From Candidatus Nanohaloarchaea archaeon (GTDB taxonomy: Archaea; Nanohalarchaeota; Nanosalinia; Nanosalinales; Nanosalinaceae), in assembly GCA_042218325.1 (NCBI GenBank), contig JBDGRE010000023.1, positions 1 to 57,283 of the forward strand: a DNA stretch of 57,283 bases. Reading direction: 5' to 3'. The notes below the pieces were generated by a model that saw only the letters and a program-made list of their open reading frames with translations, ran no database searches and was not told the origin of the DNA. Within the stretch, counting starts at the first letter, position 1; the number at the start of each line of letters is the position of its first letter. This document shows, piece after piece, positions 1 to 57,283 of this stretch. The position numbers were made by a program, and so were the translations under genes.

Positions 1-72
1 TTTTCGCTGGAGGAGTCCTGCGAGCCCGAGCCCCGCTATCCCTCCACCGATTATGCAGATATCCATGCTCAT
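1..72 (-). CDS. FAD-dependent oxidoreductase, N-terminal part (runs off window)
   Basis: Minus strand from ATG at 72 reads MSMDICIIGGGIAGLGLAGLLQRK, a Rossmann GxGxxG dinucleotide-binding start. Confidence 0.75.
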   Translation of the reverse strand, partial: MSMDICIIGGGIAGLGLAGLLQRK

Positions 73-235
73 AGATTTCCTTGCCTCATTTTTCATCTTT
101 TCTGGAATTTTCAGGGAGCTTGCCCCAGAGAGATTCTGGTACAAGCACATCTCTCCCCGGATGCGCCAGAACCCAGAAGACCGGCGTAAGTTGTTATCTA
201 AAAGTGATAAAAAGATAGGCCTGTTTTGTGGTTAT

Positions 236-836
236 ATGAGTGTCGAGGACGGCCTCCCCTGGAACCCGGGCCACGGCGAAACAATTATTGAGTACGCCGA
301 GCGCCTGGATATGCCGTGGTTAAAGGATGCTGCCTCTGATGCGATGGAAGACCGTATATGGTGGAACTCGTCCGCCGAAGATATAGGCCCGGAGCACATC
401 GCGTACGTGCTGAAAGACGACGAGGATTACGGACTCGTGGAGGAGGAGATGGAAAACGGTATACTTCTCCGAGGAACAGGCCAGTTCCCGGACTCTGGAG
501 GACACCATCGGCTTACAGGCTACTGCGGATGCCATACTCAAGAAGAAAGAAGAAGACCTGGCAGGCAGTAACGCCAGACTGATTCTGTGGGCCTCTACCG
601 GTACAGGAGCTGGTACGGCAGTCTGATTCGGAAACGTTGAGACAGCCAAGATACTCATGGCTCTCGGGGCGGTCTCGCCCTCGCGGACTACGCCCTGGAT
701 TTTTTTCAGGCGGAACGAGTTCGAGGACGACGTCCATAAAGCGCAGGAGAACGGCGAACTGGAGTACGATATAGAGATTTTTGGACCCCAGCAGTACGAG
801 GCCAAGGAGGAGCAGCTCGATCCATACACCATATGA
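236..836 (+). pseudogene. Disrupted acidic hypothetical protein
   Basis: MSVEDGLPW...EEEME, then an apparent frameshift at GAAAACG (~452-458). The other frame continues TVYFSEEQASSR...GTAV, hits TGA at 624-626, then continues FGNVETAK...EEQLDPYTI* to 836. Confidence 0.55.
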
Positions 837-982
837 CAGTGTTGCGACCCGTTACAGTTAACGGCTCTGAACTTTTTCCCGTCGGTGCTGAACGCTGATA
901 AACGGTTGCCGAATACCTATCAACGCGCGTTAAATGTTCCGCCTGTTAAACCTTGTCATGGGAACGCTGGCCCGGTGAGAAC

Positions 983-1147
983 ATGAACAAGACACTCGCG
1001 ATGCTCGCCGCCGGACTGGTACTTACCGGTATGGCGGCTGGTGCAACAACGAATCGATCAAACAACGCCGGGACTGTTCCCGGAAGTTTCCTCTACCCGC
1101 TTGATATGGTGGGCGAGGACCGGCAGCGAGCTCAGAACAGGGGTTAG
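983..1147 (+). pseudogene. Short signal-peptide ORF, probable truncated DUF5667-like remnant
   Basis: MNKTLAMLAAGLVLTGMAAG signal peptide, then AGTVPGSFLYPLD motif, then an early stop. Confidence 0.35.
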
Positions 1148-1174
1148 CACCCCTCAACTTTCTTTTCTTTTTAT

Positions 1175-1591
1175 TCACTGCTCGACGACACGGTAAAGCC
1201 TGAACCAGGAGTCATCTTCCTCCCCTGCATCGTCGCGATAGCGGAAGTAAAGCCTGTAGTTCGTCCGGTTTAAAGTCACCGTCCGGTTGTGCTCCCTTAC
1301 CTGCCCGTCGTGGACCAGGCCCTCAAGCTCAAGGTCGAAGCTGCCATCCCGATCAAGGTCGAGATAGTAATGAGCCTGCCGGGAGTCTTCGTGCATGAGA
1401 TCTATCTCCCGGCCGTCGAAACTTGCCGTGACGATGTTGTTCTCGGAGTCGGCGGTAACGTTCATGCCTGAAACATACTTCTGCTCCGGCGTGTCTCCCG
1501 TGTAGAACGCGAGGTAGAAGCCGCCAAGACTGAACACGAGGAAGACCACCACCGATAGTACAAGCGTCTGCCTGTCCACGTCCAAGTTCAT
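1175..1591 (-). CDS. Hypothetical membrane-anchored protein
   Basis: 138 aa with one N-terminal TM helix and an acidic soluble domain. Confidence 0.7.
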   Translation of the reverse strand: MNLDVDRQTLVLSVVVFLVFSLGGFYLAFYTGDTPEQKYVSGMNVTADSENNIVTASFDGREIDLMHEDSRQAHYYLDLDRDGSFDLELEGLVHDGQVREHNRTVTLNRTNYRLYFRYRDDAGEEDDSWFRLYRVVEQ

Positions 1592-1669
1592 ATCACTGCC
1601 CTCCGGTACAAGATTCTTAACTCCGATGGTCGAAAAGAGAGAAGAAAAAGGAAGTAGGGTTCCCGCAGC

Positions 1670-2869
1670 CTATCTACGGATGAGAGCGTAGATGCGGCCG
1701 CGGAAGAAGTAGGCGAGAAACAGCAGCGCAGCGAAGACCCCTGCCAAGAGAGGCAGCGAGATTCCGGACTGCTCGCCGTTCTCGACCCGGAAATCGACGG
1801 TCTTCGACTCCGTGAATACCTCGGTATCCTTGACACCACGGACCTCAAAGTCGACGAGGTACTGCTTCGGCTCGGCCGAGGCTTCAGCGGTGACATCGAA
1901 CACAGCCGTGCCCGTAGCGCCCGGCTCCAGTGTGCCTATGTAGTGGCTGGAGGATCCGTAGCTGAAAGGCTGGTCGCTGGAGTCGAGCACCCGGATACGG
2001 GTCGCGGTGGACTTGACGTCGCCGGTGTTCCTGACCTTTACCCGGACCTTGCCGGAGCTTCCTGCCTTGAGACGGGCCTGCGTGTCCACCACCTCGAACT
2101 GCGGCTTGCCGGATATATGGAGCTGGAACGATTCCTGCTGCTCGATATCCGATGCGGAGTCGTCGAGCGAGTAGGACAGCGCCGCCGGCACGTCGACCAT
2201 GCCCGCGCTTGCGTTCTCCGAGATGTCGAAGTTGAAAGTTGCCGGCTTGACCTCGCCCGGCTTCACGTTCCCAAGGGCCTGGCGGGTGGAGAAGCTGCTC
2301 GTCTTCTCGAAAGACGGGGGTAACTCGAGGTCAAGGAGAACGTTCTCCGCGGTCTTTTCGCCGTTGTTGACGACTTCGACCGTCATCTGGTTGTCCTCCG
2401 TGTCCGGCCGAAGGGTCGACGGCGTGGTCTTGAGGTTGGCCAGGTTGAGCTCGACATCGCTGCTCTGGACCGTCACAGGGATATCTTGTGTGAAAGTTAC
2501 ATCGCTACCCGTGCTGATGTTGACCTTTAACGGATTCTGGCCGTCGGGCGCGTCCTCCGCTACCAGCACCTCTGTGGTGATGTAGTACTCCTCGCCCGGT
2601 GTCACCGTGCCGAGCTGGTAGGCCCGTTTGCGGTCAGGTTTGAGCCGGAACGGGTAGCTGTCCTGTATTGAAACCTTCACGTTCCGGGCCTCCGTGTTGC
2701 CCGTGTTCCGTACCTTGAAGATAATCTCTGCGTCTTCACCTGACTGTGCAGGTACTGGATCGGTCTGTACGAGGACCGGCTCCAGTTTTGTCGCTGGTCG
2801 TTGCTGCGCTGCCGCACCGGTAACGAACAGGGCGGCGAGCGCGAATGCCGTGAGTGTTTTCATTTTCAT
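1670..2869 (-). CDS. COG1361-type S-layer-domain / Ig-like secreted protein
   Basis: Signal peptide, three repeats with V(R/V)NxG motifs, C-terminal TM; overlaps the RND gene. Confidence 0.8.
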   Translation of the reverse strand: MKMKTLTAFALAALFVTGAAAQQRPATKLEPVLVQTDPVPAQSGEDAEIIFKVRNTGNTEARNVKVSIQDSYPFRLKPDRKRAYQLGTVTPGEEYYITTEVLVAEDAPDGQNPLKVNISTGSDVTFTQDIPVTVQSSDVELNLANLKTTPSTLRPDTEDNQMTVEVVNNGEKTAENVLLDLELPPSFEKTSSFSTRQALGNVKPGEVKPATFNFDISENASAGMVDVPAALSYSLDDSASDIEQQESFQLHISGKPQFEVVDTQARLKAGSSGKVRVKVRNTGDVKSTATRIRVLDSSDQPFSYGSSSHYIGTLEPGATGTAVFDVTAEASAEPKQYLVDFEVRGVKDTEVFTESKTVDFRVENGEQSGISLPLLAGVFAALLFLAYFFRGRIYALIRR

Positions 2870-4050
2870 GGTTGTGTTTCACCTGTAGTATCTTTTAACC
2901 CTGGCAGCTGGAGGCCGTGCGTTCCGCTACCGGTAAGGTACCGGTCGAACAGGACGAGGGCGGGCGGTATCACCGTGAAAGCTGCGACGTAGGCCATCGT
3001 GGTCGTCAGGGTCAGCAACACCCCGAGGTCGGAGAGGAACGTCACGCGGCCGAAGTTGAGAGACATGAAACCGATATTCGCAGCTACGAGACCTACCGTC
3101 ATTGGCGTCACGACGCCCTTGACTGTCTCGGAGAGCGCGTTTTCGATACCGGACTCCTCCCTCTCCTCGATGTACCGGGCTATGGGCTGTATACCGAAGT
3201 CGATGGCCACCCCTATCCCCATCGTGAGGGCGCCCGAGGTCGCGGGGCTCATGTCGAGGCCCAGCCAGCCGAACAGGCCGAAACCTGTCGCGATGCCGAA
3301 TACCAGTGCGAGCAGAGAGTTAAGCCCGTAGAAAACGGAGCGGAACAGTATGATAACCGTGAGAGCGACCCCTAAAAGGGCGACCGTTCCGGTCAGGCTC
3401 ATGGTCTTCTGGGTCTGCCGCTGGAAAGCCTCGTCGATGAAAGGTTGGCCAGTATATCCTGCCTGTATGCCCGCAGGTTTCTTGTGGGCTCGGACTGTCT
3501 GCCTGATCTGCTGCGCGAGCTCCACTTCTTCGTGCGCAGTGAGTTCTACAGTGTCGATTCTCAGGACCGCGGCTTGGTAGTCGCTGGAGATACGTTGCTG
3601 CCATCTCTCCTCGCCGAGAGTCCCGAGAACTTCCTGCACACCAGCCTTGCTGGAGGGTATATCCCGGAACAGGTCCGCTGGAGACGTGACGGAGGTAACC
3701 CTGTCAAGGGCCTCGAGGTCGTTGGAGATGCTCTCCATGAAACGCAGCGCTTCCGGGTTCCTCATGTCCCTTATCTCGTTGGAACCGGGGTAGTCCGGGT
3801 CGGTCTCGAGCAGTATGGTGTAGCTCGTGCCGGAGGCGGTAGAGAACTCCGAGCTGACAGTTTCGAACGCCTGCATTGTCGGGACGGAGTCCGGGAGTAT
3901 ATCCTCCTGGCTCTGCTCCACAGTTTCTACCTTTGACGCACCGGAAGCCAGCACCGCTGTAGCGAGCAATGCCACCAGTATGACCGTTCCCGGCCTCTTG
4001 AAAAGCAGCCGGGAGTAGAGATCTATGGCCGCTTCTATCTTTCCGTTCAT
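2866..4050 (-). CDS. RND/MMPL (HAE3-type) transporter, half-size subunit
   Basis: TM1, extracellular loop, then 5 TMs; GIGVAIDFG motif. Confidence 0.85.
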   Translation of the reverse strand: MNGKIEAAIDLYSRLLFKRPGTVILVALLATAVLASGASKVETVEQSQEDILPDSVPTMQAFETVSSEFSTASGTSYTILLETDPDYPGSNEIRDMRNPEALRFMESISNDLEALDRVTSVTSPADLFRDIPSSKAGVQEVLGTLGEERWQQRISSDYQAAVLRIDTVELTAHEEVELAQQIRQTVRAHKKPAGIQAGYTGQPFIDEAFQRQTQKTMSLTGTVALLGVALTVIILFRSVFYGLNSLLALVFGIATGFGLFGWLGLDMSPATSGALTMGIGVAIDFGIQPIARYIEEREESGIENALSETVKGVVTPMTVGLVAANIGFMSLNFGRVTFLSDLGVLLTLTTTMAYVAAFTVIPPALVLFDRYLTGSGTHGLQLPGLKDTTGETQP

Positions 4051-5180
4051 ATTTCACCACCTCGCAGTTCGTGGCCGAAGAACTTGAGCCGGTCCTCCTG
4101 CTTCCAGCGCTCGTACTTCACTATCAGTGCAGGCGTCAGGAGCAGGGCCGAGGCAAGTGTCAGGCCCTCGCCGAGGGCAAGGGTTATCCCGAGGTCGCGC
4201 ATGAAGGAGATGGATGCGAGAAGCAGCGACAGGAAACCTACAAGATCGGTCGTGGATGAGCCGAGTACCGCCCTGCCCGTGTTCGGGACGGCGGTCATTA
4301 TGCCGTCCTCGACCCCCTGCTCGCGTGTCTCCTCTATTATACGCTCCGCGATAAATGAGCCGTACTCCACGCCGAGGCCGAGAAGCATCGATCCGAGAGC
4401 GATGGTCGCGATGGTCAGCGGGATACCGAGTAACCCCATGGCGCCGAGAGTCCAGAGGAGGCCGAGGAACAGCGGCATGAAGGTAGCGGTGCCGTATACA
4501 GGGCCGCGGACCGCGGCGAGCAGGACAAGTATAAGCACGGAGGCGGCCGCTATTATGGTTACAGTGTCCGAGACAAGCACGTCAGAGAGCACGTTTCTCA
4601 TCACAGGTACCCCGGTAGTCTTTATCTCTACGCCAGGATACTTCGGCGCTTCTTCGATGTTCTGGCTGAGGGTCTGGGTCGCCTCGCGAACGTTCTGCTC
4701 GGTCATGTCCTCGCTGAGCTGTATGTACATCGTGGTGGCGGTGAAGTCACGGTTCGTGAAAGAAGCTCCTGACCTCGACAGCACCTTCTTAACCTCCTGT
4801 TTGCTTCCGGGATTCTGCTCAAACAGGGAGGCCATCGAGTTCACGGACGAGATAGCGGGCTCCCGCTGCAGCTCGGATTCAAGGAAGTTCATCGTCCTTA
4901 TCATCCGCGGGTCGCGGACATCGGTGACATAGCCCTCCTGTTGCGGTTTCTCGTTGACCTGGAAAAGAACTATTATCGAGTCGCTGCTCCCGAACTCTGC
5001 CTCCACCCTGTCCTGCGTCGCTATCGGGTCGAGGTCGTCGGGCAGGCTGGCCTGGAAATCGGTCTGCAGCTCTATGCTGGGCACACCGAACGCCAGTATC
5101 CCTGTAACAAGAAGGCAGCCGAGTACGATATGGTCGGTGTACTGCAGGTGTGCCTTCGCGAGCAGGTCGAGTAGCGCCAT
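4047..5180 (-). CDS. RND/MMPL (HAE3-type) transporter, half-size subunit
   Basis: Same architecture; GLGVEYG motif; 4-nt overlap with the partner gene. Confidence 0.85.
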   Translation of the reverse strand: MALLDLLAKAHLQYTDHIVLGCLLVTGILAFGVPSIELQTDFQASLPDDLDPIATQDRVEAEFGSSDSIIVLFQVNEKPQQEGYVTDVRDPRMIRTMNFLESELQREPAISSVNSMASLFEQNPGSKQEVKKVLSRSGASFTNRDFTATTMYIQLSEDMTEQNVREATQTLSQNIEEAPKYPGVEIKTTGVPVMRNVLSDVLVSDTVTIIAAASVLILVLLAAVRGPVYGTATFMPLFLGLLWTLGAMGLLGIPLTIATIALGSMLLGLGVEYGSFIAERIIEETREQGVEDGIMTAVPNTGRAVLGSSTTDLVGFLSLLLASISFMRDLGITLALGEGLTLASALLLTPALIVKYERWKQEDRLKFFGHELRGGEI

Positions 5181-5238
5181 ACCTATCGGTAGATTTTATC
5201 ACCAGCTTTATAAAGTTGAACGAGCGTTCAGTCAGTAG

Positions 5239-5808
5239 ATGGCGGATACAAAACAGGACATAATGGACGCGACCTACGCGGCGCTCTGCGAGCACGGGCT
5301 TTCGGACCTTTCTATCCAGGATATAGCCGAAGAGATGGACGCCGGGAAGTCGCTGGTATACTACCACTACGAGGATAAGGAGGAGCTGCTGCTGGCCTTC
5401 ATGGACTGGATGTCCGGACACATAGAAAAAGAACACCAGGAACTCGAGGACAAACCACCACGGGAGCGCTTGAACGGTATGCTGGACCTCGCGCTCGGGA
5501 TGGAGGACGAGAAACGATGGGAGTTCCAGAAAGCGTTCCTGGAGATGAGGGCGCAAGCGTCCCACAGCAGCGGGTTCGCGGAGAAGTTCTCGAAGATCGA
5601 CAACATGGTGCTCAAGGAAGCTGAAGATGTTTTTAGAGAACTCGGGACCGGGCAACCGGGAGAGCTCGCGAAGGTCTTCGTCTCCTGCATCGAGGGCGCA
5701 GCCAGCCGGAAGGCATCCGCCCGGGACCGGGAAGGCCTCAAAGAACTGAGAGAAAGCATCAAACAGGTCCTCAGCATGGCCTGCGGCTGCGACTGCTTCA
5801 GCGGCTGA
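5239..5808 (+). CDS. TetR/AcrR family transcriptional regulator
   Basis: N-terminal HTH (LSIQDIAEEMDAGKSLVYYHYEDKEEL); divergent from the RND operon. Confidence 0.92.
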   Translation: MADTKQDIMDATYAALCEHGLSDLSIQDIAEEMDAGKSLVYYHYEDKEELLLAFMDWMSGHIEKEHQELEDKPPRERLNGMLDLALGMEDEKRWEFQKAFLEMRAQASHSSGFAEKFSKIDNMVLKEAEDVFRELGTGQPGELAKVFVSCIEGAASRKASARDREGLKELRESIKQVLSMACGCDCFSG

Positions 5809-5841
5809 AAAGTCGAAGGCCTATATACTTCTCAGAGCAGA

Positions 5842-5889
5842 CAAACTCAAAAGAGTTTGAGGCGCGCAGCATGCGGGTTCACATGCTGC
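5842..5889. repeat. Intergenic twin-hairpin element
   Basis: CAAACTC-AAAA-GAGTTTG followed by GCAGCATG...CATGCTGC; resembles the 5' part of the tRNA-Arg(TCG) intron. Confidence 0.5.
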
Positions 5890-5917
5890 TTCCGGCATGC
5901 GACCTCGAAAAGGGCGA

Positions 5918-6048
5918 TGCGGCGTCGGGGATTTGAACCCCGGTTACGACCATGGCAAGGTCGTGTCTTAGCCACTCCAAAACGCCGTATGCGTTTTGTG
6001 CGAAGCTTAAACTCCGCACAGGAGTTTTAGCCACTGGACCAACGCCGC
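5918..6048 (-). tRNA. tRNA-Gly(GCC) with a 59-nt D-loop intron (5968-6026)
   Basis: Removing the intron gives GCGGCGTTGGTCCAGTGGCTAA|GACACGACCTTGCCATGGTCGTAACCGGGGTTCAAATCCCCGACGCCGCA (72 nt). BHB has central helix GGCU/GGCU and bulges AAA and AAG. Confidence 0.92.
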
Positions 6049-6122
6049 TTCGTTCGCAGAGCGGGGTCGAAAACCGGCAGGGTTTCCAGTTCCGCCCCTG
6101 TTTGGGAAACAGGTCTAAACTA

Positions 6123-6545
6123 TTAAGTAGGTTCGACATCCTCGGCGTAGCTTTCCGCCACCTGCTCGACTCCGGCCATGACCTCATCTAACTGGCTGGT
6201 TTCAAGCCCTTCTATCCTGATGGCCTGCCAGTCGGCCTCGACGCGGGCGATATCTTCGAACAAGTTTTCGTACTGCTCCATGTCATCGCCGGCCGGCGAG
6301 AAAGTCACGCGGGCCTCGCTTCCCTTTCTCACGTATAGATCGACCGTGACCGGGTAGTCAGGGTTTCCCGGCGAGGGTGTCTCGCTTTCCCGGCCTGTAT
6401 CGTATCTCGCGACGGTGCTACCCCTGCTGTCTGTTCTTTCAGGCAGCTCCCAGTTTCCGGCGTCGAGGCCAGGCGATATCTCGCCGGGCGAAGATTCCAC
6501 GAGGATATCAGCTATCGGTTCCGCTTCCGTCTCCCCTGCCTCCAT
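6123..6545 (-). CDS. Hypothetical acidic protein
   Basis: ORF from MEAGET with halophilic composition. Confidence 0.6.
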   Translation of the reverse strand: MEAGETEAEPIADILVESSPGEISPGLDAGNWELPERTDSRGSTVARYDTGRESETPSPGNPDYPVTVDLYVRKGSEARVTFSPAGDDMEQYENLFEDIARVEADWQAIRIEGLETSQLDEVMAGVEQVAESYAEDVEPT

Positions 6546-6597
6546 GGACGCGGGTAGGGTAAAAAGGGTTAAGTATTTCACCCCGACCGGTTAATTC

Positions 6598-7512
6598 ATG
6601 AGAGACCTGATAGTAGTCGGCGGCGCCTCCGCCGCGATGACCTCCGCGATATACGCTGTAAGAAGCGGCATGGATGTACTTGTTATAGCGGATGAATACG
6701 GAGGCCAGATAAACGATACCGACGTGGTGGAGAACTACCTCGGCTTCAGGTCGATAAGCGGGCCAGACCTTGCGGACAGGTTTCTTGAACACATGCGGGA
6801 CTACGACATCGACGAGGAGGTCGGCTCGCCTGTAGTAGACATAAGAAAGAACGACTCCCGATTCGAGGTGGAGACAGAGGAAGGCGACGTTTTCGAGTCT
6901 TACGCCGTGGTGATAGCGACAGGCGGCTCAAGAAGAAGGCTTGACGTCCCGGGCGAAGAGAAGTTCCGGAACCGCGGGGTTGCGTACTGCGCGGTATGTG
7001 ATGGCCCGCTCTACCAGGGAGAAGACGTCGCGGTCATAGGCGGTGGATACGCGGGCACCGAGGCCGCGGTCTACCTCTCCGATATCGCGGAAACCGTGTA
7101 CGTTCTCAACCGGTCCAGCGAGCTTTCCGGCGAGGACATAACGATAGAACAGGTCAAGGACGCGGACAACGTGGAAGTGCTCAGCGACGCGGAGACACGG
7201 GAGATATACGGTGACGACATGGTCGAGGGCCTGAAATACGAGCAAAACGGGGATATCCGCGACCTCGAAGTCACCGGCGTCTTCGTGGAAATCGGGACAG
7301 TTCCCAACTCGGATGTAACCGACCTTGTGGAAACTGCCGACGACCGCACCATCAAGGTCAACCAGGATATGGAGACCGGAGTCCCGGGACTTTATGCAGC
7401 GGGCGACGTGGTTTCAAGAGGCGCACAGCAGCTCGCCGTTTCCTCCGGCCAGGGTTGCATCGCCGCACTCAACGCCTCGGATTACGTGAAGGAGCAGAAG
7501 GCGGAGAACTAG
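6598..7512 (+). CDS. trxB: Thioredoxin-disulfide reductase
   Basis: N-terminal FAD motif, CAVC redox motif, GGGYAG NAD(P)H motif, GLYAAGD. Confidence 0.9.
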   Translation: MRDLIVVGGASAAMTSAIYAVRSGMDVLVIADEYGGQINDTDVVENYLGFRSISGPDLADRFLEHMRDYDIDEEVGSPVVDIRKNDSRFEVETEEGDVFESYAVVIATGGSRRRLDVPGEEKFRNRGVAYCAVCDGPLYQGEDVAVIGGGYAGTEAAVYLSDIAETVYVLNRSSELSGEDITIEQVKDADNVEVLSDAETREIYGDDMVEGLKYEQNGDIRDLEVTGVFVEIGTVPNSDVTDLVETADDRTIKVNQDMETGVPGLYAAGDVVSRGAQQLAVSSGQGCIAALNASDYVKEQKAEN

Positions 7513-8150
7513 AAACCCAGGAGCCCTTCCTTTTCGACCGTATCGCGGACCGCCCTGTATATCTCTCCGTGTCCCTGTCTGTCCGGATGCGAGCCATCTT
7601 CCAGCATCTCGCTCCATTCCTCTTTCGTGTAAATGGAGCGCAGGTCGATGAACGGCACGTCCTCCTGCTTGCACACGTTCCTCTGGATCTCCACGTACCT
7701 CTCCAGGCGTTCGTCGCTCAGCTCTTTTTCCGGCGCCCAGGGTATCGGTCCCTTGATGGTGGTGTATGCCTCCCCGACAAGTATCACGGCGTCCGCGTAG
7801 CCGCGCGCCTTCTCCACGAGCTCTACAAGGTTCTTCCTGAACTCTTCTTCCGGTACCGCGACCCTGTCCTCCTCAGACAGGTATATGATGTCTTTGGCGC
7901 CTATTTGGAACACGACTATGGTCTCCGCGTCCTCCCAGAGCCGAGGTTCCATCTCGTCCTCAAGCCTGTCGAGGAGCTGGCGCGAATCATCGCCGGGAAC
8001 ACCCATGTTGAAGACCTCGCATATGTTCTCGTCCCGATCGCCCGACTCCAGGGCCTCCTCGTCAAGTTCCGACCTTAACCTCTGGACCCAGCCTCCTTCC
8101 GGGTCCCAGAAGCCGTAGGTGATGCTGTGGCCGAACGCGAAAAGCTGCAT
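7509..8150 (-). CDS. SGNH/GDSL hydrolase
   Basis: FGHSITYG block I, NMGVPG block II, DGSHP block V. Confidence 0.85.
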   Translation of the reverse strand: MQLFAFGHSITYGFWDPEGGWVQRLRSELDEEALESGDRDENICEVFNMGVPGDDSRQLLDRLEDEMEPRLWEDAETIVVFQIGAKDIIYLSEEDRVAVPEEEFRKNLVELVEKARGYADAVILVGEAYTTIKGPIPWAPEKELSDERLERYVEIQRNVCKQEDVPFIDLRSIYTKEEWSEMLEDGSHPDRQGHGEIYRAVRDTVEKEGLLGF

Positions 8151-8202
8151 ACAGGTTACAGACCGGTTCAACTACAAAAAACTACCCGCCGAAAATCCGT
8201 AC

Positions 8203-8448
8203 ATGTCTGGAGAAACCAGGATGACGAAGTGCGTGTTCTGTGGCAAGAACGCGACCAAGACCAACTCCTCCGGTCAACCGGTCTGCAAGGAGCACAAGGA
8301 TCGGGAGCCGCGGGAGGTCGCGTGCCCGGAGTGCGGCATGCCGATGAAGATCAAGGAGGGCCGTTACGGCTACTTCTGGGGCTGCGAGGGCTACCCGCAG
8401 TGCGACAAGACCTACCAGATAGAGGCGCTGGTCGACGAAGAAGAGTAG
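8203..8448 (+). CDS. Small zinc-finger protein (topoisomerase C4 Zn-ribbon-like)
   Basis: CVFC...CKEH and CPECG...GRYGYFWGCEGYPQC. Confidence 0.8.
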   Translation: MSGETRMTKCVFCGKNATKTNSSGQPVCKEHKDREPREVACPECGMPMKIKEGRYGYFWGCEGYPQCDKTYQIEALVDEEE

Positions 8449-8680
8449 CTAACGTATCCTGTAGAGATCAAGTGCATCATCTTCCGGGGCGGACAGCCAG
8501 GCCGTCGTCCCGTCTCTATCATCCCTCGAATCGTACACGTAAACCTTTCCTTCCTTCTCACAGGACCTGACCGGGTTATCAAGCGGCTGCAGATACTCAA
8601 ACGCCCAGAGCTCGTTCACAACAGGAACAAAACCAAAAAAAAGGAGATAAATAAGCGTTGCGCACACCGATTAGACCTGT

Positions 8681-8818
8681 GGGCCTGTAGCTCAGCTGGA
8701 CAGAGCGCGAGGTTCCTAATCCCGATTTCTCGAAGAGATAGCGGGTCGAGAAGTGGATCTTCGACGCAAGCCACGAGGAGATACCTCGAAGTCGTGAGTT
8801 CGAATCTCACCAGGCTCG
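8681..8818 (+). tRNA. tRNA-Arg(CCT) with a 64-nt canonical intron (8719-8782)
   Basis: GGGCCTG/CAGGCTC acceptor, CGAGG/CCTCG anticodon stem, GTTCGAATC T-loop; loop UUCC pairs with intron GGAG. Confidence 0.92.
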
Positions 8819-8853
8819 ATTCGATACCGCGCAGAAACTCTTGCGAGTTTCGA

Positions 8854-8878
8854 GTGGGTTCAAATCCCACCGGGTCCG
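8854..8878 (+). repeat. Second, diverged tRNA T-arm plus acceptor 3' strand
   Basis: GTGGGTTCAAATCCCACCGGGTCCG, 35 nt after the tRNA end. Confidence 0.75.
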
Positions 8879-8960
8879 TAAGTATTATCTGGCAGAGGCC
8901 GACCTAAAAAACAAGTGCTTATTAATAAGTTGTTATCAGAAAGTGAAATTCGTGGATGAG

Positions 8961-9407
8961 ATGATAGAAGAAGATTCAGCTGACGACGGGCTTGAGGAGT
9001 CCCGTGAACTCCTCACAGATGGTGGCGGAACAGATCCTCTCGGAGACGATCTCGAGAGCGAAGGAAGACTCTCCCGGGCGAGGAAGAGACTTTCTGGCGC
9101 CTATGAGAGCGCTTCAGAATCTGCGCCCGAAAGCCCGCTTGTATGGGCCGGAGGCGCTATTGGTTCCGGGTACGTTACCTCGCAGATCGAGGACGAGGCC
9201 TGGGATTCACTGATGAACGAGTTCCCGGAGCACACCGACCAAGCTGTCGATAACGCTGGGCAGGCAGCGTCCTACCTGGCGGAAGCCGGTATCAACAGTT
9301 ACGACGCAGTGATACAGCTCGGTGAAGCAGGAGTAGGTGCCGCGGCAGCGATTGCTACCGCCGCTTGCGGAGTCAAGGCCGTCCAGAAATACCGGGACAG
9401 GGAATAA
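8961..9407 (+). CDS. Hypothetical protein with hydrophobic Ala/Gly-rich segments
   Basis: Acidic ORF with TDGG motif between two tRNA-Arg genes. Confidence 0.65.
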   Translation: MIEEDSADDGLEESRELLTDGGGTDPLGDDLESEGRLSRARKRLSGAYESASESAPESPLVWAGGAIGSGYVTSQIEDEAWDSLMNEFPEHTDQAVDNAGQAASYLAEAGINSYDAVIQLGEAGVGAAAAIATAACGVKAVQKYRDRE

Positions 9408-9501
9408 CCCCCCTTTCCCACCGTTTTCTCTATTTTCTACTAGCCGCGCAGACAGAGTTGTTATTTAAGAATCCCCTTGGATACCATTTGATGTGTCGAG
9501 A

Positions 9502-9705
9502 GGGCCCGTAGCTCAGCCCGGACAGAGCGAGCGGCTTCGGTCGAACTTCTAAAAGTTCGATCCGCAGCAACTCCAATCGCTGCTTGAAGCAGCCTTCCAG
9601 CAGGAAGGATGCGTCATCATAAGGCATTCGTTGAATGCCTTTCAGTCGGCTTTTAGCGTTCGGCGAGATACCGCTAGGTCCAGGGTTCAAATCCCTGCGG
9701 GCTCG
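9502..9705 (+). tRNA. tRNA-Arg(TCG) with a 129-nt canonical-position intron (9541-9669)
   Basis: GGGCCCG/CGGGCTC acceptor, AGCGG/CCGCT anticodon stem, GGTTCAAATCC T-arm; BHB central helix imperfect. Confidence 0.9.
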
Positions 9706-9790
9706 TACAGTTTTCCTTATAAACACAGTCCAGATGCCACGAGTGCGGTTTTATAAAGATAGGAAGGGAATCCTAAGGTGTGTAAATTTG

Positions 9791-11062
9791 ATGAACTGGA
9801 TGAAACGGTTGAGAGAGATCCTCATCCAGCTACGCGACCGACTGGTTGATACTATGACACAAGAAGAAAGTCCCGAGCAGGAAATGGAAGAGAAGAAGGA
9901 AAAGCAGAAACAGGACAAGGAAGGCAAGGAACAGAGAGTCCAGTTCCCACAGTACTTCCAGGCCCAGCAGCAGAAAGACTCCAACCCGAACGGGACCAAC
10001 CTGAAGACGCCGGTCCTGAGAGGTGTAGTGGTGTCGGAGTTCGACGGCCAGCGCATCTGGGTGGAGGCCTCGGGCAACATGAAGGGCCGCTACGGGGTAG
10101 AAGTACCTAAAGGCTACGACCCGGAGGACCTCCAGGCAGGGACGGAGGTCGCGCTCGACCCGAACAGCTTCAAGGTAACTGATATAGTGGAGAAGAGCAG
10201 GGACGCCGATTTCAACCCTATCGAGACCGATGTCACCTTCCAGGACGTAGGAGGGCTCGACAACATAATCACCGCGCTGAAATCCAACGTCGGTGCGCAG
10301 CTTGACTCCGAGAAACGGGAGAAGATAAACGAGTGGGGCATGGACCTCGACAAGAGCATACTGCTTATCGGAAAGCCCGGGACAGGCAAGACGCACCTGG
10401 TCAAGGCGCTCAGCAACGAGTACGACGCCGACATGTTCATGATAAACGGCCCGCAGCTCGTCGAGAAGTTCATAGGTGAGGGCGCGAAGAAGGTCAAGCG
10501 GCTGTACGAGCAGGCGCGGGCCTCCGATAAACCCGCTATAGTATTCATCGACGAGATAGATGCTATCGCGAAGAAGCGGCTGGACGACCGGAGACACGGC
10601 GGCGAGGAGGTCGAGAGAACGATGTCGCAGCTGCTCAGCGAGCTGGACGGGCTCGACAAGGAGAAGGGCAGCGATGTCATCTCCATCTTCGCCACCAACA
10701 AGCCGGATGTCATGGACCCTGCGCTCTTGAACAGGTGCAGCGCCCTTGAGGTACCAGTGCCTGATGCAGGGGCGAAGGAGGAGATCCTAAAAGTCCACAG
10801 CAGGCGCATCGAGCTGGAGGACGGTGTCGACCTCGACCTAATCGCGGCAGAACTCGACGACGACTTCACGGGAAGAGATATCAAGCAGATAGTGAAGCAG
10901 GCCGCCATCAACGCACTGGAACGCTCCGAGTCAGTTTCGAGCGCCCGCGTAGGGATGGAGGACTTCCAGGAGGCCGTCGAAGACCTGAAGGAAGGCAACA
11001 TCGGAGTCGAGAAAGACTTCCTGTCCGGCGAGGAAGTCCACCCTGACGAGATGTTCGCATGA
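9791..11062 (+). CDS. Proteasome-activating nucleotidase-like AAA+ ATPase (start 9791 or 9854)
   Basis: OB-like N-domain, Walker A GKPGTGKT, pore loop KFIGEG, Walker B IVFIDEID, EVERTMSQLL, C-terminal MFA (HbYX-like). Confidence 0.75.
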   Translation: MNWMKRLREILIQLRDRLVDTMTQEESPEQEMEEKKEKQKQDKEGKEQRVQFPQYFQAQQQKDSNPNGTNLKTPVLRGVVVSEFDGQRIWVEASGNMKGRYGVEVPKGYDPEDLQAGTEVALDPNSFKVTDIVEKSRDADFNPIETDVTFQDVGGLDNIITALKSNVGAQLDSEKREKINEWGMDLDKSILLIGKPGTGKTHLVKALSNEYDADMFMINGPQLVEKFIGEGAKKVKRLYEQARASDKPAIVFIDEIDAIAKKRLDDRRHGGEEVERTMSQLLSELDGLDKEKGSDVISIFATNKPDVMDPALLNRCSALEVPVPDAGAKEEILKVHSRRIELEDGVDLDLIAAELDDDFTGRDIKQIVKQAAINALERSESVSSARVGMEDFQEAVEDLKEGNIGVEKDFLSGEEVHPDEMFA

Positions 11063-11083
11063 TTCCGTACCGAGGTGCAGCTG

Positions 11084-11305
11084 ATGGCTGACAAGCTCCG
11101 GAAAGAACTCAGGCTCGAGCGCCACGATGCTGCGGAGTTCCTGCGGGAGCTGGCCGACAGCATCGATGACGAGGACGAGGTCATGATACAGGGCGACGGC
11201 TGGAAGATATACCAGCCGTACGAGGACATAATCCCGTTCCGCATCATACAGAACGATTCAGGCCTCGAAGTCGACCTGAAGATGATTCCGCCCGAGGAAG
11301 AATAG
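11084..11305 (+). CDS. Amphi-Trp domain-like protein
   Basis: RHDAAEFLRELADSI...LEVDLK pattern. Confidence 0.65.
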   Translation: MADKLRKELRLERHDAAEFLRELADSIDDEDEVMIQGDGWKIYQPYEDIIPFRIIQNDSGLEVDLKMIPPEEE

Positions 11306-11581
11306 CTACCCCAAGTGTTCGAGCATCTTCTCCAGCTTGCGCTCCTTCTCCAGCGTCGAGCTCGACACGAGGAACTCCTGCGCGAGCTTGTAGAAGTAGC
11401 CTCTCGAACCTCTCAGCTGTTCCACTCTCTCGTTTATACCGGGCAGGTCCCGTCCTTCCTCTCTGTAGACCTCCTCTACGAGGATATCGAATATCCTGTG
11501 CATTTGATACCTTTTCTGCCCCACGTCATCGGTCTCGAGCTCCTCGAAAAGCCTTTCCGCCTCCTCAAGATCAGCCATCAT
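11306..11581 (-). CDS. Hypothetical helical protein
   Basis: 91 aa, translationally coupled to the upstream gene. Confidence 0.7.
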   Translation of the reverse strand: MMADLEEAERLFEELETDDVGQKRYQMHRIFDILVEEVYREEGRDLPGINERVEQLRGSRGYFYKLAQEFLVSSSTLEKERKLEKMLEHLG

Positions 11582-12468
11582 AGCTCCTCCATCAGTAGTT
11601 CCCGGGCCTCTCCGCCGTCGGCCTTGCCCCGCGTCTTCTGCATGACCTGGCCGAGCAGATAGTTGATGGCGGAGTCCTTGCCGTTCCTGTAGTCCTTGAC
11701 CGCGTCCGGGTTCTCGTCGATGATCTCCGAGACCGTTTTCTTCAGGTCAGCCTCACCGTCCCTGTCCGGGAAGCTACCGTCCTCCGCGAACCTCTCCGCC
11801 AGCTTCAGCATGTGCGTATCGTTTTCCGCCCGCTTGACCAGTTCTTTTACGTCTGCGCTGGAGAAACCGGTTTCCTGCCGGTTCAGGTTCCTTATAGCCT
11901 CAACTATTTCTGTGGCCGGGTTCTTGTCGGCCAGCTCAAGGAACATGCCGCGGTAGCCGTTCTCGAGCAGGAAGTTCGCGTCCTCTTCATCGACAAAATT
12001 TTCGAGCTGCTTCCTGTCGCGTTGGTCTGTCACCACTATATCCTTTACCTCGACCTCGCAGTCGAGTTCCGCAAGCGCGGCCCTGAAACCCTCCACCGGA
12101 TAGACCACGCCTTCCTTCCTGTTGCCGACGGTGTGTGAGAGCTCTTCCTGCTCGAACAGTCTCTCATCCACGACGTGCGGAAGTTCTGTCGAGAACGGAT
12201 GGACGGTCCCGGATTCCTGGCCCGTTAGGTCCTCAGACCTGCCCGGAGGCACCATCCTGTGCTCTCCGAACTTCGTTCCCGAGAGCTTCCGGTCCCCCGG
12301 TATACATACGTGGTACAGCTGGCCGTCTCTCTCCACCACGAGGCTCTTGACGATACATCCCGGGTCCACATCTCGCGCATCCGCGGCCTCGCTGCAGGTC
12401 TCGACAGGGCCGTGCTCCACAATCTCGTAATCTATACCGTAGGCGTCAAGAAAGCTGTCCGCGCTCAT
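11578..12468 (-). CDS. YbaK/ProX aminoacyl-tRNA deacylase fused to a GatB/Yqey tail domain
   Basis: N-terminus IVKSLVV...TGQESGTVHPF (YbaK). C-terminus ENPDAVKDYRNGKDSAINYLLGQVMQKTRGKAD closely matches the tail of the adjacent GatB. Confidence 0.85.
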   Translation of the reverse strand: MSADSFLDAYGIDYEIVEHGPVETCSEAADARDVDPGCIVKSLVVERDGQLYHVCIPGDRKLSGTKFGEHRMVPPGRSEDLTGQESGTVHPFSTELPHVVDERLFEQEELSHTVGNRKEGVVYPVEGFRAALAELDCEVEVKDIVVTDQRDRKQLENFVDEEDANFLLENGYRGMFLELADKNPATEIVEAIRNLNRQETGFSSADVKELVKRAENDTHMLKLAERFAEDGSFPDRDGEADLKKTVSEIIDENPDAVKDYRNGKDSAINYLLGQVMQKTRGKADGGEARELLMEEL

Positions 12469-13919
12469 CCCAGCCGCTCTTCGATCTTCTCTCGCGCAGT
12501 TTTGGGGTCGGCCTTGCCGCCGCTCGACTGCATCACCTGGCCGACCAGGAAGTTGAGCGCACCCTCCTCTCCCGATTCATAGTCCTCAACCGCGTCCGGG
12601 TTCTCTTCTATGACCTTCTCTACTATCTCGTCGACCTCCGACTCCTCGGCCTTGAGGAGGTCCTGGTCCTCAGCTCTCTCCCTGAGTCTCGACTCCTCTA
12701 CATCCATACTCATCTCAGCGGAATCAGTTAATAGAGTTGGTTCTTCCACTTCTTCCCTGACAAGTTTCTCGGCGTTTCTGTCACTAATCTCATCTTCCTC
12801 TATCAAGGTAAGGAGCTCATGGAGGAACCTCAAAGAAACAGCTGATTCGGAGTATCCGACATCAATGTAGTTCAGCGTCTTCTTCAGCTCACCGGTAAGC
12901 CACGAAGCTGTAAGCTCCGGGTCGTGCTCTTCCGCAAGTTCCTCGTAGTCGTCGGCGAGGGCCGGGTCGGTGATGAGAGATTCGACCTGTTTGTCGCTGA
13001 TTCCGTACTGCTGCTTGAAACGCTCAAATTTTTCGTGCGGCAGCTCCGGTATCTCGTCTTTCATCTCCTCGCGGAACTTTTCGTCCAGCTCCTGCCGTGT
13101 CAGGTCAGGGTCGAATATGTAGCCGTAGTCCTCCTCGTGCTCCTTCTCGCGGAGCCTCTCGGTTATCTCCTGGTCTGCGCTGTAGCTCCGGGTCTCCTGC
13201 TCTACCTCACGGTTCCTCCGCTTAAGCTGCCGCTGTCTTGAAATCTCGTAGCTCAGCGCCTTCTCGATGCCTGCTGTACCTGTTATGTTCTTCACCTCTA
13301 CCCGGGCACCTCCCTCGATGGAGATGTTCGCGTCGCTCTTGATAGCGTAGTCCGACTCCGGCTCGTATACGCCGAGGTACTCGAGCATCCGGGAGAGCTG
13401 CTGTAGATATGCGCGGGCCTCCTCCGGTGACTCGAACACCGGCTCTGTGACGATTTCGAGTAGCGGGGTGCCGGAGCGGTTGTAGTCGACCCGTGTGTAC
13501 TCCGCATCGGCGACCGAGCCACCGACGTGTTCCAGTTTGGCCGGATCCTCCTCCATGTGTAGCCGGGAGATGCTGACCTCTTTCTGGCTGTCGCCGACCT
13601 TGATGTCGATGCTTCCTGTCCCGCCGACCGGGACCTCGTACTGTGTTATCTGGTAGTTCTTGTTCATGTCCGGGTAGAAGTAGGTCTTGCGGGAGAAAAA
13701 GACATCCTCGTTGATATCGCAGTCAAGCGCCAGCGAGGTCTTTACCGCCTCCTCCAGCACCTGTTTGTTCAGCCGTGGCTTGCTGCCAGGATGGCCGAGA
13801 CAGGTCTCGCAAACGTGTGTGTTGGGTTCCTCCGCCTCGCTGTTCGGGCAGCCGCAGAAGAGCTTCGTGTCTGTATCAAGCTGGACGTGTGTCTCCAGGC
13901 CTATTTTGACTTCAACCAT
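12465..13919 (-). CDS. gatB: Asp/Glu-tRNA amidotransferase subunit B
   Basis: IGLETHVQL, RKTYFYPD, HMEED, DYNRSGTPLLEIVTEP, RVEVKN. Confidence 0.97.
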   Translation of the reverse strand: MVEVKIGLETHVQLDTDTKLFCGCPNSEAEEPNTHVCETCLGHPGSKPRLNKQVLEEAVKTSLALDCDINEDVFFSRKTYFYPDMNKNYQITQYEVPVGGTGSIDIKVGDSQKEVSISRLHMEEDPAKLEHVGGSVADAEYTRVDYNRSGTPLLEIVTEPVFESPEEARAYLQQLSRMLEYLGVYEPESDYAIKSDANISIEGGARVEVKNITGTAGIEKALSYEISRQRQLKRRNREVEQETRSYSADQEITERLREKEHEEDYGYIFDPDLTRQELDEKFREEMKDEIPELPHEKFERFKQQYGISDKQVESLITDPALADDYEELAEEHDPELTASWLTGELKKTLNYIDVGYSESAVSLRFLHELLTLIEEDEISDRNAEKLVREEVEEPTLLTDSAEMSMDVEESRLRERAEDQDLLKAEESEVDEIVEKVIEENPDAVEDYESGEEGALNFLVGQVMQSSGGKADPKTAREKIEERLG

Positions 13920-13945
13920 ATGAAAGGTGTCCAAGGCGAAGCTTT

Positions 13946-15202
13946 TTACTTTTCTCTCTGGTAGCCGAGCAACCTGCTCAGCTGCCTGACCTCTTCGATG
14001 TACGTCTCGTCTTCCCAGTCGACCTCGTCGAGGGGGACGCCATCCATGTCTTCCCTGCCCTCGTATCCCGTGGCGTGCTCGGTCAGGTGGCTGGCAAGTT
14101 TGTAAGACGCTTCTACAGCCGGCGTCTCCTCGGTTATTATGCGGTTGGCCTCCTCTGCCTGTTCACCGGATGGGTCCTCCTTTCGCAGCAGCCTTGTAAG
14201 CTTCTCATCGAGCGGCTGGCCCCACCGGTCCACCGGGGTCTCCTCTTCAGGAAGCGAGTGGAGATACCTCTCCGCGATGTAAATCGGGACGGTGTAGTTT
14301 TTGCCCTCGATATCGGAGTTCCGGCCGTGCTCCAGGTCCAGGACATCGTCAGTCACCTGGAACGCCTGACCGGCCTCACGACCCCATTGCTCGAGTTCGT
14401 CGCCGTCGTACTCCTCAGAAATTATACGGGTGAAACGGCCGAGAAGCGCGAACAGCTCGGCGGTCTTCCCCTCGTTCGTGTCGTGCAGGTGGGCCATGAC
14501 ATCGAGATCGCCGCCGAGATAGTTCGGCGTCAGGCGGCCCTCACCGATTTCGGTCCCCGCGAGGTCGAGATTCTGGCCATCGGCAAGCCTCTGCTGTGAC
14601 TCGTCGATCGCATATCTTAACTGCTCTCTCTGTTCATATGAGAGACTGTCGAGACCGGATATCATCCCCGGGACCCGTGATTTCACGGAGAGGAAGTAGT
14701 TGTTCGCTATGTGGTCGCCGAGGCTACCCACGTCCGGTTCCTGCCTCGGGAAAGCAGGTATCAGTGAGGCCAGCCTCCCGATAACGCCTCCGCGGGGCTC
14801 GAAAAGACCGCTTCCGTCGTCTTCGAGGTAGTGGGAGGCGTAGCGGTGCAGCGTCGGTAGGTCGTTCCTCTCGAGGTCGCCGTCCTGTATGTCGTCGATC
14901 CCCTTGGTGTAAAAATGTACGCCCTCCACTGCCGAGAGCAACTGCAGCTGCTGTTCTTCGGGTATTTTCACGCCGGCGGCCTTGAAAAGTTTTCTACCGA
15001 TTCCCGGCCTTGCCCGTTTCTGGTCGGGTGAAAGCATGAGCCTGGCGCCGTGCTTCTCCAGTTCTTCCAGGACTTCCTGCCCTCGCTCCTCCTCGACCAG
15101 ATACTCCGCGAGCAACCGGGAAACATTGGCCCAGTCTTCCCTGGAGATCATCGATGGGACAGGCGGCTCACTTTCCTCTACCTGCTCCAGCGCCTCGTCC
15201 AC
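13946..15202 (-). CDS. Polyprenyl (isoprenyl diphosphate) synthase family protein
   Basis: FARM DDIQDGDLER, GQNLDL, KTAELF, SARM AFQVTDDVLD. The frame is open a further 32 codons upstream to CTG at 15298. Confidence 0.8.
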   Translation of the reverse strand: MDEALEQVEESEPPVPSMISREDWANVSRLLAEYLVEEERGQEVLEELEKHGARLMLSPDQKRARPGIGRKLFKAAGVKIPEEQQLQLLSAVEGVHFYTKGIDDIQDGDLERNDLPTLHRYASHYLEDDGSGLFEPRGGVIGRLASLIPAFPRQEPDVGSLGDHIANNYFLSVKSRVPGMISGLDSLSYEQREQLRYAIDESQQRLADGQNLDLAGTEIGEGRLTPNYLGGDLDVMAHLHDTNEGKTAELFALLGRFTRIISEEYDGDELEQWGREAGQAFQVTDDVLDLEHGRNSDIEGKNYTVPIYIAERYLHSLPEEETPVDRWGQPLDEKLTRLLRKEDPSGEQAEEANRIITEETPAVEASYKLASHLTEHATGYEGREDMDGVPLDEVDWEDETYIEEVRQLSRLLGYQREK

Positions 15203-15321
15203 AGTCTCGGATATGCTTCTCTGCTCCCCTGACTCCAGCAGGTCACGTATACGCTGGCCTTCACCTGCAGGAATAGTTGCTATCTTTAGCCCCTCCAGTT
15301 ACTACAGGGGTTGCAAATTAT

Positions 15322-16683
15322 TTAACGCTGGTAAGTATGGGCCGAGTCGAGCACCTTTTTCTCCTCGAAATGGTCGCCTACAAGATGGAGACCGGTCGGC
15401 ATACCGTTGCTCGTGCCGTTCGGGACGGACACCATCGGCATCCCGGCGAGGTTAGGGCCTACAGTGAGGGTGTCCATCGCGTAGACCTCTGTCGGCGAGA
15501 GCTGCTTGGCTTCGTCTATCCTCGGCGCGATGTTGGGCATGGAGGGCGAGGCAAGCACGTCGTACTCCTCGAACGCGGACCTGAACTGGTCGATTATCTT
15601 CTGCCGCACCTCTGCGGCCTTGACGTAGTACTGGTCCCTGTAACCTGTCATCCGGGTGTACGTCCCGACCAGTATGCGGCGCTTGGCCTCCTCGCCGAAG
15701 CCCTCCGACCTCACGGACGAGAAGTAGTCGTTGAAATCTTCGAAATCCTCCGGGTCCCCCTCGAGACCGTACCGCATACCGGAGAACTTGGCCAGGTTGG
15801 TCGAGGCCTCAGCCATCGCCAGGACATAGTAAGCGGGCAGGGCGACGTCTGCGGACAGCATCGGCATATCGATTTTCTCCACTGTCGCGCCTTTCTCCTC
15901 AAGTTCCTCGAGAGATTCCTCGAAGTTCTCCCTTACACCGTCTTCAAGGCCTTCAAGCTCAAGGTACTGCTCCGGGACGCCGACCTTCAGCTCCCGCGCC
16001 TCAAGATCGGAGAACTCCGGCACGTCTTCCTGCGAGGTCGTCTGGTCCCGCCTGTCTTTCCCCGCGATGACCTCGAGGCCTTTCGCCGCCCCGTAAACGG
16101 TTTTCGCGAGCACGCCTATCTTGTCCAGCGAGTTCGCGTAGCTGATGAGACCGTACCGGGAGACCCTGCCGTATGTCGGGGTCAGGCCCACGACGCCGTT
16201 GTAAGCCGCCGGGTTCGTTATGGAGCCCCCTGTCGACTCCCCTATGGAAATCACCGGCTGGTCCATGGCCGCGACGATGGCACCGGCGCCTCCTGAAGAG
16301 CCGCCCACGACTCTTTCCGGGTCATGCGGGTTCTTCGGCGTCCCGAAGGCGCAGTTAGTCGAGAAAGTTCCGAAACCGAACTCGTCCTGCTGCGTTTTCC
16401 CGTAGAACTTCGCGCCCTCCTGTTTCAGCCTTCCCACGACCGTGGCGTCGAACACCGGCCGATAATCCTCTATCATCTTAGAGCCAGCGCTCGTAGTAAC
16501 GTTTTCCGCGCAGATGGCGTCCTTCACGACAAAAGGCACCCCGGAAAGCTCGCCGTCGCCGGGCTCCCCCTCTGCGACTTCTCGCATGAAGCCGAGCTCC
16601 TGGTTCTTTTCCTCCAGCTCGTCTATGAACGCGTCGTGGTCGACCTCCCTGTTTCCTTCTACTATGTCTTTTACTGTAGCCAT
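15322..16683 (-). CDS. gatA: Asp/Glu-tRNA amidotransferase subunit A
   Basis: Amidase signature GGSSGG, STGGSI, RRILVGTY. Confidence 0.96.
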   Translation of the reverse strand: MATVKDIVEGNREVDHDAFIDELEEKNQELGFMREVAEGEPGDGELSGVPFVVKDAICAENVTTSAGSKMIEDYRPVFDATVVGRLKQEGAKFYGKTQQDEFGFGTFSTNCAFGTPKNPHDPERVVGGSSGGAGAIVAAMDQPVISIGESTGGSITNPAAYNGVVGLTPTYGRVSRYGLISYANSLDKIGVLAKTVYGAAKGLEVIAGKDRRDQTTSQEDVPEFSDLEARELKVGVPEQYLELEGLEDGVRENFEESLEELEEKGATVEKIDMPMLSADVALPAYYVLAMAEASTNLAKFSGMRYGLEGDPEDFEDFNDYFSSVRSEGFGEEAKRRILVGTYTRMTGYRDQYYVKAAEVRQKIIDQFRSAFEEYDVLASPSMPNIAPRIDEAKQLSPTEVYAMDTLTVGPNLAGMPMVSVPNGTSNGMPTGLHLVGDHFEEKKVLDSAHTYQR

Positions 16684-16785
16684 AAACCCGGCTTTTCTAC
16701 GAAGCTTAAAAATTCATCAGCACCTTGCGGGCGGAAGACCCGGAGAGAGGAAACTCTTTTAACCATGTAACTACTACCAAGTGGT

Positions 16786-17234
16786 ATGAACCTCGTTGAT
16801 GAAACATTACCTGGGGAAGCCAGGAGCTACCTGGAGCAGCTTCAGGGGGTAGAGGCGGAGTACGAGACGAAGTTCGCGATCGACCAGCACTACACCGATT
16901 TCTACGACGAGATGAGGGACGCCGCCCGGACCGTCCAGGAGGAGATAAAAGCCGCCCACGCGATGAAGGAGATCTCTGAATCGCCCGTAGATACACCGAC
17001 CGGCCTGATGTTCCCTGTAGAGAAGCTCTTGGAGGCAGAATTCGAGCTACAGACGACGAGCCTTCAAGCCCCTCCGGAAGAGGAGGAAGAAGCCAGAGAC
17101 ATCTTGAAACCATAAACGAGGCCAGAAAATACGCGCTGGAAGTGGCAGGGTCCTCAGATTACGGCGAACAGTTTGAGAACGCAAGGCAGCAGCAAGAGAT
17201 GGTAATACTCAGGAATTCTGATCGGCTTGATTAA
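16786..17234 (+). pseudogene. Frameshifted hypothetical protein
   Basis: ORF 16786-17115; an alternative frame from GCCAGAGACAT (~17092-17102) continues HLETINEARKYALEV...DRLD* to 17234. Confidence 0.5.
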
Positions 17235-17351
17235 TCCCGTTCACATTCATCCAGATGGAAACTTTCCCCGCATTCACTGCATGTCGGGAACATAGGCCGG
17301 TAGTTCGAGAACTCCATCCTGCCCCCGCATTCCGGGCAGCGCAGCTCTTTC

Positions 17352-17843
17352 CTACCCGACGTCATGGAACTCCACCTCACCATCCGTCAGCTCCAGGGTT
17401 GCGACATGTAGATCTCCCGGCGCGAAAGGCACCGAGATACCTCCCGGGTTGATCTCGACGGTGCCGTCGGCCTCTCTCAGGTTCTTCTCGTGGTTATGAC
17501 CTCTCAGGACGTAGTCGTAGTCGCCGCAGCCGCGGAGCGCGTCGACGATTTCTTCCTCGGTGCCGTGGTAGACCGCGATCTTTCTACCTGAGAGTTCCAG
17601 CTCCGCGACGTTGTTGTAGAAATCGCCGAACTCCTCCACGGTCGACTTGAGGTTCCACTCACCATCGTTGTTGCCCCGGACACAGTAGAAGTCGAAGTCA
17701 GCGTCGAAAAGCTCCGCCGTGAAGGGAGCTACCATGTCGCCGCAGTGGACCACTGCATCGACCTCCTGCTCCTCGAAAAAGTCTACCGCCGAGCGGGCCA
17801 GTTCGAGGTCGTCGTGGGTGTCGGAGATGATTCCCAGCTTCAT
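17352..17843 (-). CDS. YfcE/MJ0936 family metallophosphoesterase
   Basis: SDTH, HCGD, GNND, HG, GHNH, INPG motifs. Confidence 0.92.
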   Translation of the reverse strand: MKLGIISDTHDDLELARSAVDFFEEQEVDAVVHCGDMVAPFTAELFDADFDFYCVRGNNDGEWNLKSTVEEFGDFYNNVAELELSGRKIAVYHGTEEEIVDALRGCGDYDYVLRGHNHEKNLREADGTVEINPGGISVPFAPGDLHVATLELTDGEVEFHDVG

Positions 17844-17895
17844 ATTCAGGAGTTTCGAGACCAGTCTTAAGTCGTTTCATCCCGCAACCCGGGAC

Positions 17896-18474
17896 ATGCA
17901 ACTGGAAAAGGCGGCGTTCGGGATGGGCTGCTTCTGGGGGCCAGAGGCGCTGTTCGGCTCTCTGGACGGTGTCATCAGGACCCGCGTGGGGTACGCCGGT
18001 GGAGAAAAAGAGGACCCGACGTACGACGACCTCGGCGGCCACACCGAGACCGTTCTGGTGGAGTACGACCCGGAGAAGATAGGCTACGAGGACCTGCTCG
18101 ACGTGTTCTGGGAGAACCACGATTTCCGCAGCTACCGTAAACCGCAGTACGCGTCGAAGATCTTCTACCTGGACCAGGAGCAGAAGGATATCGCCGAGGT
18201 CATGATACAGAACTATCCGGACGCGGAGACCGAGATACAGCCACTGGAAAACTTTACTGTGGCGGAGGACTACCACCAGAAGTACCGGCTGAGGCACTCT
18301 GGACTCATGGAGCAGTTCGAAGATAGCCGAAACTCCCCCGGAGTTTCTGGGCCTCCAGAAAATCTCCGATTTTCGAACATGAGTGACAAAGAGTTGCGTG
18401 ACTCGCCGCTCGCGGCGAAGGCGAACGCGGTGGCCGCGGGAAAGCTGGATAGAGATGAGCTCGATCCGGACTGA
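17896..18474 (+). CDS. msrA: Peptide-methionine (S)-S-oxide reductase
   Basis: GCFWG, TRVGYAGG, GHTE, AEDYHQKY; carries an apparent ~18-aa insertion. Confidence 0.93.
   Translation: MQLEKAAFGMGCFWGPEALFGSLDGVIRTRVGYAGGEKEDPTYDDLGGHTETVLVEYDPEKIGYEDLLDVFWENHDFRSYRKPQYASKIFYLDQEQKDIAEVMIQNYPDAETEIQPLENFTVAEDYHQKYRLRHSGLMEQFEDSRNSPGVSGPPENLRFSNMSDKELRDSPLAAKANAVAAGKLDRDELDPD
18327..18376 (+). repeat. Twin-hairpin mini-element, in frame in msrA
   Basis: cc GAAACTCC-CCC-GGAGTTTC tgggcctcca GAAAATC-TCC-GATTTTC ga. Confidence 0.8.
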
Positions 18475-18479
18475 ATGAT

Positions 18480-19220
18480 TTACAGCAGTCCCGCCCCGTT
18501 CATCTCCTCCTCGAGCTCGACCAGCGCCCGGGTTTCCTCCCCTGAAAGATCATGCAAGTTGGTCTCGCTATCCCTCTCGCCCGTCAATCTTCCAAGTATC
18601 TCCACCACTACCTCTTCGTCTCTCTTCCCCTGCAGGTCATTGTCGAATTCCCTGTTGGGGAACGCCCTGTAACCGAACTGCATGTCGTGGTTCATCGGTG
18701 CCGTGTAGAACCAGCCGATATTGATGGGCTGGAAACCTTGTTCTCCCCTCTGCGATTCAAGGCCTGCATCCACCGCGGCCGTGGCCTGTAGAGGCATACC
18801 TTCGAGCTGTTCAGCCACCGCCGATTCCGACTGCGCGGAAGTCGAAACACTGTTGACCTGCCAGAACTCCAGATCATATCCGAGCGAGTCAACGACCTGT
18901 TCGATATCTCCAGCAACGTCCTCAAAGCCGGCAACGCCCTCAAGTGTGTAATCCGGGTACACCTGTTCAGTTCTCCTGGACCCTACGTCATCTATACCAG
19001 CCAACGTTACATAGACGGAACCCGAACCCAGCTCCTCCACGATATCCTTGCCTCCATCGACAGGCGGCGATATGAAGCCTGCCTGGTACATGAAATCCTC
19101 GCCGTAGCCATTGGAAGAAAGCTTCCCGGACGCATCCAGCATGTCAGCCTTGACGTCCTCCTTATCGACTGATACACGGAGAGGCTCCGGAACTCGTTCC
19201 CGGGAAACAGTTCTTTTCAC
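18480..19220 (-). CDS. Hypothetical protein
   Basis: 246 aa acidic ORF, no recognisable motif. Confidence 0.65.
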   Translation of the reverse strand: MKRTVSRERVPEPLRVSVDKEDVKADMLDASGKLSSNGYGEDFMYQAGFISPPVDGGKDIVEELGSGSVYVTLAGIDDVGSRRTEQVYPDYTLEGVAGFEDVAGDIEQVVDSLGYDLEFWQVNSVSTSAQSESAVAEQLEGMPLQATAAVDAGLESQRGEQGFQPINIGWFYTAPMNHDMQFGYRAFPNREFDNDLQGKRDEEVVVEILGRLTGERDSETNLHDLSGEETRALVELEEEMNGAGLL

Positions 19221-19231
19221 AGGTCGACGCC

Positions 19232-19510
19232 TCAGGCGCCCGGCCCCTTGAAGCGACCATCTTCCTCGTTATCCGTGTTCCGGAAGACCTCCTCGCGGGA
19301 AAGAGTCTCTTCCGCCTCGTCCTCCCGCGTCTCCGGTTCGACGTCGACAGGGTGGAACGCGGGCTCCACGTCCGAGGTATCTATCTCTTCGAGGGCATCG
19401 AACATCTCAAGTATATCCTCGAAATCCTGCTGGAACTGCTCCGCCTCCTCATCATCGATATCGAGACGTGCATTATCTGCGACCCGTCGGACCTCCTCCA
19501 TATCTACCAC
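19232..19510 (-). CDS. gatC: Asp/Glu-tRNA amidotransferase subunit C
   Basis: EEVRRVADNARL...DTSDVEPAFHP...REDE...GRFKGP. Confidence 0.92.
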   Translation of the reverse strand: MVDMEEVRRVADNARLDIDDEEAEQFQQDFEDILEMFDALEEIDTSDVEPAFHPVDVEPETREDEAEETLSREEVFRNTDNEEDGRFKGPGA

Positions 19511-19586
19511 GCCCCGAGTTTCGCTATCAAGCTTTTTGTATCGCATCCACCGCATGGGAGCAAGAAGCGCCACGAAACGTGAAGTG

Positions 19587-19601
19587 GAAAACATTTATAA
19601 A
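19587..19601 (+). promoter_or_regulatory. Archaeal BRE/TATA box
   Basis: Purine-rich GAAAAC followed by TTTATAAA (19594-19601), ~35 nt before the hairpin array. Confidence 0.55.
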
Positions 19602-19634
19602 CCGGCTCAGGAAATGTTATCTATAAGTTCAGAG

Positions 19635-19760
19635 TGATTGTTTCGCTTTGGGCGGCGAAACAGTCAGACGCGATTCAACTCGTTTGGGCGCGAGTTGAGT
19701 CAGGTTCGAATTGGGCTTCGAACCACGCGAATTGGGCTAACGTGCAAGTTTGGGTAATTG
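19635..19760 (+). ncRNA. Putative structured RNA: five hairpins with UUGGGY loops upstream of ftsZ
   Basis: Hairpins at 19635-19666, 19672-19701, 19703-19724, 19724-19744 and 19745-19760; stems differ, loops are TTGGGC x4 and TTGGGT x1; G-U pairs favour the + strand. Confidence 0.7.
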
Positions 19761-19836
19761 GACTTATCTTCTAAGGTAGAATTACCTATACCGCCTTAAA
19801 AAGGTTAGGTATAGCTATCGCGCAGGACGATACAAA

Positions 19837-20913
19837 ATGGAATCCATCATCGACAACTCACAATCCGGCCAGGAACAGGCAAAAACCTCGAACCTCGACG
19901 ACGTAAAAGATGCTAAGATACTCGTAGTAGGAGTCGGGGGAGCTGGCAACAACCAGGTCACCCGCATCCAGAGAAAAGATGTAGAAGGCGCTGAAACGGT
20001 AGCGATCAATACTGACAAGCAGCACCTTGAGATGTCGTCCGCCGACCGAAAGATACTCATCGGCCGCGACCTGACGAAGGGTCTCGGCGCGGGCGGACAC
20101 CCGCAGAAAGGTGAACGCTCCGCGGAAGAGAACCGCGCAGAACTACGCAAGCTGTTCGCGGAGGCCGACATGGTGTTCGTCACCGCGGGCCTCGGCGGCG
20201 GCACAGGAACAGGTGCGGCACCGGTACTCGCGGAGATCGCGAAGAAGGAAGACTGCATAGTGATAGGAACGGTAACGATGCCGTTCGAGATAGAGGGCGC
20301 ACGGATGAGCAAGGCAGAGGACGGGCTCTACCGGCTGCGGCAGCACGTCGACACCGCCATCGTTATCGAGAACGATAGGCTGCTCGACATCGCAGGCGAC
20401 ATGCCTCTCGACCAGGCGTTCGGCGTCGCCGACGAGCTCATAACGACGATGATAAAGGGCGTCACGGAGACCATCTCCAAGCCGAGCCTCGTCAACCTCG
20501 ACTACGCCGACGTGAAGGCAGTCATGAACGAGGGAGGCGTCGCCGTAGTAGGTTACGGAGAGAGCGACACCAACAACAAGGGAGAAGAGGCGATCCACGA
20601 GGCGATGAGCAATCCGCTGCTCGACGTCGAGTTCTCCGGGGCGAACGGTGCACTCGTACACGTCGCTGGCGGACAGGATCTGACGCTCAACGAGATAAAC
20701 GACGTGGGCCAAACGGTCAAGGACAGACTGGATTCCCAGGCCCAGGTAATCTGGGGCGCCCGCGTGAAGGACGAACTTGAAGGAAAACTCCAGGTAATCT
20801 CCATCGTAACCGGGGTCGAGTCACCGTACATCCTCGGAGACGTGGAGGAAGAGCAGAACACCGAGGTATCAGGCGACGTGAACGACCTCGGACTGGAGGT
20901 AATGGAGCAGTGA
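19837..20913 (+). CDS. ftsZ: Cell division protein FtsZ
   Basis: VGVGGAGNN, GLGGGTGTG tubulin signature, NLDYADV T7 loop, IWGA. Confidence 0.98.
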   Translation: MESIIDNSQSGQEQAKTSNLDDVKDAKILVVGVGGAGNNQVTRIQRKDVEGAETVAINTDKQHLEMSSADRKILIGRDLTKGLGAGGHPQKGERSAEENRAELRKLFAEADMVFVTAGLGGGTGTGAAPVLAEIAKKEDCIVIGTVTMPFEIEGARMSKAEDGLYRLRQHVDTAIVIENDRLLDIAGDMPLDQAFGVADELITTMIKGVTETISKPSLVNLDYADVKAVMNEGGVAVVGYGESDTNNKGEEAIHEAMSNPLLDVEFSGANGALVHVAGGQDLTLNEINDVGQTVKDRLDSQAQVIWGARVKDELEGKLQVISIVTGVESPYILGDVEEEQNTEVSGDVNDLGLEVMEQ

Positions 20914-20940
20914 GAACTGCTTAAAAACGATATTTGAGCA

Positions 20941-21082
20941 GGAGGAGGTCCCAGGGACAACCAACCCAACCCCTTCCCCCCCCGTCCCGGGGCTTCCTCC
21001 ACTCAAATTTATATTCACCGGCAGGACCCTCCGCTTACACCAACCGAACACACCCCTCCCCCCTTACGCGGAGGTCCTCGCC
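20941..21082 (+). ncRNA. Putative structured RNA: two long hairpins with C-rich loops downstream of ftsZ
   Basis: GGAGGAGGTCCC-A-GGGAC/GTCCC-GGGGCTTCCTCC (20941-21000) and GGCAGGACCCTCCGC/GCGGAGGTCCTCGCC (21020-21082); both loops contain ACCAACCSAAC...CCCT(T)CCCCCC. Confidence 0.6.
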
Positions 21083-21159
21083 ATTTCATATTTTATTTCA
21101 CTTTTTATCTATCCGGGCGCGCCGAAAGGTGTAAAACCGTTTTTCTCCTATATGCTCCT

Positions 21160-21666
21160 GTGCCAAGAACTGATTTCTACCTGAAGATCGCAGGCGCGCT
21201 CCTGCTGTCGCTGTCCGCGGCATCCATGATGACGACCGCCACGGGTTACAGGGGAGTAGTAGCCGGTATCGCGGCTGTATCGGCCCTGCTGCTCGTGAAA
21301 TCGGCTGAAAGGTCGTCGAGGAGGCATGGCAGGACGGACAGGATGAAGGTCTCCCTGGTGACCTCGACCGTGATGTACGAGATAGTGCTTCTTGTAGGCG
21401 CGGCGTCGGCGGCGAGCAAGTTCGCCGGTGTGCTCGCGATAGCGGCGGTATCTTTCTCGGAGCTGCTCCACACAGAGGCCATGCAGGAACTCAAGCAGTC
21501 TTTCTCGCCGGACATAGGAAGAGAGGGGCGTATAGTCGTCCTCGCGCTTTCACTGGCCGGCTCCGGTTTCAACAGCTGGGTGCTTTTCTACGGCCTGCTG
21601 TTCATCGCCGTGCTCGCGTTATACGATTCGTTGAGGCTTATACACAGGCTGTCCCGGGAGCTCTAG
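21160..21666 (+). CDS. Membrane protein, possibly a degenerate CDP-alcohol phosphatidyltransferase fold
   Basis: ~6 TMs and a GREGRIVVL C-terminal pattern; no DxxDGxxAR motif. Confidence 0.55.
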   Translation: MPRTDFYLKIAGALLLSLSAASMMTTATGYRGVVAGIAAVSALLLVKSAERSSRRHGRTDRMKVSLVTSTVMYEIVLLVGAASAASKFAGVLAIAAVSFSELLHTEAMQELKQSFSPDIGREGRIVVLALSLAGSGFNSWVLFYGLLFIAVLALYDSLRLIHRLSREL

Positions 21667-21806
21667 TCGGCGAAACCGTAGGTCATATCCCGGCCGGTGC
21701 CGTCTATGTTCGGGTCGTAAGACACCGTGTCCTGGATTTGGCTGTCAATAGACAGATTTGAGAAAAATTCTTCTTCGTCTCCACTGAACTCCTCGAAGAC
21801 CGTCAT
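21663..21806 (-). CDS. Small acidic protein (47 aa, not in ORF track)
   Basis: MTVFEEFSGDEEEFFSNLSIDSQIQDTVSYDPNIDGTGRDMTYGFAD*. Confidence 0.45.
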   Translation of the reverse strand: MTVFEEFSGDEEEFFSNLSIDSQIQDTVSYDPNIDGTGRDMTYGFAD

Positions 21807-21859
21807 CAGGGATAACTCAGCGGCTCAGTTATTTAATTCTTGGTCGCGCCGGCTTCTCT

Positions 21860-22363
21860 ATGAAGGCTCCAATCTGTAACGTCTGCCTAAAGAGCGACCA
21901 GCTGTGCAAGCAGTGCCAGGAGAAGCTCGATGAAGAACAGATAACGGAAAAAGAGATAGAAGTCTCAAGGATACTGCACGACCTCAGCACCGAGTACGGC
22001 TCGCTGAAGGACTCCTCGATAGAGGGCGTCCACGACGCCGAGAAAGTCGTCGTGGTTATAACAGCGGAGGGCGACGGCGCAAAGGTCGTCGGCCGCAACG
22101 GCGAGATAGTGAAAGAGCTCGCGGACCGTATCGACAAATCCATCCGCGTGGTCGAGGCCGCAGAGGACGACATGGAGGTCATCAAGGGCCTACTGTCTCC
22201 TGCGGAAGTGAAGTCGGTCAACACCGTGTTCATGCCCGACGGCGAGTACAAGAAGATCGTCGTCGACGAGGATTACGAGGGCAAAATCAACCTCAGCGAG
22301 GATGAGTTCGAGGCCATAGTCGAGCGGATAACCGGCACGGAGTACAAGCTGGCGTTCGAGTAA
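21860..22363 (+). CDS. NusA-like KH-domain protein with N-terminal Zn finger
   Basis: PICNVCLKSDQLCKQC plus KH motif VVGRNGEIVKEL. Confidence 0.85.
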   Translation: MKAPICNVCLKSDQLCKQCQEKLDEEQITEKEIEVSRILHDLSTEYGSLKDSSIEGVHDAEKVVVVITAEGDGAKVVGRNGEIVKELADRIDKSIRVVEAAEDDMEVIKGLLSPAEVKSVNTVFMPDGEYKKIVVDEDYEGKINLSEDEFEAIVERITGTEYKLAFE

Positions 22364-22407
22364 CCCTTTAACTTCTCAGGGAAAAGAATCGAACCAGAGG
22401 TAACGCT

Positions 22408-24195
22408 ATGCCCACAGAAAAACAGAAGAAGTTCATCGTCGTGGTCGACCAGGACAAGATAGAACCCGATCTGGCGAGGGAGACGGTCATCAACTACGAC
22501 CCTTTGAACAGAGCGGGTAAGGAGGGTGGCTTCTACATCAACGAGGAGGAAGAGCTCCATATAGACGAGGAGGACGTGATGGAGGCCCACCGGATGGCCA
22601 TCAAGAAGTACCCGTACGAGGATGCAATCAAGCTGGTGCAGCTGCCGCACGAGGAAGGAGAGAAGGTACATCAGTTCTCCGAGAACTCGTTCAGACTTTA
22701 CGGCCTGCCGGAGCCCGAGGAAGGAGCCGTCGTCGGCATACTCGGCGAGAACGGAACAGGTAAATCCACGGCGCTGGAGATACTCGCCGGACGCATAAAG
22801 CCGAACCTGGGCCGGTACGAAGACCCGCCAGAGTGGGAAGAACTGAAGCGGGAGTACCGCGGAACCGGGCTGCAGGAGCACTTCAGGAAGCTGGCCGCTG
22901 GAGAAATCGAGGCGGCGTTCAAGCCGCAGAAGGTCGAGCAGATACCGGAGGCGTACTCGGGCAAAGTGGAGGAGCTGCTGGAAGAGGCGCAAGAACGTCT
23001 CTCCGTCGAAGAAATCGCGGAGCGGCTCGACATCGACCAGCTGCTGAACCGCGAACTTGAACAGCTATCAGGCGGGGAGCTGCAGCGCGTCGCCATCGCG
23101 TCGACCCTGCTGAAAGACCGTGATATCTACATGATAGACGAGCCGTCTTCGTTCCTTGATGTCAAGCAGCGTTTGAGCGTGGCCCGGGAGATAAGGAAGC
23201 TTGCGAGCGATAGATCAGTCATGGTGGTCGAACACGACCTCGCCACGCTGGACCTTGTCGCGGACCGCATACACATCTTCTACGGCGACCCGGGCAGCTA
23301 CGGCATGGTGTCGAACTCTCTCAGCTCGAAGAACGGCATCAACCGGTACCTGGAGGGCATGCTGCCGTCCCACAACCTGCGTTTCCGCGACGAATCCATC
23401 GAGTTCGACCGGACCAAGTGGTCGCAGGTGGAGAACAAGGCCACGGTTTTCAGCTACCCGGGGTTCGAGAAGGACTTCGGCGAGGGAGAGTTCTCGCTGG
23501 AAACCGCGGAGGGAGATCTCCACGAGGAGGAGATACTGGCGATATTCGGGGAGAACGGGCTCGGAAAGACCGTGTTCGCGAAGATGCTCGCAGGCGCCAT
23601 AGAACCCGACTCGGAGGATTCCCCCGATATCGACATATCCTACAAGCCGCAGTACATCGAGGCGGAAGACGAGACTGTCGAGCAGGCCCTGGAAAAGCAT
23701 ACAAATCCGAGAGGGCAGCGTTTCAAAACTCGTATCGCCGAGCCCCTGAACCTTACCGGCCTCTACGAGCACGAACTCGAGGAGCTGTCTGGCGGAGAGC
23801 TGCAGCGAGTCGCGGTGGCGATAGCTCTCGCCCGTGACGCAGATATCTACCTGCTCGACGAACCCAGCGCGTACCTCGATGTAGAGGGCCGTGTCGACCT
23901 GGGGAAGACCCTGAAGAGGTTCGCGCGGAAGACGGAGAAGCCGCTGATGGTCATCGACCACGACCTGCTGCTGCTCGACTACATCGCAGACCGCGGCTCA
24001 GTGTTCACCGGTGAGCCCGGCGTCCATGGTAAGAGCTCTTCACACGAACGTATCGAGACCGCTATGAACTCGTTCCTCAGGGAGGTAGACATCAGCTACC
24101 GGAAAGACCCGGAGACCGGGCGACCGCGGGCGAACAAGCCCGAAAGCCAGAAAGACCGCGAGCAACGCAAGAAGGGCGAGTACTATGAGCAGTGA
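22408..24195 (+). CDS. rli: Ribosome recycling ATPase ABCE1/RLI
   Basis: FRLYGLP, two NBDs (GENGTGKST, GENGLGKT, LSGGELQR x2), RKDPETGRPRANK hinge; N-terminal domain has no Cys. Confidence 0.95.
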   Translation: MPTEKQKKFIVVVDQDKIEPDLARETVINYDPLNRAGKEGGFYINEEEELHIDEEDVMEAHRMAIKKYPYEDAIKLVQLPHEEGEKVHQFSENSFRLYGLPEPEEGAVVGILGENGTGKSTALEILAGRIKPNLGRYEDPPEWEELKREYRGTGLQEHFRKLAAGEIEAAFKPQKVEQIPEAYSGKVEELLEEAQERLSVEEIAERLDIDQLLNRELEQLSGGELQRVAIASTLLKDRDIYMIDEPSSFLDVKQRLSVAREIRKLASDRSVMVVEHDLATLDLVADRIHIFYGDPGSYGMVSNSLSSKNGINRYLEGMLPSHNLRFRDESIEFDRTKWSQVENKATVFSYPGFEKDFGEGEFSLETAEGDLHEEEILAIFGENGLGKTVFAKMLAGAIEPDSEDSPDIDISYKPQYIEAEDETVEQALEKHTNPRGQRFKTRIAEPLNLTGLYEHELEELSGGELQRVAVAIALARDADIYLLDEPSAYLDVEGRVDLGKTLKRFARKTEKPLMVIDHDLLLLDYIADRGSVFTGEPGVHGKSSSHERIETAMNSFLREVDISYRKDPETGRPRANKPESQKDREQRKKGEYYEQ

Positions 24196-24586
24196 AGAGC
24201 ACACCGGAAAAGTCGCGGCGACCGTCATCCCGAGAACCGGGGAAGGTGAGGAGTACCTCGTGACCTGGCGGGTCGACCACGATATGTGGGAGTTCCCCGG
24301 CGGGAAGCAGAAAAAGGGAGAGACGCTGCTGGAGACCGCGGAGCGCGAGATAGACGAGGAACTCGAGCTCGACATCGACGCGGTAGAAGCAGCAGAGGAC
24401 CACTCATGGGAAGCCGGTGGCCACGAGATAGTGCCCGTGCTCGCCGACCACAGCTACGAAGATATCGAGAGCCACTTAGAGCTCAGGGAGGAAAAACACG
24501 GCAAATACCGCTACATAGAACCGGAGAACTACAGCATAGAGCTCGGGGATGAGAAACGCTGCCTGGAGGCGTTCGACCTGTCATGA
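24185..24586 (+). CDS. NUDIX hydrolase
   Basis: WEFPGGKQKKGETLLETAEREIDEE Nudix box. Confidence 0.88.
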   Translation: MSSEEHTGKVAATVIPRTGEGEEYLVTWRVDHDMWEFPGGKQKKGETLLETAEREIDEELELDIDAVEAAEDHSWEAGGHEIVPVLADHSYEDIESHLELREEKHGKYRYIEPENYSIELGDEKRCLEAFDLS

Positions 24587-24963
24587 ACGAGATACCGGTC
24601 GCCAAGATAATCGCAAGAAACGAAAAAGGCGAATTACTCGCTGTGAAGGAAAAGGAATCCGAGAAGTGGGAGCTGCCCGGCGGCAAGATAGAGCAGGGCG
24701 AGGACCGTTTCGAGGCCGCGTCCCGGGAACTCGAAGAGGAGACAGGCATCGAGCTGGACGCGGACGATTTCCAGGATGTCGTCCGGGTCGAGGTGGAAGA
24801 CTGGGAAATCGTGAACTGCCGAATCCTCTTTGCGGAGGTTCCCGGGGCAGTAGTGGACCTGTACGAAGAAGAGCTCTCCGGCTTCCGGTGGGTGACTGCG
24901 GAGGAGTACAGGACGATGAACTGGCACGCCGACGCGGGCTACGGCGCCCCGGCGATGGTCTAA
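24583..24963 (+). CDS. NUDIX hydrolase (possibly truncated by a premature TAA)
   Basis: WELPGGKIEQGEDRFEAASRELEEETG; frame continues LEEYLKD* to 24987. Confidence 0.85.
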   Translation: MNEIPVAKIIARNEKGELLAVKEKESEKWELPGGKIEQGEDRFEAASRELEEETGIELDADDFQDVVRVEVEDWEIVNCRILFAEVPGAVVDLYEEELSGFRWVTAEEYRTMNWHADAGYGAPAMV

Positions 24964-24983
24964 CTCGAAGAATATCTCAAGGA

Positions 24984-25721
24984 CTAGTCCTCCAGGACGA
25001 ACTCAAGCCGCTCGGTGTCCGCTCCCTTTTTCGTCTGTTCCACGATGTCTATCCTGCCAATCTCTTCCAGGCTGTCGACGTGTGTTCCGCCGCAGGGGCA
25101 GATGTCCTCGTCGCGGATGATGACGACGCGCAGCGGATCGATGTGGTCGGGTATCAGGTCCATGTTGCTGCGGCCTTCCTCGACCTCCATCTCGAGCCGC
25201 TCGCGGGACATGTTCTTCTTGACGACCTCGTGGTTCCCCTCTATCATCGCGTTGGCGGCCTTCTCTATCTTTTCGATGTCGCTGTCGTCGAACTCGGCCG
25301 GCTCGAAGTCGATGCGGGAACGGTCCTCGTATATCTGGTTACCTGCAGTGGTAGCATCGTACATGTCCAGCACCACTTTTGAGAGGACGTGCTGCGCGGT
25401 ATGCATCCTCATGTGACTGTACCTGCGCTCCCAGTCTATCTCGCCGTGCACTTCCATGTCGGCCTCTGGGGTGTCGCCCTTCAGGTAGTGTCTTACTTCT
25501 CCGCTTTTCTTCTGTACGTCCACGACCTCGGCCTCCTCACCGTTCCAAGAAAGCTTACCGTGGCCCGCGGGCTGGCCACCGCCCTCCGGGTAGAACAGCG
25601 TCTCCTCCAGAACGATATACCCGTCGGAATCCGGGTCGTCCGGGGTCATCTTTGCTTTCTTGACTGTGGAATCGAACTCTTTCTGGTAGTCGTTGTCCGG
25701 CCGGAACAGCAGCTCTGTCAT
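24984..25721 (-). CDS. alaX: Alanyl-tRNA editing protein AlaX (AlaX-M type)
   Basis: TLFYPEGGGQP, MRMHTAQH, CGGTHV zinc motifs. Confidence 0.92.
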   Translation of the reverse strand: MTELLFRPDNDYQKEFDSTVKKAKMTPDDPDSDGYIVLEETLFYPEGGGQPAGHGKLSWNGEEAEVVDVQKKSGEVRHYLKGDTPEADMEVHGEIDWERRYSHMRMHTAQHVLSKVVLDMYDATTAGNQIYEDRSRIDFEPAEFDDSDIEKIEKAANAMIEGNHEVVKKNMSRERLEMEVEEGRSNMDLIPDHIDPLRVVIIRDEDICPCGGTHVDSLEEIGRIDIVEQTKKGADTERLEFVLED

Positions 25722-25775
25722 ACTTAGCTCTTTTCCGTGTCAAGGTTTGTATATCTTTTCTGCGACGGAGGAAAC

Positions 25776-26219
25776 ATGGCAGACATCCGGACCCGGTACA
25801 GGGAGAAAGAGACCGTGCTCGAACACCCTGTGGTCTACGCCTCCAAGATAGGCAGACATGTACCGCCGCTGGACAGTTTCGGGTTCCACGACCTGCTACA
25901 GGAGAACCAAGAAGTCGCGGAACTGCTGGAGCAGGCTACAGGAAGCGCCGTGGAAACCAGTGGAGGGGTGCAGGTCGAGGTGGACGATGAATACCCGTTC
26001 GCAAGGAACGAGGAACAGCTGCGGAGGCTTTCCCTCGAGGGAGAGCCCTGCAACGGCAGCTTCGGATACGACTGGGATGGAGGCAGCGCCGTGCTTTACT
26101 TCGACCCGGCCGACCGCCTTTTCGATGCCTACCGCGTGGTCATAGAGGTCGATGGAGATAGAGAACACACCGCAGGTATACAGGAACAGTTATCGCTTGA
26201 AGGTTACCATCTGCTGTGA
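25776..26219 (+). CDS. Hypothetical protein
   Basis: ATG at 25776 with GGAGG upstream; acidic ORF. Confidence 0.65.
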   Translation: MADIRTRYREKETVLEHPVVYASKIGRHVPPLDSFGFHDLLQENQEVAELLEQATGSAVETSGGVQVEVDDEYPFARNEEQLRRLSLEGEPCNGSFGYDWDGGSAVLYFDPADRLFDAYRVVIEVDGDREHTAGIQEQLSLEGYHLL

Positions 26220-26274
26220 AGTGATAAAGAGAAGAAAAACATATGTGAGTCAGGTCGAAAAACAGCCTGTTCTA

Positions 26275-26469
26275 TCAGACCTTTTCGACGTTTACGGCCT
26301 TTGGGCCGCGGTCGCCTTCTTCCTGCTCGAACTCGACTTCGTCGCCTTCGGCGACTGATTCGCCTTCAGGCAGCTCTGAGACGTGGAAGAACACATCATC
26401 GTCCATGTCTTCGGTCTCGATGAAGCCGTAGTTCTTCTGGTCGTGGAAGAACTTAACTGTACCTTGCAC
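26275..26469 (-). CDS. Cold-shock protein (CspA family)
   Basis: GTVKFF, RNP1 KNYGFI, RNP2 VFFHVS, GPKAVNV. Confidence 0.95.
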   Translation of the reverse strand: MQGTVKFFHDQKNYGFIETEDMDDDVFFHVSELPEGESVAEGDEVEFEQEEGDRGPKAVNVEKV

Positions 26470-26526
26470 TGAGAAACACCTCCTTGTAAGAAGGAAATCG
26501 GTAAGAAAACCTTTTAAAGCCGCGCA

Positions 26527-27105
26527 TTATCCAGGCAGTGCAACATTCAGCGCCGCCACCACCAGCCCTGCAAGACCCATCCGGGCGCCAGCGACCTACC
26601 AGCGTTGCTTGGAGATGGAGCCCATGTAGGCGCCGAACGCGAAAAGCAGGCCGACACCGATACCGATGGCGAGCAACGTGGCCTGGAGCATGGTCAGGGT
26701 TGCTGCCTCCAGCAGGAACGCGGATATAGGCAGGATTATGCCGAGCAAGGGGCCGGTGCCGCTCATGACCGCGTTGAGCGCACGGCCCTGCATCTTGCGG
26801 TCCATGAGGTCGGTACCGTCGAGCTCTCGCAGCATCGCCTTCTCTTTTTCCTGGACCTCGGCGAGCTTCTCCGCCCGCTCTATCTCCCAGACGCTCCAGA
26901 CGCCGGAAGTGGCGAGGCCTACAGCCGCGCCGAGACCGACCTTGAAAACCGTTAAACCGGAGGGTACGCCGGTAAGGTACGAGCCGACAGCTATGCCGAT
27001 AGAGGTAAGAGTTCCGTCGAAACCGTTGGATATGAAGTAACGGCGGGAGATGGAGCGGACTTCCTCCCATCTCCAGGCCGCCTGGAAATCGTCTATCCAG
27101 CCCAT
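26527..27105 (-). pseudogene. VIT1/CCC1 family transporter with an in-frame TAG at 26596-26598
   Basis: RRYFISNGFDG motif; after KQRW* the frame continues VAGARMGLAGLVVAALNVALPG*, the expected last TM. Confidence 0.7.
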
Positions 27106-27108
27106 GGT

Positions 27109-27393
27109 TCAGTCCTGCGGCGTGTTTATCTTGTCCACGAGTCTTTCACCGGCCGCGACCTCGTCGATGCTGTGGATAGAAGCCCCGGAGCCTTCGATCA
27201 CAGACCTGACCTCCTGGTCCGATATGCGGCCCTCCATGGTAAGCTTGACGTTCTTGACCTCCTCGTCCACCTCGAGCAGCGAAGAGTTCACGCCCTCCAC
27301 TCCCTCGAGGTCGGCGAGTTCCTGGGTAAGCTGTATCATAGGGGGTTCATGAGGCTTGAGCACATCCACCACCAGCCTGCGTATCTCTGCCAT
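27109..27393 (-). CDS. DUF211 family protein
   Basis: IRRLVVDVLKPHEP...SIHSIDEVAAG; usual partner of the VIT1 gene. Confidence 0.9.
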   Translation of the reverse strand: MAEIRRLVVDVLKPHEPPMIQLTQELADLEGVEGVNSSLLEVDEEVKNVKLTMEGRISDQEVRSVIEGSGASIHSIDEVAAGERLVDKINTPQD

Positions 27394-27460
27394 GCCCGCT
27401 GTTATGGACGCAGGTTTAAGTCTGGTTGGTTTTAAGAAGCTTGCTATCCTTGGGAGAGGT

Positions 27461-27652
27461 ATGGGCAGAGTAAGACAGAACTACATCAAGCGCCTTGCGC
27501 GCGACCTTGTCGACGCTGACGAGGAGCGTTTCAGCGAGGACTTCGAGGAGAACAAGGAGGAGCTGAAGGAGACAGAGGAGTTCGAGTCCAAGAAGCTCCG
27601 CAACCGTGTCGCAGGCTACATAGTCAGAGTGAAACAGCAAAAAGGACTGTAG
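27461..27652 (+). CDS. rps17e: 30S ribosomal protein S17e
   Basis: MGRVRQNYIKR...DFEENK...SKKLRNRVAGYI. Confidence 0.95.
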   Translation: MGRVRQNYIKRLARDLVDADEERFSEDFEENKEELKETEEFESKKLRNRVAGYIVRVKQQKGL

Positions 27653-28109
27653 ATACTGCAGAAAGCAGTACGAGCTGTACAAGGCCTATCCCCGGTACTT
27701 CTCTCGGCACCTGTGTCGACTCCAGTTTTCTCGCGCTCACGGGTATGCTGTCGCTGCTCGCCAGACCTATACTGGTATCTCTCGTCGTGACCTTGAGAGT
27801 GTGGCTCCCGCTCTCTGTGGGGTCAACTACGACCCGGAACCTTCTTTCCTGCATCGGGCCTATGCTGTGGACTTTATAGAAGCTCCCGTCCGGGAAATGG
27901 GCTACCTCTGAAAGACTGGTGTTGAACGTCCTCATCGTGGACGGGTCCGTGTTGTTGACGGTCACGAAGACCGGTATAGAACTCGAGACCGACACTATGA
28001 CGGTGCTGTAACGGTAGTCGATACTGGTCTCGGACCTCGGGCCGGCAGATACAGCAGAGGCAAGGAACACGAACGACAGCACCAGCGCAGCCAGCTCGGT
28101 TTTTCCCAT
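27624..28109 (-). CDS. Secreted Ig-like protein with a PGF-CTERM-like anchor
   Basis: Signal peptide; C-terminal VPGIG followed by a hydrophobic helix. Confidence 0.6.
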   Translation of the reverse strand: MGKTELAALVLSFVFLASAVSAGPRSETSIDYRYSTVIVSVSSSIPVFVTVNNTDPSTMRTFNTSLSEVAHFPDGSFYKVHSIGPMQERRFRVVVDPTESGSHTLKVTTRDTSIGLASSDSIPVSARKLESTQVPREVPGIGLVQLVLLSAVSTVLFAVSL

Positions 28110-28153
28110 CGCTACGGCAGGTAATTCGAAGCTCTGGAACAAAAAGGTGAGTC

Positions 28154-29107
28154 CTAGAAAGTCCTGCGGTCCCGGCGCCTCAGGTCCGGCGAGAAACGCT
28201 TCTCCAGCCTTTTCAGGTACTTCTCCGGTATCTTGGCCCGCCTGTCGGCCTCCACGACCGGCGAGGGAACCGTGTAGCTCTCCGAGGACTTCAGGGAGAG
28301 CATCTCGCCCGCGATAATATCAGCGTCCTCGACATCCCCGTAGTAGTCGACCCGTAGCGGCACGTCGCGGGAGGACAGCCTGACGTAGAAAGTGTTTATG
28401 CGGTTGGCGTGCCGGTCGCTGATGTTCTTCAGGACCGGGTGTTCCACGGGAGAATCCGAGTACCTGCGGACGAAGCTGCGCTCGCCCTCCTGGAGCAGGG
28501 CGTCCATGAGCACCGTGTCACGTATATCGCCGAGCTCCACGCCCGTCTTCTGCTCCATGATATCAGAGAGCTTCAGGCCGTGAGAGTCCTCCACGACTCC
28601 TGCAAGGCTGCCCTTGCTGGCTTTCTCGAACAGTTCCTCGTACCTCCCGAGCACCTCGCCGTCATCGAGGTAGCCCGGGACCACCGAACCATCCATGAAA
28701 ACCCTGTCCCCCCGTTCAAGCGCTTCAAGTGCGGTCTCCACCTCTGCGCGCAGGCGCTCGGTCTCGGCCTTTCTCTCCAGGCCCCGCGAGTCTCCCGAGC
28801 TGGAGACATGGAACTCCGGAACCGGGTCGCTGGCAGGAAGGTAATCTGCCCGGGGGCCGGGAAAGCTGAATATGGCTGAAACCGCCCGCGTGGCCACCAC
28901 ATCCCCGGCCGCGTACCTTTTCTTCACGAGGCCTCCATCGACACCCGCGACCTTCCCGGGTTCGCGCGGCTCGATGCTCTTACTGATATCCTCCTCGAGT
29001 ACCGTGGAACCCTTCTCGATCGTGTCGATACCGGAGAACTTCCGTTCAAGCGAGGCACTGTCTCCCATCCGGGAGAGCTCCTCAGCTGCCTCCTCTAGGG
29101 TCGCCAT
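28154..29107 (-). CDS. nurA: NurA family DNA double-strand break repair nuclease
   Basis: AGVDGG, RLRAE, FMDGS, VPSPVVEADRRAKI. Confidence 0.8.
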   Translation of the reverse strand: MATLEEAAEELSRMGDSASLERKFSGIDTIEKGSTVLEEDISKSIEPREPGKVAGVDGGLVKKRYAAGDVVATRAVSAIFSFPGPRADYLPASDPVPEFHVSSSGDSRGLERKAETERLRAEVETALEALERGDRVFMDGSVVPGYLDDGEVLGRYEELFEKASKGSLAGVVEDSHGLKLSDIMEQKTGVELGDIRDTVLMDALLQEGERSFVRRYSDSPVEHPVLKNISDRHANRINTFYVRLSSRDVPLRVDYYGDVEDADIIAGEMLSLKSSESYTVPSPVVEADRRAKIPEKYLKRLEKRFSPDLRRRDRRTF

Positions 29108-29145
29108 AGACACGTATAAGAGCTTTAAACGTTAAAACCCTCGAC

Positions 29146-29916
29146 ATGGACGACCTCAACGATATCAAGAACTTCTTCTTCGACCTGGACAAGACCCTCT
29201 GGAACTGGGACGAGACCATCATAGGCGCGGAGGACACAGTCGATTCGCTCCGGGAGAAGGACAGGAACGTCTTCTTCCACACGGACAACACCCTGCTGAC
29301 ACGGGCCCAGTACGCGAAGAAGCTGACCTCTCTGGGCATACCGGCCGAGACGGAGGACGTCATGACCTCCGGTTACGCCGCCGCGAAGCACCTGGAAAAA
29401 AAGGACGTCCAGGAGGCCTACGTGATAGGTGAATCCGGGCTTGTAAGCGAGCTGGAGGCCCGGGATATCGATGTCTCTGAGGACGCGGAGGTTGTCGTGG
29501 CGGGCCTCGACCGGCAGTTCAGCTACTCGAAACTCCGGCGGGCGATGCGCGCCCTCGAGGAAGGCGAGCTATACATCTGCTCGACGGAGACCACTTTCAG
29601 GACCTCGAACGGCGAGCAGCCGCACCAGGGCCCGACAAACCTCGCGCTCCAGGAGTTCGGGGAGGCGACAAACGCGGGCAAGCCCGGCAGCATCTTCAGG
29701 AAACAGTTCAAGGACTACTTCAGCTACTACCCGGACCGCTCCCTTTTCATAGGTGACCGGCTCGCAGATATCGAGACCGGCAACAGGCTGGGTATGAAGA
29801 CCGCGGCGGTGATGTCGGGCGATATCGACACCGAAAAGCTGAAGCAGGCAGACGAGATGCAGCAGCCTGATTATGGCATCTCACACCTCGGCAAGCTGAA
29901 GAAGCGGGTACTGTAG
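29146..29916 (+). CDS. HAD-IIA (NagD-like) hydrolase
   Basis: FDLDKTL, AGKP, IGDRLADI, MSG motifs. Confidence 0.88.
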   Translation: MDDLNDIKNFFFDLDKTLWNWDETIIGAEDTVDSLREKDRNVFFHTDNTLLTRAQYAKKLTSLGIPAETEDVMTSGYAAAKHLEKKDVQEAYVIGESGLVSELEARDIDVSEDAEVVVAGLDRQFSYSKLRRAMRALEEGELYICSTETTFRTSNGEQPHQGPTNLALQEFGEATNAGKPGSIFRKQFKDYFSYYPDRSLFIGDRLADIETGNRLGMKTAAVMSGDIDTEKLKQADEMQQPDYGISHLGKLKKRVL

Positions 29917-30480
29917 TTATCCTTCCAGCCAGTCGAGGAACTCCTGCGTTGCCTTCTCCCGGTGAGAGACATTATCTTTCAGATCCGGGTTCTCGGCGAA
30001 CGTCGAACCGTCGCCGTCCCACGGGATGAAAAGCGAGTCATAAGGCAGGTGAGGATGTGATTCACCTCTCGCTTTTTCGGGGACCTGTCCCGAGATACTG
30101 GCGGAGAAAACTCTCGTATCTTCCCGATCGTGAAAGGCTATCGCGGTCTTGAAGTACGCCTCGCGGTCGCCCTCACCTTCGAGCAGGTCGAGCAGGCCTT
30201 CAGCGCCGACGGTCCTGTCGAAAAATGCGGCCTTCGCACCGGGGAAACCGCCGAGGGCCTCGACGAAGAATCCTGTGTCCTCGACCAGGACCGGTTCGTC
30301 TCCCTCGACCTCGCGGAAAGAGTCCTCGGCCTTCCTCCTGGCGACGTCCTCCACGTCGAGCGCGTCGATCTCGTCTATTTCGACCTCCACCTGTTCCAGC
30401 TCGAGGCCGCGGTCCTCGAACATCGGCCGCATCTCCTCTACCTTGCCTCGGTTGCCGGTTGCGAACAGTATTCTTTCCAT
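29917..30480 (-). CDS. Non-canonical purine NTP pyrophosphatase (Ham1/RdgB)
   Basis: ATGNRGKVEE, VEDTG, GFPG, YDSLF, KDNVSHR. Confidence 0.92.
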   Translation of the reverse strand: MERILFATGNRGKVEEMRPMFEDRGLELEQVEVEIDEIDALDVEDVARRKAEDSFREVEGDEPVLVEDTGFFVEALGGFPGAKAAFFDRTVGAEGLLDLLEGEGDREAYFKTAIAFHDREDTRVFSASISGQVPEKARGESHPHLPYDSLFIPWDGDGSTFAENPDLKDNVSHREKATQEFLDWLEG

Positions 30481-30536
30481 ACCGGGAGATTGTCGGAAAG
30501 CAGTTTAAAGAATTGCTATGGGAAACACAGGTAGAG

Positions 30537-32642
30537 GTGTCCGAAATCGATAGAGGAAAAGTAACCGTAACCTCCGCGCTCCCGTACGTCCACGGCGTTC
30601 CACATCTCGGGAACTTCGCGGGCAGCGTGTTCCCCGCGGAGCTGTTCCACAGGTACCTGGACCTGAAAGGAGTGGAGAACGAGTTCATCTGCGGCGGCGA
30701 TGTCCACGGAACACCTCTCGAACTCGAGGCGCTGGAGCGAGGCGAGGACCCTCGGGACATCAAGGATGAGCAGAACCGGAAGGTGAAGGAGGCTTACGAG
30801 AGCCTGAACGTCGATTTCTCGATTTTCTCGGACACCCACAGCGAGTACAACAAAAAACAAACGTGGGACATGTTCGAGGAGCTGTACTGCTCGGGGCTCA
30901 TACACGAGAAGACGCAGAACATGCCCTACTGCCGGGACGACGAGCGGTTCCTGCCGGACAGGTACATCGAGGGCGAGTGCCCGAACTGCGGCGGCCTCGC
31001 AAGGGGCGACCAGTGCGACGACTGCGGCCAGCTGCTGGAGCCGGAGGAGATAATCGAGCCGGAATGCCAGATCTGCGGCGGGAACAACATAGATTTCAGG
31101 GACACCGACCACCTGTTCCTCGACCTGACCGAGTTCAAGGACGAGCTCCGTGAATGGGTGGAGGAAGAGGACGCGGTGCCCGACAACATGGAGAACCAGG
31201 TGCTCCACGACATAGAAGAGGCCGAGGAAAGGTCGATAACCCGGGACCAGAACTGGGGCTTCCGCGTCCCGGTGGAAAGAGTCAACCAGAGGATAGAGGA
31301 AGAAGGACTCGATGTCGAGAAGCTTGACCCGGAGAGGTACGAAGACAAGGTGCTGTACGTCTGGTTCGACGCGCCGATAGGCTACATCGGCTTCACGCGT
31401 GAGCTTTTTGCCGAAAAAGGTCACGGGAGCAGCGGAGAAGCCGATGCGATGTGGAAGCAGCACTGGAACCAGGACGCCGAGGTATACTACTCGATAGGCA
31501 AGGACAACACCATATTCCACACCGTCATCTTCCCGACGATGCTGCTCGGCGCGTCAAACGAGGAGATGGAGTACGCCCTGCCGGAGTACGAGTTCATCCA
31601 GCAGTACCTGATGTGGGAGGAGGGCGCGTTCTCGAAGTCCCGCGACCGCGGCGTCTTCATCGACGAAGCGGTCCAGCACTACCCGGCGGACTACTGGCGT
31701 TTCTACATCGCCAAGATGCTGCCGACCGACCACGACACCAACTTCTCCTGGGAAGACTTCGAGAAGGAGATAAACAACGTGCTGAACGACACCGTCGGCA
31801 ACTTCGTCAACCGGACGCTCGCCCTGACCGAGAAATGGTTCGACAACGAGGTGCCCGCCGGCGAACTTGAGTACGAGGACAGACAGGCGATCGAACAGGC
31901 GGAGTCGATAGTCGAGGACTACCAGGAAAGATTCGAGGACCACGACCTCAAAGGCGGCCTCGAGAAAGCGCTCGAACTTGCGAGGCTCGGCGACCGGTAC
32001 CTCTCCGAGGAGGAGCCGTGGAACAACGAGGAGCGTCGCAAACCGGTGCTGCAGGTCGCGGTCCAAGTAGTGCGCGGGCTTGCTGTGCTGCTCTACCCGT
32101 TCACGCCCGACGCCTCAGAACGCGTGGCTGAGATGCTCGACGTGGAGATACACACAGAGGAGGGATACGACGAGTTCACAGATCCTCTTCTTGAAGATGT
32201 CGGGGCCGGCGAAACGCTGGGAGAACGCAAGCAGCTTTTCGAAAAGATAGATGTAGAAGATAAAAAAGAGGATGAAGAAGGGGAAGAAAAGGAGGCAGAA
32301 GGAGTAAAGATGACAGGCGATATCAGCTTCGAGGAGTTCCAGGACCTCGATATCCGTATCGGCAAGGTTATAGAAGTCGAGGAGCATCCGAACGCGGACA
32401 GGCTCTACCTCGTGCAGGTAGACGTCGGCGTCAGGCAGCTCCAGACATGCGCCGGGCTCGTAGACCACTACGAGCCGGCGGAGATAGAAGGCAGAAAGGT
32501 AGTGGTACTCGTCAACCTCGAGCCTTCAGAACTGCGCGGCGAGACAAGCCAATGCATGATGCTGGCCGCGGAAGACGAGAACGGTAACGTTTCCCTGATC
32601 GGGACGGATAGAGAGATGGAAGTCGGGAGCGAGGTCAGGTAG
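30537..32642 (+). CDS. metG: Methionine--tRNA ligase with C-terminal tRNA-binding domain
   Basis: ALPYVHGVPHLGN, zinc knuckles, YVWFDAPIGY, GKDN, AFSKS, OB-fold tail. Confidence 0.97.
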   Translation: MSEIDRGKVTVTSALPYVHGVPHLGNFAGSVFPAELFHRYLDLKGVENEFICGGDVHGTPLELEALERGEDPRDIKDEQNRKVKEAYESLNVDFSIFSDTHSEYNKKQTWDMFEELYCSGLIHEKTQNMPYCRDDERFLPDRYIEGECPNCGGLARGDQCDDCGQLLEPEEIIEPECQICGGNNIDFRDTDHLFLDLTEFKDELREWVEEEDAVPDNMENQVLHDIEEAEERSITRDQNWGFRVPVERVNQRIEEEGLDVEKLDPERYEDKVLYVWFDAPIGYIGFTRELFAEKGHGSSGEADAMWKQHWNQDAEVYYSIGKDNTIFHTVIFPTMLLGASNEEMEYALPEYEFIQQYLMWEEGAFSKSRDRGVFIDEAVQHYPADYWRFYIAKMLPTDHDTNFSWEDFEKEINNVLNDTVGNFVNRTLALTEKWFDNEVPAGELEYEDRQAIEQAESIVEDYQERFEDHDLKGGLEKALELARLGDRYLSEEEPWNNEERRKPVLQVAVQVVRGLAVLLYPFTPDASERVAEMLDVEIHTEEGYDEFTDPLLEDVGAGETLGERKQLFEKIDVEDKKEDEEGEEKEAEGVKMTGDISFEEFQDLDIRIGKVIEVEEHPNADRLYLVQVDVGVRQLQTCAGLVDHYEPAEIEGRKVVVLVNLEPSELRGETSQCMMLAAEDENGNVSLIGTDREMEVGSEVR

Positions 32643-33347
32643 TCAGCTGGCCACGATGAAGTCTTCGTCCTCTTCCATCGGTTCATCGGGCCCTTCTACC
32701 TGTTCAACTATACCCTCTACACCGACACCTGCTTCGTCATCGAACCCCCCGGTTTCCTGCTCATCCCGGATGCGGTACTGCTCAAATTCCTCCACAGGGT
32801 AGTCTGTAAAGCCATCTGTCTCGTCTGCCAGCTCATCCAGTTCATCCCCCGGGATCGCGTATTCATTGCCGGTATACTTGTCTTTCCCGAAGATGTCGAC
32901 TTCCAGCAGGGCGACCCCGTCATCGGGGACGATACGGTTTATCTCCTGGAGGGCCTCAGACTGGTGCTCTGGCCTTATACGTGACAGCAGGGTCTTGCAG
33001 ACGACCATGTCAGCCTGCCCTGTCTCAAGTCCTGTATCTGAAGCACTGCTGTGGCTGTATTCGTCGACCCGTCCTTCGCTGGCAGCCTCCCTGACCGCTT
33101 CACCGTCGATATCGACACCGTGTACAGTTGTGTGGACATCCTGTTCCTCGATCCACTGCGAGAACCTGTAGGCGGGTTCACCGGTCGAGCAGCCGATATC
33201 GACCAAGTAGACATCATCCCTGTCTTCAACATAGCTGAGAGCGCCCTCTCTAAAGCCGTCGTAACGATTAGGGAAGGTGGTCTGGTCATCCCAGACTCCC
33301 TCCGCTCTTCTGTCTTCGAAGCTCTCCAGGTCGTTTCCTGCAGCCAT
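32643..33347 (-). CDS. Class I SAM-dependent methyltransferase
   Basis: LVDIGCSTG motif I, GVDID, ADMVVC. Confidence 0.8.
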   Translation of the reverse strand: MAAGNDLESFEDRRAEGVWDDQTTFPNRYDGFREGALSYVEDRDDVYLVDIGCSTGEPAYRFSQWIEEQDVHTTVHGVDIDGEAVREAASEGRVDEYSHSSASDTGLETGQADMVVCKTLLSRIRPEHQSEALQEINRIVPDDGVALLEVDIFGKDKYTGNEYAIPGDELDELADETDGFTDYPVEEFEQYRIRDEQETGGFDDEAGVGVEGIVEQVEGPDEPMEEDEDFIVAS

Positions 33348-33358
33348 GAAAACCACCT

Positions 33359-33994
33359 CTAGAGGCTGTCCTCAAAATACTCTGGCCTTTCGCTCGGATA
33401 ATCGCTCTCGCTATCGGGAAGGCTATCAAGCTCAAGATCTTGGCCAGTCATCTTGCGGTATTTCTCCTTGAAATCATCGACACTCTTGACCCCCAGAGGG
33501 TTCGGTCCGAAGATGTCGAAATCCACTTCTATAGTTCCGTCCACCTCCCTGGTCTTGGTGAGCGCGTAAAGGATTCTTCCATTTTCTTCGTCCCCGAGAT
33601 CGCTGTAGACCACAAGCCTGTCGCCGGAAGTCTCCGCGCCAGTGATGTGCTCGGAGTCAACTACATAGATATCGTCGTCCCATTCCCAGGCTTCAAGGCG
33701 TCCTTCGTCCATGTCTGCGTGCTGGAAGACACGCTTGCCAGCAGCTCCAGATGGTTCTTCCTCCTTTCTCGGCACCTTACCGAGGTCCTTTCCATCGCCT
33801 GAAAGTGCGCCTGAGGCGTCCTTCAGGCCCGCCCATTGAGCTCTCTCCAGCTTCTCTATCCATTTCTCCATGAAAGACACCTATGTCGTAACCTCTATGG
33901 TTTTAAGCTCGATTTTACCGCCTGAAAGGTCCTCTCTCAGCTCTCTGAGGTTCTCATCCGCGGCTTCAGCATAGACTGCCTCTCCAGTTCTCAT
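33359..33994 (-). pseudogene. Hypothetical protein, apparently interrupted by an in-frame TAG at 33881-33883
   Basis: ATG 33994 MRTGEAVYAE...IEVTT* is in frame with the 173-aa ORF starting VSFMEKW. Confidence 0.5.
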
Positions 33995-34088
33995 AGTTGT
34001 TACTTACTCGTGAATACTATATAAGTATTTCGGTAGCGCGCCGAAGAGTGCAGCGAGCTATAAACAAGTGCCGGGCTACTGAAACGCC

Positions 34089-34871
34089 ATGAAGCTCCAC
34101 TTCCTCGGAACCGGCGGCGGCAGGTACGTGACCGGCATGCAGCGGCGGAAGACCGCGGGAATAGTAGTGGAAACTGGCGAGACACAGCTCCATGTTGATC
34201 CTGGTCCTGGTGCGCTGGTGGAGAGCCACGAACGGGGGCTCGCGGAGGATACGGAGGCTGTCGTCGTGTCTCACGGTCATCTCGACCATGCGAACGATGC
34301 GAAGGCAGTGATCGAGATGATGGCGGAGGCCTTTGACCGGAGAGGAGCGGTGTTCGCCAGCGAGTCCGTGCTGAGAGGCTACGGGGACGTCGAGAGATGG
34401 GTTTCAGACTACCATATCGGGCTCTGCCAGCGCGTGGAGACGCTCGAGGAGGGTTCAGTTTTCGAGTTCGAGGATGTCGAGATACGGTCGCAGGAGATGT
34501 TCCACTCTGATTCCAAGACGCAGGGCTTCGTCATAGAGGGAGAGGAGAAAACAGTCGGTTTCTGGACCGACACGGAGTTCTCGGAGGAGTTACTCGGGTT
34601 CTACGAGGACGTGGACGTGCTGGTGCTTTACTGCAACAGGCCGAAAGGGGAGAGCGTTCCCGGACACACGTCGCTAGACGAGGTACCAGATATCGTGGAT
34701 GCAGTGGAGCCGAACGCTGTCATACTGACGCATTTCGGCTTCAAGTTCCTGGACAGCGACATGGAGGAACAGCAAGAATGGCTGAAGGAGCAGGTCGACG
34801 CCCGGGTGGTTTTCGCGGAGGACGGCATGGAGTTCCCGGGCGACTCGAAGCTCTCGAGGTTCGCTTCCTGA
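34089..34871 (+). CDS. MBL-fold metallo-hydrolase
   Basis: FLGTGGGR, VDPGPG, SHGHLDH, TDT, LTHFG. Confidence 0.9.
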   Translation: MKLHFLGTGGGRYVTGMQRRKTAGIVVETGETQLHVDPGPGALVESHERGLAEDTEAVVVSHGHLDHANDAKAVIEMMAEAFDRRGAVFASESVLRGYGDVERWVSDYHIGLCQRVETLEEGSVFEFEDVEIRSQEMFHSDSKTQGFVIEGEEKTVGFWTDTEFSEELLGFYEDVDVLVLYCNRPKGESVPGHTSLDEVPDIVDAVEPNAVILTHFGFKFLDSDMEEQQEWLKEQVDARVVFAEDGMEFPGDSKLSRFAS

Positions 34872-35044
34872 ACAGGTTTAAAACTCTCCAGCACCAGTTC
34901 CTGGTTACGATGGCACCGAGCACCATACAGAAGGGTGGCCGCTTTGTACCGCGGCCGTCGCACGACCTCTGAAAGCTATTCTCAACAGTCTTCAAAAGCT
35001 CATTTAAGTTTCCGTACCGACCGGTTTCCTGTTAGGCGATATCA

Positions 35045-37690
35045 ATGAAGGGAGATTACAGTCCGAGGCAGGTCGAGAGCAAGTGGCAGGATAGATGGGT
35101 CAAAAACAGGACTTACGCTTACACCGCTGTGGATGACAGCAGCGAGGTGTTCTCCATCGACACGCCGCCACCGACCGTATCGGGCTCCCTCCACATGGGC
35201 CACCTTTACGGACAGACACTGCAGGACTTCCAGGCCCGGTTCCAGAGGATGTACAACGGCGCGGTCTTCCAGCCGTTCGGCTACGATGACAACGGCATCG
35301 CCTCGGAAAGGTTGACTGAGGACGAGCTCGGCATCGAGCACCAGGATTTCTCGCGGAGGGAATTCCAGGAGAAGTGCCGCGAGGTCTGCGAGGAATACGA
35401 GAACCAGTTCACGGAGAACATGCAGGGCCTCGGAATCTCGCACGACTGGACGAATACTTACAAGACCATCGAGCCGCGCGTCCAGCGTATCTCCCAGCTC
35501 TCCTTCATCGACCTGTACGAGAAAGACAGGGAGTACAGGAAGAAAGGGCCAGCGATATGGTGCCCGGAGTGCGAGACCGCGATATCGCAGGTCGAGACAG
35601 AGGACGCGGAGCGACACAGTAGCTTCAACGACATCGAGTTCGAGCTGGCTGATGGTCACGGCTCGCTGGTCATATCCACGACAAGGCCCGAGCTTCTGCC
35701 GGCATGCGTCGCGATATTCGTCCACCCGGATGACGAGGCCAACGCACAACTGAAGGGCGGGAGCGCGCGTGTACCTCTATTCGGCCACGAGGTCCCGATC
35801 ATAGAGGATGAACGCGTCGACATGGAGAAGGGGACCGGAGTCGTCATGTGCTGCACTTTCGGCGACCAGACGGACATAGAGTGGTACCAGGCCCACGACC
35901 TGCCGCTGCGCGTGGCGATAGACGAGTCGGGTATCATGACTGATGTCGCCGGCAAGTACGAGGGCATGACCACGAAAGAGGCCCGGGAAGCCATAATAGA
36001 GGATCTCGAGGAGGCCGACCACCTGCTCGACAGCGAAGACATAACTCACACGGTTCAGGTCCACGAGCGGTGCGACGAGGATATCGAGTTCCTGGTAACC
36101 GAGCAGTGGTACGTCGAGCTGCTGGACCACAAGGACAAGTACCTTGAGGCCGGCGAGCAGATGGACTGGTACCCCGAGAAGATGTTCTCAAGGTACAAGC
36201 ACTGGATAGAAGGGCTTCAGTGGGACTGGTGCATCTCCCGGCAGCGCGACTCGGGGATCCCGTTCCCGGTCTGGTACTGCATGGAGTGCGGTGAGGAGGT
36301 TATCGCCGATAAGAAAGACCTCCCCGTTGACCCGATAGAGGATGAACCTCCGGTCGATGAATGCCCTGACTGCGGGGCGGAGGGCTTCGAGGCCGAGGAG
36401 GACGTATTCGACACCTGGGCCACCTCGAGCCTGACACCACTGATAAACGCAGGCTGGGACTGGGACGAGGAGAACGGTTTCACGATGGACCGGGAGGAGC
36501 TGTACCCGTTCGACCTCCGGCCGGAGGGCCACGACATCATCTCGTTCTGGCTGTTCCACACAGTCGTGAAATGCTACGAGCACACCGGAGAAGTCCCGTT
36601 CGAGGGCGTCATGAACCACGGCCACGTCCTCGACGAGAACCGGGAGAAGATGAGCAAGTCGAAGGGCAACGTCGTGACGCCCGCAGAAGTCCTCGAGGAT
36701 TTCCCTGTAGACGCGGCGAGGTACTGGGCCGCCGGTTCGAAGGTCGGCGACGACTTCCCGTTCAAGAAAGGAGACCTGGAGGCGGGCGAGAAGCTGCTGA
36801 GGAAGATGTGGAACGCCTCCAAGCTGGTCGACAGGCTCGCACCACAGGACCGTGACATTAAGCAAGAGGAGCTTGAACCCATCGACCGGTGGATGCTTGC
36901 GAGGCTCGATGAAACGGTGGAGTACGCGACCGAGAAGTTCCAGGACTACGAGTTCGCGAAGGCCCGGAACCGCATCCGGCACGTCTTCTGGGACACCTTC
37001 TGTGACGACTACCTCGAGATAACGAAGCAGCGTCTGGAAGGCGAGGACAACCGTTCGGCGGAACACACACTGAGAACCGCACACCGCAATTTCCTGAAAC
37101 TGTTCGCGCCGTTCCTCTCGCACATAACCGAGGAGATCTACCACCAGATGTACTCGTCGGGATTCTCGCCCGAGATGGCCGATGGAGAAGACTCGTCTTC
37201 GACCGATTCAAGTATACTTCACAGTGAGTGGCCGGAGACCTCCGGAGTGGAGTTCGAAGTCGCAAGAGGCAACCGGGCGATGCAGGTCATCTCTGCGCTG
37301 AGAAAGTACAAGAGCGACCACCAGATGTCGATGAACAAGAACCTCGGGAAGGTCCAGGTCTACGGCGACATAGAAGGATTCGAGCGCGAGATACAGGAGG
37401 TCATGCACGTTGAGGACCTTGAGATCCTCGAGGAGGAACCGGAGACCGAGAGACAGATAATCCGGATCAAGCTCGACTACGAGCGCGCTGGTCCCAAGTA
37501 CGGCGACAAGGTCGGCGAGATCGAGGAGGCCCTAGAAAACAACGAGTGGAATATAGACTCCGGCCACCTCGAGGTCGCGAGTGAACACCTGAAGCCCGAG
37601 ATGTTCGAGGTCGAGGACGAGCACGTCCACAAGGGAGAAGGGGAACTCATAGAGACCGAGGACGCGTTCGTCGTGGTGAAGCAAGGATGA
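35045..37690 (+). CDS. valS: Valine--tRNA ligase
   Basis: DTPPPTVSGSLHMGH, TTRPEL, WCISRQR, DTWATS, KMSKS. Confidence 0.97.
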   Translation: MKGDYSPRQVESKWQDRWVKNRTYAYTAVDDSSEVFSIDTPPPTVSGSLHMGHLYGQTLQDFQARFQRMYNGAVFQPFGYDDNGIASERLTEDELGIEHQDFSRREFQEKCREVCEEYENQFTENMQGLGISHDWTNTYKTIEPRVQRISQLSFIDLYEKDREYRKKGPAIWCPECETAISQVETEDAERHSSFNDIEFELADGHGSLVISTTRPELLPACVAIFVHPDDEANAQLKGGSARVPLFGHEVPIIEDERVDMEKGTGVVMCCTFGDQTDIEWYQAHDLPLRVAIDESGIMTDVAGKYEGMTTKEAREAIIEDLEEADHLLDSEDITHTVQVHERCDEDIEFLVTEQWYVELLDHKDKYLEAGEQMDWYPEKMFSRYKHWIEGLQWDWCISRQRDSGIPFPVWYCMECGEEVIADKKDLPVDPIEDEPPVDECPDCGAEGFEAEEDVFDTWATSSLTPLINAGWDWDEENGFTMDREELYPFDLRPEGHDIISFWLFHTVVKCYEHTGEVPFEGVMNHGHVLDENREKMSKSKGNVVTPAEVLEDFPVDAARYWAAGSKVGDDFPFKKGDLEAGEKLLRKMWNASKLVDRLAPQDRDIKQEELEPIDRWMLARLDETVEYATEKFQDYEFAKARNRIRHVFWDTFCDDYLEITKQRLEGEDNRSAEHTLRTAHRNFLKLFAPFLSHITEEIYHQMYSSGFSPEMADGEDSSSTDSSILHSEWPETSGVEFEVARGNRAMQVISALRKYKSDHQMSMNKNLGKVQVYGDIEGFEREIQEVMHVEDLEILEEEPETERQIIRIKLDYERAGPKYGDKVGEIEEALENNEWNIDSGHLEVASEHLKPEMFEVEDEHVHKGEGELIETEDAFVVVKQG
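37158..37204 (+). repeat. Twin-hairpin element in frame in valS, similar to the tRNA-Arg(CCT) intron
   Basis: ATTCTC-GCCC-GAGAT ggccgatgga GAAGAC-TC-GTCTTC gac. Confidence 0.65.
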
Positions 37691-38442
37691 AAACAGGTAT
37701 GGCGATCAACCCCGAGGACGACTTTCTCGACAGACTGGACGAAGTTCCAGATGAGTTCGACTTCGTCGAGGTGGCGATAGGTGAGATGGAGAAAGAACCC
37801 TCCGGCGTGGACGTGGAGGCCTGGCGAGAAGGACTGGAGGAAAAAGGGCTCGACCTGGTCATCCACCTTCCTTTCCGCCAGCCGCTTGCCACCACGGTCG
37901 AGGAGTACAACCGGGCGAAAGTCGAGTACATCCGCGAACTGCTGGAACTCTGTGAAGAACTCGGCGCGGAGAAGGCCGTGCTCCACGCAAACACACGGTA
38001 CGGCGAGGAAAAAGAGGATGTCAGGGAAACGCTGAGGAGTCAGATAGAGCTCATCGACACAGCGGCAGAGGAGCGTGGCGTGGAGCTGGTGGTCGAGAAC
38101 ATACCGTTCGAGGATACACGGATAGCGGACCTGAAGGAGTTCGGCGAGCTGATGCAGGAAGCAGGCGCCTCGATATGCCTCGATACCGGCCACGCGTTCG
38201 CCGAGGCCGGGCAGGAAGAACTGGAAGAGTTCGCACAGGAGTTCTCCGGCTTGGTAACGCATCTCCACGTTCAGGATTCACGGGGAGGCGACGACCACCT
38301 CGCTGTCGGCCACGGCGACATCGACTTCGAGAGCTTCGCCCGGGCGCTTGGCGACTTCAAGGGAACGGCATGCTTCGAGATATTCTCGCCAGACTACGAC
38401 TACCACCAGCTCTCCCGCGTGAAATTTCTGCAGAACTTCTGA
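37687..38442 (+). CDS. Xylose isomerase-like TIM barrel (AP endonuclease 2 family)
   Basis: IHLP, VLH, VEN, LDTGH, HLHVQD, DDHL, FEI metal ligands. Confidence 0.88.
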   Translation: MKTGMAINPEDDFLDRLDEVPDEFDFVEVAIGEMEKEPSGVDVEAWREGLEEKGLDLVIHLPFRQPLATTVEEYNRAKVEYIRELLELCEELGAEKAVLHANTRYGEEKEDVRETLRSQIELIDTAAEERGVELVVENIPFEDTRIADLKEFGELMQEAGASICLDTGHAFAEAGQEELEEFAQEFSGLVTHLHVQDSRGGDDHLAVGHGDIDFESFARALGDFKGTACFEIFSPDYDYHQLSRVKFLQNF

Positions 38443-38478
38443 CCCCTAAATAAAAGCATTCTGTCCGCATCAAGGCCC

Positions 38479-39711
38479 ATGACAAAGGAAACCGAGACGA
38501 TGTCGAAGTACCAGCTGAAGAAGCTGATCAAGAAGCTGGAGGACATCCGGGGAAGGAACACCGAGCTGGTCTCGCTGTACATACCGGCGGGCTACGACAT
38601 GTCGAAGATATCCGACTTCGTGACATCGGAGGCCAGCGAGGCGGAGAACATCAAGTCGAAACATACGCGGAAGAACGTCCAGGCCGCACTCGACAAGATA
38701 GGCCGCAAAGTCAAAGAGGAACAGGAGACACCAGAGAACGGTGTAGCGTTCTTCGCCGGCAACGTCTCCGAAAGAGAGGGAAGGCCCGACGTAAAGGTGT
38801 GGGAGGTCGTGCCTCCGCAGCCAATCGAGTCACGACACTACCGGTGCGACAAGGAGTTCGTGCTGGAGCCGCTCCGGGAGATGGTAGTATCCGACAAGGT
38901 CTACGCGCTGATAGCGCTCGACAAGAACGAGGCCGCCATCGGCTACCTGCATGGCTCCTCGATAAAGACGGAGTACACAATGAGCTCCGAGGTACCAGGC
39001 AAAACGAGAGCAGGAGGCCAGTCCGCGCAGCGCTTCGCCCGCATCAGGAAGGAGATGCTGAAGAACTTCATGCAGGAGATAGCTGAGAACTCGAAGAAGG
39101 CGTTCCTCGACAAGGCGAGGGATGACAAGCTGCTCGGCATCCTTGTGGGAGGCCCCGGCTGGGTGAAGGAGAAGTTCCTCGACAACCACCTCCACCAGGA
39201 GCTCCAGGAGAAAGTAGTCGCGACCGAGGACCTGAACTACTCGGGAGAAGAGGCGCTGGAAGAACTGGTAAGTAAAGCTGAGGACGCGATACAGGACGCC
39301 GAGGTGGTGCACGAGAAGAACCTGGTCAACGAGTTCTTCGACAACCTGCGGGAGGAGAACGGCAAGAGCGAGTACGGCCTTGAACAGGTGAAGAAGGCGC
39401 TGGAGATGGGCGCGGTCGACACCCTCTTGATAACGGAGGACGTGGACCTGTTCGCCGCGAAGTACCGTTGCGAGAACGGCCACGAGGATACCGTCTTCGA
39501 GAGGCGGCCGGAGATAGACGACACCCATAAATGCCCGGAATGCGGGGAGGAGATGGAGCTCGAGGAGATATCAGATATCGTCGACGAGTTCGGGAAGAAG
39601 GCGGAGGGGATGGACTCCGACCTGGAGATAATCTCCACCGACCACGAGGAAGGCCGACGACTGGACAACCTGGGAGGCGTCGCGGCCATCATGCGGTACC
39701 GGATACGGTAA
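38479..39711 (+). CDS. prf1: Peptide chain release factor aRF1
   Basis: NIKS, YRCD, GGQSAQRF. Confidence 0.97.
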   Translation: MTKETETMSKYQLKKLIKKLEDIRGRNTELVSLYIPAGYDMSKISDFVTSEASEAENIKSKHTRKNVQAALDKIGRKVKEEQETPENGVAFFAGNVSEREGRPDVKVWEVVPPQPIESRHYRCDKEFVLEPLREMVVSDKVYALIALDKNEAAIGYLHGSSIKTEYTMSSEVPGKTRAGGQSAQRFARIRKEMLKNFMQEIAENSKKAFLDKARDDKLLGILVGGPGWVKEKFLDNHLHQELQEKVVATEDLNYSGEEALEELVSKAEDAIQDAEVVHEKNLVNEFFDNLREENGKSEYGLEQVKKALEMGAVDTLLITEDVDLFAAKYRCENGHEDTVFERRPEIDDTHKCPECGEEMELEEISDIVDEFGKKAEGMDSDLEIISTDHEEGRRLDNLGGVAAIMRYRIR

Positions 39712-39736
39712 AAAGCTCCTGATACAAGTTTCCTAC

Positions 39737-40297
39737 ATGGAAGACATTCTCAAGAGCATAGATTTCGACAGCGAGGAGTTCACGGTAAAGCAGAGCCTCG
39801 TCAGGAACAAGTACCAGGTTTTCAACGGCGAACAGCTGATACTGAAGGCGAAGCAGAAGATGTTCAAGATGCGGGAAGAGTTCCCGTTCACTGACGCCGA
39901 CGACAATCCTCTCTTCACAATCAAGGCCGCGAAACGCCTTGACATCGCCGGCGACTACGGCATCATCGACGCCGCCACCGACGAAGAGGTCGCGGTGCTG
40001 TCGAAAAAGTTCACCCTGCTAAAACATATCTGGAAGGTGAAAGATACCGGGGGAAACGTAAAAGCGACCATCGAGAGCGACAGCGCCTTGATGGAGCTTC
40101 TGAGAGCGCTGCACGAACTACTATCCTTCATACCTCACAGCTACACCATAACCGACGAAAGCGGTGAGGAGATAGGCAGCATAAAGGGCCGTTTCAGCCT
40201 GAGAGACACTTACGACGTTCGGGTCGACCGGGACGCGCCGTTCCGGGAAGCCGTGGTCGCGGCCGCGGTCACGATCGACACGCTGGAGGGCAACTGA
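39737..40297 (+). CDS. LURP-one/scramblase (tubby-like) family protein
   Basis: VRNKY, KQKMFKMREEFPF, FSLRDTYDV, C-terminal helix. Confidence 0.8.
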   Translation: MEDILKSIDFDSEEFTVKQSLVRNKYQVFNGEQLILKAKQKMFKMREEFPFTDADDNPLFTIKAAKRLDIAGDYGIIDAATDEEVAVLSKKFTLLKHIWKVKDTGGNVKATIESDSALMELLRALHELLSFIPHSYTITDESGEEIGSIKGRFSLRDTYDVRVDRDAPFREAVVAAAVTIDTLEGN

Positions 40298-40926
40298 TGG
40301 ATATCGAGAACCTTGCAGAGACCGCGGAGGACTTCACCGGCAACGTATGGCTGCTCTCCCGGAACTCTTCCGAGTTCCGTGGGTCGCAGAAGCCTCCGGC
40401 TTCGAGAGGCGCAGAGACAGTTCTTATCGACGCCGGCGAGGGCGACTGCTGGCAGGAGATAGATGAACTGGAAAGCCTGGAGAAAGTCGTCGTGACGCAC
40501 AGCCACCACGACCACGTCGACAACCTGCCGAAGATAGTGGACCGCTTCTCGCCCGGGGTGTACGCGTACGAGCCGGAGAACCTGCCCGTCGACGCTGAAG
40601 AGATAGAAGAGGGCGACACACTGGAGCTGTCGGGAACAGATTTCGAGGTAATCCAAACTCCAGGCCATAGAGACGACTCCATCTGCCTGTACTCACGGGA
40701 AGAAAAACTGCTTTTCACCGGCGACCTTATCTTCCCGGAGGGAGGGTTCGGCCGGACCGACCTCAAGGAAGGTGACCGCGACCTACTCATCGAATCCATC
40801 GAGAAGGTAGCGGAACTCGAAGTGGACGAGTTCTACCCCGGCCACGGTGAGGCCGTAACTCAAGACGCCGGGCGCTGGATAGAGAAGTCGCTGGAGCAGG
40901 CGAAGAAGCGGGAGCCGAAGTACTAG
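40297..40926 (+). CDS. MBL-fold metallo-hydrolase (glyoxalase II-like)
   Basis: THSHHDH, TPGH, FTGD, GRTD, PGHG; apparent ~17-aa insertion near the N-terminus. Confidence 0.9.
   Translation: MDIENLAETAEDFTGNVWLLSRNSSEFRGSQKPPASRGAETVLIDAGEGDCWQEIDELESLEKVVVTHSHHDHVDNLPKIVDRFSPGVYAYEPENLPVDAEEIEEGDTLELSGTDFEVIQTPGHRDDSICLYSREEKLLFTGDLIFPEGGFGRTDLKEGDRDLLIESIEKVAELEVDEFYPGHGEAVTQDAGRWIEKSLEQAKKREPKY
40359..40405 (+). repeat. Twin-hairpin mini-element, in frame in the MBL hydrolase
   Basis: cc GGAACTC-TTCC-GAGTTCC gtgggtcgca GAAGCC-TCC-GGCTTC ga. Confidence 0.8.
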
Positions 40927-40969
40927 AACAGGAATTTAAGCCTGTTTTTCGACCGGTCGAAATGTAGAG

Positions 40970-41149
40970 ATGGGATTCGGAACTTACGACGAGTCGGAGC
41001 ACGAGAAACGCGAAAAGGGTAAAGACATAGAAGACGCCGAGTACAGCGAGCAGGGCGGACGTTACGAGGGAGAAGTCGAGTTCGAGGACGGAACCGTCAG
41101 GGAGCAGCTCGAGACCTGGCAGGAAGTCAAGCAGAGTATGGAGGACTGA
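40970..41149 (+). CDS. Small DUF5786-like protein (59 aa, not in ORF track)
   Basis: MGFGTYDESEHEKRE...YEGEVEFE; resembles the haloarchaeal MGFGSYDESEQ family. Confidence 0.75.
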   Translation: MGFGTYDESEHEKREKGKDIEDAEYSEQGGRYEGEVEFEDGTVREQLETWQEVKQSMED

Positions 41150-41150
41150 A

Positions 41151-41813
41151 TCAGGGCTTCGCACTTCTTACTATCAGCCACCGGTAAAGATCCTTCATCT
41201 TGCGGTAACCGATGACTGCCGCGACGGTGCCTGCCACCGAAAGTGCTACTGCGGTAGAGACCGTGTCTATCTGGGAAGCTATGGCTATGAAGCTGTCGCG
41301 GGCCTGCCAGCCGATTACCGCCAGGCCGAAGTTCCGGGGCAGCATACCGATAAAGCTCCACACGCCGTACTCCTTCCAGTCCATCCGGAACAGGCCTGCG
41401 GAGCCGGACACCAGGGAGAGCGGGACGATGGGTATCGCGCGGAACAGCGCCACGTAGTATTTTTCACGGCCCGAGTCGAAGTGGTGTTCGAGGTGCTGCA
41501 CTTCATCCCACGATACGTCAAGATACCGGCCGTACCGCTCTATCGCGGGTTTGCCACCGAAGTACGCTATCGAGTAGACGAAGTAGGAACTAAGCACCGA
41601 GGCTATGGATGCGGGAAGGGCGATCAGGAAGAATATCTGGAACAGTGCCTCAAGGCCTGTCGCATCGATAAGTATCGCGCCGGCCGCCATCGGGATGACT
41701 GGGGAGGGAATCGGTACGAAGACCTCCTCTATGACCATCCCGAGCACTACCGCCAGCATGCCATGCTGCTGTATGAGCTGTATGAAAGGCTCGACAGGGA
41801 TATCCAGGACCAT
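41151..41813 (-). CDS. DedA/SNARE-associated membrane protein
   Basis: PIPSPVI, GRYL, FRAIP, SAGLFRM. Confidence 0.88.
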   Translation of the reverse strand: MVLDIPVEPFIQLIQQHGMLAVVLGMVIEEVFVPIPSPVIPMAAGAILIDATGLEALFQIFFLIALPASIASVLSSYFVYSIAYFGGKPAIERYGRYLDVSWDEVQHLEHHFDSGREKYYVALFRAIPIVPLSLVSGSAGLFRMDWKEYGVWSFIGMLPRNFGLAVIGWQARDSFIAIASQIDTVSTAVALSVAGTVAAVIGYRKMKDLYRWLIVRSAKP

Positions 41814-41848
41814 GGGATAGAAATAATCCGTGCATCTTATTTAAACCC

Positions 41849-42226
41849 GTGAAAGTCGAGGTACTCGGCAACAGGGTGGAGATAGATTCCTCCCTCATCA
41901 GCGAAAGCAGAGAGGAGATAAGGCGGCAGCTATCAGAATACAGCGCGGGAGACCGGGAAAATTTCGACCTCGAAGTGCTCTTCCCGGGCGGTTTTACCGG
42001 CGAAGTGATGAAGGCGATGGCCCGGATAAAGTACGGGGGGACACGGACCTACGGCGAACTGGCGAGAGATATCGGAACTTCTGCGGTCGCGGTAGGCCAG
42101 GCCTGCGGCAGGAACCCTGTACCCGTGATAGTTCCGTGCCACCGGGTAGTCGCGGAGGACGGTATCGGCGGTTACCAGCGTCCCGGGCTCAAGCGGAAGC
42201 TGCTAAGGCTTGAAGGAGGGAGTTGA
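41849..42226 (+). CDS. ogt: Methylated-DNA--protein-cysteine methyltransferase
   Basis: TYGELA, AVGQACGRNP, VPCHRVV. Confidence 0.92.
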   Translation: MKVEVLGNRVEIDSSLISESREEIRRQLSEYSAGDRENFDLEVLFPGGFTGEVMKAMARIKYGGTRTYGELARDIGTSAVAVGQACGRNPVPVIVPCHRVVAEDGIGGYQRPGLKRKLLRLEGGS

Positions 42227-43661
42227 CAGTTTTTACGATATAGTCGGCGAAGCCCTGCAGGAACTGCACGAAGTTTACCTCGCCCCCGGGCATCAGATCT
42301 CGCTGCCCGGTAGTGGTCCGGTTCGGGACCTCGAGCCTCTCGATTTGCAGCGGCTGTGAGTCATGGGTCGGTTCCGCGGAGTAAACAGGGTAGTCGTAGC
42401 TGTTGATGGTGTCGAGGCACTGTTCGAATCTTTCCCTGGTATCGTATTCGCAGGGCGTCATGTCCATATGCCGGGAGTAAAGCTGCCACTTGACCTCCGG
42501 GTCTGTTATCCTCCGTTCAACCTGCAGCCTGCTGTAGAGGTCCCGGAGCGAACCGTTCATCCTGGACACGTAGTTCCTCACTACGAGCTCCGAGTAGGCG
42601 TAGCCGAACCTTCTCCTGTCCGGTTCCTCACTCATCGCGTTCCAGGTCTTCATGAACTCCCCGTCCTGCTGGTAGTAGTTCCATAGCTCGTCCGGGTCGC
42701 CCTTCGAGGGAAGCGTTATGCGGTAGAGCTGCCCGTCCCTGCGCTCGCGGTAGGTGACGTCTTCCCCAAAAACGTTTCTCGTCCGGTCCTGGCCCTCCAT
42801 CTTCTTCTTTACGAGGAACTCGACGTACTTGCCGGTGCCTTCGTCGAAGTAAGTGGACCGGGTCTGGTCCCAGTTCAGCACACGGTCGTTCAGGCCGTGA
42901 ACGACTTCGTGAGCGAGCACCGGCAGGAAATCGCCTTTACTCGACTCCGGCGATCTTATCTGTATCGCCCCGGAGACGTACTCGCCCGCGCTCCACTCGT
43001 TTACCTTCCGGTCGTACGTCGCGTCATCCATCACGGCGACCGGGAAACGCTCGAACTGCTGGACGAGGCCGGTCGTCCCGACAGGCACCTCGTACGCGAC
43101 CCCGGTACCTGAAGGCTGTCCGCCGAAGAACGTGAAGTAACGCGTCTCGTAACCGTTGCCGAACTTGACCCTGATATTGACCGGGCCGCTGCCCCGGAAA
43201 CGCATCTCGTCGCCCGAGAAAGACTCCTCGAACCCGAACCCTGTCCAGCCCGACTGCAGGTCCTCTACCCGGATGGTCCCCGAGGTCCGCTCGCCCGAGA
43301 ACCCGGAGAGCTGCAGCGTACGCTTGTACAGGCCCGCGTGTATCTCTTCCGCGTCCTCGCTGTTAACGGTACGTATCTCGACAACTCTTCTTTCCTGGCC
43401 CGTGAAGCGGCGGCCGGGGATGCTCAGGGAGTTTCCGTCGACCGTATAGTCGATCTCTCCCCGCGAGTCCCTGACAGAGATGACCTCCTCGCCCGGGTTC
43501 AGCGTCCAGGTGAGGCCGGGACAGGTAGTGGAGCAGTCGAGGCCGACAGTGGTGTTCTTCCAGACCGCATTCCCGTCTGACCGTATGCTGTACTGGACTT
43601 CGCCCGCGACAGGAGAGACGGCTATGAGAACGAAAAGGGTCACGGCCACAGCCTTATTCAT
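42189..43661 (-). CDS. Secreted zinc metallopeptidase (gluzincin-like)
   Basis: Signal peptide; LAHEVVHG with downstream FDEG third ligand. Confidence 0.75.
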   Translation of the reverse strand: MNKAVAVTLFVLIAVSPVAGEVQYSIRSDGNAVWKNTTVGLDCSTTCPGLTWTLNPGEEVISVRDSRGEIDYTVDGNSLSIPGRRFTGQERRVVEIRTVNSEDAEEIHAGLYKRTLQLSGFSGERTSGTIRVEDLQSGWTGFGFEESFSGDEMRFRGSGPVNIRVKFGNGYETRYFTFFGGQPSGTGVAYEVPVGTTGLVQQFERFPVAVMDDATYDRKVNEWSAGEYVSGAIQIRSPESSKGDFLPVLAHEVVHGLNDRVLNWDQTRSTYFDEGTGKYVEFLVKKKMEGQDRTRNVFGEDVTYRERRDGQLYRITLPSKGDPDELWNYYQQDGEFMKTWNAMSEEPDRRRFGYAYSELVVRNYVSRMNGSLRDLYSRLQVERRITDPEVKWQLYSRHMDMTPCEYDTRERFEQCLDTINSYDYPVYSAEPTHDSQPLQIERLEVPNRTTTGQRDLMPGGEVNFVQFLQGFADYIVKTVNSLLQALAASA

Positions 43662-43713
43662 GCCGGCTTATGGGGCGAGAAGGAATAAAAGATTACGATT
43701 GCACTGGAGTTCC

Positions 43714-44295
43714 ATGGCGATACTATCCGACCGCGACCTCCGCAAACTTATAGAACAGAAGAACGCGGTCCAGGCACCAGAAGACGACCTCGACTTCGAC
43801 CTCCAGCTCGGGCCCTCTTCATTCGACCTGAGACTGGGCTACGAGTTCGGCGTGCTCAACACCCGGAAGCTGGAGATGATAGACACCATGGATATGGAGA
43901 AGTACGAGGACTTCATCGAGAAAGAGGAACACACCCCGGGAGAAGGCGTCGTAATCCATCCCGGCGAGTTCCTGCTTGGTGCGACGCTCGAGACTCTGAA
44001 GGTGCCGGACAACCTTGTGGCCCGCGTAGAGGGTCGCTCCTCGTATGGCCGGCTCGGTATCATCGTCCACGCCACCGCGGGATACATCGACCCGGGGTTC
44101 GAGGGCGATATAACGCTGGAGATGCAGAACCTTGGCAACGCGCCGGTGAAGCTATACCCCGAGGACCGTATCTGCCAAGTCGTCTTTGAGACCATGACCT
44201 CGGAAGCTGAAACTCCGTACGGCGACAAGGAGGACACCAAGTACATGGGCCAGACAGGCGCAACAGGCTCGAAGCTTGACCTCGAGAAGAGATAA
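43714..44295 (+). CDS. dcd: dCTP deaminase
   Basis: ILSDRD, FDLRL, EGRSSYGRLG, TAGYIDPGFEG, RICQ. Confidence 0.95.
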   Translation: MAILSDRDLRKLIEQKNAVQAPEDDLDFDLQLGPSSFDLRLGYEFGVLNTRKLEMIDTMDMEKYEDFIEKEEHTPGEGVVIHPGEFLLGATLETLKVPDNLVARVEGRSSYGRLGIIVHATAGYIDPGFEGDITLEMQNLGNAPVKLYPEDRICQVVFETMTSEAETPYGDKEDTKYMGQTGATGSKLDLEKR

Positions 44296-44340
44296 CTCGA
44301 CCGACAGATTTTTAATGCTGCTTCTCGGTGGTAACAGGTG

Positions 44341-44547
44341 ATGGGAGCAGACTACGAGGATGCTATAGAACAGCTGACCTACGACATCGATATCGCGGAG
44401 ACACGGCCCGAGGGTTACGACTGGAGAGAACTTCAGGACATCGTCGAGGGACGCTCAGGCGACGGCCCTCTCGATCCAGATGCGGAACCGGCCGACGGCG
44501 TTGAACTACTGGAAATGGAAGAGGGAATAAACGCCGGGCCGAGATAG
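44341..44547 (+). CDS. Small acidic hypothetical protein
   Basis: 68 aa with halophilic composition. Confidence 0.5.
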   Translation: MGADYEDAIEQLTYDIDIAETRPEGYDWRELQDIVEGRSGDGPLDPDAEPADGVELLEMEEGINAGPR

Positions 44548-44584
44548 AGCAGAAAAAAAGAGGAAAAGAAGTAGGTCGAGGTCG

Positions 44585-44890
44585 CTACGCGTACTGTCGC
44601 TGGAGCTGCTGAACGGCGTTCAGGGCTCCACCAACGAGAAGCAGCAGGCCGCCGACAGTGTAAAGCACGGCGGTCACCTGGCTCAGGGCGCTGACAGACG
44701 CCCAAGTACCGACCGCGTAACCAGCGGCCAAGTATTCGACACCGGCACCAGCCACGAAAGACATGACACCGGCAGCTATCTCCGTCCAGCGGACCTCCGG
44801 AAGGCTGCTGTAGTTCCAGAGAACCGCCAGGACGCCTACTGCCATCGAGGCAGCGAGTCCTGCGTTCAGTTCAAGACCGAGGAAAGCCAT
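44585..44890 (-). CDS. Small 3-TM membrane protein
   Basis: Three hydrophobic segments; GAGGGTGA RBS-like sequence upstream. Confidence 0.7.
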   Translation of the reverse strand: MAFLGLELNAGLAASMAVGVLAVLWNYSSLPEVRWTEIAAGVMSFVAGAGVEYLAAGYAVGTWASVSALSQVTAVLYTVGGLLLLVGGALNAVQQLQRQYA

Positions 44891-45018
44891 CTCTTTTTCA
44901 CCCTCACAGCCGTTTTACGCAGAGATAGCTAAAAAAGTAACGCAGGAGGCCGCAGACTACCGGAACAGCCGGAAAGCCGCTCTCAGGCCTTTAAAGGCTA
45001 TTTATACTACTTGATAAC

Positions 45019-46185
45019 ATGGTTAGAAGCGGTACACAGGGTTCGTGCTCGAACCCTGTTAGAGCGACGAACGGGAACGGAAGTCGCGGAACCGCCGACC
45101 TGCCGCTGCACGGCGGGAGCGCGCCCTGGTGGCTGTTCGACCGGATGGAGAAGCTCGGCGGAGCGATAACGGAGGCCGTTATAGATGAGTACGGCCAGGA
45201 AGAGCTGCTCAGGCGGCTGGGCGACCCTTACTGGTTCCAGGCGCTGGGGTGCGTGCTCGGGTTCGACTGGCACTCCTCAGGGCTAACGACCACGACGATG
45301 GGCGCCCTGAAAGAAGCGCTTGACATCGAGAGACACGGCGTGACGGTGGCCGGCGGCAAGGGAGCGACTTCGAGGAAGACGCCGGAGGAGATACAGCGGA
45401 AAGGAAAGGGCCTGAAAACTGCGTGGCTGGAGGAGATGAAAGAGGTGTCGAGGAAGAGCGCCGCGGTCGACAACTCCTGCGTGCAGGACTCCTTCGATCT
45501 CTACCACCACACTCTGGCCTTTTCAGAAAACGGGGACTGGACAGTCGTACAGCAGGGGATGAAAACGTCGCACGCACGCAGGTACCACTGGCACTCCCGA
45601 CAGCTCGAAGACCCGGTCGAGGAACCGCAGGCCGCAATATGCAGCGACGAGAGGAAAGAAGATACGCTGGACCTGTCATCCCGTACCTCCCGGGAGACCC
45701 GGAATGTATCTGTAGATCTCGTGAATGACGGGCCAGGCCACCTGGAGAGATACTTCCGGAAGGCTGGACAGTCCTCGCTCTCCAGATTCACCGAAAGGAA
45801 CCTGGAGATGCCTGACCACCACCGGCTCTCGAGACACGACCTGTCGCAGCGCTCACTGAAACAGCTGGAGAAGGCGCAGGAGATCCAGCCGGAGGATTTC
45901 GAGGAGCTCCTGTCGATAAGCGGGGTCGGCAAGAAATCGCTGCGAGCACTTGCGCTGGTGGCAGAGGTGGTGCACGGGACGGAGAGCTCGTGGAAAGATC
46001 CGGCAAAGTACAGCTATGCGCACGGCGGCAGGGACGGCACACCTTTCCCTGTGGAGCGCGAACGGTACGATGATAACATCCGGAGGATGCAGGAGATGCT
46101 TGACGCATCCGGGATAGAGAAGGAGGAAAAGAAGAAGGTGTTCAGGCGGCTGGATAAAGTTATCTCTGACACCCGCAGTCCCTGA
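45019..46185 (+). CDS. DUF763 family protein
   Basis: ADLPLHGG, FDWHSSGLTT, VVQQGM, RRYHW, YAHGGRDGTPFPV. Confidence 0.92.
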   Translation: MVRSGTQGSCSNPVRATNGNGSRGTADLPLHGGSAPWWLFDRMEKLGGAITEAVIDEYGQEELLRRLGDPYWFQALGCVLGFDWHSSGLTTTTMGALKEALDIERHGVTVAGGKGATSRKTPEEIQRKGKGLKTAWLEEMKEVSRKSAAVDNSCVQDSFDLYHHTLAFSENGDWTVVQQGMKTSHARRYHWHSRQLEDPVEEPQAAICSDERKEDTLDLSSRTSRETRNVSVDLVNDGPGHLERYFRKAGQSSLSRFTERNLEMPDHHRLSRHDLSQRSLKQLEKAQEIQPEDFEELLSISGVGKKSLRALALVAEVVHGTESSWKDPAKYSYAHGGRDGTPFPVERERYDDNIRRMQEMLDASGIEKEEKKKVFRRLDKVISDTRSP

Positions 46186-46202
46186 ACTGTACGTGCGGCA
46201 GG

Positions 46203-46322
46203 CTATTCTTCAAGACAGTCCGCGTGGCAGATCCCGCCGTCGTTCCTGGAGAACTCTTGGTCTCCGTGAACTGCGCCTCCGCAGACGAGGCAGAATCCGA
46301 CCTGGCGTTGAAGCTCTGGCAT
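46203..46322 (-). CDS. Zinc-finger microprotein (39 aa, not in ORF track)
   Basis: MPELQRQVGFCLVCGGAVHGDQEFSRNDGGICHADCLEE*; CxxC...HxxC; G-rich RBS-like sequence upstream. Confidence 0.55.
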   Translation of the reverse strand: MPELQRQVGFCLVCGGAVHGDQEFSRNDGGICHADCLEE

Positions 46323-46436
46323 ACCCCTTCCCCCGGTAAGATATTACCTTCCGCGGCTTAAAAGCAAGGCTGGGGTCTCCTAAACCATTCCTGCAACGGG
46401 GCCGCTTTTTAAGACTGTGAGACCGAAACTCGACGC

Positions 46437-47171
46437 GTGAAACCGGTCGACGCCCACTGCCACCTGGACTTCGAGGACTTCGACGAGGACAGGAAAGAGG
46501 TCATCGATAGATGTGGAGAGCGGCTCGAGTTCGTGGTGAACGCGGGCAGGGAACCGCAAAGCAACAGGAAATCTATCGAGCTTGAGGAGGAAAACAACTG
46601 CGTGGTCGCGAACCTCGGGCTCCACCCGACGCACACCGGCAGCTTCAACGAGATAGACACCGTAAAGCAACAGGTACGGGAGCACGACCCTGCCGCAGTA
46701 GGAGAGATAGGACTGGACCATCACCACGTAACAGACCCGGATACAAGAAACCGGCAGGAAGAAGTTTTCAGGCAGATGCTGGACGTGGCCAGAGAGCTAC
46801 AGAACCCGGTGGTCGTTCACTCCCGGGACGCAGAGAGCCGGGCGGTCGAGATACTCAAGGACTTCACGGAGGACGTGATGCTACACTGCTTCAACGGGCC
46901 GGCAGGCCTGGCGGAACACGCCAGCAATGATATGTATATCGGCGTGAGCACCCAGGTTCTCTACTCCGACAGGGTACAGCAGATAGCGGAGAAGATACCT
47001 CTCGACAGGCTGCTGCTCGAGACTGATTCGCCGTTCCTTTACCGCGGTGAGAGGAACGAGCCTGTCAACGTGGAGGAAAGCGCGGAGAAGATAGCGGAGC
47101 TGAAAGACGTGGGCGTGGAGGAAGTTATACGGTCGACGACCGCCAGCGCCTCCCGGCTGTTCGGCAGGTAA
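46437..47171 (+). CDS. tatD: TatD family hydrolase
   Basis: DAHCH, GLHP, GEIGLD, VHSR, LHCF, LETDSP. Confidence 0.94.
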   Translation: MKPVDAHCHLDFEDFDEDRKEVIDRCGERLEFVVNAGREPQSNRKSIELEEENNCVVANLGLHPTHTGSFNEIDTVKQQVREHDPAAVGEIGLDHHHVTDPDTRNRQEEVFRQMLDVARELQNPVVVHSRDAESRAVEILKDFTEDVMLHCFNGPAGLAEHASNDMYIGVSTQVLYSDRVQQIAEKIPLDRLLLETDSPFLYRGERNEPVNVEESAEKIAELKDVGVEEVIRSTTASASRLFGR

Positions 47172-47208
47172 GGTTATTTGTTTAACGTTTCCCGTCGATT
47201 ACCTCCAC

Positions 47209-47673
47209 ATGGTACTGGAAAAGTTCAAGGACAGGTTCAAGGGAGAGCCTCGTGTGGCAGTATTCGTCGACGGCCCTAACGTGATAAGAAAAGAATTCGA
47301 CCTGGATCTCGACCTTCTCAGGGAGAAGACGGAGGAGCTCGGCGACCTCAAGGTCGGCAAGGTCTTCCTGAACCAGTACGCATCGGAGAAACTGATAGAG
47401 GCTATCGTCTCACAGGGTTTCGAGGCCAAGCTCGGACTCGGCGGCGAAAAAGACAAGGACAGCGATGTAGACGTCTACATGGCCGTGAACGCGATAGAGG
47501 CGGTTTTCAACGATAATATCGATATAATAGTTCTCGTTACACGAGACGCGGACTTCCTGCCTGTCATCCAGAAGGCGAAGGAACACGGCAAGGAGACAGT
47601 GATAATAGGGATGGAACCTGGTTTCTCGACCGCTCTCAGGAACGCGGCAGACCAGGTAATAGAGCTGGAGTGA
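47209..47673 (+). CDS. NYN-domain protein (TIGR00288-like)
   Basis: FVDGPN, DVDV, TRDADFLP, GFSTAL. Confidence 0.88.
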   Translation: MVLEKFKDRFKGEPRVAVFVDGPNVIRKEFDLDLDLLREKTEELGDLKVGKVFLNQYASEKLIEAIVSQGFEAKLGLGGEKDKDSDVDVYMAVNAIEAVFNDNIDIIVLVTRDADFLPVIQKAKEHGKETVIIGMEPGFSTALRNAADQVIELE

Positions 47674-47679
47674 CACAGG

Positions 47680-47991
47680 ATGGTGCTGAGACCTGACCCT
47701 CTCGGGGCGCTCGATATTCTCGCAGGTATCCTGCTCTGGATGACAGTCTCACCGCTACCGGTGGTGCTGGCGCAAGTTCACGCGGGCTTCCTGATAGCCA
47801 AGGGCGGCGGATCCATGATAAGGGCGCGGTTCATGCCCCTGCCGGTTTTTGTTATAGGAGGGGCGGCGGACGTGATATCCGCCGCCGTACTCTTCACCGG
47901 CAAGCCCCCTGTGCTCGCGGGCTACAAGGGCTGGATAGCGGGAGCTCTTTTCCTGAAAGGTGTTTTCACACTACTCAGCTTCATGCAGTGA
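47680..47991 (+). CDS. Small membrane protein with an internal repeat
   Basis: LGALDILAGILL...LIAKG and IGGAADVISAAVL...LFLKG halves. Confidence 0.7.
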   Translation: MVLRPDPLGALDILAGILLWMTVSPLPVVLAQVHAGFLIAKGGGSMIRARFMPLPVFVIGGAADVISAAVLFTGKPPVLAGYKGWIAGALFLKGVFTLLSFMQ

Positions 47992-48133
47992 GATCTATCT
48001 CCCGGAACCGGGGCCCGTTCCAGACACTCTTCCCCTCCCCGATATCTTCCAGGACGACACTCTGGTATCCCATCGCAAGCGTTGGTTCTCCGCGCTCGGT
48101 TTATAAAGAAGTGGAGGGAGTTCCGGTATTCCG

Positions 48134-48298
48134 CTACTCGTCGCGGTACTCCCTGATAAGCTCCTCGACTATACGTTCCTTTATCGCACCGGCATCCGTC
48201 GACGCGTCTATAGACTTTTTCAGCTGCTCCAGCTCCTTGATCTTGTCCTCCTCATCAAGCTCTTCGAAGTCAGCGGGCAGTTCGGACTCTATCTCCAT
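48134..48298 (-). CDS. Small acidic helical protein
   Basis: MEIESELPADFEELDEEDKIKELEQL... Confidence 0.55.
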   Translation of the reverse strand: MEIESELPADFEELDEEDKIKELEQLKKSIDASTDAGAIKERIVEELIREYRDE

Positions 48299-48323
48299 AG
48301 AGAATAGCTGCCCGCGAATCTTT

Positions 48324-48986
48324 TTATCTGCGGCCGCCGTGCCGGCCTGAACCCCTGTTATCCTGGGAGCCCGTTTTCTCAAGGCTGTCCGCTATCCGCT
48401 CAAGAAGATCTATTATCTGGTCATTCTGTCTTTTCAGCTGGTCTATCTCCTCGGAAACATCATCTCCACCGGAACGGGAAAGACCGGCGTTCTCCAGCTC
48501 CTTCTCGGTCTGCTGGCTGAGCTGTGGGTCGCTGCTGCCGGGCTGCGGTCTCCCGGTCTGCGGGTTGGGTGAATCCTGGAGACCTGAATCCGCGCCTCCA
48601 CGGCTCCCCTGCTGCCTGTTCGGCTGTCCTCCCTGCCCGGGTCGCTGTGCTCCAGCATCTTGGCTCCGGCTGCCCTGCATCCCGGGACTGTTACCCACCT
48701 GGCCCTGAGTTCCCTGTGGCTGAGGCTGTGTTCCCTGGGGACCTGCCTGCTGGTCCGGTTGCTGTCCTTGCCGGGGAGGGTTCTGCTGGCTACCTGGTGC
48801 GTCCATACCATCGTCCAGGCCTCCCGCGTTACCGCCCTGCAGGCCGTTGCCGGGCGAGTTATCCTGGAAAGAAGAGTCGAAGTCGCTGTCTCCAAAATCG
48901 TCGTTAAGGCTTCCAGAACTTGAGGACGAGCCCGAAGAACCGGAGGAACCTGAGAGCGAATCCTTGATATCGTCCAGAACTCCCAT
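48324..48986 (-). CDS. Low-complexity Q/G/S-rich protein with short terminal helices
   Basis: MGVLDDIKDSL, then a disordered core, then IDQLKRQNDQIIDLLERIADSL coiled coil. Confidence 0.7.
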   Translation of the reverse strand: MGVLDDIKDSLSGSSGSSGSSSSSGSLNDDFGDSDFDSSFQDNSPGNGLQGGNAGGLDDGMDAPGSQQNPPRQGQQPDQQAGPQGTQPQPQGTQGQVGNSPGMQGSRSQDAGAQRPGQGGQPNRQQGSRGGADSGLQDSPNPQTGRPQPGSSDPQLSQQTEKELENAGLSRSGGDDVSEEIDQLKRQNDQIIDLLERIADSLEKTGSQDNRGSGRHGGRR

Positions 48987-49058
48987 GATGGAAGTTGTTC
49001 CGGGCCTGTTGATAAAGTTTCTCCCGCAGAAACTGTTTTTAAGTACAGTCGCGGACAA

Positions 49059-50768
49059 ATGAGTGATATGAGCGGTCACGGCGAGCCGGGAGAGACCTGC
49101 AAGTTCGGCCACGTACTCCTCGCTAACGACCACGACAATCCCGGGTCCAGCGATAGCGGCATACCGTCCAGCGTGAGAGACAGGGTGGTCAGCGGAGAGA
49201 TCAGCGACCTCGAGGAGCTTGAGGCCGCCCACAAGAACTTCGATGATATCAGCTCCCCGAAGTCACTGAGCGATCTCTGCGGTGAACCCTTCAAGAATGT
49301 CAAGGTACAGGCGAAAAGCCAGGGCTTCCCACGAGCCGCCATATTCGATGCCGCGGACAAGTGGGATGAGGACCTGGACTACAGTGTCCACAAGACCGAG
49401 GAGAAGATATTCGTGTCGCCGCAGAGCAACCTGCACGGCGAGTACATGCAGCGGAAGCAGCAGGCCGAGCAGAACGTCCGGAACACGATGCAGAACATCT
49501 CCCAGCTGACCAAGCAGAAGCACATGCTGGAACACGACATCAGGAAGCTGCGGTCCCGGGCGGAGGCTATGAGGACGGGCGACGAGAAGGAGACCACTCT
49601 CAAGGGAGACTTCATAGAGCTGGTCGACGGCGCAGGAGCCGCGGGACAGCAGGGCGGCGATGAGGCCTCGCTCAAGTTCTACCGTGACAACAATATCTAT
49701 CCGTCGATAGTGGCGGATTTCCAGGAGATGAGAGGCTTAGACGACCTGAAGGACCCGGAAGACTCCGAGTACGACGACCCGCGGCTGGACGATATACCGA
49801 ATAACGAGAAGGCTATCCTGCGGAAGAAGTGGTCGATGTACGAGAAATGGAAGGACCTGTACGGCAGCGAGGTGCAGCGGAAGCTGAAGGACCTGAAGCA
49901 GCAGCTGCGGAGCATAGAATCCTCCATCGAGCGGACGAAGGAGTGGCTCGACCCGTACGTCCGGGACATGGTGATGATTAACCAGGGCGGTCTGGAAGAC
50001 CTGAAAGCGGAAACCTCCGATTTCTACTTCGGTTTCAAGGGCACGTCAACGCAGGCGCGCCGCCTCGAGTTCATCGCTTACAGGCCGATGAAGAACGACC
50101 ACGGCAAGCTTACTGTTATCGAGGACGAATCAGAGGCGACCCACTACAGAGTCATATTTATCCACGGCATTCACGTCAACCTTGCAGGATGGGAGCAGCC
50201 ACAGAGCCCGGCGCAGGGCCCCTCTTCGTCGACCATCTTCTGGCACCCCGTGATAGTCTGCAGGCACGTCTTCGAGAACTTTTTCAAGGAGAAGATACAG
50301 CGCCAGGCCGACCTCTTCGAGCAGGTGGTGGATGAGTACAAGGGAGTGCAGAAGGGCAGCGAGGGAGAGAAACTCAGGAACGCACGGGAGGAGAAAAACA
50401 TGTCGGTGCGGGAGCTGCGCGAGAAGGTAAACGAGGAAGTAGAGGTTCCCGTCTCGTTCTCTTCCACAATCAGGAGGGTGGAGGACGGCATCGACCAGCC
50501 CGGGGAGCTGAACGAGGAGTACGGCGAGAACGAGGACGTCCTGAAAATAATAGAGGATGTGCTCGACATGGAGGAAGGTTTCGGCAGCGACACGGAGGAG
50601 GAAGATATGCACGAGGGCATCGACAGGAAGCTGCGAGAATTCACAGGGCAGGTCGACGAGTTCTACCTTCTGAGACATCAAAACCCTCTGGACGAACTCA
50701 AGAACGAGATGAAGTTCAACTTCTACTACGACTTCAAGCTTGGACTTGGCCTCTACACCATGAAGTGA
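49059..50768 (+). CDS. Uncharacterised coiled-coil protein with an inserted XRE-like HTH
   Basis: Two coiled-coil stretches; GEKLRNAREEKNMSVREL. Confidence 0.8.
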   Translation: MSDMSGHGEPGETCKFGHVLLANDHDNPGSSDSGIPSSVRDRVVSGEISDLEELEAAHKNFDDISSPKSLSDLCGEPFKNVKVQAKSQGFPRAAIFDAADKWDEDLDYSVHKTEEKIFVSPQSNLHGEYMQRKQQAEQNVRNTMQNISQLTKQKHMLEHDIRKLRSRAEAMRTGDEKETTLKGDFIELVDGAGAAGQQGGDEASLKFYRDNNIYPSIVADFQEMRGLDDLKDPEDSEYDDPRLDDIPNNEKAILRKKWSMYEKWKDLYGSEVQRKLKDLKQQLRSIESSIERTKEWLDPYVRDMVMINQGGLEDLKAETSDFYFGFKGTSTQARRLEFIAYRPMKNDHGKLTVIEDESEATHYRVIFIHGIHVNLAGWEQPQSPAQGPSSSTIFWHPVIVCRHVFENFFKEKIQRQADLFEQVVDEYKGVQKGSEGEKLRNAREEKNMSVRELREKVNEEVEVPVSFSSTIRRVEDGIDQPGELNEEYGENEDVLKIIEDVLDMEEGFGSDTEEEDMHEGIDRKLREFTGQVDEFYLLRHQNPLDELKNEMKFNFYYDFKLGLGLYTMK

Positions 50769-50834
50769 TGCCGATGAAACTGATGAAACCGGTAAAGATC
50801 TCGGAAGCGCGGAAAATCGTCGGGTGACCTTAGG

Positions 50835-53423
50835 ATGGCGTTTCTACTTGATACACTGAAGAACCTCGGAAGCGAGGAAGAAGAGGGCGGCTTTACGGAC
50901 CTGAACTACCAGATAGGTAACACCTCGGGGATGGATATCGGACAGGTGCCCGGGCCGCTCGACCAACGTATCGGGCGGATGGCGCAGATCGGCGGTTCCA
51001 TCATGGAGATACAGATAACGAACCCCGCGACGTTCCAGATCGACAGGCCAGAGCTGATGAACGTTATCGACCAGCTCGGCTTCGAGGACGTGACCCTGCA
51101 CGGAGACCCCAACATCGGGTTCACCGGCGCGTACGCGACCCGTGGCCAGGGCGTCACCGGTTACAACATCGTCCACCGGTACTTCAAGCGGTACCTCGAG
51201 CAGATGGCCTCATTCAAGGAAGAAGCGTCACAGGAGGACAAGTTCGATGTCGGCTACGTCAACATGCACGCCTCCAACGAGCAGATACCTCCGAGAGAGG
51301 AAAGGCTCGCCAGCGACGTTTCGGTCGACCCTTTCGGACAACGCATCACGAACATCAACGGTGACAAAAGCCCGAATATCTACAAGAACAGGGATTTCCT
51401 GGAGCGGCTGTTCGACTACTTCTTCCTCGAGATGGTCGAACAGCCCTGGCAGCAGTACGAGAGAACGTTCTCGGATGTCGACGAGGATTTCAGGAAGACC
51501 TGGAACCAGGCGAAGGCGCGGGAAGCAGACAAATACTTTTACGGCGAGAAAGGCGACGTGGGTTTCAAGGATAAGATATCACTTTTCCAGACCGCCGCCA
51601 GCATAGACCAGGGTGTCGAAGAGGCATTTCTTGAGAAACTCTCAGAGTATGAACTGAAGGAGGATGGTCCTATAGAGATGAATATACGGATAGACACCGA
51701 GCAAATAGGAGGCCTACCAGACACGGAACTAGACTTTACTATCCCGATAGAGACTTTAGAGGAGGTCTCAAACAATTTCACATCCGACGGAGGGCGGAGA
51801 TTATTCAGCAGCCCCGCCAGAATGTCGAGAGATTTCTATGAACTCACGGAAAGAATCGCAAATCCGCGGCCGCAGACGGGCAAACTCCCGAATGAACTGC
51901 AGGAACTGGTGGAAAATACAAACGTACGACTTAGAGAGTTGCTGGAAATAGCAAGTATTGGTTACAGGCCTAAAGAAGACTCCTTAAGAGACGCTCTCAG
52001 AAGGATGATCGAAGATATATGGGAAAAAGGGGCGCAAAGCTACGAATCCAGCAACAGCTTCCTCTCATCACGTTCCAAGCTTCAGGCGCTTGCCCGCAAT
52101 ATCGATATCCAGAACTCAACCATATACGAACAGGCAGAAGATTTCAAAGAAAGCGGTATAGAAGTCGAGGAAGCGGCAAAAGAGGCGTTTTCCGACCCGG
52201 ATAACGATAAAATCTTGAAGAACCTGACACAGGGCCGTATACGCGACGATTTCAACAAGGAGTCATCCATCTTCTTCCACATAATGCCGGCCTGGATGCA
52301 GACCGCGGACTTCGATGGCCACGAGAACCATGGGGGCTGGAGCGTGCCGAAGTTCATCTGGGAGAACATACTGAACGAGAGCATCGAAGAGAGCGATGTG
52401 ACGGACGACCCTTATTTCGAGGACTGGGACGAGTTCCAGGACTTCCTCGAGGAGAACCGTCGTAACCAGCTGAACGTTATAGCGGCGGTCGGGGCGTGCT
52501 ACATGTGGGGTCACTTCACCCAGAACAGGGACGACTTCGAGGCCAAGGCGTTCCAGCAGACCGTCAGGAAGACCGATGCGTACGAGGAACCGGAATTCGA
52601 GGGGGACAGCATACGGATGAACTGGGTGAAGTGGATGAAACGTTTCGGCCTCCATGTCAACATCGAGGCGATGTTCGGCAGTCCCGGGGAGTTAAGAAGG
52701 GTGTGGAGACCCAAGGACATCGCGATAACCTGCCATGCCATAAACAAGGAGGCAAAGAACCAGCTCGGTGATGACTGGGAGAACAACCTTGTCAAGTTCA
52801 CGATCGACATGGAACACACCGCCTCCTACGGGGTCGATCCGCTGCAGGAGCTGAAGACCCTGATAGAGGAAGAAAGACGCATGGCCAAGGTGGGAGAGAT
52901 AGATGCGGACCCGGACAAACCTCTCTCGGAAATCGTGAAGACCTACCACCTCACGAAGCCGGGATGGGAGCAGCAGTCAGGCCACCGACACGGCCCGTTC
53001 GCGCGGGGTGACAAGACGCTCTACACCTGGCTCTACGAGCTCGTGAAAAACGGGTTCGCGCGCAACGGCGAGGACGAGGCACGTATCATCTTCGAGGTCG
53101 GCGGCGAGTACAGGGAAGAGATGTACGTCATCCGGGTCGCGATGGACATGATAGAACTCGGCCTGGAGCCGAAAGAATTGGACCCGAACCGCGTGGACCC
53201 GGGCGGCGACTACGGCAGTAGGGAGGAGGCATTGATCGCGAGGTTCTTCGGCATGGACCGCGGCAACTACGACCGGGAGTGGGCCAAGATCGAGGAGCAC
53301 GCTTTCGACCCGCTCGACGGCCTGCTGGAGTCACGTGGCTTCGACGAAACTTTCTCGGGCCAGGGCGCGATAGAGCAGGGACAGGCGAGGCCCAACGAGT
53401 GGAAGAACGAGGAATACCAGTAG
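50835..53423 (+). CDS. Giant xylose-isomerase/AP2-like TIM-barrel protein with a large insertion
   Basis: TLHGDP and VNMHAS early; NIEAM, TIDMEH, YHLT, HRHGP and IFEVGG late; the halves are separated by several hundred residues. Confidence 0.7.
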   Translation: MAFLLDTLKNLGSEEEEGGFTDLNYQIGNTSGMDIGQVPGPLDQRIGRMAQIGGSIMEIQITNPATFQIDRPELMNVIDQLGFEDVTLHGDPNIGFTGAYATRGQGVTGYNIVHRYFKRYLEQMASFKEEASQEDKFDVGYVNMHASNEQIPPREERLASDVSVDPFGQRITNINGDKSPNIYKNRDFLERLFDYFFLEMVEQPWQQYERTFSDVDEDFRKTWNQAKAREADKYFYGEKGDVGFKDKISLFQTAASIDQGVEEAFLEKLSEYELKEDGPIEMNIRIDTEQIGGLPDTELDFTIPIETLEEVSNNFTSDGGRRLFSSPARMSRDFYELTERIANPRPQTGKLPNELQELVENTNVRLRELLEIASIGYRPKEDSLRDALRRMIEDIWEKGAQSYESSNSFLSSRSKLQALARNIDIQNSTIYEQAEDFKESGIEVEEAAKEAFSDPDNDKILKNLTQGRIRDDFNKESSIFFHIMPAWMQTADFDGHENHGGWSVPKFIWENILNESIEESDVTDDPYFEDWDEFQDFLEENRRNQLNVIAAVGACYMWGHFTQNRDDFEAKAFQQTVRKTDAYEEPEFEGDSIRMNWVKWMKRFGLHVNIEAMFGSPGELRRVWRPKDIAITCHAINKEAKNQLGDDWENNLVKFTIDMEHTASYGVDPLQELKTLIEEERRMAKVGEIDADPDKPLSEIVKTYHLTKPGWEQQSGHRHGPFARGDKTLYTWLYELVKNGFARNGEDEARIIFEVGGEYREEMYVIRVAMDMIELGLEPKELDPNRVDPGGDYGSREEALIARFFGMDRGNYDREWAKIEEHAFDPLDGLLESRGFDETFSGQGAIEQGQARPNEWKNEEYQ

Positions 53424-53496
53424 TTGTCACGGCTCAATAACAAAACTTGGGAAAGGTTTATAAGGTTGCGGAGAGACACAATAGTCGTGAGGTCTT

Positions 53497-54747
53497 ATGA
53501 GCGGAGCTGACAAGGTCAAGGAGATGCGCGACAAGTCGAAGGAAAGACGTATGGAGGCAGCAGAGGAGTTCGCCGACAAGCTCGTCGACAAGCTCGGCGA
53601 CAAGGTGAAATGCGTCGCCGTCTGGGGAAGCGTTCCCAAGGGAGAGCACGGCTACGACTCCGATATCGACACACTCGTCATCCTTGACGACACAAAGCTC
53701 CAGAAAGATGTCCCGAAGGACGCCAGGAAAAAGATCCGGAGGAAGGTCACGGACCTCGCGAAGGAAACAGATGACAGGATAACCATACAGTACTTCCCGT
53801 TCCTCACAGAGTTCTGGGACTCCCTCAGGAAGGGAGAGCCCCTCGCCATCGAGGCGGTCAGGAACGGCGAACCGGTCTACGACACCGGTATCTTCATGCC
53901 CGCCAAGAGACTTCTCGAGCGCGGGAAGATATCCGCGACCAGAGAGTCGGTGAAGAAGCGGCTGAAGATGGCTGCAGGTGGCTACAAGAAGGCGGAGAAG
54001 AACTTCCGCTCTTCCATCCCGCACAAGCTTGAGCAGGTCATGGCCAACGCAGGACAGGCACCCATCATGCTCGTCGGCAAACAGCCACCGGCGAAGGAGA
54101 ACGTTCCCGAGACGCTTGAGGAGATGTTCGTCGAGAAGGACATGCTCGAGGAGGAATACGTCGAGATAGCGCAGGAACTATACGACTTCGGGGACAAGGG
54201 AGAGAAGGACCCTGAAGATGTCTCGGGAGAAGAGGTCGAGGAACACCTCGAGAAGGCCGACGACTTCGTCCGCCGGATGCACAAGCTGGTATCACAGCTC
54301 GGCGCGAGGAAGAAGGTCAAGAACATAATAGACGACTACAAGAAGTTCCTGAAGGCCAACGTCGCCGCTCTCCGTGCGAAGGATATCGAGCCGCCGGAGG
54401 ACAAGGAGGAACTGCCGGAGGTCGTCGAGGAGAACCTCGACGTCGATGAAGGCCACCTCGAGATGTTCGACCGCTGGGAAGACGTGGTCGAGAAGGTCAA
54501 GGAGAAACAGCTCGACGAGGTCAACGACAAGGACCTGTACGAGCTCAAGAACGACACCAAGGAGTTCGTATCAAAGGTCGGCAAGGACATACAGGAGATG
54601 AAAGAGGACGAGGCCGAGGACATGGCCCCGGACATGGACACGTCCTCCATCGCGAAGGCCGCGGACACAGAGGACATGGTGCCTAACCTTGAGGAGAAGG
54701 CCGAGAAGGAACTGGACGAGGAAGGAGAAGACGAAGAGGAGAAGTAG
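53497..54747 (+). CDS. Pol-beta superfamily nucleotidyltransferase plus HEPN-like helical domain
   Basis: WGSVPKG...SDIDTLVILDD; helical region ending VSGEEVEEHLEKADDFVRRM; acidic tail. Confidence 0.85.
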   Translation: MSGADKVKEMRDKSKERRMEAAEEFADKLVDKLGDKVKCVAVWGSVPKGEHGYDSDIDTLVILDDTKLQKDVPKDARKKIRRKVTDLAKETDDRITIQYFPFLTEFWDSLRKGEPLAIEAVRNGEPVYDTGIFMPAKRLLERGKISATRESVKKRLKMAAGGYKKAEKNFRSSIPHKLEQVMANAGQAPIMLVGKQPPAKENVPETLEEMFVEKDMLEEEYVEIAQELYDFGDKGEKDPEDVSGEEVEEHLEKADDFVRRMHKLVSQLGARKKVKNIIDDYKKFLKANVAALRAKDIEPPEDKEELPEVVEENLDVDEGHLEMFDRWEDVVEKVKEKQLDEVNDKDLYELKNDTKEFVSKVGKDIQEMKEDEAEDMAPDMDTSSIAKAADTEDMVPNLEEKAEKELDEEGEDEEEK

Positions 54748-55200
54748 ATGCCGGATCAGACGGATATCGAGATGGTCAAGTACCCTACAGGCCGGATAAG
54801 GAGCTTTCTGACACCCGGGAGGTATGACTGGGACTCCATCGAACTTTACACCATCCTTGACGGAGTGCAGCGGGGGCTGGAGAGCATAGATGGGGAGACC
54901 CGGATAGCACCAGAGTTCTTGTACCTCGACAGCGATGGAACCTCTACGAGGGAATCCCTTGAAGGCCTTCTAGAGGCAGGAAACCAATCCCCTGTTAGAG
55001 GCTCGGCCGAGTTCCAAACCGGGCCAGTAGAGGGCGAGATAATCTACAGGGCTCACGTACCTCGCGAAACGGACGCAGCACTGGAGGCATCGTTCGCCGC
55101 ACCGGAGGGATACGAAGGCCAGGTCAGGCAGACCCTGTCCGACGCCGGATTCAGCAGCCCCACTATCCCCCGCATAACCAGGAGCGCCATAGAACACTAG
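54748..55200 (+). CDS. Hypothetical protein
   Basis: ATG directly after the NTase stop codon. Confidence 0.65.
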   Translation: MPDQTDIEMVKYPTGRIRSFLTPGRYDWDSIELYTILDGVQRGLESIDGETRIAPEFLYLDSDGTSTRESLEGLLEAGNQSPVRGSAEFQTGPVEGEIIYRAHVPRETDAALEASFAAPEGYEGQVRQTLSDAGFSSPTIPRITRSAIEH

Positions 55201-55637
55201 TCTCCCGGGAACAGATACTCGTGGATATGAGAGTGGTGCAGTTTCCATGATTTCTCCATCACACTTTCCTTCGGCACGAACTCGGGGCGGCCCTCCCACG
55301 AACCGTTTCGCTCACCGCCGACCACCTTGCCCTCGAAGAAGATGTGAACGCCACCGATACCATCTTCCGGTGTACGTATATCCAGCAGCTCCCCGACCTC
55401 GACATCGAAGCCGGTCTCCTCCTTCACTTCGCGGGCAGCCGCCTCCTTCAGGCCCTCGTAGTTGTCCAGGATACCGCCCGGCAGCTCGTGGCTTCCCGAG
55501 GACCTGATGGTAAGTATATCGTCGTTCTTACCGTGCGCCAGTACCGCCACCGACACTGGAGGCCACAGGTAGTCGCCGACGGTGCGCGCGAGCAACGGCT
55601 CGACGTATCCCTTCAGAAGCTTTCTTTTGAGAGACAT
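55197..55637 (-). CDS. NUDIX hydrolase
   Basis: LPGGILDNYEGLKEAAAREVKEETG. Confidence 0.9.
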   Translation of the reverse strand: MSLKRKLLKGYVEPLLARTVGDYLWPPVSVAVLAHGKNDDILTIRSSGSHELPGGILDNYEGLKEAAAREVKEETGFDVEVGELLDIRTPEDGIGGVHIFFEGKVVGGERNGSWEGRPEFVPKESVMEKSWKLHHSHIHEYLFPGD

Positions 55638-55804
55638 GGTAACAAAATAAGCAGAGTCGTTTAAGCCTCTACTCCTCTGTCATCTCCTTGACCTTCTTCA
55701 TCCACGGTCTATGCCAGCTTCGTTAATGCGCCTTTTAAGGAGAACCAAGGTGAACCAAACCATGGCGCACAGGTACAAAGACCGGCTAGACCGCATCCTA
55801 AACC

Positions 55805-56221
55805 CTAAAAGAATCGAAGAAACCTGCCACAGTGATTTGACCGAGAACCAGAGGGCTCAATCCATTCTCCATTCAGATGATCGTTGATACATCTATCATC
55901 TTCCTTTAGGTCGGAGTTCATCGTCTTCCCATGTCCAAATATATCAGAAACTGTGTGGAGAGTTATCGAACCAAAAAAGGATGATAAGGTAAGTAGAGAT
56001 AGCCAACCTGTGGCAACATAAAGGCCGGCAGAAATTATTAGTAATAGGCTGAACTGTATAGGCCGGTGCAAAGTCTTTCTATGTTCAAAAAACATGTCAA
56101 GGTCAGGTAGAATACCGGCTATCATACCTGTCAAAACCAAAATCAACTGTATTTCTGGAGACAGTATAGACATTAACAGCCCTAAACTCCCTCCTGCCAA
56201 AATATGGGTTGGAAGCATCAT
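55805..56221 (-). pseudogene. YdjM/LexA-binding-type membrane metal-dependent hydrolase, likely C-terminally truncated
   Basis: MMLPTH, LPDLD, HRKTLH, HTVSD; sequence looks non-coding after GEWIEP. Confidence 0.6.
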
Positions 56222-56307
56222 AATGAAAACAAATTTGCCCCATTGAAACAAATAAGTTCGGCAGTTTCCACACCCCTTAGAATTGTGGAGATGTGCAATT
56301 GCCAGTC

Positions 56308-56449
56308 CTAAAATCGAAGATTTTATTGACCTACAAAATTCGGAAAGAATTTTGGCAGGCCCCGGATTCGAAACTCGATAGAGTTTCTGTATATCCAGAA
56401 AATCCTACGGAGTTTCGATGGATTTGAACCGAAATCCCGGATTTGAACC
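56308..56449. repeat. Two tandem twin-hairpin elements plus tRNA T-arm remnants
   Basis: ct AAAATC-GAA-GATTTT attgacctac AAAATTC-GGAAA-GAATTTT gg; tc GAAACTC-GATA-GAGTTTC tgtatatcca GAAAATCC-TAC-GGAGTTTC ga; GGATTTGAACC x2. Confidence 0.75.
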
Positions 56450-56486
56450 TAGATGTAGAATTTTTCAGGAATGATGTCTCAATTAA

Positions 56487-56681
56487 TTATTGTTCGAGAC
56501 TGAATATTTCTTCGACTGAGGTATCGAAGTATTCTGCCAGTTTAAGGGCTAGTTCCAGGCTTGGGTTGTATTTACCTGTTTCTATGGCGTTGATTGTTTG
56601 TCTGGAGACATCCATTTCTGTTGCTAGTTTTTTCTGAGTTATGTCTTTCTTGGCTCTGAAAACTTTCAACTCATTCTTCAT
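56487..56681 (-). CDS. XRE family HTH transcriptional regulator
   Basis: [24 protein letters not shown]. Confidence 0.93.
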
Positions 56682-57133
56682 TAGTCCAGCCTCCAGAACT
56701 TTGAGTCGATTCCAAAGTTCTTGTAGTAAGCTCTGAAACCGAAGTAAAGCAAAGTAATGAATTCGATGAATAATCCTGGTGCTGACGTTATAATCTGTTC
56801 TCTACTGGCTGGTATTGTTTCTAGTGTAATTCCGAAGATCATGTGTGCGATGAATGAAAGCATTCCAAGGTTGAATATGGTCCAGAAGCTGGTCGCTGCA
56901 GCATGAGTATTAACCTTTTTCATTCTTTCATCGTTTACAGGATCATCCCGTAGAACCCGCTTCACATTCATCCAAGCAAGGTAACCAAACAGAGCTGAAA
57001 CAATCAGTGCAGCAACACCTATTTTCCAACGCCCTGCGTAAAACATTGCTGCGGAAGCCAGGAGTATTAATGGGAGTATCAGGGATGCCACTCCCAGCCT
57101 CATGATATTAAATGCGTCCTCCGCATCACTCAT
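56681..57133 (-). CDS. DUF2178-like membrane protein
   Basis: TMs flanking NDERMKKV; typical pairing with the XRE gene. Confidence 0.7.
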
Positions 57134-57283
57134 TCTTTATCACCCAACAGTATCTCTTTGATGTTTCTCTGAGTTCCTACATGGTTGTACCAGATTTGGG
57201 CCGCCGCGAAGACTGTTGCGCCGACCAAGGCGATAATCAAGTCGTCATAGAATGTGAGGAAGCCGGGTTCGCTTCCAACTCGG
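57130..57283 (-). CDS. C-terminal part of a membrane protein (start outside window)
   Basis: ...[44 protein letters not shown]; ATGA overlap with the next gene. Confidence 0.55.
   Translation of the reverse strand, partial: RVGSEPGFLTFYDDLIIALVGATVFAAAQIWYNHVGTQRNIKEILLGDKE

What the first reader, a model, noticed from the sequence alone, without database searches (positions are those of the whole stretch)
18315..18378. Dispersed twin-hairpin mini-element inserted in frame in msrA (type copy of the family)
Seen: a ~50-nt unit of stem-loop, 10-nt spacer, stem-loop, then GA/GG. The geometry recurs at 40359-40405 (MBL gene), 56308-56355 and 56368-56418 (intergenic), 5974-6030 (minus strand, mostly the tRNA-Gly intron), 8722-8765 (tRNA-Arg intron) and 37158-37204 (valS). 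Stem sequences change while pairing and spacer length are kept. Here it encodes SRNSPGVSGPPENLRFS and is bounded by an imperfect inverted repeat GTTCGAAGAT/ATTTTCGAAC. Established: Rickettsia palindromic elements insert in frame into proteins, and REP/MITE-type elements are mobilised in trans. Inference: an undescribed archaeal structure-defined selfish element that persists only where harmless, namely in spliced tRNA introns, protein loops and intergenic DNA.
Basis: partly seen in the sequence, partly recalled or inferred. Interest (0 to 1): 0.85.

Follow-up and report, generated by a model that had tools for sequence, protein, structure and literature searches.

The report
Palindromic mini-element docking at start codons
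The extra 54 bases in the msrA gene are a real copy of a roughly 56-base, three-hairpin DNA element scattered through salt-lake nano-archaea, most often slotted exactly at the start codons of ribosomal-protein genes, where it brings its own ribosome-binding site and start codon.

Summary
Window 18325-18378 is a 54-nt in-frame insertion in the C-terminal tail of MsrA. It is missing from all 5 orthologues whose tail I could read. It belongs to a real family with the layout CGAAA-hairpin-TTTCTG-N5-CAGAAA-hairpin-TTTCG. The window's genome has 10 strong copies and about 27 loci in all, against 0 descriptor hits in shuffled genomes. The family was found in 46 of 70 genomes of the phylum. It does not recover 8722-8765 or 37158-37204.

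About 60% of copies in relatives sit exactly at a gene start, mostly of ribosomal-protein genes. A typical 56-nt insert follows the old ATG, carries a Shine-Dalgarno motif in its 3' hairpin and ends in a new ATG/GTG. This leaves a 15-20 codon upstream ORF whose stop overlaps the new start. Congeneric genomes show clean filled and empty sites. Orthologous copies keep 79% identity where fourfold sites keep 40%, with compensatory stem changes.

No HUH, DDE or reverse-transcriptase mobiliser was found, and there is no consistent target duplication. Best reading: a MITE/RPE-like insertion element, partly co-opted as a translational-coupling leader. It appears undescribed in the literature I searched.

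The parts
18325..18378 (+). 54-nt element copy inserted in frame in msrA, between GAT (Asp) and ATG (Met). It encodes SRNSPGVSGPPENLRFSN.
   Evidence: Orthologue alignments and empty-site DNA. CM scores of 51-55 bits with R1 and 56-64 bits with R2. A strain about 93% identical in two other metagenome runs also carries it.
17887..18474 (+). msrA coding sequence (195 aa from the likely ATG). The Pfam PMSR domain covers residues 8-138, so the insert lies in the C-terminal tail.
18329..18347 (+). 5' hairpin: GAAACTCC, loop CCC, GGAGTTTC.
   Evidence: Sequence. Covarying pairs.
18344..18361 (+). Central inverted repeat TTTCTGG-N4-CCAGAAA.
18358..18374 (+). 3' hairpin: GAAAATC, loop TCC, GATTTTC, followed by GAAC and the native ATG.
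56365..56422 (+). Full intergenic copy, lying in a block shared with contig C5 and with two relatives.
   Evidence: 54-62 bits.
56304..56360 (+). Degenerate neighbouring copy.
   Evidence: 33.3 bits with R1 and 37.0 bits with R2.
40360..40407 (+). 48-nt in-frame insertion (RNSSEFRGSQKPPASR) in an MBL-fold hydrolase gene. It is a GC-shifted copy with compensated stems.
   Evidence: Absent from 10 of 10 orthologues, including the congener. 24.7 bits with R2, E 2e-4; 14.6 bits with R1.
5968..6026 (-). 59-nt D-loop intron of tRNA-Gly(GCC), flanked by the 9-nt direct repeat AGTGGCTAA. It is element-like.
   Evidence: Sequence. The bulge-helix-bulge motif was read by hand. CM hit at 5972-6033 with 27.6 and 28.7 bits.
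8797..8857 (+). Weak hit: the T arm of tRNA-Arg plus a 3' half-element (GCAGAAACTC..GAGTTTCGAGTG).
   Evidence: 20-24 bits; sequence.
37158..37204 (+). valS loop insertion. The indel is real but family membership is not shown.
   Evidence: Searches show the indel. There is no CM hit at E <= 10 with R1 or E <= 5 with R2. Fold z-score +0.25.

Best explanation
The msrA insert is one copy of a non-autonomous, palindromic mini insertion element of about 48-60 nt (56 nt is the modal size).

Anatomy. Four nearly invariant GAAA/TTTC blocks close two variable hairpins. Between them lies a central TTTCTG-N5-CAGAAA inverted repeat. The element can therefore fold either as tandem hairpins or as a small cloverleaf/cruciform.

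Shown. Copies are gained and lost as exact units of about 56 nt.

Inferred. Copies survive only where they do not break a gene.
- The commonest such place is immediately after a gene's ATG. The 3' hairpin carries an SD-like GGAGGTG and the element ends in ATG/GTG, so the gene restarts. The old SD and ATG now drive a 15-20 codon upstream ORF whose stop overlaps the new start, which preserves translational coupling in tight operons.
- Variants whose length is a multiple of three survive inside protein loops: msrA (54 nt) and the MBL gene (48 nt).
- Others lie in a tRNA intron, beside tRNA genes, or in spacers.

Long-term conservation at orthologous gene starts suggests that many start-codon copies have been co-opted as coupling leaders. 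The mobilising enzyme is unknown.
For: Insertion in msrA and other genes.
- 5 of 5 readable MsrA tails lack exactly these 18 residues.
- The MBL insert is absent from 10 of 10 orthologues.

The family is real.
- About 27 loci in the window's genome.
- 30 of 41 genomes at E <= 1e-3 with R1 and 46 of 70 genomes of the phylum at E <= 1e-5 with R2.

Mobility.
- Of 19 loci in the congener G001, 5 are cleanly filled there and empty in the window's genome, with differences of about 56 nt. These are at the starts of RpoB, L11, aIF2-gamma and L24, plus one more locus.
- At least one locus, L2/S19, is shared.

Start-codon docking.
- 64 of 106 loci in relatives have an ORF of at least 60 aa starting within 8 nt of the element's 3' end. 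At random positions the rate is 11.8%.
- Under a stricter test the figures are 55 of 106 against 5.0%.
- Of 68 such loci, 58 have an ATG at the 5' end.
- The ATG-to-new-start distance is 56 nt in 27 loci and 53 nt in 11. It is 2 mod 3 in 45 of 58.
- The upstream ORF is 15-20 codons long. Its stop lies within 4 nt of the new start in 52 of 58.
- An SD-like 4-mer precedes the old ATG in 48 of 58 and the new start in 58 of 58.

Structure rather than peptide is kept.
- All three reading frames are used by the upstream ORFs.
- On 106 loci there are 1684 Watson-Crick, 26 GU, 19 AC and 35 other pairs.

Conservation.
- Element identity is 0.786 for the same gene in different genomes (27 pairs), 0.714 for different genes in different genomes and 0.716 for different genes in the same genome.
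- Fourfold sites in the same 27 pairs are identical at 403 of 994, or 0.405.
Against: - No mobiliser was found. Y1/HUH transposase occurred in 1 of 41 genomes, and that genome has almost no copies.
- In five copy-rich genomes, DDE_Tnp_1 was over cut-off in 0 of 5, DDE_3 in 0 of 5 and RVT_1 in 0 of 5. TnpB was over cut-off in only 2 of 5.
- There is no consistent target-site duplication. The longest flanking direct repeat averages 4.9 nt against 4.5 nt in mismatched controls. Repeats of 8 nt or more occur in 5.2% against 1.6%.
- Copies within a genome are no more alike than copies between genomes, so there is no sign of recent bursts.
- Strong conservation at orthologous loci fits a purely functional element as well as a mobile one.
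- GU is about as frequent as AC, so I cannot tell whether RNA or DNA hairpins are selected.
- There are no RNA data for this organism.
Confidence: 0.6

Rival explanations
1. It is primarily a functional cis-acting leader: a shared translational operator or coupling device for the ribosomal-protein and translation regulon. A trans-acting factor or the ribosome would read it as RNA. The copies in coding sequence and in spacers would be stray by-products.
For: - Copies are enriched at the starts of ribosomal-protein, aIF2-gamma, RpoB, Spt4, SUI1 and ATPase genes.
- The new SD is partly buried in the 3' hairpin, and the upstream ORF's stop overlaps the new start.
- Orthologous copies are held at 0.786 identity while fourfold sites sit at 0.405, with compensatory changes at a single locus, for example upstream of L13.
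Against: - It does not explain how the same 56 nt reach new genes.
- About 40% of copies are not at gene starts.
- 24 of 70 genomes of the phylum show no hit at E <= 1e-5, including genomes rated 96-99% complete. The element is therefore dispensable.
- GU pairs are no commoner than AC pairs.
- The related forms in Woesearchaeota and Methanosarcinales are mostly not at gene starts.
Confidence: 0.25
2. It is a bulge-helix-bulge-type intron, cut out of mRNAs and tRNAs by the tRNA-splicing endonuclease. On this reading the coding-sequence and start-codon copies are never translated.
For: - The tRNA-Gly D-loop intron is element-like and, read by hand, forms a canonical bulge-helix-bulge motif (28.7 bits).
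- Deleting a copy in one relative restores a tRNA-Phe prediction (L058).
- 26 of 43 ARAGORN predictions in this genome carry introns.
Against: - By eye I found no bulge-helix-bulge motif at the msrA junctions or at the start-codon junctions. The only 4-bp palindrome pairing in msrA (UCGA:UCGA) would remove 56 nt and create a stop codon.
- The coding-sequence copies are exact multiples of three with no stop codon, as expected if they are translated.
- The start-codon copies carry their own SD and start codon, which would be pointless if they were spliced out.
- This check was made by hand, not with a dedicated tool.
Confidence: 0.04
3. It is a folded-DNA recombination site, like an integron attC site or a Xer/tyrosine-recombinase core, that is used by a resident tyrosine recombinase.
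For: - The centre is a 9-10 bp inverted repeat around a 5-6 bp spacer.
- Pairing is kept almost entirely as Watson-Crick pairs, with no strand bias.
- Phage_integrase-family genes are present in 5 of 5 copy-rich genomes.
Against: - Tyrosine recombinases are present in all 14 control genomes too, so their presence says nothing.
- There are no cassette arrays and no matching core at the empty sites.
- The idea does not explain the SD, start-codon and upstream-ORF geometry.
Confidence: 0.06
4. The hairpins are chance or compositional, and there is no family.
For: Single-site fold z-scores are weak, from -2.5 to +0.25 for 6 of the 7 sites.
Against: all show a specific, recurrent, covarying sequence family.
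Confidence: 0.01

Closest known systems
Rickettsia palindromic elements (RPEs)
   Same: Both are short palindromic repeats with no transposase of their own. Both insert in frame into unrelated protein genes and also into non-coding RNA genes and spacers. For RPEs I rely on passages of the MITE review PMC10969869 and on recall.
   Different: RPEs are about 100-150 bp, bacterial, and encode a conserved peptide. This element is about 56 nt and archaeal. Its peptide is not conserved, since all three frames are used. Its main niche is the start codon, where it supplies an SD and a start codon.
MITEs such as Correia/NEMIS, ERIC/RU and RUP
   Same: Both are small, have terminal inverted repeats (CGAAA...TTTCG, and ACTCGAAA...TTTCGAGT in spacer copies), are dispersed, show presence/absence polymorphism, often sit at gene 5' ends, and are co-transcribed. 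ERIC/RU elements also occur inside genes (PMC2759123, search listing and abstract only).
   Different: No cognate transposase and no consistent target duplication were found here. The element is far smaller than typical MITEs. It inserts at a precise position at the start codon. In the passages I saw, the archaeal MITEs listed by the review come from Sulfolobus, Halobacterium, Haloquadratum and Desulfurococcus, not from DPANN archaea.
REP/BIME/REPIN elements with RAYT (Y1 HUH) transposases, and IS200/IS605-derived PATEs
   Same: These are hairpin-defined repeats of 20-60 nt. Their stems covary, they often lie between cistrons, and they insert without target duplication next to a short target motif.
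   Different: The defining Y1 transposase was found in only 1 of 41 genomes. REPs lie outside genes and are not docked at start codons.
Archaeal bulge-helix-bulge introns and tRNA-intron transposition (Thermoproteales; recalled)
   Same: One copy is a bona fide-looking tRNA intron. The element's terminal repeat forms the inner helix, and a flanking 9-nt direct repeat forms the central helix and the bulges.
   Different: Most copies have no bulge-helix-bulge motif and lie in mRNA leaders, coding sequences or spacers.
Upstream-ORF or leader-peptide translational coupling (reviewed in PMC12548453; abstract seen)
   Same: A short ORF ends on or next to the start of the next gene, and that gene's SD lies in a hairpin which translation of the short ORF would open.
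   Different: Here the same portable 56-nt cassette creates this arrangement at dozens of unrelated genes.

Membership tests
MITE | Short non-coding unit with terminal inverted repeats | tested here: met
   CGAAA...TTTCG is nearly invariant. Spacer copies extend it to ACTCGAAA...TTTCGAGT.
MITE | Many dispersed copies with filled and empty sites between related genomes | tested here: met
   About 27 loci in the window's genome. 5 clean filled/empty pairs against the congener. msrA and MBL empty sites.
MITE | Target-site duplication of fixed length | tested here: inconclusive
   Only 2-4 nt (TG, TGA or AT) can be read at most junctions. Longest repeats average 4.9 nt against 4.5 nt in the control. 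A few are long, at 9-15 nt.
MITE | Cognate autonomous element or transposase with the same ends | tested here: not met
   PF01797 was found in 1 of 41 genomes. PF01609 was over cut-off in 0 of 5, PF13358 in 0 of 5 and PF07282 in 2 of 5. Only these families were searched.
REP/REPIN-RAYT and IS200/IS605 PATE | Resident Y1 HUH transposase (RAYT/TnpA) | tested here: not met
   40 of 41 genomes had no match. The search did find the family in 6 of 14 control genomes.
REP/REPIN-RAYT and IS200/IS605 PATE | Hairpins whose stems covary | tested here: met
Rickettsia palindromic element-like in-frame inserts | In-frame insertion in otherwise conserved proteins, absent from orthologues | tested here: met
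   msrA: 54 nt, absent from 5 of 5 orthologues. MBL gene: 48 nt, absent from 10 of 10.
Rickettsia palindromic element-like in-frame inserts | Sequence homology to RPE families | not tested
   No RPE sequences were compared. The organisms and sizes differ.
Archaeal bulge-helix-bulge intron | Two 3-nt bulges separated by a 4-bp helix at the junctions | tested here: not met
   Read by hand. The motif is absent at the msrA and start-codon junctions and present only for the tRNA-Gly intron. No dedicated tool was run.
Archaeal bulge-helix-bulge intron | Removal from the mature RNA | not testable with these tools
   No RNA run holds this DNA.
Integron attC | Site at the 3' end of promoterless cassettes in an array next to intI | tested here: not met
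   Copies sit at gene starts in ribosomal-protein operons, in coding sequences and near tRNAs.
Rfam families (including C/D-box sRNAs and ribosomal-protein leaders) | Match to a curated covariance model | tested here: not met
   The window at gathering threshold gave only 2 tRNAs. Three element-bearing loci searched at E <= 1 gave one unrelated weak sR30 hit away from the element.

The most novel reading that the evidence does not exclude
A portable, self-contained translation-initiation cassette made of an upstream-ORF body, hairpins, an SD and a start codon. It docks at start codons without any recognisable transposase. Nanohaloarchaeota would have recruited it as a regulon-wide translational operator or coupling leader for ribosomal-protein and translation genes. 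The same module would also seed new bulge-helix-bulge introns in tRNA genes and new loops in proteins. Its relatives in Woesearchaeota, other DPANN archaea and methanogens would point to an archaea-wide class of hairpin module.
Probability: 0.25. Interest if true: 0.9.

Novelty: new variant of a known kind. Interest (0 to 1): 0.8.

Why it matters
- It would be the first MITE/RPE-like element reported from DPANN archaea, and an unusually small one.
- It shows a way for selfish DNA to be harmless inside the tightest operons of a 1-Mb genome: carry your own ribosome-binding site and start codon, and sit on the start codon.
- It affects genome annotation. Dozens of ribosomal-protein genes start at a GTG/ATG 56 nt downstream of an apparent ATG, and small upstream ORFs and in-frame protein inserts come from this repeat.
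- The tRNA-Gly case gives a concrete model for how new bulge-helix-bulge introns arise: a terminal inverted repeat plus flanking direct repeats make the splicing motif.
- The conservation at orthologous gene starts makes a testable case for a regulon-wide translational control element in organisms whose gene regulation is almost unknown.

Tried and rejected
HUH/RAYT mobiliser. PF01797 was found in 1 of 41 genomes, and that genome is nearly free of copies. Rejected as a resident mobiliser.

Other mobilisers, searched in five copy-rich genomes (G000, G001, G006, G007, G023).
- DDE_Tnp_1: 0 of 5 over cut-off.
- DDE_3: 0 of 5.
- RVT_1: 0 of 5.
- TnpB zinc ribbon: 2 of 5 over cut-off.
- Phage_integrase: 5 of 5, but also present in all 14 control genomes, so uninformative.
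- Only these six Pfam families were searched in all. I did not do a genome-wide phyletic profile.

Bulge-helix-bulge splicing of the msrA and start-codon copies. Checked by hand only and not supported.

Small-protein gene. The upstream ORFs use all three frames relative to the hairpins, and the peptides swap residues where stems covary. Rejected as a conserved peptide.

Long target-site duplication. A few striking cases of 9-15 nt exist, but overall the repeats are not above the control.

Element as an intron in the T loop of a tRNA, for the C16:56365, C5, L042, L068 and L128 copies. Deleting the element in 650 variants per locus gave no tRNA. Only L058 (tRNA-Phe) and the tRNA-Gly control did.

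Rfam. No family matched.

Viral contigs. The exact pattern gave 0 matches.

Expression. No RNA holder was listed. The DNA contigs laid show that a strain about 93% identical also carries the msrA insert. One low-depth contig replaces 18310-18399 with 30 other letters, and depth at the element core is 10-15 times higher. No RNA conclusion is possible.

RNA against DNA level of selection. GU 26 against AC 19 is undecided.

Caveats.
- My ORF extraction failed for L004 and L008 (wrong frame) and for L233. Those rows were not used.
- R2 was built from hits of R1, so it is independent of the window's sequences but not of the R1 model.
- The loci were chosen from the best-scoring listed hits, so the context counts describe high-scoring copies.
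- Supplementary files of papers were not consulted. The supplements of PMC7247131 (ribosomal-protein leader motifs) could bear on whether a related archaeal leader was catalogued.
- Papers: I saw search listings and abstracts, and passages of PMC7247131 and PMC10969869. RPE, Correia, REP/RAYT, PATE and Thermoproteales intron-transposition facts not found in those passages are recalled.
Full report
**What is at the site.** Window 17887-18474 (+) encodes a methionine sulfoxide reductase A. Pfam PMSR matches residues 8-138 with E 1.5e-39. The flagged stretch lies after the catalytic domain and reads as follows:
- hairpin GAAACTCC-CCC-GGAGTTTC at 18329-18347;
- a 10-nt spacer;
- hairpin GAAAATC-TCC-GATTTTC at 18358-18374;
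- then GAAC and an ATG.

The spacer ends and the hairpin feet also form TTTCTGG-N4-CCAGAAA. The unit can therefore fold as tandem hairpins or as a small cloverleaf. Its folding energy alone is unremarkable (z -2.4).

**It is an insertion.** A search of 41 related genomes with the protein found matches in 28, counting the window's own genome. In the five orthologues whose C-terminal tail I could read (L002, L003, L005, L006, L007), the tail runs ...QKYRLR-x6-(F/Y)-x-(E/D) straight into M(S/T/D)-x-E(E/D)F, without the 18 residues SRNSPGVSGPPENLRFSN. At the DNA level, the two closest empty sites read ...GAGTTCGAAGAG|ATGACG... and ...CAGTTTGAAGAT|ATGAGC.... The window reads ...CAGTTCGAAGAT[54 nt]ATGAGT.... 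The insert is therefore 18325-18378. A strain about 93% identical, present in two other metagenome runs of the same study, carries the insert too.

**It belongs to a real family.**
- The core pattern occurs at a second window locus, 56381-56401. That is 4 strand matches against 0.48 expected.
- A regex over the whole assembly, then a descriptor (GAAA-hairpin-TTTC-hairpin-GAAA-hairpin-TTTC), then nhmmer and a covariance model found 10 strong copies of 49-72 bits.
- The descriptor gave 10 strand hits at 6 loci. It gave none in 10 dinucleotide shuffles or in the reversed genome.
- On the 10 copies, 92.5% of cells pair against 82.0% in shuffles, and five pairs change on both sides.
- On 106 distinct loci from relatives, the 17 model pairs hold 1684 Watson-Crick, 26 GU, 19 AC and 35 other combinations. 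Several positions split among AT, CG and TA.
- Model R2, built only from relatives' copies, finds about 27 loci in the window's genome.
It does not support 8722-8765 or 37158-37204.

**Other in-frame copies.** The MBL-fold hydrolase gene carries a 48-nt, 16-residue insert at 40360-40407. This insert is absent from 10 of 10 orthologues, including the congener. Its stems are GC-shifted but compensated (GGAACTC/GAGTTCC and GAAGCC/GGCTTC), and R2 scores it at 24.7 bits (E 2e-4). The valS site is a real 12-16 residue indel against three orthologues, but it is not recognisably a family member.

**The main niche is the start codon.** In the window's genome, copies lie between L24 and S4e, S13 and S4, L2 and S19, L3 and L4, and just upstream of rpoK. 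In each case:
- the upstream flank ends in ATG, often overlapping the previous gene's stop;
- 56 nt follow;
- the element ends in GAGTG(A) or GAATG(A), which is in frame with the downstream gene.

I fetched the best copy per genome, all copies of the congener, and 56 further high-scoring loci from relatives. Together these gave 106 distinct loci.
- 64 of 106 have an ORF of at least 60 aa starting within 8 nt of the element's 3' end. At random positions of the same loci the rate is 11.8%.
- With the added requirement of an in-frame stop within 25 codons upstream, the figures are 55 of 106 against 5.0%.
- Adding the window's genome gives 68 such loci, of which 58 have an ATG at the 5' end.
- The ATG-to-new-start distance is 56 nt in 27 loci, 53 nt in 11 and 59 nt in 5. 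It is 2 mod 3 in 45 of 58.
- The resulting upstream ORF has 15-20 codons, and its stop lies within 4 nt of the new start in 52 of 58.
- An SD-like 4-mer precedes the old ATG in 48 of 58 and the new start in 58 of 58.
- The new start is ATG in 37, GTG in 18 and TTG in 3.

The upstream ORFs use all three frames relative to the hairpins, so the peptide is not what is conserved. Judged from their N-termini by eye, the downstream genes are mostly ribosomal proteins, plus aIF2-gamma, RpoB, Spt4, SUI1, DnaJ and ATPase subunits.

**Gain, loss and conservation.** I compared the congener G001 with the window's genome. Flanks are about 72-81% identical, and 19 G001 loci were examined.
- Five G001 loci are filled where the window's genome is empty, with differences of about 56 nt. 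These lie at the starts of RpoB, L11, aIF2-gamma and L24, plus one more locus.
- The L2/S19 copy is shared.

Many copies are old.
- 27 pairs of copies upstream of the same gene in different genomes are 0.786 identical.
- Copies at different genes are 0.714 identical between genomes and 0.716 within a genome.
- In those same 27 pairs, fourfold-degenerate third positions of the downstream gene are identical at 403 of 994, or 0.405.
- Compensatory changes occur at a single locus, for example ACTCA/TGAGT against ATTCA/TGAAT upstream of L13.

The element is therefore under selection, or is constantly renewed, at resident sites. It is not merely tolerated.

**Distribution.**
- R1 hits 30 of 41 genomes at E <= 1e-3.
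- R2 hits 46 of the 70 genomes held for the phylum at E <= 1e-5. By family the counts are 38 of 49, 2 of 10, 5 of 8, 0 of 1 and 0 of 1. Some genomes rated 96-99% complete have no hit.
- An exact 22-base pattern scan of one genome per prokaryotic species found 65 stretches. About 0.3 would be expected by chance, by my own estimate.
- By record title the 65 stretches are: 13 Nanohaloarchaea/Nanohalobium, 5 'uncultured archaeon', 28 Woesearchaeota, 1 Pacearchaeota, 2 Nanoarchaeota, 7 Methanosarcinales, 3 other methanogens, 3 unassigned archaea and 3 bacterial.
- The pattern gave no match in viral contigs.
- The non-halophilic forms are two longer tandem hairpins and are mostly not at gene starts. 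In one Woesearchaeota assembly they sit inside a MITE-like repeat of about 200 bp, with at least 12 copies.
- Whether these forms share ancestry with the nanohaloarchaeal element or are convergent is open.

**Mechanism.**
- Shown: unit insertions of about 48-60 nt; docking at start codons with a built-in SD and start codon; in-frame survival in proteins; covarying hairpins.
- Inferred: survival by harmlessness, helped by preserved translational coupling; later co-option.
- Unknown: the mobiliser. A Y1 HUH transposase was found in 1 of 41 genomes. DDE_Tnp_1, DDE_3 and reverse transcriptase were absent from five copy-rich genomes. TnpB was over cut-off in 2 of 5. Tyrosine recombinases were present in 5 of 5 but also in every control genome.
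- Flanking direct repeats are not longer than in mismatched controls, apart from a few cases of 9-15 nt.
- GU and AC counts do not show whether RNA or DNA hairpins are selected.
- There are no RNA data.

**Link to tRNA.** Read, tRNA-Gly(GCC) spans 6048-5918 (-) with a 59-nt D-loop intron at 6026-5968. ARAGORN and Rfam report a shorter gene built on a duplicated 5' part. The intron is element-like, at 28.7 bits. It is flanked by the 9-nt direct repeat AGTGGCTAA. By hand it forms a canonical bulge-helix-bulge motif: GGCU:GGCU from the two repeat copies, bulges AA|A and AA|G, and an inner helix ACUCC:GGAGU from the element's ends. This is a plausible route from insertion to a new intron. By the same hand test, neither the msrA junctions nor the start-codon junctions form such a motif.

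**Comparison and novelty.** The element behaves like a very small MITE/REP/RPE-type palindromic repeat. It fails the membership tests that need a cognate transposase or a fixed target duplication. Rfam has no matching family. Six full-text searches, and passages of a review of prokaryotic MITEs and of a survey of ribosomal-protein leaders, gave no description of it. I rate it a new variant of a known kind. There is a substantial chance that the start-codon copies are a functional, regulon-wide leader.

Noticed in passing
window 5918-6048 (-): tRNA-Gly(GCC) has a 59-nt D-loop intron (6026-5968) flanked by the 9-nt direct repeat AGTGGCTAA, and by hand it shows a canonical bulge-helix-bulge motif. 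ARAGORN and Rfam instead report 5919-5987 or 5918-5988, using a duplicated, imperfect copy of the 5' end.
   Followed up: partly
window 8819-8880 (+): Directly after tRNA-Arg(CCT) (8681-8818, which has an intron) lie a 3' half-element and an orphan tRNA 3' piece (T arm GTGGG/CCCAC plus acceptor strand CGGGTCC). It may be an att-site remnant or an alternative 3' half.
   Followed up: no
In the whole assembly, 26 of 43 ARAGORN predictions carry introns, some of them doubtful.
   Followed up: no
window 56230-56440; G000 C5:62600-62800; L042 (G007); L068 (G001): A conserved block, GGCAGTTnCC...TGCAA...TTGGCAGGnCCCGGAT[element]ATGGATtTGAACC, is shared between two contigs and two other genera. On the other strand it resembles a tRNA T loop plus acceptor plus CCA. 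No tRNA is predicted after deleting the element.
   Followed up: partly
window 56000-57283: The end of the window is low in GC and holds an XRE-type helix-turn-helix ORF (56487-56801, minus strand). It may be part of an integrated element.
   Followed up: no
window 37150-37205 (+), valS: The window's ValRS has 12-16 extra residues (about SGFSPEMADGEDSSST) in a variable loop, compared with G001, G005 and G024. The DNA forms two small hairpins, but neither covariance model hits it.
   Followed up: partly
G000 C2:52660-52790: An element copy sits between two copies of the thermosome gene's C-terminal GGMM-stop coding tail. This looks like a flanking duplication of about 11 nt, or a displaced original stop.
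   Followed up: no
G000 C32:17173-17286 and C32:31540-31600: A longer subfamily with 4-5 hairpins, about 110 nt. One copy lies between SufS and the SufU-like gene, flanked by a direct repeat of about 15 nt that includes the SD and ATG.
   Followed up: no
L160-L215 (one Woesearchaeota assembly): At least 12 near-identical copies of a MITE-like repeat of about 200 bp contain the twin hairpin. Some copies hold nested insertions.
   Followed up: partly
G000 contigs C7:6392, C31:77334, C1:201694, C1:107169, C18:22411: Single hairpins or half-elements of the same GAAA...TTTC type abut the 3' ends of several tRNA genes.
   Followed up: no

Follow-up and report, generated by a model that had tools for sequence, protein, structure and literature searches.

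A covarying array of UUGGGC-loop hairpins lies directly upstream of ftsZ in Nanohaloarchaeota and may be a multivalent regulatory RNA

The window analysed here is the whole stretch of 57,283 nucleotides from a Nanohaloarchaea genome. Its ftsZ gene is separated from a divergent gatC by an intergenic region that carries a hairpin array and several conserved boxes (Table 1). The true start of gatC probably lies downstream of its listed ATG. Two genes past ftsZ is a gene for a NusA-like protein with a Zn-ribbon and a KH domain, whose full-length match to NF005013 scores 134.6 bits, under the cut-off of 175. The arrangement recurs: by tblastn, gatC adjoins the array in 26 of 29 relatives' loci (besides L001-L003, which all hold the window's copy), and the KH/Zn-ribbon gene is found two genes past ftsZ in 22 of the 29. 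The genome has two ftsZ paralogues. No array was found upstream of the other copy (C1:14718-15728), which is 53% identical.

Table 1. Genes, hairpins and conserved sites around the array, in coordinates of the window.
Feature	Position	Strand	Details
gatC	19232-19594	-	Divergent; Pfam GatC 8.5e-18, residues 46-116
TATA1, TTTATAAA	19595-19602	+	Promoter-like box P1 for the array RNA; 33 nt 5' of H1
Predicted start of array RNA	19624-19627	+	From the genome's TATA spacing and T30-A31 conservation
Hairpin H1	19635-19666	+	13 bp including 2 G-U; loop UUGGGC 19648-19653
Hairpin H2	19672-19701	+	12 bp including 2 G-U; loop UUGGGC 19684-19689; contains ACTCGTTTGGGCRCGAGT
Hairpin H3	19703-19724	+	8 bp; loop UUGGGC 19711-19716
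Fourth UUGGGC copy	19732-19737	+	Effectively single-stranded; inside the originally predicted H4 (19724-19745)
Fifth copy, UUGGGU	19750-19755	+	Single-stranded; within the conserved word ACGTGYAAGTTTGGG; inside the originally predicted H5 (19745-19762)
Conserved block TTCTAAGGTAGAATTA	19769-19784	+	TTCTA invariant in 41/41 aligned sequences (A5)
Inverted repeat CTATACC/GGTATAG	19786-19814	+	Encloses TATA2, CTTAAAAA, 19795-19802
SD-like word GGACGAT	19825-19831	+	5 nt from the ATG; coincides with the start expected from TATA2 (19795 + 30)
ftsZ (358 aa)	19837-20913	+	Pfam Tubulin 3.5e-46, FtsZ_C 6e-32; TIGR00065 9.7e-121
Zn-ribbon/KH NusA-like protein gene	21860-22363		Two genes downstream of ftsZ

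The original prediction described five consecutive hairpins in which one loop word is held constant on differing stems. The sequence it quoted and all five TTGGGY words are present. H1, H2 and H3 are strong hairpins, with minimum free energies in isolation of -17.9, -17.6 and -9.4 kcal/mol (z = -6.11, -5.42 and -3.79) that none of 200 shuffles equalled, but the last two units fold no better than shuffled sequence: H4 (z = +0.39) was equalled by 127 of 200 shuffles, and H5 (0 kcal/mol, z = +0.36) by all 200. The fourth and fifth words are effectively copies in a single-stranded stretch, and the sequence around the fifth is conserved in relatives. The stems of H1-H3 are uninterrupted and the arms of each are unlike those of the others. 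The unit with the highest sequence conservation is H2.

The word itself is scarce in the window, with nine TTGGGC observed against 22.4 expected, and four of the nine fall inside 90 nt at the array, where the five units follow one another at spacings of 36, 27, 21 and 18 bp. No other TTGGGY-loop hairpin in the 1.07-Mb genome is as long as any of H1-H3; the runner-up has 7 bp (C31:63913). Folding of 19625-19775 gives -61.6 kcal/mol (z = -5.45) on the + strand versus -41.0 kcal/mol (z = -4.40) on the - strand, so the proposal that G-U pairs favour the + strand holds. A helix joining the 5' and 3' ends of the array is not supported (mean z = -0.55, with 6 of 43 sequences below -1.64).

Two promoter-like boxes had been proposed, one about 35 nt upstream of the array and one just before ftsZ, and both are found and conserved. 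TATA1 is unchanged in 23 of 23 aligned family sequences (alignment A1). The pattern TTTATA[AT]A lies 5' of the ATG by 225-289 nt in family loci (23 of 24) and by 299-381 nt in loci from other families (five of six), and a TATA box stands 30-35 nt 5' of the first unit in every lineage examined. TATA1 is palindromic and might act for the divergent gatC as well. When TATA 8-mers in this genome are measured from their first base to the ATG, the commonest distance is 30-31 nt (14 of 49 cases), and in A1 conservation reaches 90% or more at the corresponding columns, T30 and A31, counted from TATA1. Judged from these sequence features, the array RNA would start about 30 nt past TATA1, at the conserved T-A step.

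The second box, TATA2, resembles the tRNA promoters of this genome and lies 30 nt 5' of the SD-like word, and therefore ftsZ may own a promoter and the array be a separate transcript. GGACGAT is a candidate ribosome-binding site; GGnTGAT is conserved in A1. The inverted repeat around TATA2 may be an ftsZ-proximal promoter P2 with an operator, or else an RNA hairpin with an A-rich loop. Support for it is moderate: the paired fraction of cells is 73.7%, compared with 65.2% for shuffles and 26-39% for slid controls, and compensatory changes occur in five of seven pairs, a count that 53 of 500 shuffles reach. The TTCTA block could be a 3' portion of the array RNA or an upstream site of the second promoter; a similar word comes after the arrays in other phyla. 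No oligo-U terminator is present after the array or between the two boxes.

These features bear on whether the array is a separate small RNA, transcribed from P1 and ending before the second box, whose UUGGGC loops pair in trans with GCCCAA-type sites. Such an RNA would account for the conservation of both boxes, the second of which is placed as the genome's TATA spacing would require for a separate ftsZ mRNA; the identical exposed loops recall multi-seed sRNAs, and a T-rich TTCT word follows the array. It would nevertheless have to end where the terminator is missing. Nor do targets stand out: of 127 occurrences of GCCCAA, 10 (7.9%) are near an ORF start (-40 to +20), compared with 7.1-10.5% for five control words, and TTGGGC is not avoided in the genome, the observed/expected ratio being 0.94 under a fourth-order model. 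We consider a separate pairing sRNA distinctly unlikely. Two related ideas were tried and rejected. TTGGGC does occur only 127 times where the average 6-mer occurs 524 times, a rarity accounted for by lower-order composition; and GCCCAA is no promoter-associated box, being found in that position in only 2 of 127 cases.

Conservation was assessed in 30 ftsZ loci, 29 from 40 Nanohaloarchaeota relatives together with that of the window's own genome. All 30 carry TTGGG repeats upstream of ftsZ and on its strand, whereas CCCAA appears there as single occurrences in only four. A plain MAFFT alignment of the region from TATA1 to the ATG (A1) misaligned H1, and RNAalifold returned 12 pairs from it; A2 was also shifted. 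A covariance model, R1, was therefore built on nine well-aligned seed sequences (A3). R1 matches the element in 25 of the 30 loci at E <= 1. There is one copy in the window's genome, and across the phylum 38 of 70 genomes give a match at E <= 0.01, a single one in 37 of the 38. The element thus occupies a fixed position upstream of one gene, at one locus per genome with rare exception, throughout the phylum.

The stems covary while the loops stay constant. Across the 25 sequences, in an alignment that was fitted by R1 and hence leans towards the structure, and whose members are mutually related, the helix cells that pair amount to 95.6%, while shuffles give 75.3% and slid controls 20-42%. Compensatory changes are seen in 17 of the 22 modelled pairs, and the covariation score of 0.522, against 0.166, was reached by none of 500 shuffles. 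All three hairpins contribute. H1 has compensatory changes in six of six modelled pairs (97.3% of cells pair) and H3 in eight of nine (95.9%); the seven modelled pairs of H2 include three that are invariant and three with compensatory changes (93.7%).

An element that acts as DNA, namely an array of transcription-factor sites upstream of P2 or a set of cruciforms with the RNA fold incidental, has several observations on its side. A promoter-like box follows the array at a distance of 60-190 bp, the word forms plain direct repeats in L162 and L132, and other conserved boxes nearby are DNA-like (TGAACAG boxes and the TTCTA block). The stems, however, differ by unit and by species and yet remain complementary, and a protein that reads the arms would not permit the compensatory changes described above. 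The modelled helices contain 37 G-U cells versus 12 A-C cells; since A-C cells are the wobble pairs of the other strand, this excess counts for the sense strand. Orientation points the same way, with 266 sense versus 48 antisense motif matches in 50 distinct Nanohaloarchaeota upstream regions, at least three per region. The constant placement of a TATA box before the first unit also counts against the DNA reading, and the unit spacings are out of helical phase. We regard a DNA-level element as very unlikely.

A small protein encoded by the ORF at 19634-19774 (46 aa) is hardly credible. One frame is mostly stop-free, the median longest stop-free stretch in 43 relatives being 48 aa, but relatives do not keep to one frame: of the first 14, five read the same H2 sequence as ..VWAR.. 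and seven as ..RLGAS... Unit spacing varies by non-multiples of three, and there is no conserved start codon. A replication origin with ORB repeats was also considered and rejected. The sole Cdc6_C match lies on another contig (C15:18958-19224), the arms of H1-H3 differ, and in all lineages the element follows ftsZ rather than orc1.

Relatives carry three to nine copies of the word. Stems of at least 5 bp flank 58% of the sense matches, compared with 4.7% when the 3' flank is shuffled. The loop is TTGGGC in 166 of 272 stemmed matches (overlaps included), the others being TGGGCA, CGGGCA and similar, and GGA appears solely in TTGGGA variants in a few genera.

Arrays of this kind extend beyond the phylum. 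In several small-genome archaeal lineages ftsZ is preceded by arrays of TCGGGCA, TCGGCA, TTGGCG or GCGGGC, often as hairpin loops; the arrays found upstream of ftsZ outside Nanohaloarchaeota include GCGGGC (six copies), TCGGCA (six copies, two of them on 12-bp hairpins), TTGGGCA and TTGGCG. In the order to which G074 belongs, 19 of 30 loci have at least three sense and at most one antisense match, with totals of 119 sense versus 20 antisense when overlaps are counted and 88 versus 18 when they are not; one homologous hairpin there has compensatory changes in two of seven pairs (eight sequences). No clear array was found in the larger-genome archaea sampled outside the phylum (L144-L161). Counts are raised in L157 and L159, where the units are unconvincing. 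L144, L151 and L153, all of them without an array, carry an RHH (CdrS-like) ORF upstream of ftsZ.

The loop word drifts between lineages, through UUGGGC, CGGGCA, GUGGGAC, UCGGCA and UUGGCG. This drift counts further against an sRNA that pairs in trans, all of whose targets would need to change in step. In some lineages many copies of the word lie outside hairpins, L162 being an example. Such copies would suit a repeat array acting as DNA as well, and they bear on the reading of the array as a structured leader without a sequence-specific partner, which would stabilize or process the ftsZ transcript or time its transcription and translation, the loop word being retained for folding or as a nuclease site. 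The predicted transcript does begin with the element, and stable hairpins in such a 5' position can protect an RNA; the stems also covary. Stability does not need a constant six-nucleotide word on three unrelated stems with one to three more copies unpaired, though, and L162 and L164 have six copies of the word with little or no stem, so that the word itself is under selection. We judge a partner-free leader unlikely.

Our preferred reading, to which we give an even chance, is that the array is a conserved, structured leader or upstream RNA of the sense strand that offers multivalent sites to a putative factor setting the expression of ftsZ. Transcription would begin about 30 nt past TTTATAAA, near 19625, and the RNA would display UUGGGY five times, in the three loops of H1-H3 and twice in the trailing single-stranded stretch. 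No oligo-U terminator follows, and the RNA would most likely be extended past the TTCTA block and the second A-rich box as far as ftsZ, which would then have a leader of about 210 nt. A second mRNA, with a short leader, may start from the second box. Together the copies would give a trans-acting factor several places to bind; this factor would most likely be an RNA-binding protein recognising single-stranded UYGG(G)C. How many of the four to seven sites are occupied may set the FtsZ output of the transcript, by way of its translation, its stability or read-through, or the RNA may instead titrate the factor. The original prediction was of a multivalent riboregulator; a conserved, structured, sense-strand RNA upstream of ftsZ stands, but only three of its units are hairpins.

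More tentatively, and at somewhat less than even chances, the arrays may represent an ancient riboregulatory system of small-genome archaea of DPANN type, in which three to nine copies of UYGG(G)C, most of them in hairpin loops of a promoter-proximal RNA, are counted by, or titrate, a putative RNA-binding factor and so gate synthesis of one FtsZ paralogue. The class we propose is defined by at least three sense words between a TATA box and ftsZ, covarying hairpins that carry some of them and about one locus per genome, all of which are found here. Its members would also be transcribed from the ftsZ strand, to which promoter spacing and strand asymmetry point indirectly. A wider regulon is not evident: hairpins of at least 7 bp with a GGG[CA] loop number 124 genome-wide, compared with 129-211 for control words, with no enrichment beyond the locus. 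The neighbouring KH/Zn-ribbon protein is not specifically supported as the array binder by sequence comparison. Its family has full-length matches in all four larger genomes where no array was found (G075, G076, G083 and G110). By contrast, two 100%-complete genomes with TTGGCG hairpins, G112 and G089, gave no match to it, and neither did the flanks of the loci outside the phylum.

No Rfam family matches the element. Against Rfam 15 the best match for 19400-20000 of the window is isrB at 21.2 bits (E = 0.17), below the gathering score of 35, and in 15 related loci tRNAs were matched and nothing else. SRP RNA and RNase P RNA were considered and rejected, neither archaeal model matching the array locus; the best matches in the genome, both below gathering scores, are C1:175410-175678 for RF01857 and C24:14570-14927 for RF00373. 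The remark that no such archaeal motif was known agrees with full-text searches of the non-subscription literature, in which no description was found. The array is apparently a conserved RNA element without earlier description. One possible exception to its novelty is STRG.4577.1, a conserved intergenic sRNA of 266 nt from Nanohaloarchaea named in PMC7002113 (Fig. S6A). The available part of PMC11001535 presents directional RNA-seq of a Nanohalococcus consortium with ftsZ not mentioned, and that of 10.64898/2026.10.21.760802 mentions neither ftsZ nor DPANN.

Archaea have very few known conserved RNAs that regulate in cis or bind proteins, and our searches found none for cell division. The array is short, has strong covariation support, occurs at essentially one locus per genome and could readily be proposed as a new RNA family. 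Its link to ftsZ holds phylum-wide, and it has look-alikes in other reduced, host-dependent archaea. It offers a handle for finding an archaeal RNA-binding regulator and a way into how ectosymbiotic archaea couple division to their state. Should the proposed function hold, it would be the first case of conserved control by RNA in archaeal cell division.

One close resemblance is to the bacterial sponge RNAs CsrB and RsmZ, which bind CsrA/RsmE and carry up to about 20 copies of GGA. The likeness in design to such multivalent protein-binding RNAs, noted at the outset, is borne out: both present one short G-rich loop word on unrelated stems, with extra copies in single-stranded linkers. They differ in that the array word is UYGG(G)C and not GGA, in three to nine copies rather than about 20. 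The array is archaeal and has no Rfam match, and no CsrA (Pfam PF02599) was found in five of five genomes (G000, G001, G011, G018 and G074), with E. coli, B. subtilis and T. maritima as positive controls. It also lies in fixed synteny directly 5' of ftsZ and therefore may act in cis.

Control elements on nascent RNA, such as the nut/boxB and put RNAs of phage lambda, are promoter-proximal hairpins. The array could similarly recruit a factor that acts on the transcribing polymerase, and a NusA-like KH gene is its frequent neighbour. There is no homology, however; the array has multiple identical loops where boxB is single, no terminator is evident, and the phyletic pattern of the KH protein departs from that of the array. 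Among regulators of tubulin-like division genes, archaeal CdrS is a DNA-binding transcription factor upstream of ftsZ2, and the bacterial DicF and StfZ are antisense-pairing sRNAs that control ftsZ. They share with the proposed role of the array post-transcriptional or promoter-proximal control of such a gene, but in none of them does a loop word recur over an array of hairpins.

The eukaryotic iron-responsive elements (IREs), the ligands of IRP/aconitase, carry a CAGUGN loop and a bulged C; the transferrin-receptor mRNA has five such hairpins. As in the array, several hairpins on one mRNA share an identical six-nucleotide loop on different stems, and in the IRE system a protein reads the hairpin array and thereby controls the mRNA. 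The array, with its UUGGGC loop, lack of a bulge and position on the 5' side of an archaeal gene, falls outside the IRE class. If our reading is correct, it would be the archaeal counterpart, by analogy rather than homology, of multivalent RNAs such as CsrB and the IREs.

The array upstream of ftsZ is a real, conserved RNA element. Relatives of the window's genome are Nanohaloarchaeota (among them Ca. Nanohalobium, Ca. Nanosalina, SG9 and M3_22), and a search of 40 of them plus the window's genome found ftsZ orthologues in all 41. Thirty ftsZ loci were compared, 29 from relatives and one from the window's genome. At every one, TTGGG occurs two to six times on the ftsZ strand within 450 nt upstream of the gene; CCCAA occurs as a single copy in four of the same 30 regions. 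The flanks of most words pair, with arms that vary among units and among species. A covariance model of the array, R1, made from nine seed sequences (alignment A3), matches upstream of ftsZ in 25 of the 30 loci (E ≤ 1), once in the window's genome (19633-19728, 76.9 bits) and in 38 of the 70 genomes of the phylum in our collection, 37 of them with one match and one with two. Genera with variant loops (CGGGCA, GUGGGAC, UUGGGA) score below the R1 threshold and have arrays visible by eye. An exact triple of TTGGGC words occurs in 33/70 genomes of the phylum, one region each (reversed control, 2/70). No array lies upstream of the other ftsZ paralogue in the window's genome.

In the R1 alignment, whose 25 sequences are fitted to the model and mutually related, standard pairs make up 95.6% of helix cells; shuffling lowers this share to 75.3 ± 1.2% and sliding the partners to 20-42%. 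The covariation score of 0.522, against 0.166, was matched by none of 500 shuffles. Both-sided changes occur at 17 of 22 pairs. The helices contain 37 G-U cells versus 12 A-C. Counted as [TCG][TCG]GGGC, [TCG][TCG]GGC or [TCG][TCG]GGGA, the word family has 266 sense and 48 antisense members in 50 distinct upstream regions (3-9 copies each), and 58% of copies are flanked by arms of 5 bp or more, a share that drops to 4.7% when the 3' flank is shuffled. Selection for a sense-strand RNA that exposes several UYGG(G)C words, mostly on loops, is evident from the data. An array acting purely at the DNA level is unlikely because the stems change in a compensatory way, the wobble pairs are asymmetric and the words favour one strand.

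Five hairpins had been proposed in the window. The first three stand, none of 200 shuffles folding as well as H1 (-17.9 kcal/mol, z -6.1), H2 (-17.6 kcal/mol, z -5.4) or H3 (-9.4 kcal/mol, z -3.8). H4 and H5 are no better than shuffles (z +0.39 and +0.36), which leaves an element of three hairpins and two word copies that are unpaired. The expected preference for the + strand holds: the 151-nt stretch folds at -61.6 kcal/mol on that strand and -41.0 kcal/mol on the other, where the two G-U pairs in each of H1 and H2 become A-C mismatches. H1-H3 are the three longest TTGGGY-loop hairpins of the whole genome. TTGGGC occurs nine times in the window (22 expected), four of them inside the array; special avoidance of the word was rejected as an explanation of its rarity, a composition effect (observed/expected 0.94). 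The genome's only other TTGGGC-loop hairpin of at least 7 bp, gtatatc TTGGGC ggtatac, is on another contig (C31:63906-63925, +).

Features of the gatC-ftsZ intergenic region
Feature	Position	Strand	Remark
gatC	19232-19594	-	divergent from ftsZ
TATA1 TTTATAAA	19595-19602	+	
Hairpin H1, 13 bp, loop TTGGGC	19635-19666	+	
Hairpin H2, 12 bp, loop TTGGGC	19672-19701	+	
Hairpin H3, 8 bp, loop TTGGGC	19703-19724	+	
Fourth word copy TTGGGC	19732-19737	+	
Fifth word copy TTGGGT	19750-19755	+	
Block TTCTAAGGTAGAATTA	19769-19784	+	
Inverted repeat CTATACC/GGTATAG enclosing TATA2 CTTAAAAA	19786-19814	+	
GGACGAT, ahead of the ftsZ ATG	19825-19831	+	
ftsZ	19837-20913	+	

The array, with its UYGG(G)C words, sits directly behind a promoter-like box and ahead of ftsZ. 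In the window's genome (1.07 Mb, 55% G+C, 35 contigs, the window being C16), the distance from a strict TATA 8-mer to the ATG of a long ORF is 30-31 nt in 14 of 49 cases, and so sharp a peak is typical of leaderless starts. TATA1 is identical in all 23 aligned family sequences, and since a T-A step 30-31 nt after its first base is at least 90% conserved in them, a likely start of the array RNA falls near 19625, roughly 10 nt upstream of H1. TATA2 is similar to the boxes preceding tRNA genes of this genome, with a conserved GGnTGAT 30 nt after it and 5-7 nt before the ftsZ ATG. Given these features, both boxes could be promoters. Between the array and TATA2, no stretch of T reaches five nucleotides. 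The repeat around TATA2 has 73.7% of cells paired (shuffles 65.2%, slid controls 26-39%) and some compensatory changes, moderate support for what may be either an operator or a hairpin in the RNA. Other phyla (L135, L136, L138, L175, L187) also have inverted repeats on both sides of the corresponding box, but of unlike sequence. TTCTA within TTCTAAGGTAGAATTA is identical in 41/41 aligned sequences, a TTCTAA-like word follows the arrays of other phyla as well, and the block may act either as a signal for the 3' end or as an upstream site of a promoter.

The start ATG of gatC as listed adjoins the TATA box. Alignment with relatives begins only at about residue 15-28, and so an internal ATG at 19555 or 19546 (region 19546-19594, - strand) is probably the true start. 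Most Nanohaloarchaeota relatives carry two to five TGAACAG/CTGTTCA-type boxes between gatC and TATA1, upstream of TTTATAAA (within L004-L025, e.g. L004, L009, L016, L017); such boxes are missing from the window at 19540-19594. Boxes of a similar kind, GTGAA/TTCAC, are found around the ftsZ promoters of archaea that are not related (L148, L149, L151 and members of the order of genome G074). These boxes may be sites for a cell-cycle transcription factor.

In 61 genomes of other archaeal phyla, the exact triple word is no commoner than chance (two genomes, versus five for the control pattern). Arrays of related words, all on the ftsZ strand, nevertheless precede ftsZ in some of these genomes, each of 0.6-1.2 Mb, a size from which we infer DPANN-type organisms: GCGGGC six times at L132 (11 sense, 0 antisense, overlaps counted), TCGGCA six times at L137, two on 12-bp hairpins, CUGGGCA and UUGGGCA hairpins at L139, UUGGCG hairpins at L135 and L136, and GGGG loops at L138. 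At least three sense matches and at most one antisense match were found at 6/30 loci outside the phylum, one of them (L159) doubtful, and at 19 of the 30 ftsZ loci taken from 41 genomes searched in the order of G074. In that order the words number 119 sense versus 20 antisense with overlaps (88 versus 18 without), and 26% lie on stems of 5 bp or more (control 5.7%). The arrangement matches that of the window: a TATA box 30-35 nt upstream of the first unit, next the array and a word resembling TTCTAA, and after these an inverted repeat enclosing a TTTAAAAAG box, the Shine-Dalgarno word and the ATG. A homologous hairpin keeps its pairing, with compensatory changes at 2/7 pairs (eight sequences), and triple-word clusters fall nearly all at the ftsZ locus, with a few chance-like extras. 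The larger-genome archaea of the sample showed no clear array upstream of ftsZ. Two further observations concern this region. At L169 (G145), 330 nt upstream of the gene, AAGCCCC occurs three times on the ftsZ strand (0 sense, seven antisense matches), and this looks like an inverted or complementary version of the array. In the order of G074 a small conserved hairpin, CATGTG-YNNGG-CACAT, stands directly before the ftsZ Shine-Dalgarno word, 20-60 nt before the ATG (L170, L172, L175, L182, L184, L187 and others).

We consider it highly probable that the array is a functional structured sense RNA. In the simplest mechanism, a factor reading single-stranded UYGG(G)C would bind several sites at once, either controlling the ftsZ transcript in cis or being titrated by the array RNA; we would give such multivalent binding an even chance. 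Pairing of the loops with other RNAs in trans is less likely, because sites complementary to the loop word are not enriched at gene starts and the word drifts among lineages. For multivalent binding an obvious candidate is a neighbour, a 167-aa protein (21860-22363, +) that has a NusA-type KH domain and, at its N terminus, a Cys-rich segment like a Zn-ribbon (full-length NF005013 match, under cut-off). Its gene lies two genes downstream of ftsZ in 22/29 relatives' loci, but its distribution does not follow that of the array.

Several other identities were rejected: the best SRP RNA and RNase P RNA matches lie elsewhere in the genome, the only orc1/cdc6 gene, expected of a replication origin, is on another contig, and a 46-aa ORF across the array has no conserved frame. 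The element falls outside described Rfam families, with no Rfam 15 match at the window locus and only tRNAs matched at 15 related loci. A search of the open-access full-text literature found nothing on a hairpin array upstream of ftsZ, and the element is apparently undescribed. The original structural observation was largely right and its functional idea, a multivalent riboregulator, appears plausible. CsrA was found in none of five genomes searched. A halite metatranscriptome study reports that a Nanohaloarchaeon has a conserved intergenic sRNA of 266 nt (PMC7002113); should this be the array RNA, it would supply evidence of expression, and the transcript would already have been seen, though uncharacterised.

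Follow-up and report, generated by a model that had tools for sequence, protein, structure and literature searches.

Two conserved C-loop hairpins downstream of ftsZ as a candidate RNA control element in Nanohaloarchaeota

Two adjacent plus-strand hairpins with large C-rich loops follow an ftsZ gene of the Nanohaloarchaeota, and together they look like a real, undescribed RNA control element. We judge it somewhat probable that the hairpins form the RNA domain at the 3' terminus of the ftsZ unit in this phylum, serving as scaffolds that show a C motif to a trans-acting factor. This reading builds on the structure, strand, conservation, rarity and second locus of the element, all of which were observed. 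A new finding, unforeseen in the preliminary description of this DNA, is that the C motif and the U-tract behind it are shared with the 3' end of a gene for a small ribbon-helix-helix (RHH) protein. The Nanohaloarchaeota are symbionts of very small size whose genomes, about 1 Mb long, have few recognizable regulators. The window, meaning the whole stretch of 57,283 nt analysed here, belongs to a Nanohaloarchaeota MAG of 1.07 Mb (G000); the 17 sequencing runs listed for the stretch are all DNA, the best being a salt-lake metagenome.

Structure and setting of the hairpins

The ftsZ product matched the NCBIfam model TIGR00065 FtsZ with 403 bits (cut-off 295), and its orthologues across the phylum are 72-92% identical; the second paralogue, at G000:C1:14718-15728, is 53% identical. 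Sequence inspection and RNAfold confirmed the two plus-strand hairpins with large C-rich loops 3' of ftsZ (Table 1). Three further details of the preliminary description were likewise borne out by the sequence, namely the ACCAACC(C/G)AAC stretch common to both loops, the ACCCAA within loop 1, and the box CTTAAAAA at 20920-20927 that is found again before ftsZ at 19795-19802. Folding of 20914-21110 on the plus strand returned exactly the two hairpins (-61.8 kcal/mol, z = -7.2), and none of the 200 dinucleotide shuffles used for scoring was as good, compared with z = -0.9 and 36/200 shuffles for the minus strand of the same segment. In many relatives the loop of hairpin 2 contains an additional inner hairpin.

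Table 1. Features of the ftsZ locus and of the second C-motif locus (positions in the window unless a contig is named).
Feature	Position	Strand	Description
Distal TATA box	19594-19601	+	TTTATAAA, inside AACATTTATAAAC; upstream of G-loop array
Upstream hairpin array	19635-19766	+	UUGGGC loops (one UUGGGU); stems of 13, 12 and 8 bp
Proximal hairpin	19783-19813	+	CCUAUACC...GGUAUAG; TATA-like CUUAAAAA in loop; about 35 nt before ftsZ AUG
ftsZ CDS	19837-20913	+	ORF of 358 aa; the genome has a second paralogue
A/U-rich box	20920-20936	+	CTTAAAAACGATATTTG; TATA-like as DNA; precedes hairpin 1
Hairpin 1	20941-21000	+	17-bp stem, one bulge, two G-U pairs, 25-nt loop
Hairpin 1, 5' arm	20941-20958	+	GGAGGAGGTCCCAGGGAC
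Hairpin 1, loop	20959-20983	+	holds CCCCTTCCCCCCCC at 20970-20983
C motif 1	20970-20983	+	CCCCUUCCCCCCCC; unpaired in minimum-energy fold
Hairpin 1, 3' arm	20984-21000	+	
A/U-rich spacer between hairpins	21001-21019	+	ACUCAAAUUUAUAUUCACC; AUAUU motif again before hairpin 2
Hairpin 2	21020-21082	+	14-bp stem, 33-nt loop
Hairpin 2, 5' arm	21020-21034	+	
Hairpin 2, loop	21035-21067	+	holds CCCCTCCCCCC at 21053-21063
C motif 2	21053-21063	+	CCCCUCCCCCC; unpaired, 3' side of loop
Hairpin 2, 3' arm	21068-21082	+	
U-rich tract	21083-21108	+	AUUUCAUAUUUUAUUUCACUUUUUAUC; directly after hairpin 2
48-aa RHH gene	G000:C32:26539-26682	-	followed downstream by CUUCCCCCCUCCCCUCAUUUCCUUUUUCUU

The A/U-rich sequence at the hairpins is also preserved. 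Read as RNA, the box contributes an (A)UAUU(A) core, which is conserved and lies at the base of the hairpin; the constant part of the box in relatives is ATATT/ATGTT, 2-6 nt before the stem, and the spacer is kept as AAACCUAUAUUUCAAC or UUUAUAUUCACC. The layout resembles that of an intrinsic terminator, with a GC-rich hairpin and then immediately a U-rich tract, and it is the same in relatives, where there is always a U/T-rich tract behind the last hairpin. By analogy with archaeal transcription termination, which uses a U-tract signal (PMC8716108), the tract at 21083-21108 is likely a termination signal. The next gene lies on the same strand, about 78 nt further on, and has its own TATA. Since the element is kept at loci where the downstream gene differs (L007, L021, L027, L085), it is tied to ftsZ and not to the next gene.

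Conservation, rarity and a second locus

The non-chance nature of the element is shown mainly by its conservation. In the initial set of 24 same-family ftsZ loci, every locus has one or two motif-bearing hairpins, whose stem sequences differ (for example, GGAGGAGGUCCCAGGGAC, UUUUCCAAGCCAAAAAGCAAAAA and GAGGCCUUCA), and the loop motif is nearly fixed within the family, with the consensus ACACUCCCCUCCCCCC. Other families of the phylum have C5-C10 loop variants and up to four adjacent hairpins. A crude detector found at least one C-loop hairpin in 44/45 same-family and 11/12 other-family unique loci. Among 40 motif-bearing loci, the median z was -5.7 on the plus strand versus -2.6 on the minus strand, the plus strand being lower in 38, and values below -3 were reached in 36 loci on the plus strand and 12 on the minus strand. 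In every one of the 40, no less than 80% of the C motif was unpaired, and in 31 none of it was paired. The longest contiguous helix enclosing the motif had a median of 9 bp, whereas shuffled flanks gave a mean of 6.45, and it exceeded its own 95th percentile in 40 of 71 motif instances.

The evidence for the stems is per-locus folding with shuffles and not a covariation statistic, because hairpins of variable length misalign; MAFFT alignments of the whole hairpins, the terminal hairpin, the two-hairpin region and trims to 7-bp arms were all out of structural register. On the terminal-hairpin alignment, RNAalifold gave only a 4-bp pairing of the motif CCUC with GGAGG of the 3' arm, which is possibly an alternative fold. 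ACACU precedes the C motif in 26/66 instances, and this conserved flank is not self-complementary, which fits a sequence-specific reading of the motif.

C runs of six or more are rare in G000 (45 on one strand and 44 on the other, in 1.07 Mb), and two of them sit 75 nt apart at the ftsZ hairpins. A BLAST search with the 171-nt hairpin stretch found no second copy in G000, and the listing of C runs shows no other site resembling the hairpins. The pattern CCCYTCCCCC has 0-7 matches per strand per genome, near its reversed control; the complete genomes G015, G018 and G020 each have only two matches, both after ftsZ. An Rfam 15 cmscan of 19200-21400 with E up to 10 yielded no credible family, as the best match on the hairpins, mir-1990, reached 17.3 bits (E = 1.5; gathering score 63), and literature searches aimed at the element found no paper describing it. 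A conserved 266-nt intergenic sRNA has been reported from Nanohaloarchaea (PMC7002113, Fig. S6A, Data Set S1), and it could be one of these elements.

A C-run-U-C-run motif with a U-tract also stands at the 3' end of the conserved RHH gene, 3-72 nt past the stop codon, in 20/21 loci, and five of the CCCYTCCCCC matches outside ftsZ (in G004, G007, G014, G022 and G023) are exactly the sites at this gene. The gene is unlinked to ftsZ and has no G-loop leader, and its motif mostly lies outside any hairpin (the median helix is 5.5 bp there, n = 20, versus 9 bp at ftsZ, n = 71). This reuse suggests that the C motif does the work and that the hairpins at ftsZ are a scaffold for its display. The occurrence of the motif at a second gene that lacks a G-loop leader also argues for a trans-acting reader over purely intramolecular closure. 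The RHH product matched Pfam RHH_1 with E = 0.0095, below the cut-off, and its homologues carry PF23434. Its identification as CdrS (NCBIfam NF058555) was not supported, at 18.3 and 16.3 bits versus a cut-off of 100; the 16.3-bit match to this model is the sole one in the genome, and weak matches also occur in 8/14 control genomes.

Transcription with ftsZ, binding of a factor and an effect of that binding are the proposed steps of the scaffold reading. The hairpins would sit in the 3' UTR of ftsZ, and an sRNA of about 150 nt may in addition arise from them, by release or by separate synthesis. The GC-rich hairpin stems would keep the C motif (C4-5, U or UU, C5-10) single-stranded, in an open loop immediately ahead of the U-tract. 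The motif would then be the recognition site for a putative factor acting in trans, either a protein that reads poly(C) or an RNA rich in G, and this factor would determine how the 3' end of the message forms, how stable the message is or how it is translated. With the same motif and U-tract ending the mRNA of the RHH regulator, ftsZ and the RHH gene would come under common control, as read from just two motif-sharing loci.

Possible pairing with the upstream G-loop array

The preliminary description proposed a two-part RNA control system around ftsZ, in which the C-loops may kiss the G-loops of hairpins upstream of the gene. The two-part arrangement is phylum-wide, since 52/57 unique loci have at least two upstream G-loop hairpins and at least one downstream C-loop hairpin by the crude detector, and the refuting case of relatives that lose the downstream hairpins while keeping the upstream array does not recur as a pattern. 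The upstream hairpins are kept in relatives with differing stems.

It is possible, if doubtful, that the C-rich loops kiss the GGG of the leader UUGGGC hexaloops multivalently, giving closure or multimerisation of the mRNA or an sRNA/anti-sRNA pair; in trans, the array might capture the RHH mRNA by its C-rich 3' end as well. Both arrays flank ftsZ throughout the phylum, C-loop hairpins occur upstream in 0/57 loci, and the G and C motifs are both unpaired in loops. UUGGGC hexaloops on stems of at least 8 bp are restricted in G000 to the region before ftsZ, and the genome has no further complement of the 11-nt C motif besides the locus's own opposite strand. We know of no defined loop motifs or hairpin arrays in the haloarchaeal work on 5'-UTR/3'-UTR interplay. 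What that work describes is translational control that needs both mRNA ends together (PMC2636863); it concerns an archaeon with a high-salt cytoplasm and offers a published frame for closure, although the phylum and the genes are others and the interaction here is only proposed.

The loop sequences agree less well with such pairing. The ACCCAA:UUGGGU complementarity noted earlier is not conserved, with CCCAA after the C motif in only 7/45 same-family loci; UU follows the motif in 39/66 instances. Compensatory loop changes did not appear either, as the G-loops read GUGGGAC, UGGGA or UUGGCG in some lineages and the C-loops show no matching change. The conserved neighbours of GGG (UU..C) and those of the C runs (ACACU.. 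and ..UU) do not pair, so that the part both complementary and conserved is GGG:CCC only. Because the flanking match is unconserved and the loops do not co-vary, only this invariant core could pair, and given its invariance covariation neither confirms nor refutes the pairing. The preliminary description is thus partly supported: it holds for the hairpins as conserved, strand-specific RNA structure tied to ftsZ and for the two-part arrangement, but not for the ACCCAA:UUGGGU match. The numbers of G- and C-hairpins are uncorrelated (rho 0.02), and the RHH gene has the C motif without a G-loop leader.

The array may lie outside the ftsZ mRNA, as the proximal TATA sits between array and gene. The distal TATA box is kept in nearly all relatives; ahead of leaderless starts, TTTATA has its peak at -32 to -30. 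The proximal hairpin at 19783-19813 shows a compensatory A-U to G-C change in L005 and L017.

An extended RNA-RNA circuit is rather unlikely in our estimate. Four to six leader GGG hexaloops would bind the ftsZ 3' C-loops and the RHH mRNA tail in trans, closing or bundling the mRNAs and setting the amount of FtsZ through many short G-C kissing contacts, which the molar-salt cytoplasm would stabilise. We know of no multivalent loop-loop mRNA closure in any archaeon, and literature searches for an archaeal case found none. Two other ideas were rejected: the G-loops as anticodon-loop mimics, since they are hexaloops and not 7-nt loops, and the arrays as a replication origin or operator, since the arms vary between repeats and the loop is constant.

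Other readings, known systems and significance

We consider it unlikely that the hairpins are an independent sRNA gene, or two in tandem, with its own promoter, a U-tract terminator and C-loops acting on other mRNAs as anti-Shine-Dalgarno-like seeds, in the manner of bacterial sRNAs with UCCC or CCUCCUCCC loops. The box CTTAAAAA before hairpin 1 does agree with the TATA consensus of G000 itself (TTTAAAA; its TTAAAA begins at -29/-30 relative to leaderless ATGs and is also found before tRNA genes), and a second A/U box precedes hairpin 2. At least eight relatives (including L005, L006, L014, L019, L023, L044, L045 and L047) have, after the ftsZ stop and ahead of the element, one to four terminator-like generic hairpins that read CGAAAAUC...GAUUUUC(G/U). 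A promoter-like box together with such interposed hairpins would fit an ftsZ transcript that terminates earlier and a separate sRNA gene. However, a TATA spacing of 29-30 nt puts the start at about 20950-20953, inside the 5' arm, which would destroy most of the stem although its pairing is conserved. The A-run of the box is absent in some relatives, the element begins within 5 nt of the stop codon in L039, L043, L044 and L045, and it is single-copy and always joined to ftsZ.

As to the seeds, CCUCC and UCCC lie inside the unpaired motif and are complementary to the Shine-Dalgarno (SD) core GGAGG, and SD-like words are enriched about threefold at -16 to -9 before starts. Elsewhere in G000, neither the loop 2 core GGGGGGAGGGG (11 nt) nor the loop 1 motif has an exact complement. 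Thirteen other sites lie within one mismatch of the loop 2 core, including C32:26492 in the RHH tail. One GGGGAGGGG is an SD-like site ahead of a 100-aa ORF on G000:C18, where GGGGAGGGGAUC stands 7 nt upstream of the frame; an Rfam search of this C18 site gave no match. Against a seed function, an anti-SD seed would need less than the runs of 5-10 C that flank the U on either side.

A role purely as a strong terminator or 3'-end protector, stopping read-through and blocking 3' exonucleases with C-loops that are incidental or merely open the loop, is quite improbable. The GC-rich hairpins do stand immediately ahead of a U-rich tract, a known archaeal termination signal (PMC8716108), with the next gene and its own TATA close behind on the same strand. 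Yet this role leaves unexplained a loop sequence of 11-16 nt that is near-invariant across the phylum while the stems drift, as well as the hairpin-less reuse at the RHH gene, and the common 3' hairpin of the genome is a different one (CGAAAAUC...GAUUUUCU, 13 copies). A small proline-rich ORF (20934-21134) or an i-motif/G-quadruplex DNA element can be set aside almost entirely: a 66-aa ORF spans the region, some stop-free plus-strand frame links the motifs in 20/21 two-motif loci and loop 1 has four G tracts on the minus strand, but the element is not coding because the phase between motifs is unkept (spacing of 0, 1 and 2 mod 3 in 3, 9 and 9 of 21 loci), stop-free frames are expected of C-rich sequence (the open frame among six found in 42/45 loci is uninformative on coding in C/G-rich sequence), arms paired with G-U favour plus-strand RNA, and the consensus motif has two C tracts only.

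Several known systems resemble the element in part. The cuckoo/RSs0680 (CcsR) RNAs of Alphaproteobacteria, as described in PMC4615179, have two to four adjacent hairpins with variable stems and one C-rich motif per loop, an architecture that has also been a point in favour of an sRNA gene. Adjacent variable-stem hairpins are found here too, but the cuckoo/CcsR loop motif CCUCCUCCC is replaced by C4-5 U(U) C5-10, and those RNAs are presented as bacterial, Hfq-linked, multicopy and spread over several genomic neighbourhoods (PMC4615179). The ftsZ element, in contrast, is archaeal and single-copy, always follows ftsZ and has the G-loop array upstream. Unpaired C-rich loop motifs are shared as well with the UCCC-loop sRNAs of Firmicutes, RNAIII and RsaA-K (PMC2790875) and LhrC (PMC4132741), where they have been proposed to bind Shine-Dalgarno regions; these sRNAs are described as trans-acting and bacterial, and their UCCC seeds are short, whereas the ftsZ element has much longer C runs and is joined to one gene.

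Eukaryotic poly(C)-binding KH proteins read C-rich stability elements in 3' UTRs, and the C-rich stretch near the transcript 3' end is similar to their sites, with binding here only proposed. To our knowledge, Archaea lack Rho. The unpaired stretch of RNA, rich in C and poor in G, near the 3' end, beside a U-tract, is nonetheless like a Rho rut site as outlined in PMC13675443, the available text of which names no C-rich archaeal signal. The KH domains of archaeal aCPSF1/FttA act on terminator U-tracts, and aCPSF1 is described as reading U, not C (PMC8716108).

The element is a candidate new RNA family with clear signatures for building a covariance model and for pull-downs of the binding factor. 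A phylum-wide, single-copy structured RNA at ftsZ, a motif shared with an RHH gene and a leader G-loop array together provide a testable handle on the control of archaeal division, and specifically on the post-transcriptional control of cell division in symbionts with few regulators.

Hairpins with C-rich loops downstream of ftsZ

A protein search with FtsZ from the genome under study (G000; 1.07 Mb in 35 contigs, 55% G+C; the window is its contig C16) retrieved relatives among Nanohaloarchaea, Nanohalobium, and Nanosalina records, and the best DNA match to the stretch was a salt-lake metagenome. The + strand 3' of ftsZ folded into precisely two hairpins (z = -7.2; 0 of 200 shuffles equally good), each with an unpaired C run-U-C run, the C motif, in its loop. 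The opposite (-) strand gave no such fold (z = -0.9), and the G-U pairs of stem 1 are consistent with a + strand RNA. No Rfam family matched the hairpins, and a second copy of the hairpin region was not found in G000.

Features at the ftsZ locus and at the second, ribbon-helix-helix (RHH) locus (window positions unless a contig is named)
Feature	Position	Strand	Remarks
Conserved distal TATA box, AACATTTATAAAC	19594-19601		before ftsZ
ftsZ	19837-20913	+	403 bits on TIGR00065
CTTAAAAACGATATTTG	20920-20936	+	first after ftsZ stop
Hairpin 1	20941-21000	+	after CTTAAAAACGATATTTG
C motif in loop 1, CCCCTTCCCCCCCC	20970-20983	+	
A/U-rich spacer with TTTATATT	between hairpins 1 and 2	+	
Hairpin 2	21020-21082	+	after the A/U-rich spacer
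C motif in loop 2, CCCCTCCCCCC	21053-21063	+	
U-rich tract	21083-21108	+	directly after hairpin 2
Next gene, 168-aa protein	start 21160		no family match
Conserved 48-aa RHH gene and tail	G000:C32:26494-26682 (L103/L104)	-	

Loci of ftsZ gathered from 40 relatives, named records, and 70 genomes of the phylum gave 57 unique loci. In the first set, one or two hairpins with C-motif loops followed ftsZ at all 24 same-family loci, on stems of 6-30 bp with unrelated sequences. Folding, strand bias, and this 24/24 occurrence bear out the hairpins of the preliminary description as a real, conserved RNA element. Across 40 motif-bearing loci the median z was -5.7 on the + strand (below -3 in 36) and -2.6 on the - strand (below -3 in 12). 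Minimum-energy folds left the C motif fully unpaired at 31 of these loci and at least 80% unpaired at all 40, and the enclosing helix exceeded its own 95th percentile, against shuffled 5' flanks, in 40 of 71 motif instances. Support for the stems is from folding and shuffles, with no column-wise covariation statistic, because the MAFFT alignments were out of structural register.

The family consensus of the motif is ACACUCCCCUCCCCCC, followed by UU in most instances; in the remaining four families of the phylum the motifs are shorter, e.g., UUCCCCCACA, and two to four hairpins carry them. Hairpin 2 contains an additional inner hairpin in many relatives, the C motif then lying 3' in the loop and adjoining the closing strand. 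At every locus inspected, the final hairpin gives way to a T-rich tract. The weakest version among the 57 loci is that of L031 and L093 (genus g30), where ftsZ is followed by an inserted short ORF-like stretch and a degenerate C motif, CCCCUCUC.

The element remains with ftsZ at loci whose downstream gene is another. The pattern CCCYTCCCCC occurs 0-7 times per strand per genome, a rarity equal to that of its reversed control, and in three complete genomes its sole two matches are the sites 3' of ftsZ. Neither C runs of six or more nor G-loop hairpins lie within 2 kb of the second ftsZ paralogue (C1:14718-15728).

In G000, promoters consist of a TTTAAAA box whose first base lies 29-30 nt ahead of leaderless AUGs; such boxes also precede tRNA genes. 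The box CTTAAAAAC at 20920 conforms to this consensus and predicts a start at about 20950-20953, which would fall within the 5' arm of the first hairpin. The hairpins may thus belong to the ftsZ 3' UTR or to a separate RNA; since the pairing of both arms is conserved, some transcripts at least must begin 5' of hairpin 1. What stays constant among relatives is an ATATT/ATGTT core at the hairpin base, and not the A run. The element starts 5 nt or less from the ftsZ stop codon in some relatives, and in at least eight relatives one to four generic CGAAAAUC...GAUUUUC(G/U) hairpins intervene. The generic form, CGAAAAUC-N3-7-GAUUUUCU, has 13 copies in G000, including window 18357-18375 (- strand). 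Such hairpins often stand directly after stop codons or tRNA genes, and are probably a common terminator-like element of these genomes.

The C motif at a ribbon-helix-helix gene

A search for complements of the C motif found GAGGGGAGGGGGG at G000:C32:26492, beside an RHH gene whose sense strand carries CUUCCCCCCUCCCCUCAUUUCCUUUUUCUU directly 3' of the stop. Of the 24 same-family genomes searched, 18 have this gene conserved, and the C motif with a U-tract lies 3-72 nt after its stop in 20 of 21 loci; the convergent neighbour varies, so the motif belongs with the RHH gene. Five of the non-ftsZ matches of the CCCYTCCCCC search are RHH-gene sites. In G000, only the ftsZ and RHH sites combine four or more Cs on either side of U with a following 7/8-T tract; five weaker C-rich matches have tracts of 6/8 T.

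The enclosing helix has a median of 5.5 bp at RHH sites versus 9 bp at ftsZ, and the RHH motif is usually without a hairpin. One CGAAAAUC-type hairpin separates the RHH stop from the C motif in two relatives (G001 and G003). The RHH leader is short and without G-loops, and the repeated words TAATACA, GTATTAC, and GTAGTAC upstream of the gene are operator-like in appearance. The protein is the sole CdrS-model match in G000, at 16-18 bits, far below the cut-off of 100, and is labelled here an RHH regulator, no finer.

The upstream array and proposed loop pairing

Four to six hairpins with UUGGGC hexaloops, the G-loop array, begin about 40 nt past the distal TATA box (window 19594-19836), on stems that vary from repeat to repeat and genome to genome. 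They are followed by GUUCUAAGGUAGAAUUACC and a conserved hairpin, about 35 nt before the ftsZ AUG, with TATA-like CUUAAAAA in its loop. Throughout the phylum the same layout is kept; the region is an RNA of its own or else a long structured leader. UUGGGC-hexaloop hairpins on stems of at least 8 bp occur in G000 only ahead of ftsZ. As listed, the divergent neighbour, gatC (window 19232-19594, - strand; Pfam PF02686, E = 8.5e-18), has an ATG that overlaps the distal TATA, so translation probably begins at a more internal position. At L010, L017, L018, L019, L022, and other loci, the word (G)TGAACAG(T) recurs several times in both orientations, 40-150 nt 5' of the distal TATA, and could be bound by a transcription factor. 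The window lacks these copies; there, gatC directly adjoins the promoter.

The two-part system proposed around ftsZ holds as an arrangement, both arrays being present at 52 of 57 loci, while pairing between them gained little support. The ACCCAA:UUGGGU complementarity of the window is fortuitous (7 of 45 loci have CCCAA after a motif), and matching loop changes were not seen: lineages with GUGGGAC, UGGGA, or UUGGCG retain the usual C motif. Complementarity between G and C loops is restricted to GGG:CCC, and the numbers of G and C hairpins are uncorrelated across loci (rho 0.02). This core is invariant, so covariation can neither support nor exclude pairing. Kissing of array RNA with the C motif, neither confirmed nor excluded, is a less likely reading; if the array RNA were the reader, it would reach ftsZ in cis and the RHH mRNA in trans.

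Related systems and proposed function

The nearest published architecture is that of the cuckoo/CcsR RNAs, described in the available text of PMC4615179 as two to four hairpins with CCUCCUCCC loops and variable stems, co-transcribed with the upstream gene; judged by that text, the ftsZ element lacks the defining loop motif and belongs to a different domain of life. The UCCC-loop sRNAs of Firmicutes (available parts of PMC2790875 and PMC4132741) and haloarchaeal 5'/3'-UTR interplay (likewise PMC2636863) are functional analogies, no more. Literature searches on Nanohaloarchaeota ftsZ/UTR and nanohaloarchaeal non-coding RNA turned up no account of the element; a conserved 266-nt nanohaloarchaeal sRNA mentioned in PMC7002113 may correspond to such an element.

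An sRNA with anti-Shine-Dalgarno seeds, also suggested initially, seems unlikely. In its favour, GGGGAGGGGAUC at G000:C18:12915-12926 (L126:916-927) combines a nearly perfect extended Shine-Dalgarno with 9 nt of complementarity to the C motif. It sits 7 nt ahead of a 100-aa ORF without a Pfam match, which directly follows a beta-CASP/RMMBL (aCPSF-like) ribonuclease gene. A plain terminator or protector is improbable. A DNA-level or coding feature can practically be set aside; the two motifs do not keep a constant phase among loci, so the element does not code for protein.

The hairpins form a real, conserved RNA element of the C-rich-loop hairpin type without an earlier account, and its mechanism is a proposal. 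As the simplest account, we rather favour a 3'-terminal RNA module in which the unpaired C motif by the U-tract works through a trans-acting factor common to ftsZ and the RHH gene. The ftsZ hairpins would display the motif to this reader, either a protein or the array RNA; a conserved flank that is non-complementary, and the motif's use where RNA is unstructured, would fit a protein.

Follow-up and report, generated by a model that had tools for sequence, protein, structure and literature searches.

In textbooks, ABCE1/Rli1 stands as the essential Fe-S protein of translation. Its canonical representatives (3bk7, 6tmf_d and the yeast and mammalian proteins) combine twin NBDs and a hinge with an N-terminal domain of ∼80 residues, in which eight Cys bind two [4Fe-4S] clusters; Cys4-7 presumably hold one cluster and Cys1-3 together with Cys8 the other. 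The eight Cys and their clusters are called conserved and essential in reviews (PMC6088178, PMC8153317), and a passage summarizing Barthelme 2011 states that the FeS domain is required for ribosome splitting (PMC3442406). The same source, in the part that concerns oxidative stress, presents the clusters as the weak point of ABCE1 and the yeast Rli1 C58A mutant as viable and oxidant-sensitive (PMC3442406). Elsewhere, an account of the post-splitting complex describes contacts of S. solfataricus ABCE1 P25/R28 with uS12, as well as binding of the hinge-2/C-terminal stretch to the small subunit (PMC7196836). The eight ligand Cys were retained at 30 of the 30 Halobacteria loci examined and in the archaeal outgroups examined.

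The ABCE1 gene described here lies on the forward (+) strand, as do all of the features given below, of a 57,283-nucleotide stretch of nanohaloarchaeal DNA (the window). It occupies positions 22408..24195, stop codon included, and encodes an ABCE1/RLI ortholog of 595 aa without a single Cys, the assignment being based on the list of open reading frames, the NCBIfam model NF009945 and colinearity with PDB chains. The twin NBDs, the hinge and the N-terminal domain are found in the same places as in canonical ABCE1, but all eight ligand Cys are replaced while the P-x-N-R motif that contacts uS12 is kept. The protein also differs from the engineered forms of ABCE1 without an FeS domain (1yqt, 3ozx), in which the domain was removed, whereas here the domain is kept and the clusters are gone. 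Yeast Rli1 C58A is likewise cluster-poor or cluster-less but is sensitive to oxidants, whereas the protein from the window has nothing left to oxidise. ABC-F factors (EttA, ARE-ABCF) are, like it, soluble twin-NBD ribosome ATPases without Fe-S clusters and give weak sequence and fold matches to its NBDs; they nevertheless belong to another subfamily, fall far short of the RLI model in score, and possess neither an N-terminal ferredoxin-like domain nor the ABCE1 hinge.

Orthology is evident along the full length of the protein. The RLI equivalog model NF009945, which has a cut-off of 469 bits, gives a score of 710.3 bits, with residues 10-594 falling on model positions 4-589, and full-length PDB ABCE1 chains are colinear with the query at E values of 3e-162 to 9e-132, including P. 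abyssi ABCE1 (3bk7) over residues 7-593. On a tree of the NBDs the query falls inside the group formed by the ABCE1 genes of its own family, making it an ortholog by phylogeny. The NBD1 core (residues 104-247, 22717..23148), delimited by the best Pfam ABC_tran stretch, carries the Walker A motif GENGTGKS, the signature LSGGELQR, the Walker B motif IDEPSS and the H-switch VEHDL, as read from the translation. NBD2 (about residues 365-530, 23500..23997, limits approximate), placed by a second ABC_tran stretch, its motifs and the 3bk7 alignment, carries GENGLGKT, LSGGELQR, LDEPSA and IDHDL in the corresponding positions. The hinge-2/C-terminal tail (residues 562-595, 24091..24192), GRPRANK...QKDREQRKKGEYY, aligns residue for residue with 3bk7 and 3j15; this ABCE1-specific hinge 2 (GRPRANK...KDREQ..GEYY) has a mean pairwise identity of 0.77 within the family. 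The hinge, the HLH region and the ATPase motifs align with canonical ABCE1 throughout.

The genome to which the window belongs (G000) is a metagenome-assembled genome of 35 contigs, estimated to be 96% complete, with one match above the NF009945 cut-off. A second, Cys-containing ABCE1 in this genome, the finding that the original prediction had set against itself, was looked for and none was found, the next-best match reaching 92.9 bits and spanning one NBD, so that the prediction stands on this point. Each of eight single-contig genomes of the same family likewise has one ABCE1 copy. Partners of the pathway are in place, with two eRF1_3 matches in G000 representing aRF1/Pelota homologues, one of them within the window at 39307-39705. 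Proteins devoid of Cys are no rarity in the G000 proteome (16 of 128 crude ORFs of at least 500 aa; Cys makes up 0.86% of residues), and the unusual feature is the loss of Cys at the eight ligand positions, not a Cys-free protein as such.

The equivalent of the FeS domain comprises residues 1-85 (22408..22662) and is Cys-free and ferredoxin-like by model, on the evidence of AF2, Foldseek and within-family identity. Its ligand positions were mapped by alignment to S. solfataricus ABCE1 (6tmf_d). The remnant of the first Cys motif (C-x4-C-x3-C-x3-C; 22459..22500) reads I18, A23, V27 and D31 at the positions of S. solfataricus C11/C16/C20/C24, and that of the second (C-x2-C-x2-C-x3-C; 22579..22611) reads M58, H61, A64 and Y68 at those of C51/C54/C57/C61. 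None of the eight ligands is therefore a Cys, just as had been proposed from the sequence of this iron-sulfur domain, and the preservation of the canonical register that was proposed with it also holds in the 6tmf_d alignment, apart from one-residue indels. With 0/8 ligand positions occupied by Cys, the protein is by descent an ABCE1 ortholog without being an Fe-S protein, and it is classed as a variant, not as a canonical member. Immediately after D31, P32-L33-N34-R35 (22501..22512) aligns with the uS12-contacting P25/R28. All 45 Cys-free sequences have D31, P32, L33, N34, R35, M58 and H61 in common, and among them the conservation of H51 and of E59 is at least 90%. Several of the S. solfataricus rRNA-contact residues are not preserved (R2->F9, K15->L22, N17->R24, E19->T26, N70->Q78).

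Sequence similarity of the domain to known families is low when it is taken by itself. Pfam returned ABC/P-loop families only for the query protein, Fer4 and RLI being absent among the 25 of 28 families listed at E <= 1, and neither a Fer4 nor an RLI domain is recorded for any of 120 database homologues. Against PDB sequences, the N-domain alone matched ABCE1 weakly (E 0.059 and 0.082). In blastp comparisons of N-domains, for which the database size was set to 1e6, the query domain matched that of a nanohaloarchaeal form predicted to hold one cluster (G035, described below) with 45% identity (E 6e-21), and the G035 domain in turn matched canonical forms with 38-45% identity (E 5e-15 to 6e-21). 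Direct matches of the query domain were obtained to four of the six canonical domains offered (27-36% identity, E 4e-9 to 0.04), while the remaining two gave no match at E <= 10. Because the Pfam and PDB similarity of the domain is weak, its homology rests on full-length colinearity, on the chain of matches through the G035 intermediate and on these direct canonical matches.

In spite of the loss of its ligands, no part of the protein is better conserved within the two families examined than this domain. Among 40 sequences of the window's family (f1), identity over residues 8-80 is 0.771 vs 0.657 and 0.681 in the NBD regions, and in five sequences of a second nanohaloarchaeal family (f5) it is 0.875 vs 0.716 and 0.692. 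To judge from these identities, the Cys-free domain is under strong purifying selection. A full-length AF2 model, computed from a shallow, Cys-free-only alignment of 45 related sequences, has a pLDDT of 88.6, with residues 11-70 at 83-92, and superimposes on the 30S-bound archaeal 6tmf_d over residues 8-594 (573 residues, rmsd 3.3, Z 45). Most of the structural alignment to this model falls on the NBDs; only some chains, 6tmf_d and 6zvj_1 among them, are aligned from residue 5-8 onwards. The domain modelled alone is mediocre (mean pLDDT 76.8, pTM 0.60), with secondary structure E8-13, H20-30, H32-35, E50-53, H59-66 and E74-78. Its best Foldseek matches are ABCE1 FeS domains (prob 0.97-0.99, TM about 0.5), followed by ferredoxins, with an rmsd of about 5 A and all E > 1e-3; for 6tmf_d the values are prob 0.99, TM 0.51 and E 0.016. 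AF2 had solved ABCE1 structures among its training data, so that the model may repeat a learned fold instead of predicting one. A cluster-free ferredoxin-like fold, as proposed, agrees with the models of a domain that is retained and conserved, although the fold match of the domain modelled alone is weak.

The suggestion that cluster loss was tied to a loss of Fe-S biogenesis did not hold. G000 retains SufB, SufD, a class-V cysteine desulfurase and an adjacent ABC ATPase, and SUFBD_core was detected in 47 of 49 f1 genomes. The trend within the phylum is in fact opposite to that expected between Cys loss and SUF presence; G001 (93% complete), the sole genome of the phylum with a canonical 8-Cys ABCE1, gave no SUFBD_core match. 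As the assembly machinery is still present, its loss is not the driver of cluster loss. A general purge of Fe-S proteins was also considered and rejected, as Elp3 (C207/C211/C214) and an XPD-like helicase retain their Cys in G000, as do SufB and SufS. The CxxCxxCxxxCP ferredoxin motif was found nowhere in G000.

The Cys-free state is widespread among nanohaloarchaea. It was found in 43 of the 44 f1 genomes in which the gene was readable and in all six f5 genomes, and 120 of 120 database homologues are Cys-free, including those of Ca. Nanohalobium constans, Ca. Nanohalococcus occultus and Ca. Nanosalina VS9-1. One haloarchaeon, G075, carries a Cys-free copy, which lies on a long branch, alongside a canonical copy; given both forms in G075, a Cys-free ABCE1 need not be the sole recycling factor in every case. 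A third state, with the pattern C-C-C-D / x-H-(S,C,P)-C, was detected in one nanohaloarchaeon (G035), in Halorutilales and at 34 non-halophilic DPANN loci. These variants resemble the query in having D at Cys4 and H at Cys6 (43 of 43 one-cluster loci), a DP(L/I)NR...GF(H/Y) stretch and V(M/T)ExH, and their N-domains are 45-48% identical to that of the query. They are unlike it in keeping Cys1-3 and Cys8, which would be enough to hold one cluster. In the literature on ABCE1, Nanohaloarchaea, DPANN and Fe-S proteins (for the broader queries, among the matches listed), no description was found of a natural cluster-free ABCE1 or of a one-cluster variant.

The distribution of these states on the NBD tree bears on their history. 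The copies of Halorutilales and G035 fall within the ABCE1 clade of the query (97-99 SH-aLRT), and the one-cluster copies of DPANN cluster with canonical ABCE1 of Woesearchaeota; because of the latter grouping, a common origin and a parallel change of the D/H signature are indistinguishable. Placing all Cys-free forms in one clade was rejected (AU p 5.7e-8, the group tested having been chosen after inspection of the tree), while a single origin within f1 is compatible with the gene tree (AU p 0.29). The ABCE1 trees were 'quick' trees with SH-aLRT support only; in each of the three, L027 and L046 were marked as having an odd letter make-up, as was L040 in one tree and L187 in another. Taken with the sequences, these trees indicate that complete cluster loss probably arose at least twice, independently in nanohaloarchaeal families. 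The one-cluster form (C-C-C-D / x-H-x-C) would have come first, with the remaining cluster lost later, in which case the one-cluster intermediates show the order of loss, that is, which cluster disappears first. The shared D/H signature may be of use as a rare-change marker in the dispute over the placement of Nanohaloarchaeota, and it may also point to genes having passed between the lineages of symbionts and hosts.

The explanation that best accounts for these observations, and that is probably correct, is that the protein is the organism's single working ribosome-recycling ATPase, an ABCE1 whose N-terminal domain has been turned into an Fe-S-free structural module. The site of the Cys4-7 cluster would now be occupied by the invariant D31, M58 and H61, possibly with an Asp-His pair, and the Cys1-3/Cys8 site by small hydrophobic and aromatic side chains, the residues there being I, A, V, Y in f1 and V, V, A, I in f5. 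With the cluster sites refilled by side chains, the ferredoxin-like fold would stand without metal clusters and act as a wedge or lever, such that closure of the NBDs pushes the domain into the subunit interface and parks it at h44/uS12. Ribosome splitting by Cys-free ABCE1 in a metal-free state is accordingly a prediction from sequence and model. One speculative selective driver is that, in oxic brines, an essential component of translation would gain by no longer depending on oxidant-labile clusters or on iron.

A domain that still binds a different metal is unlikely, yet it is the strongest of the competing explanations. A site for mononuclear Zn, Fe or Mn, or some other site free of Cys, would be built from D31, H61 and M58 with H51 and E59 as a structural staple instead of the clusters, and it is the exact placement of Asp, Met and His at Cys4, Cys5 and Cys6, their invariance in 45/45 sequences, the conservation of H51 and E59 (at least 90%) and the fixation of D and H in 43/43 one-cluster loci that give this reading its appeal. 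An Asp-His hydrogen bond, however, accounts equally for the conservation, the I, A, V and Y of the other cluster site are incapable of metal binding, and in a proteome as acidic as this one (D+E about 17%) conserved acidic residues are not specific evidence for a metal. It is considerably less probable that the domain is a decaying vestige, with the NBDs and hinge alone at work, for example in subunit anti-association, and with splitting driven by the FeS domain lost. Pfam no longer recognises the domain, several rRNA-contact residues have changed and one related family is apparently without ABCE1, as decay might entail; but drift or deletion would then be expected, and instead the domain leads the protein in conservation in both families, retains its length, register and uS12-contact motif, and is confidently modelled within the full-length AF2 structure.

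Acquisition of a new function with abandonment of ribosome recycling appears, if anything, slightly more improbable still. The Cys-free copy of G075, beside a canonical copy and on a long branch, is what a paralog with a new role would show, but in nanohaloarchaea the Cys-free gene is the sole copy, it occurs with aRF1 and Pelota homologues, its alignment with canonical ABCE1 extends through the hinge, the HLH region and the ATPase motifs, and its score is well above the equivalog cut-off. The provenance of the sequence, a metagenome-assembled genome of 35 contigs, could raise the concern of an assembly or annotation artefact or a pseudogene. The chance of this is negligible, the reading being excluded by independent genomes: the frame is open, the 120/120 Cys-free database proteins are independent and come from several sources, single-contig genomes show the same state, and four DNA runs from one study, one of which is possibly the source sample, contain 45-100% of the sampled words of the window. 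No RNA run was listed among those containing it.

The reading of a working ABCE1 with an Fe-S-free structural module can be set beside a sister family, f4, in which ABCE1 was detected in none of 10 genomes (80-93% complete). Replacement of ABCE1 in f4 by a bacterial RRF was looked into, and PF01765 was found in 0/10 genomes. The f4 genomes keep aRF1, Pelota and many radical-SAM enzymes. A broader proposal, put forward tentatively and with rather less than even confidence, is that Nanohaloarchaeota form a natural series in which recycling needs neither Fe-S clusters nor, in f4, ABCE1, running from two clusters (G001) to one (G035, together with Halorutilales and many Woesearchaeota-like DPANN) to none (twice, independently), the cubanes being replaced in the cluster-free forms by an Asp-His(-Met) staple together with a hydrophobic mini-core. 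If this is true, the textbook view of ABCE1 as universal and obligately Fe-S-dependent would be wrong on both points, and the cluster-free domain would be a template for an oxidation-proof ABCE1. Carriers of the Cys-free form are available in co-culture (Ca. Nanohalobium constans, Ca. Nanohalococcus occultus and Ca. Nanosalina VS9-1) and Halorutilus salinus, of the Halorutilales, is an isolate strain, so that the role of the ABCE1 clusters is directly testable. The comparisons made here suggest that the clusters may be dispensable for the job of ABCE1, and the clade-wide occurrence of a cluster-free ABCE1 in organisms that still build Fe-S clusters for other proteins speaks for a structural, replaceable part of the clusters in ABCE1 and against a mechanistic requirement for them.

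In the window, 22408..24195 (+) encodes an ABCE1/RLI ortholog in a 595-codon open frame, and the translated product is free of cysteine. The protein scores 710.3 bits over residues 10-594 against the NCBIfam RLI equivalog NF009945 (ribosome biogenesis/translation initiation ATPase RLI; cut-off 469 bits), is colinear with solved ABCE1 structures (e.g., P. abyssi 3bk7, residues 7-593, E 3e-162) and aligns with solved ABCE1 residue for residue along the ABCE1-specific C-terminal hinge. Walker A, signature, Walker B and H-switch motifs are legible in both ATPase domains (NBDs), and both ATPase sites look intact at the sequence level. Pfam searches recovered ABC and P-loop families only, with neither Fer4 nor the RLI N-terminal domain found. 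Alignment with the S. solfataricus protein (6tmf_d) places I18, A23, V27 and D31-P at the first ligand motif (C11-x4-C16-x3-C20-x3-C24-P) and M58, H61, A64 and Y68-P at the second (C51-x2-C54-x2-C57-x3-C61-P). Every one of the eight aligned ligand positions (Cys1-8) of the two canonical [4Fe-4S] clusters is non-Cys, as the original prediction held, and the protein is unable to bind a Cys-ligated cluster.

Taken alone, the 85-residue N-domain resembles ABCE1 sequences of known structure only marginally (E 0.059 and 0.082). Its homology is secured by the place it takes when the whole protein is aligned and by a chain of intermediates. In blastp comparisons with the database size fixed at 1e6, it is 45% identical (E 6e-21) to the one-cluster N-domain of genome G035, and the G035 domain shares 38-45% identity with canonical domains (E 5e-15 to 6e-21). 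Candidatus Nanohaloarchaea, Nanohalobium and Nanosalina are the nearest relatives with a name. The genome holding the window (1.07 Mb, 35 contigs, 96% complete) carries one ABCE1; the next match reaches 92.9 bits over a single NBD, so a second, Cys-containing copy is not found there. Each of the eight single-contig genomes of the window's family (f1) likewise gave one ABCE1 match. Neighbouring genes (21860-22363, 24185-24963, 24984-25721) encode, upstream of ABCE1, a Cys-rich NusA-like KH-domain protein, downstream of it, two tandem NUDIX hydrolases overlapping the ABCE1 stop region, and, on the minus strand, an AlaX-like tRNA-editing protein. An eRF1_3-domain match (39307-39705) is located 15 kb downstream inside a 422-aa open frame.

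The N-domain is retained and conserved. Mean pairwise identity among 40 f1 sequences is 0.771 for residues 8-80 vs 0.657 and 0.681 for the NBD regions, and among five sequences of f5, a second family of the phylum with Cys-free ABCE1, it is 0.875 vs 0.716 and 0.692; these values indicate a domain still under selection. D31, P32, L33, N34, R35, M58 and H61 are among the residues that never vary in the 45 Cys-free sequences. P32 and R35 align with the S. solfataricus residues P25 and R28, which touch uS12 in the 30S post-splitting complex according to one structural report (PMC7196836), and this contact motif is kept; other rRNA-contact residues named there (R2, K15, N17, E19, N70) are replaced.

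A full-length AlphaFold2 model, built from an input alignment of Cys-free sequences only, has a mean pLDDT of 88.6 (83-92 over residues 11-70). From residue 8 to residue 594 it superposes on 6tmf_d, an archaeal ABCE1 bound to the ribosome (573 residues aligned, rmsd 3.3 A, Z 45). The model of the N-domain alone (pLDDT 76.8) has a beta-alpha-beta-like succession, and its top Foldseek matches are ABCE1 FeS domains (6tmf_d, prob 0.99, TM 0.51), followed by ferredoxins. The predicted retention of a ferredoxin-like fold is supported by the models and by these matches, but falls short of proof because none of the latter attains E <= 1e-3 and their rmsd is ~5 A; ABCE1 structures were, moreover, included in AlphaFold2 training.

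The N-domain is likely to act as an Fe-S-free structural wedge that would still make the FeS-domain movement of ribosome splitting, with D31, M58 and H61 probably occupying one former cluster site and I18, A23, V27 and Y68 forming a putative small hydrophobic core at the other. The invariance of D31, M58 and H61 could also suit a less likely rival explanation, a substitute metal site in the N-domain, to be weighed against the hydrophobic replacements at the other site. A vestigial N-domain would accord with the lost rRNA contacts and sits poorly with the domain's conservation and its uS12 motif. A new function of Cys-free ABCE1, as might be expected of the second copy in the haloarchaeon G075, is unlikely in view of the matching hinge and the presence of a single ABCE1 in nanohaloarchaea. 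For a structural wedge, escape from oxidant-labile clusters could, speculatively, have been the driver; a study of Rli1 describes its clusters as its primary frailty under oxidative stress and a C58A variant as viable (PMC3442406).

The original prediction had also suggested a possible tie of the Cys loss to lost Fe-S biogenesis, a link contradicted by the gene content. A single locus of the window's genome carries the genes for SufB (464 aa) and SufD (362 aa) together with those for an ABC ATPase and a class-V cysteine desulfurase (440 bits), and SUFBD_core was detected in 47/49 f1 and 6/8 f5 genomes. Fe-S clients are likewise retained, Elp3 with C207/C211/C214 and an XPD-like helicase with four N-terminal Cys. 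The SUF locus (L088; G000:C32:13000-25000) has a zinc-type alcohol dehydrogenase gene between SufB and SufD, and an XPD-like helicase gene lies close upstream. The motif CxxCxxCxxxCP is absent from 1061 crude ORFs of this genome, whose Fe-S proteome looks small. The anticipated correlation between Cys loss and SUF genes is, if anything, reversed, on the strength of one genome: G001 (93% complete), the only one in the phylum with a canonical 8-Cys ABCE1, has no SUFBD_core match. At its ABCE1 locus (L046:1498-3222) G001 has a GC of 0.32, compared with a range of 0.53-0.58 for four further nanohaloarchaeal ABCE1 loci.

ABCE1 was found in 53 of 70 genomes scanned from the phylum (E <= 1e-60), with the N-domain legible in 51; in G047 and G060 a contig edge cuts off the 5' end of the gene. 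Ligand-position Cys are absent in 43/44 f1 genomes, among which G030 has a single Cys at a non-ligand position and the G051 sequence is cut off before the first ligand position. G035 has five Cys (positions 1-3, 7 and 8). All six f5 genomes are Cys-free and read V, V, A, D / M, H, I, I at the ligand positions, a set that differs from that of f1, and f2, represented by G001 alone, is canonical. When residues 1-95 were compared with 5.8 billion proteins, none of the 120 matches listed had a domain Cys, Ca. Nanohalobium constans, Ca. Nanohalococcus occultus and Ca. Nanosalina VS9-1 being among them. Of 1.84 billion cluster representatives compared with a Cys-free-domain profile, only 20 matched at E <= 1e-3. 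The 17 below 1,000 residues, which were classified, comprise 12 f1- or f5-type proteins (mostly fragments), four one-cluster forms and one (P0122) with a single Cys; the three weakest matches are long proteins of 1,180-2,202 residues. Canonical Cys are kept at all 30 ordinary Halobacteria loci read (L109-L138). In all 30 the second motif is also longer by two residues (C-LGE[TS]-C-GI-C-x3-C vs C-x2-C-x2-C-x3-C), and the loop that follows the P-x-N-R stretch holds a ninth Cys.

In the usual ferredoxin topology, Cys4-7 bind one cluster, and the second is held by Cys1-3 and Cys8; ABCE1 reportedly has the same arrangement. In an intermediate pattern, C-C-C-D / x-H-(S,C,P)-C, Cys1-3 and Cys8 are retained and Cys4-6 are gone, with Cys7 present in some copies, so on this assignment such forms could hold one cluster. 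G035 shows this pattern, as do four small Halobacteriales genomes of Halorutilales type, and all 43 confirmed loci from a pattern search carry it. Thirty-four belong to non-halophilic Woesearchaeota, Nanoarchaeia and similarly labelled MAGs (L144-L172, L174-L178; the statement stands without L146, from a genome flagged unpublished), eight are of Halorutilales type, including Halorutilus salinus F3-133, and one is from a nanohaloarchaeon whose N-domain sequence is identical to that of G035. To judge from their ligand positions, the 34 DPANN forms could bind no more than one Cys-ligated cluster, and the five genomes checked have a single ABCE1 each. Other Woesearchaeota (L040-L042) have canonical ABCE1.

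Trees restricted to the NBD and hinge columns (IQ-TREE in quick mode, LG+C20 PMSF) unite all nanohaloarchaeal ABCE1 with the Halorutilales-type copies (SH-aLRT 97-99), place the latter as sister to f1 and not to other Halobacteria (SH-aLRT 97-98), and position f5 separately (SH-aLRT 84-97). A single clade of all Cys-free sequences, a group named after the tree was seen, was rejected (AU p 5.7e-8); one clade of the Cys-free f1 sequences was not (AU p 0.29). The simplest history would start from a one-cluster ancestor, whose remaining cluster then disappeared independently in two or more lineages, which fits the differing hydrophobic replacements of f1 and f5 and their common D31, M58 and H61. 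DPANN one-cluster copies cluster with canonical Woesearchaeota ABCE1, and their D/H signature may be either inherited or of parallel origin. In Halorutilales-type haloarchaea (L025 (986-2755), L027, L140, L142, L179-L186; genomes G070, G081, G082, G098), including a complete 1.9-Mb chromosome and H. salinus F3-133, the one-cluster form is the only ABCE1. The sister position of these copies suggests that an essential translation gene was transferred between symbiont and host lineages, in either direction.

A 2.7-Mb low-GC haloarchaeon, G075, carries an f5-like, Cys-free second copy (L139:4355-6142 = G075:C1:2456354-2458141, +) on a 2.66-Mb contig besides its canonical ABCE1 (L127). On the tree this copy forms a long branch within the nanohaloarchaeal-type clade. 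In GC it is level with the canonical locus (0.465 vs 0.463), and its neighbours are ordinary (an MCM N-terminal fragment, SDR and glutamate dehydrogenase). The sister family f4 (G003-G012; five genera, 80-93% complete) is apparently an archaeal family without ABCE1, which was found in 0/10 genomes; the best matches, one NBD each, reach 94 bits to the family model (five genomes) and 53 bits to the G001 protein (all ten). Nine of the ten encode eRF1_3-domain proteins (aRF1/Pelota) and nine radical-SAM enzymes (up to 19 matches per genome), RRF was found in none, and strong SUFBD_core matches occur in one (G007).

Two reviews present the eight Cys and two clusters of ABCE1 as conserved and essential (PMC6088178, PMC8153317), and full-text searches, mostly of literature outside the subscription journals, found no account of a natural ABCE1 with one cluster or none. 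ABCE1 is the paradigm of an essential Fe-S protein of translation, hence the weight of a Cys-free variant, and its occurrence in cultured carriers opens the question to experimental test.
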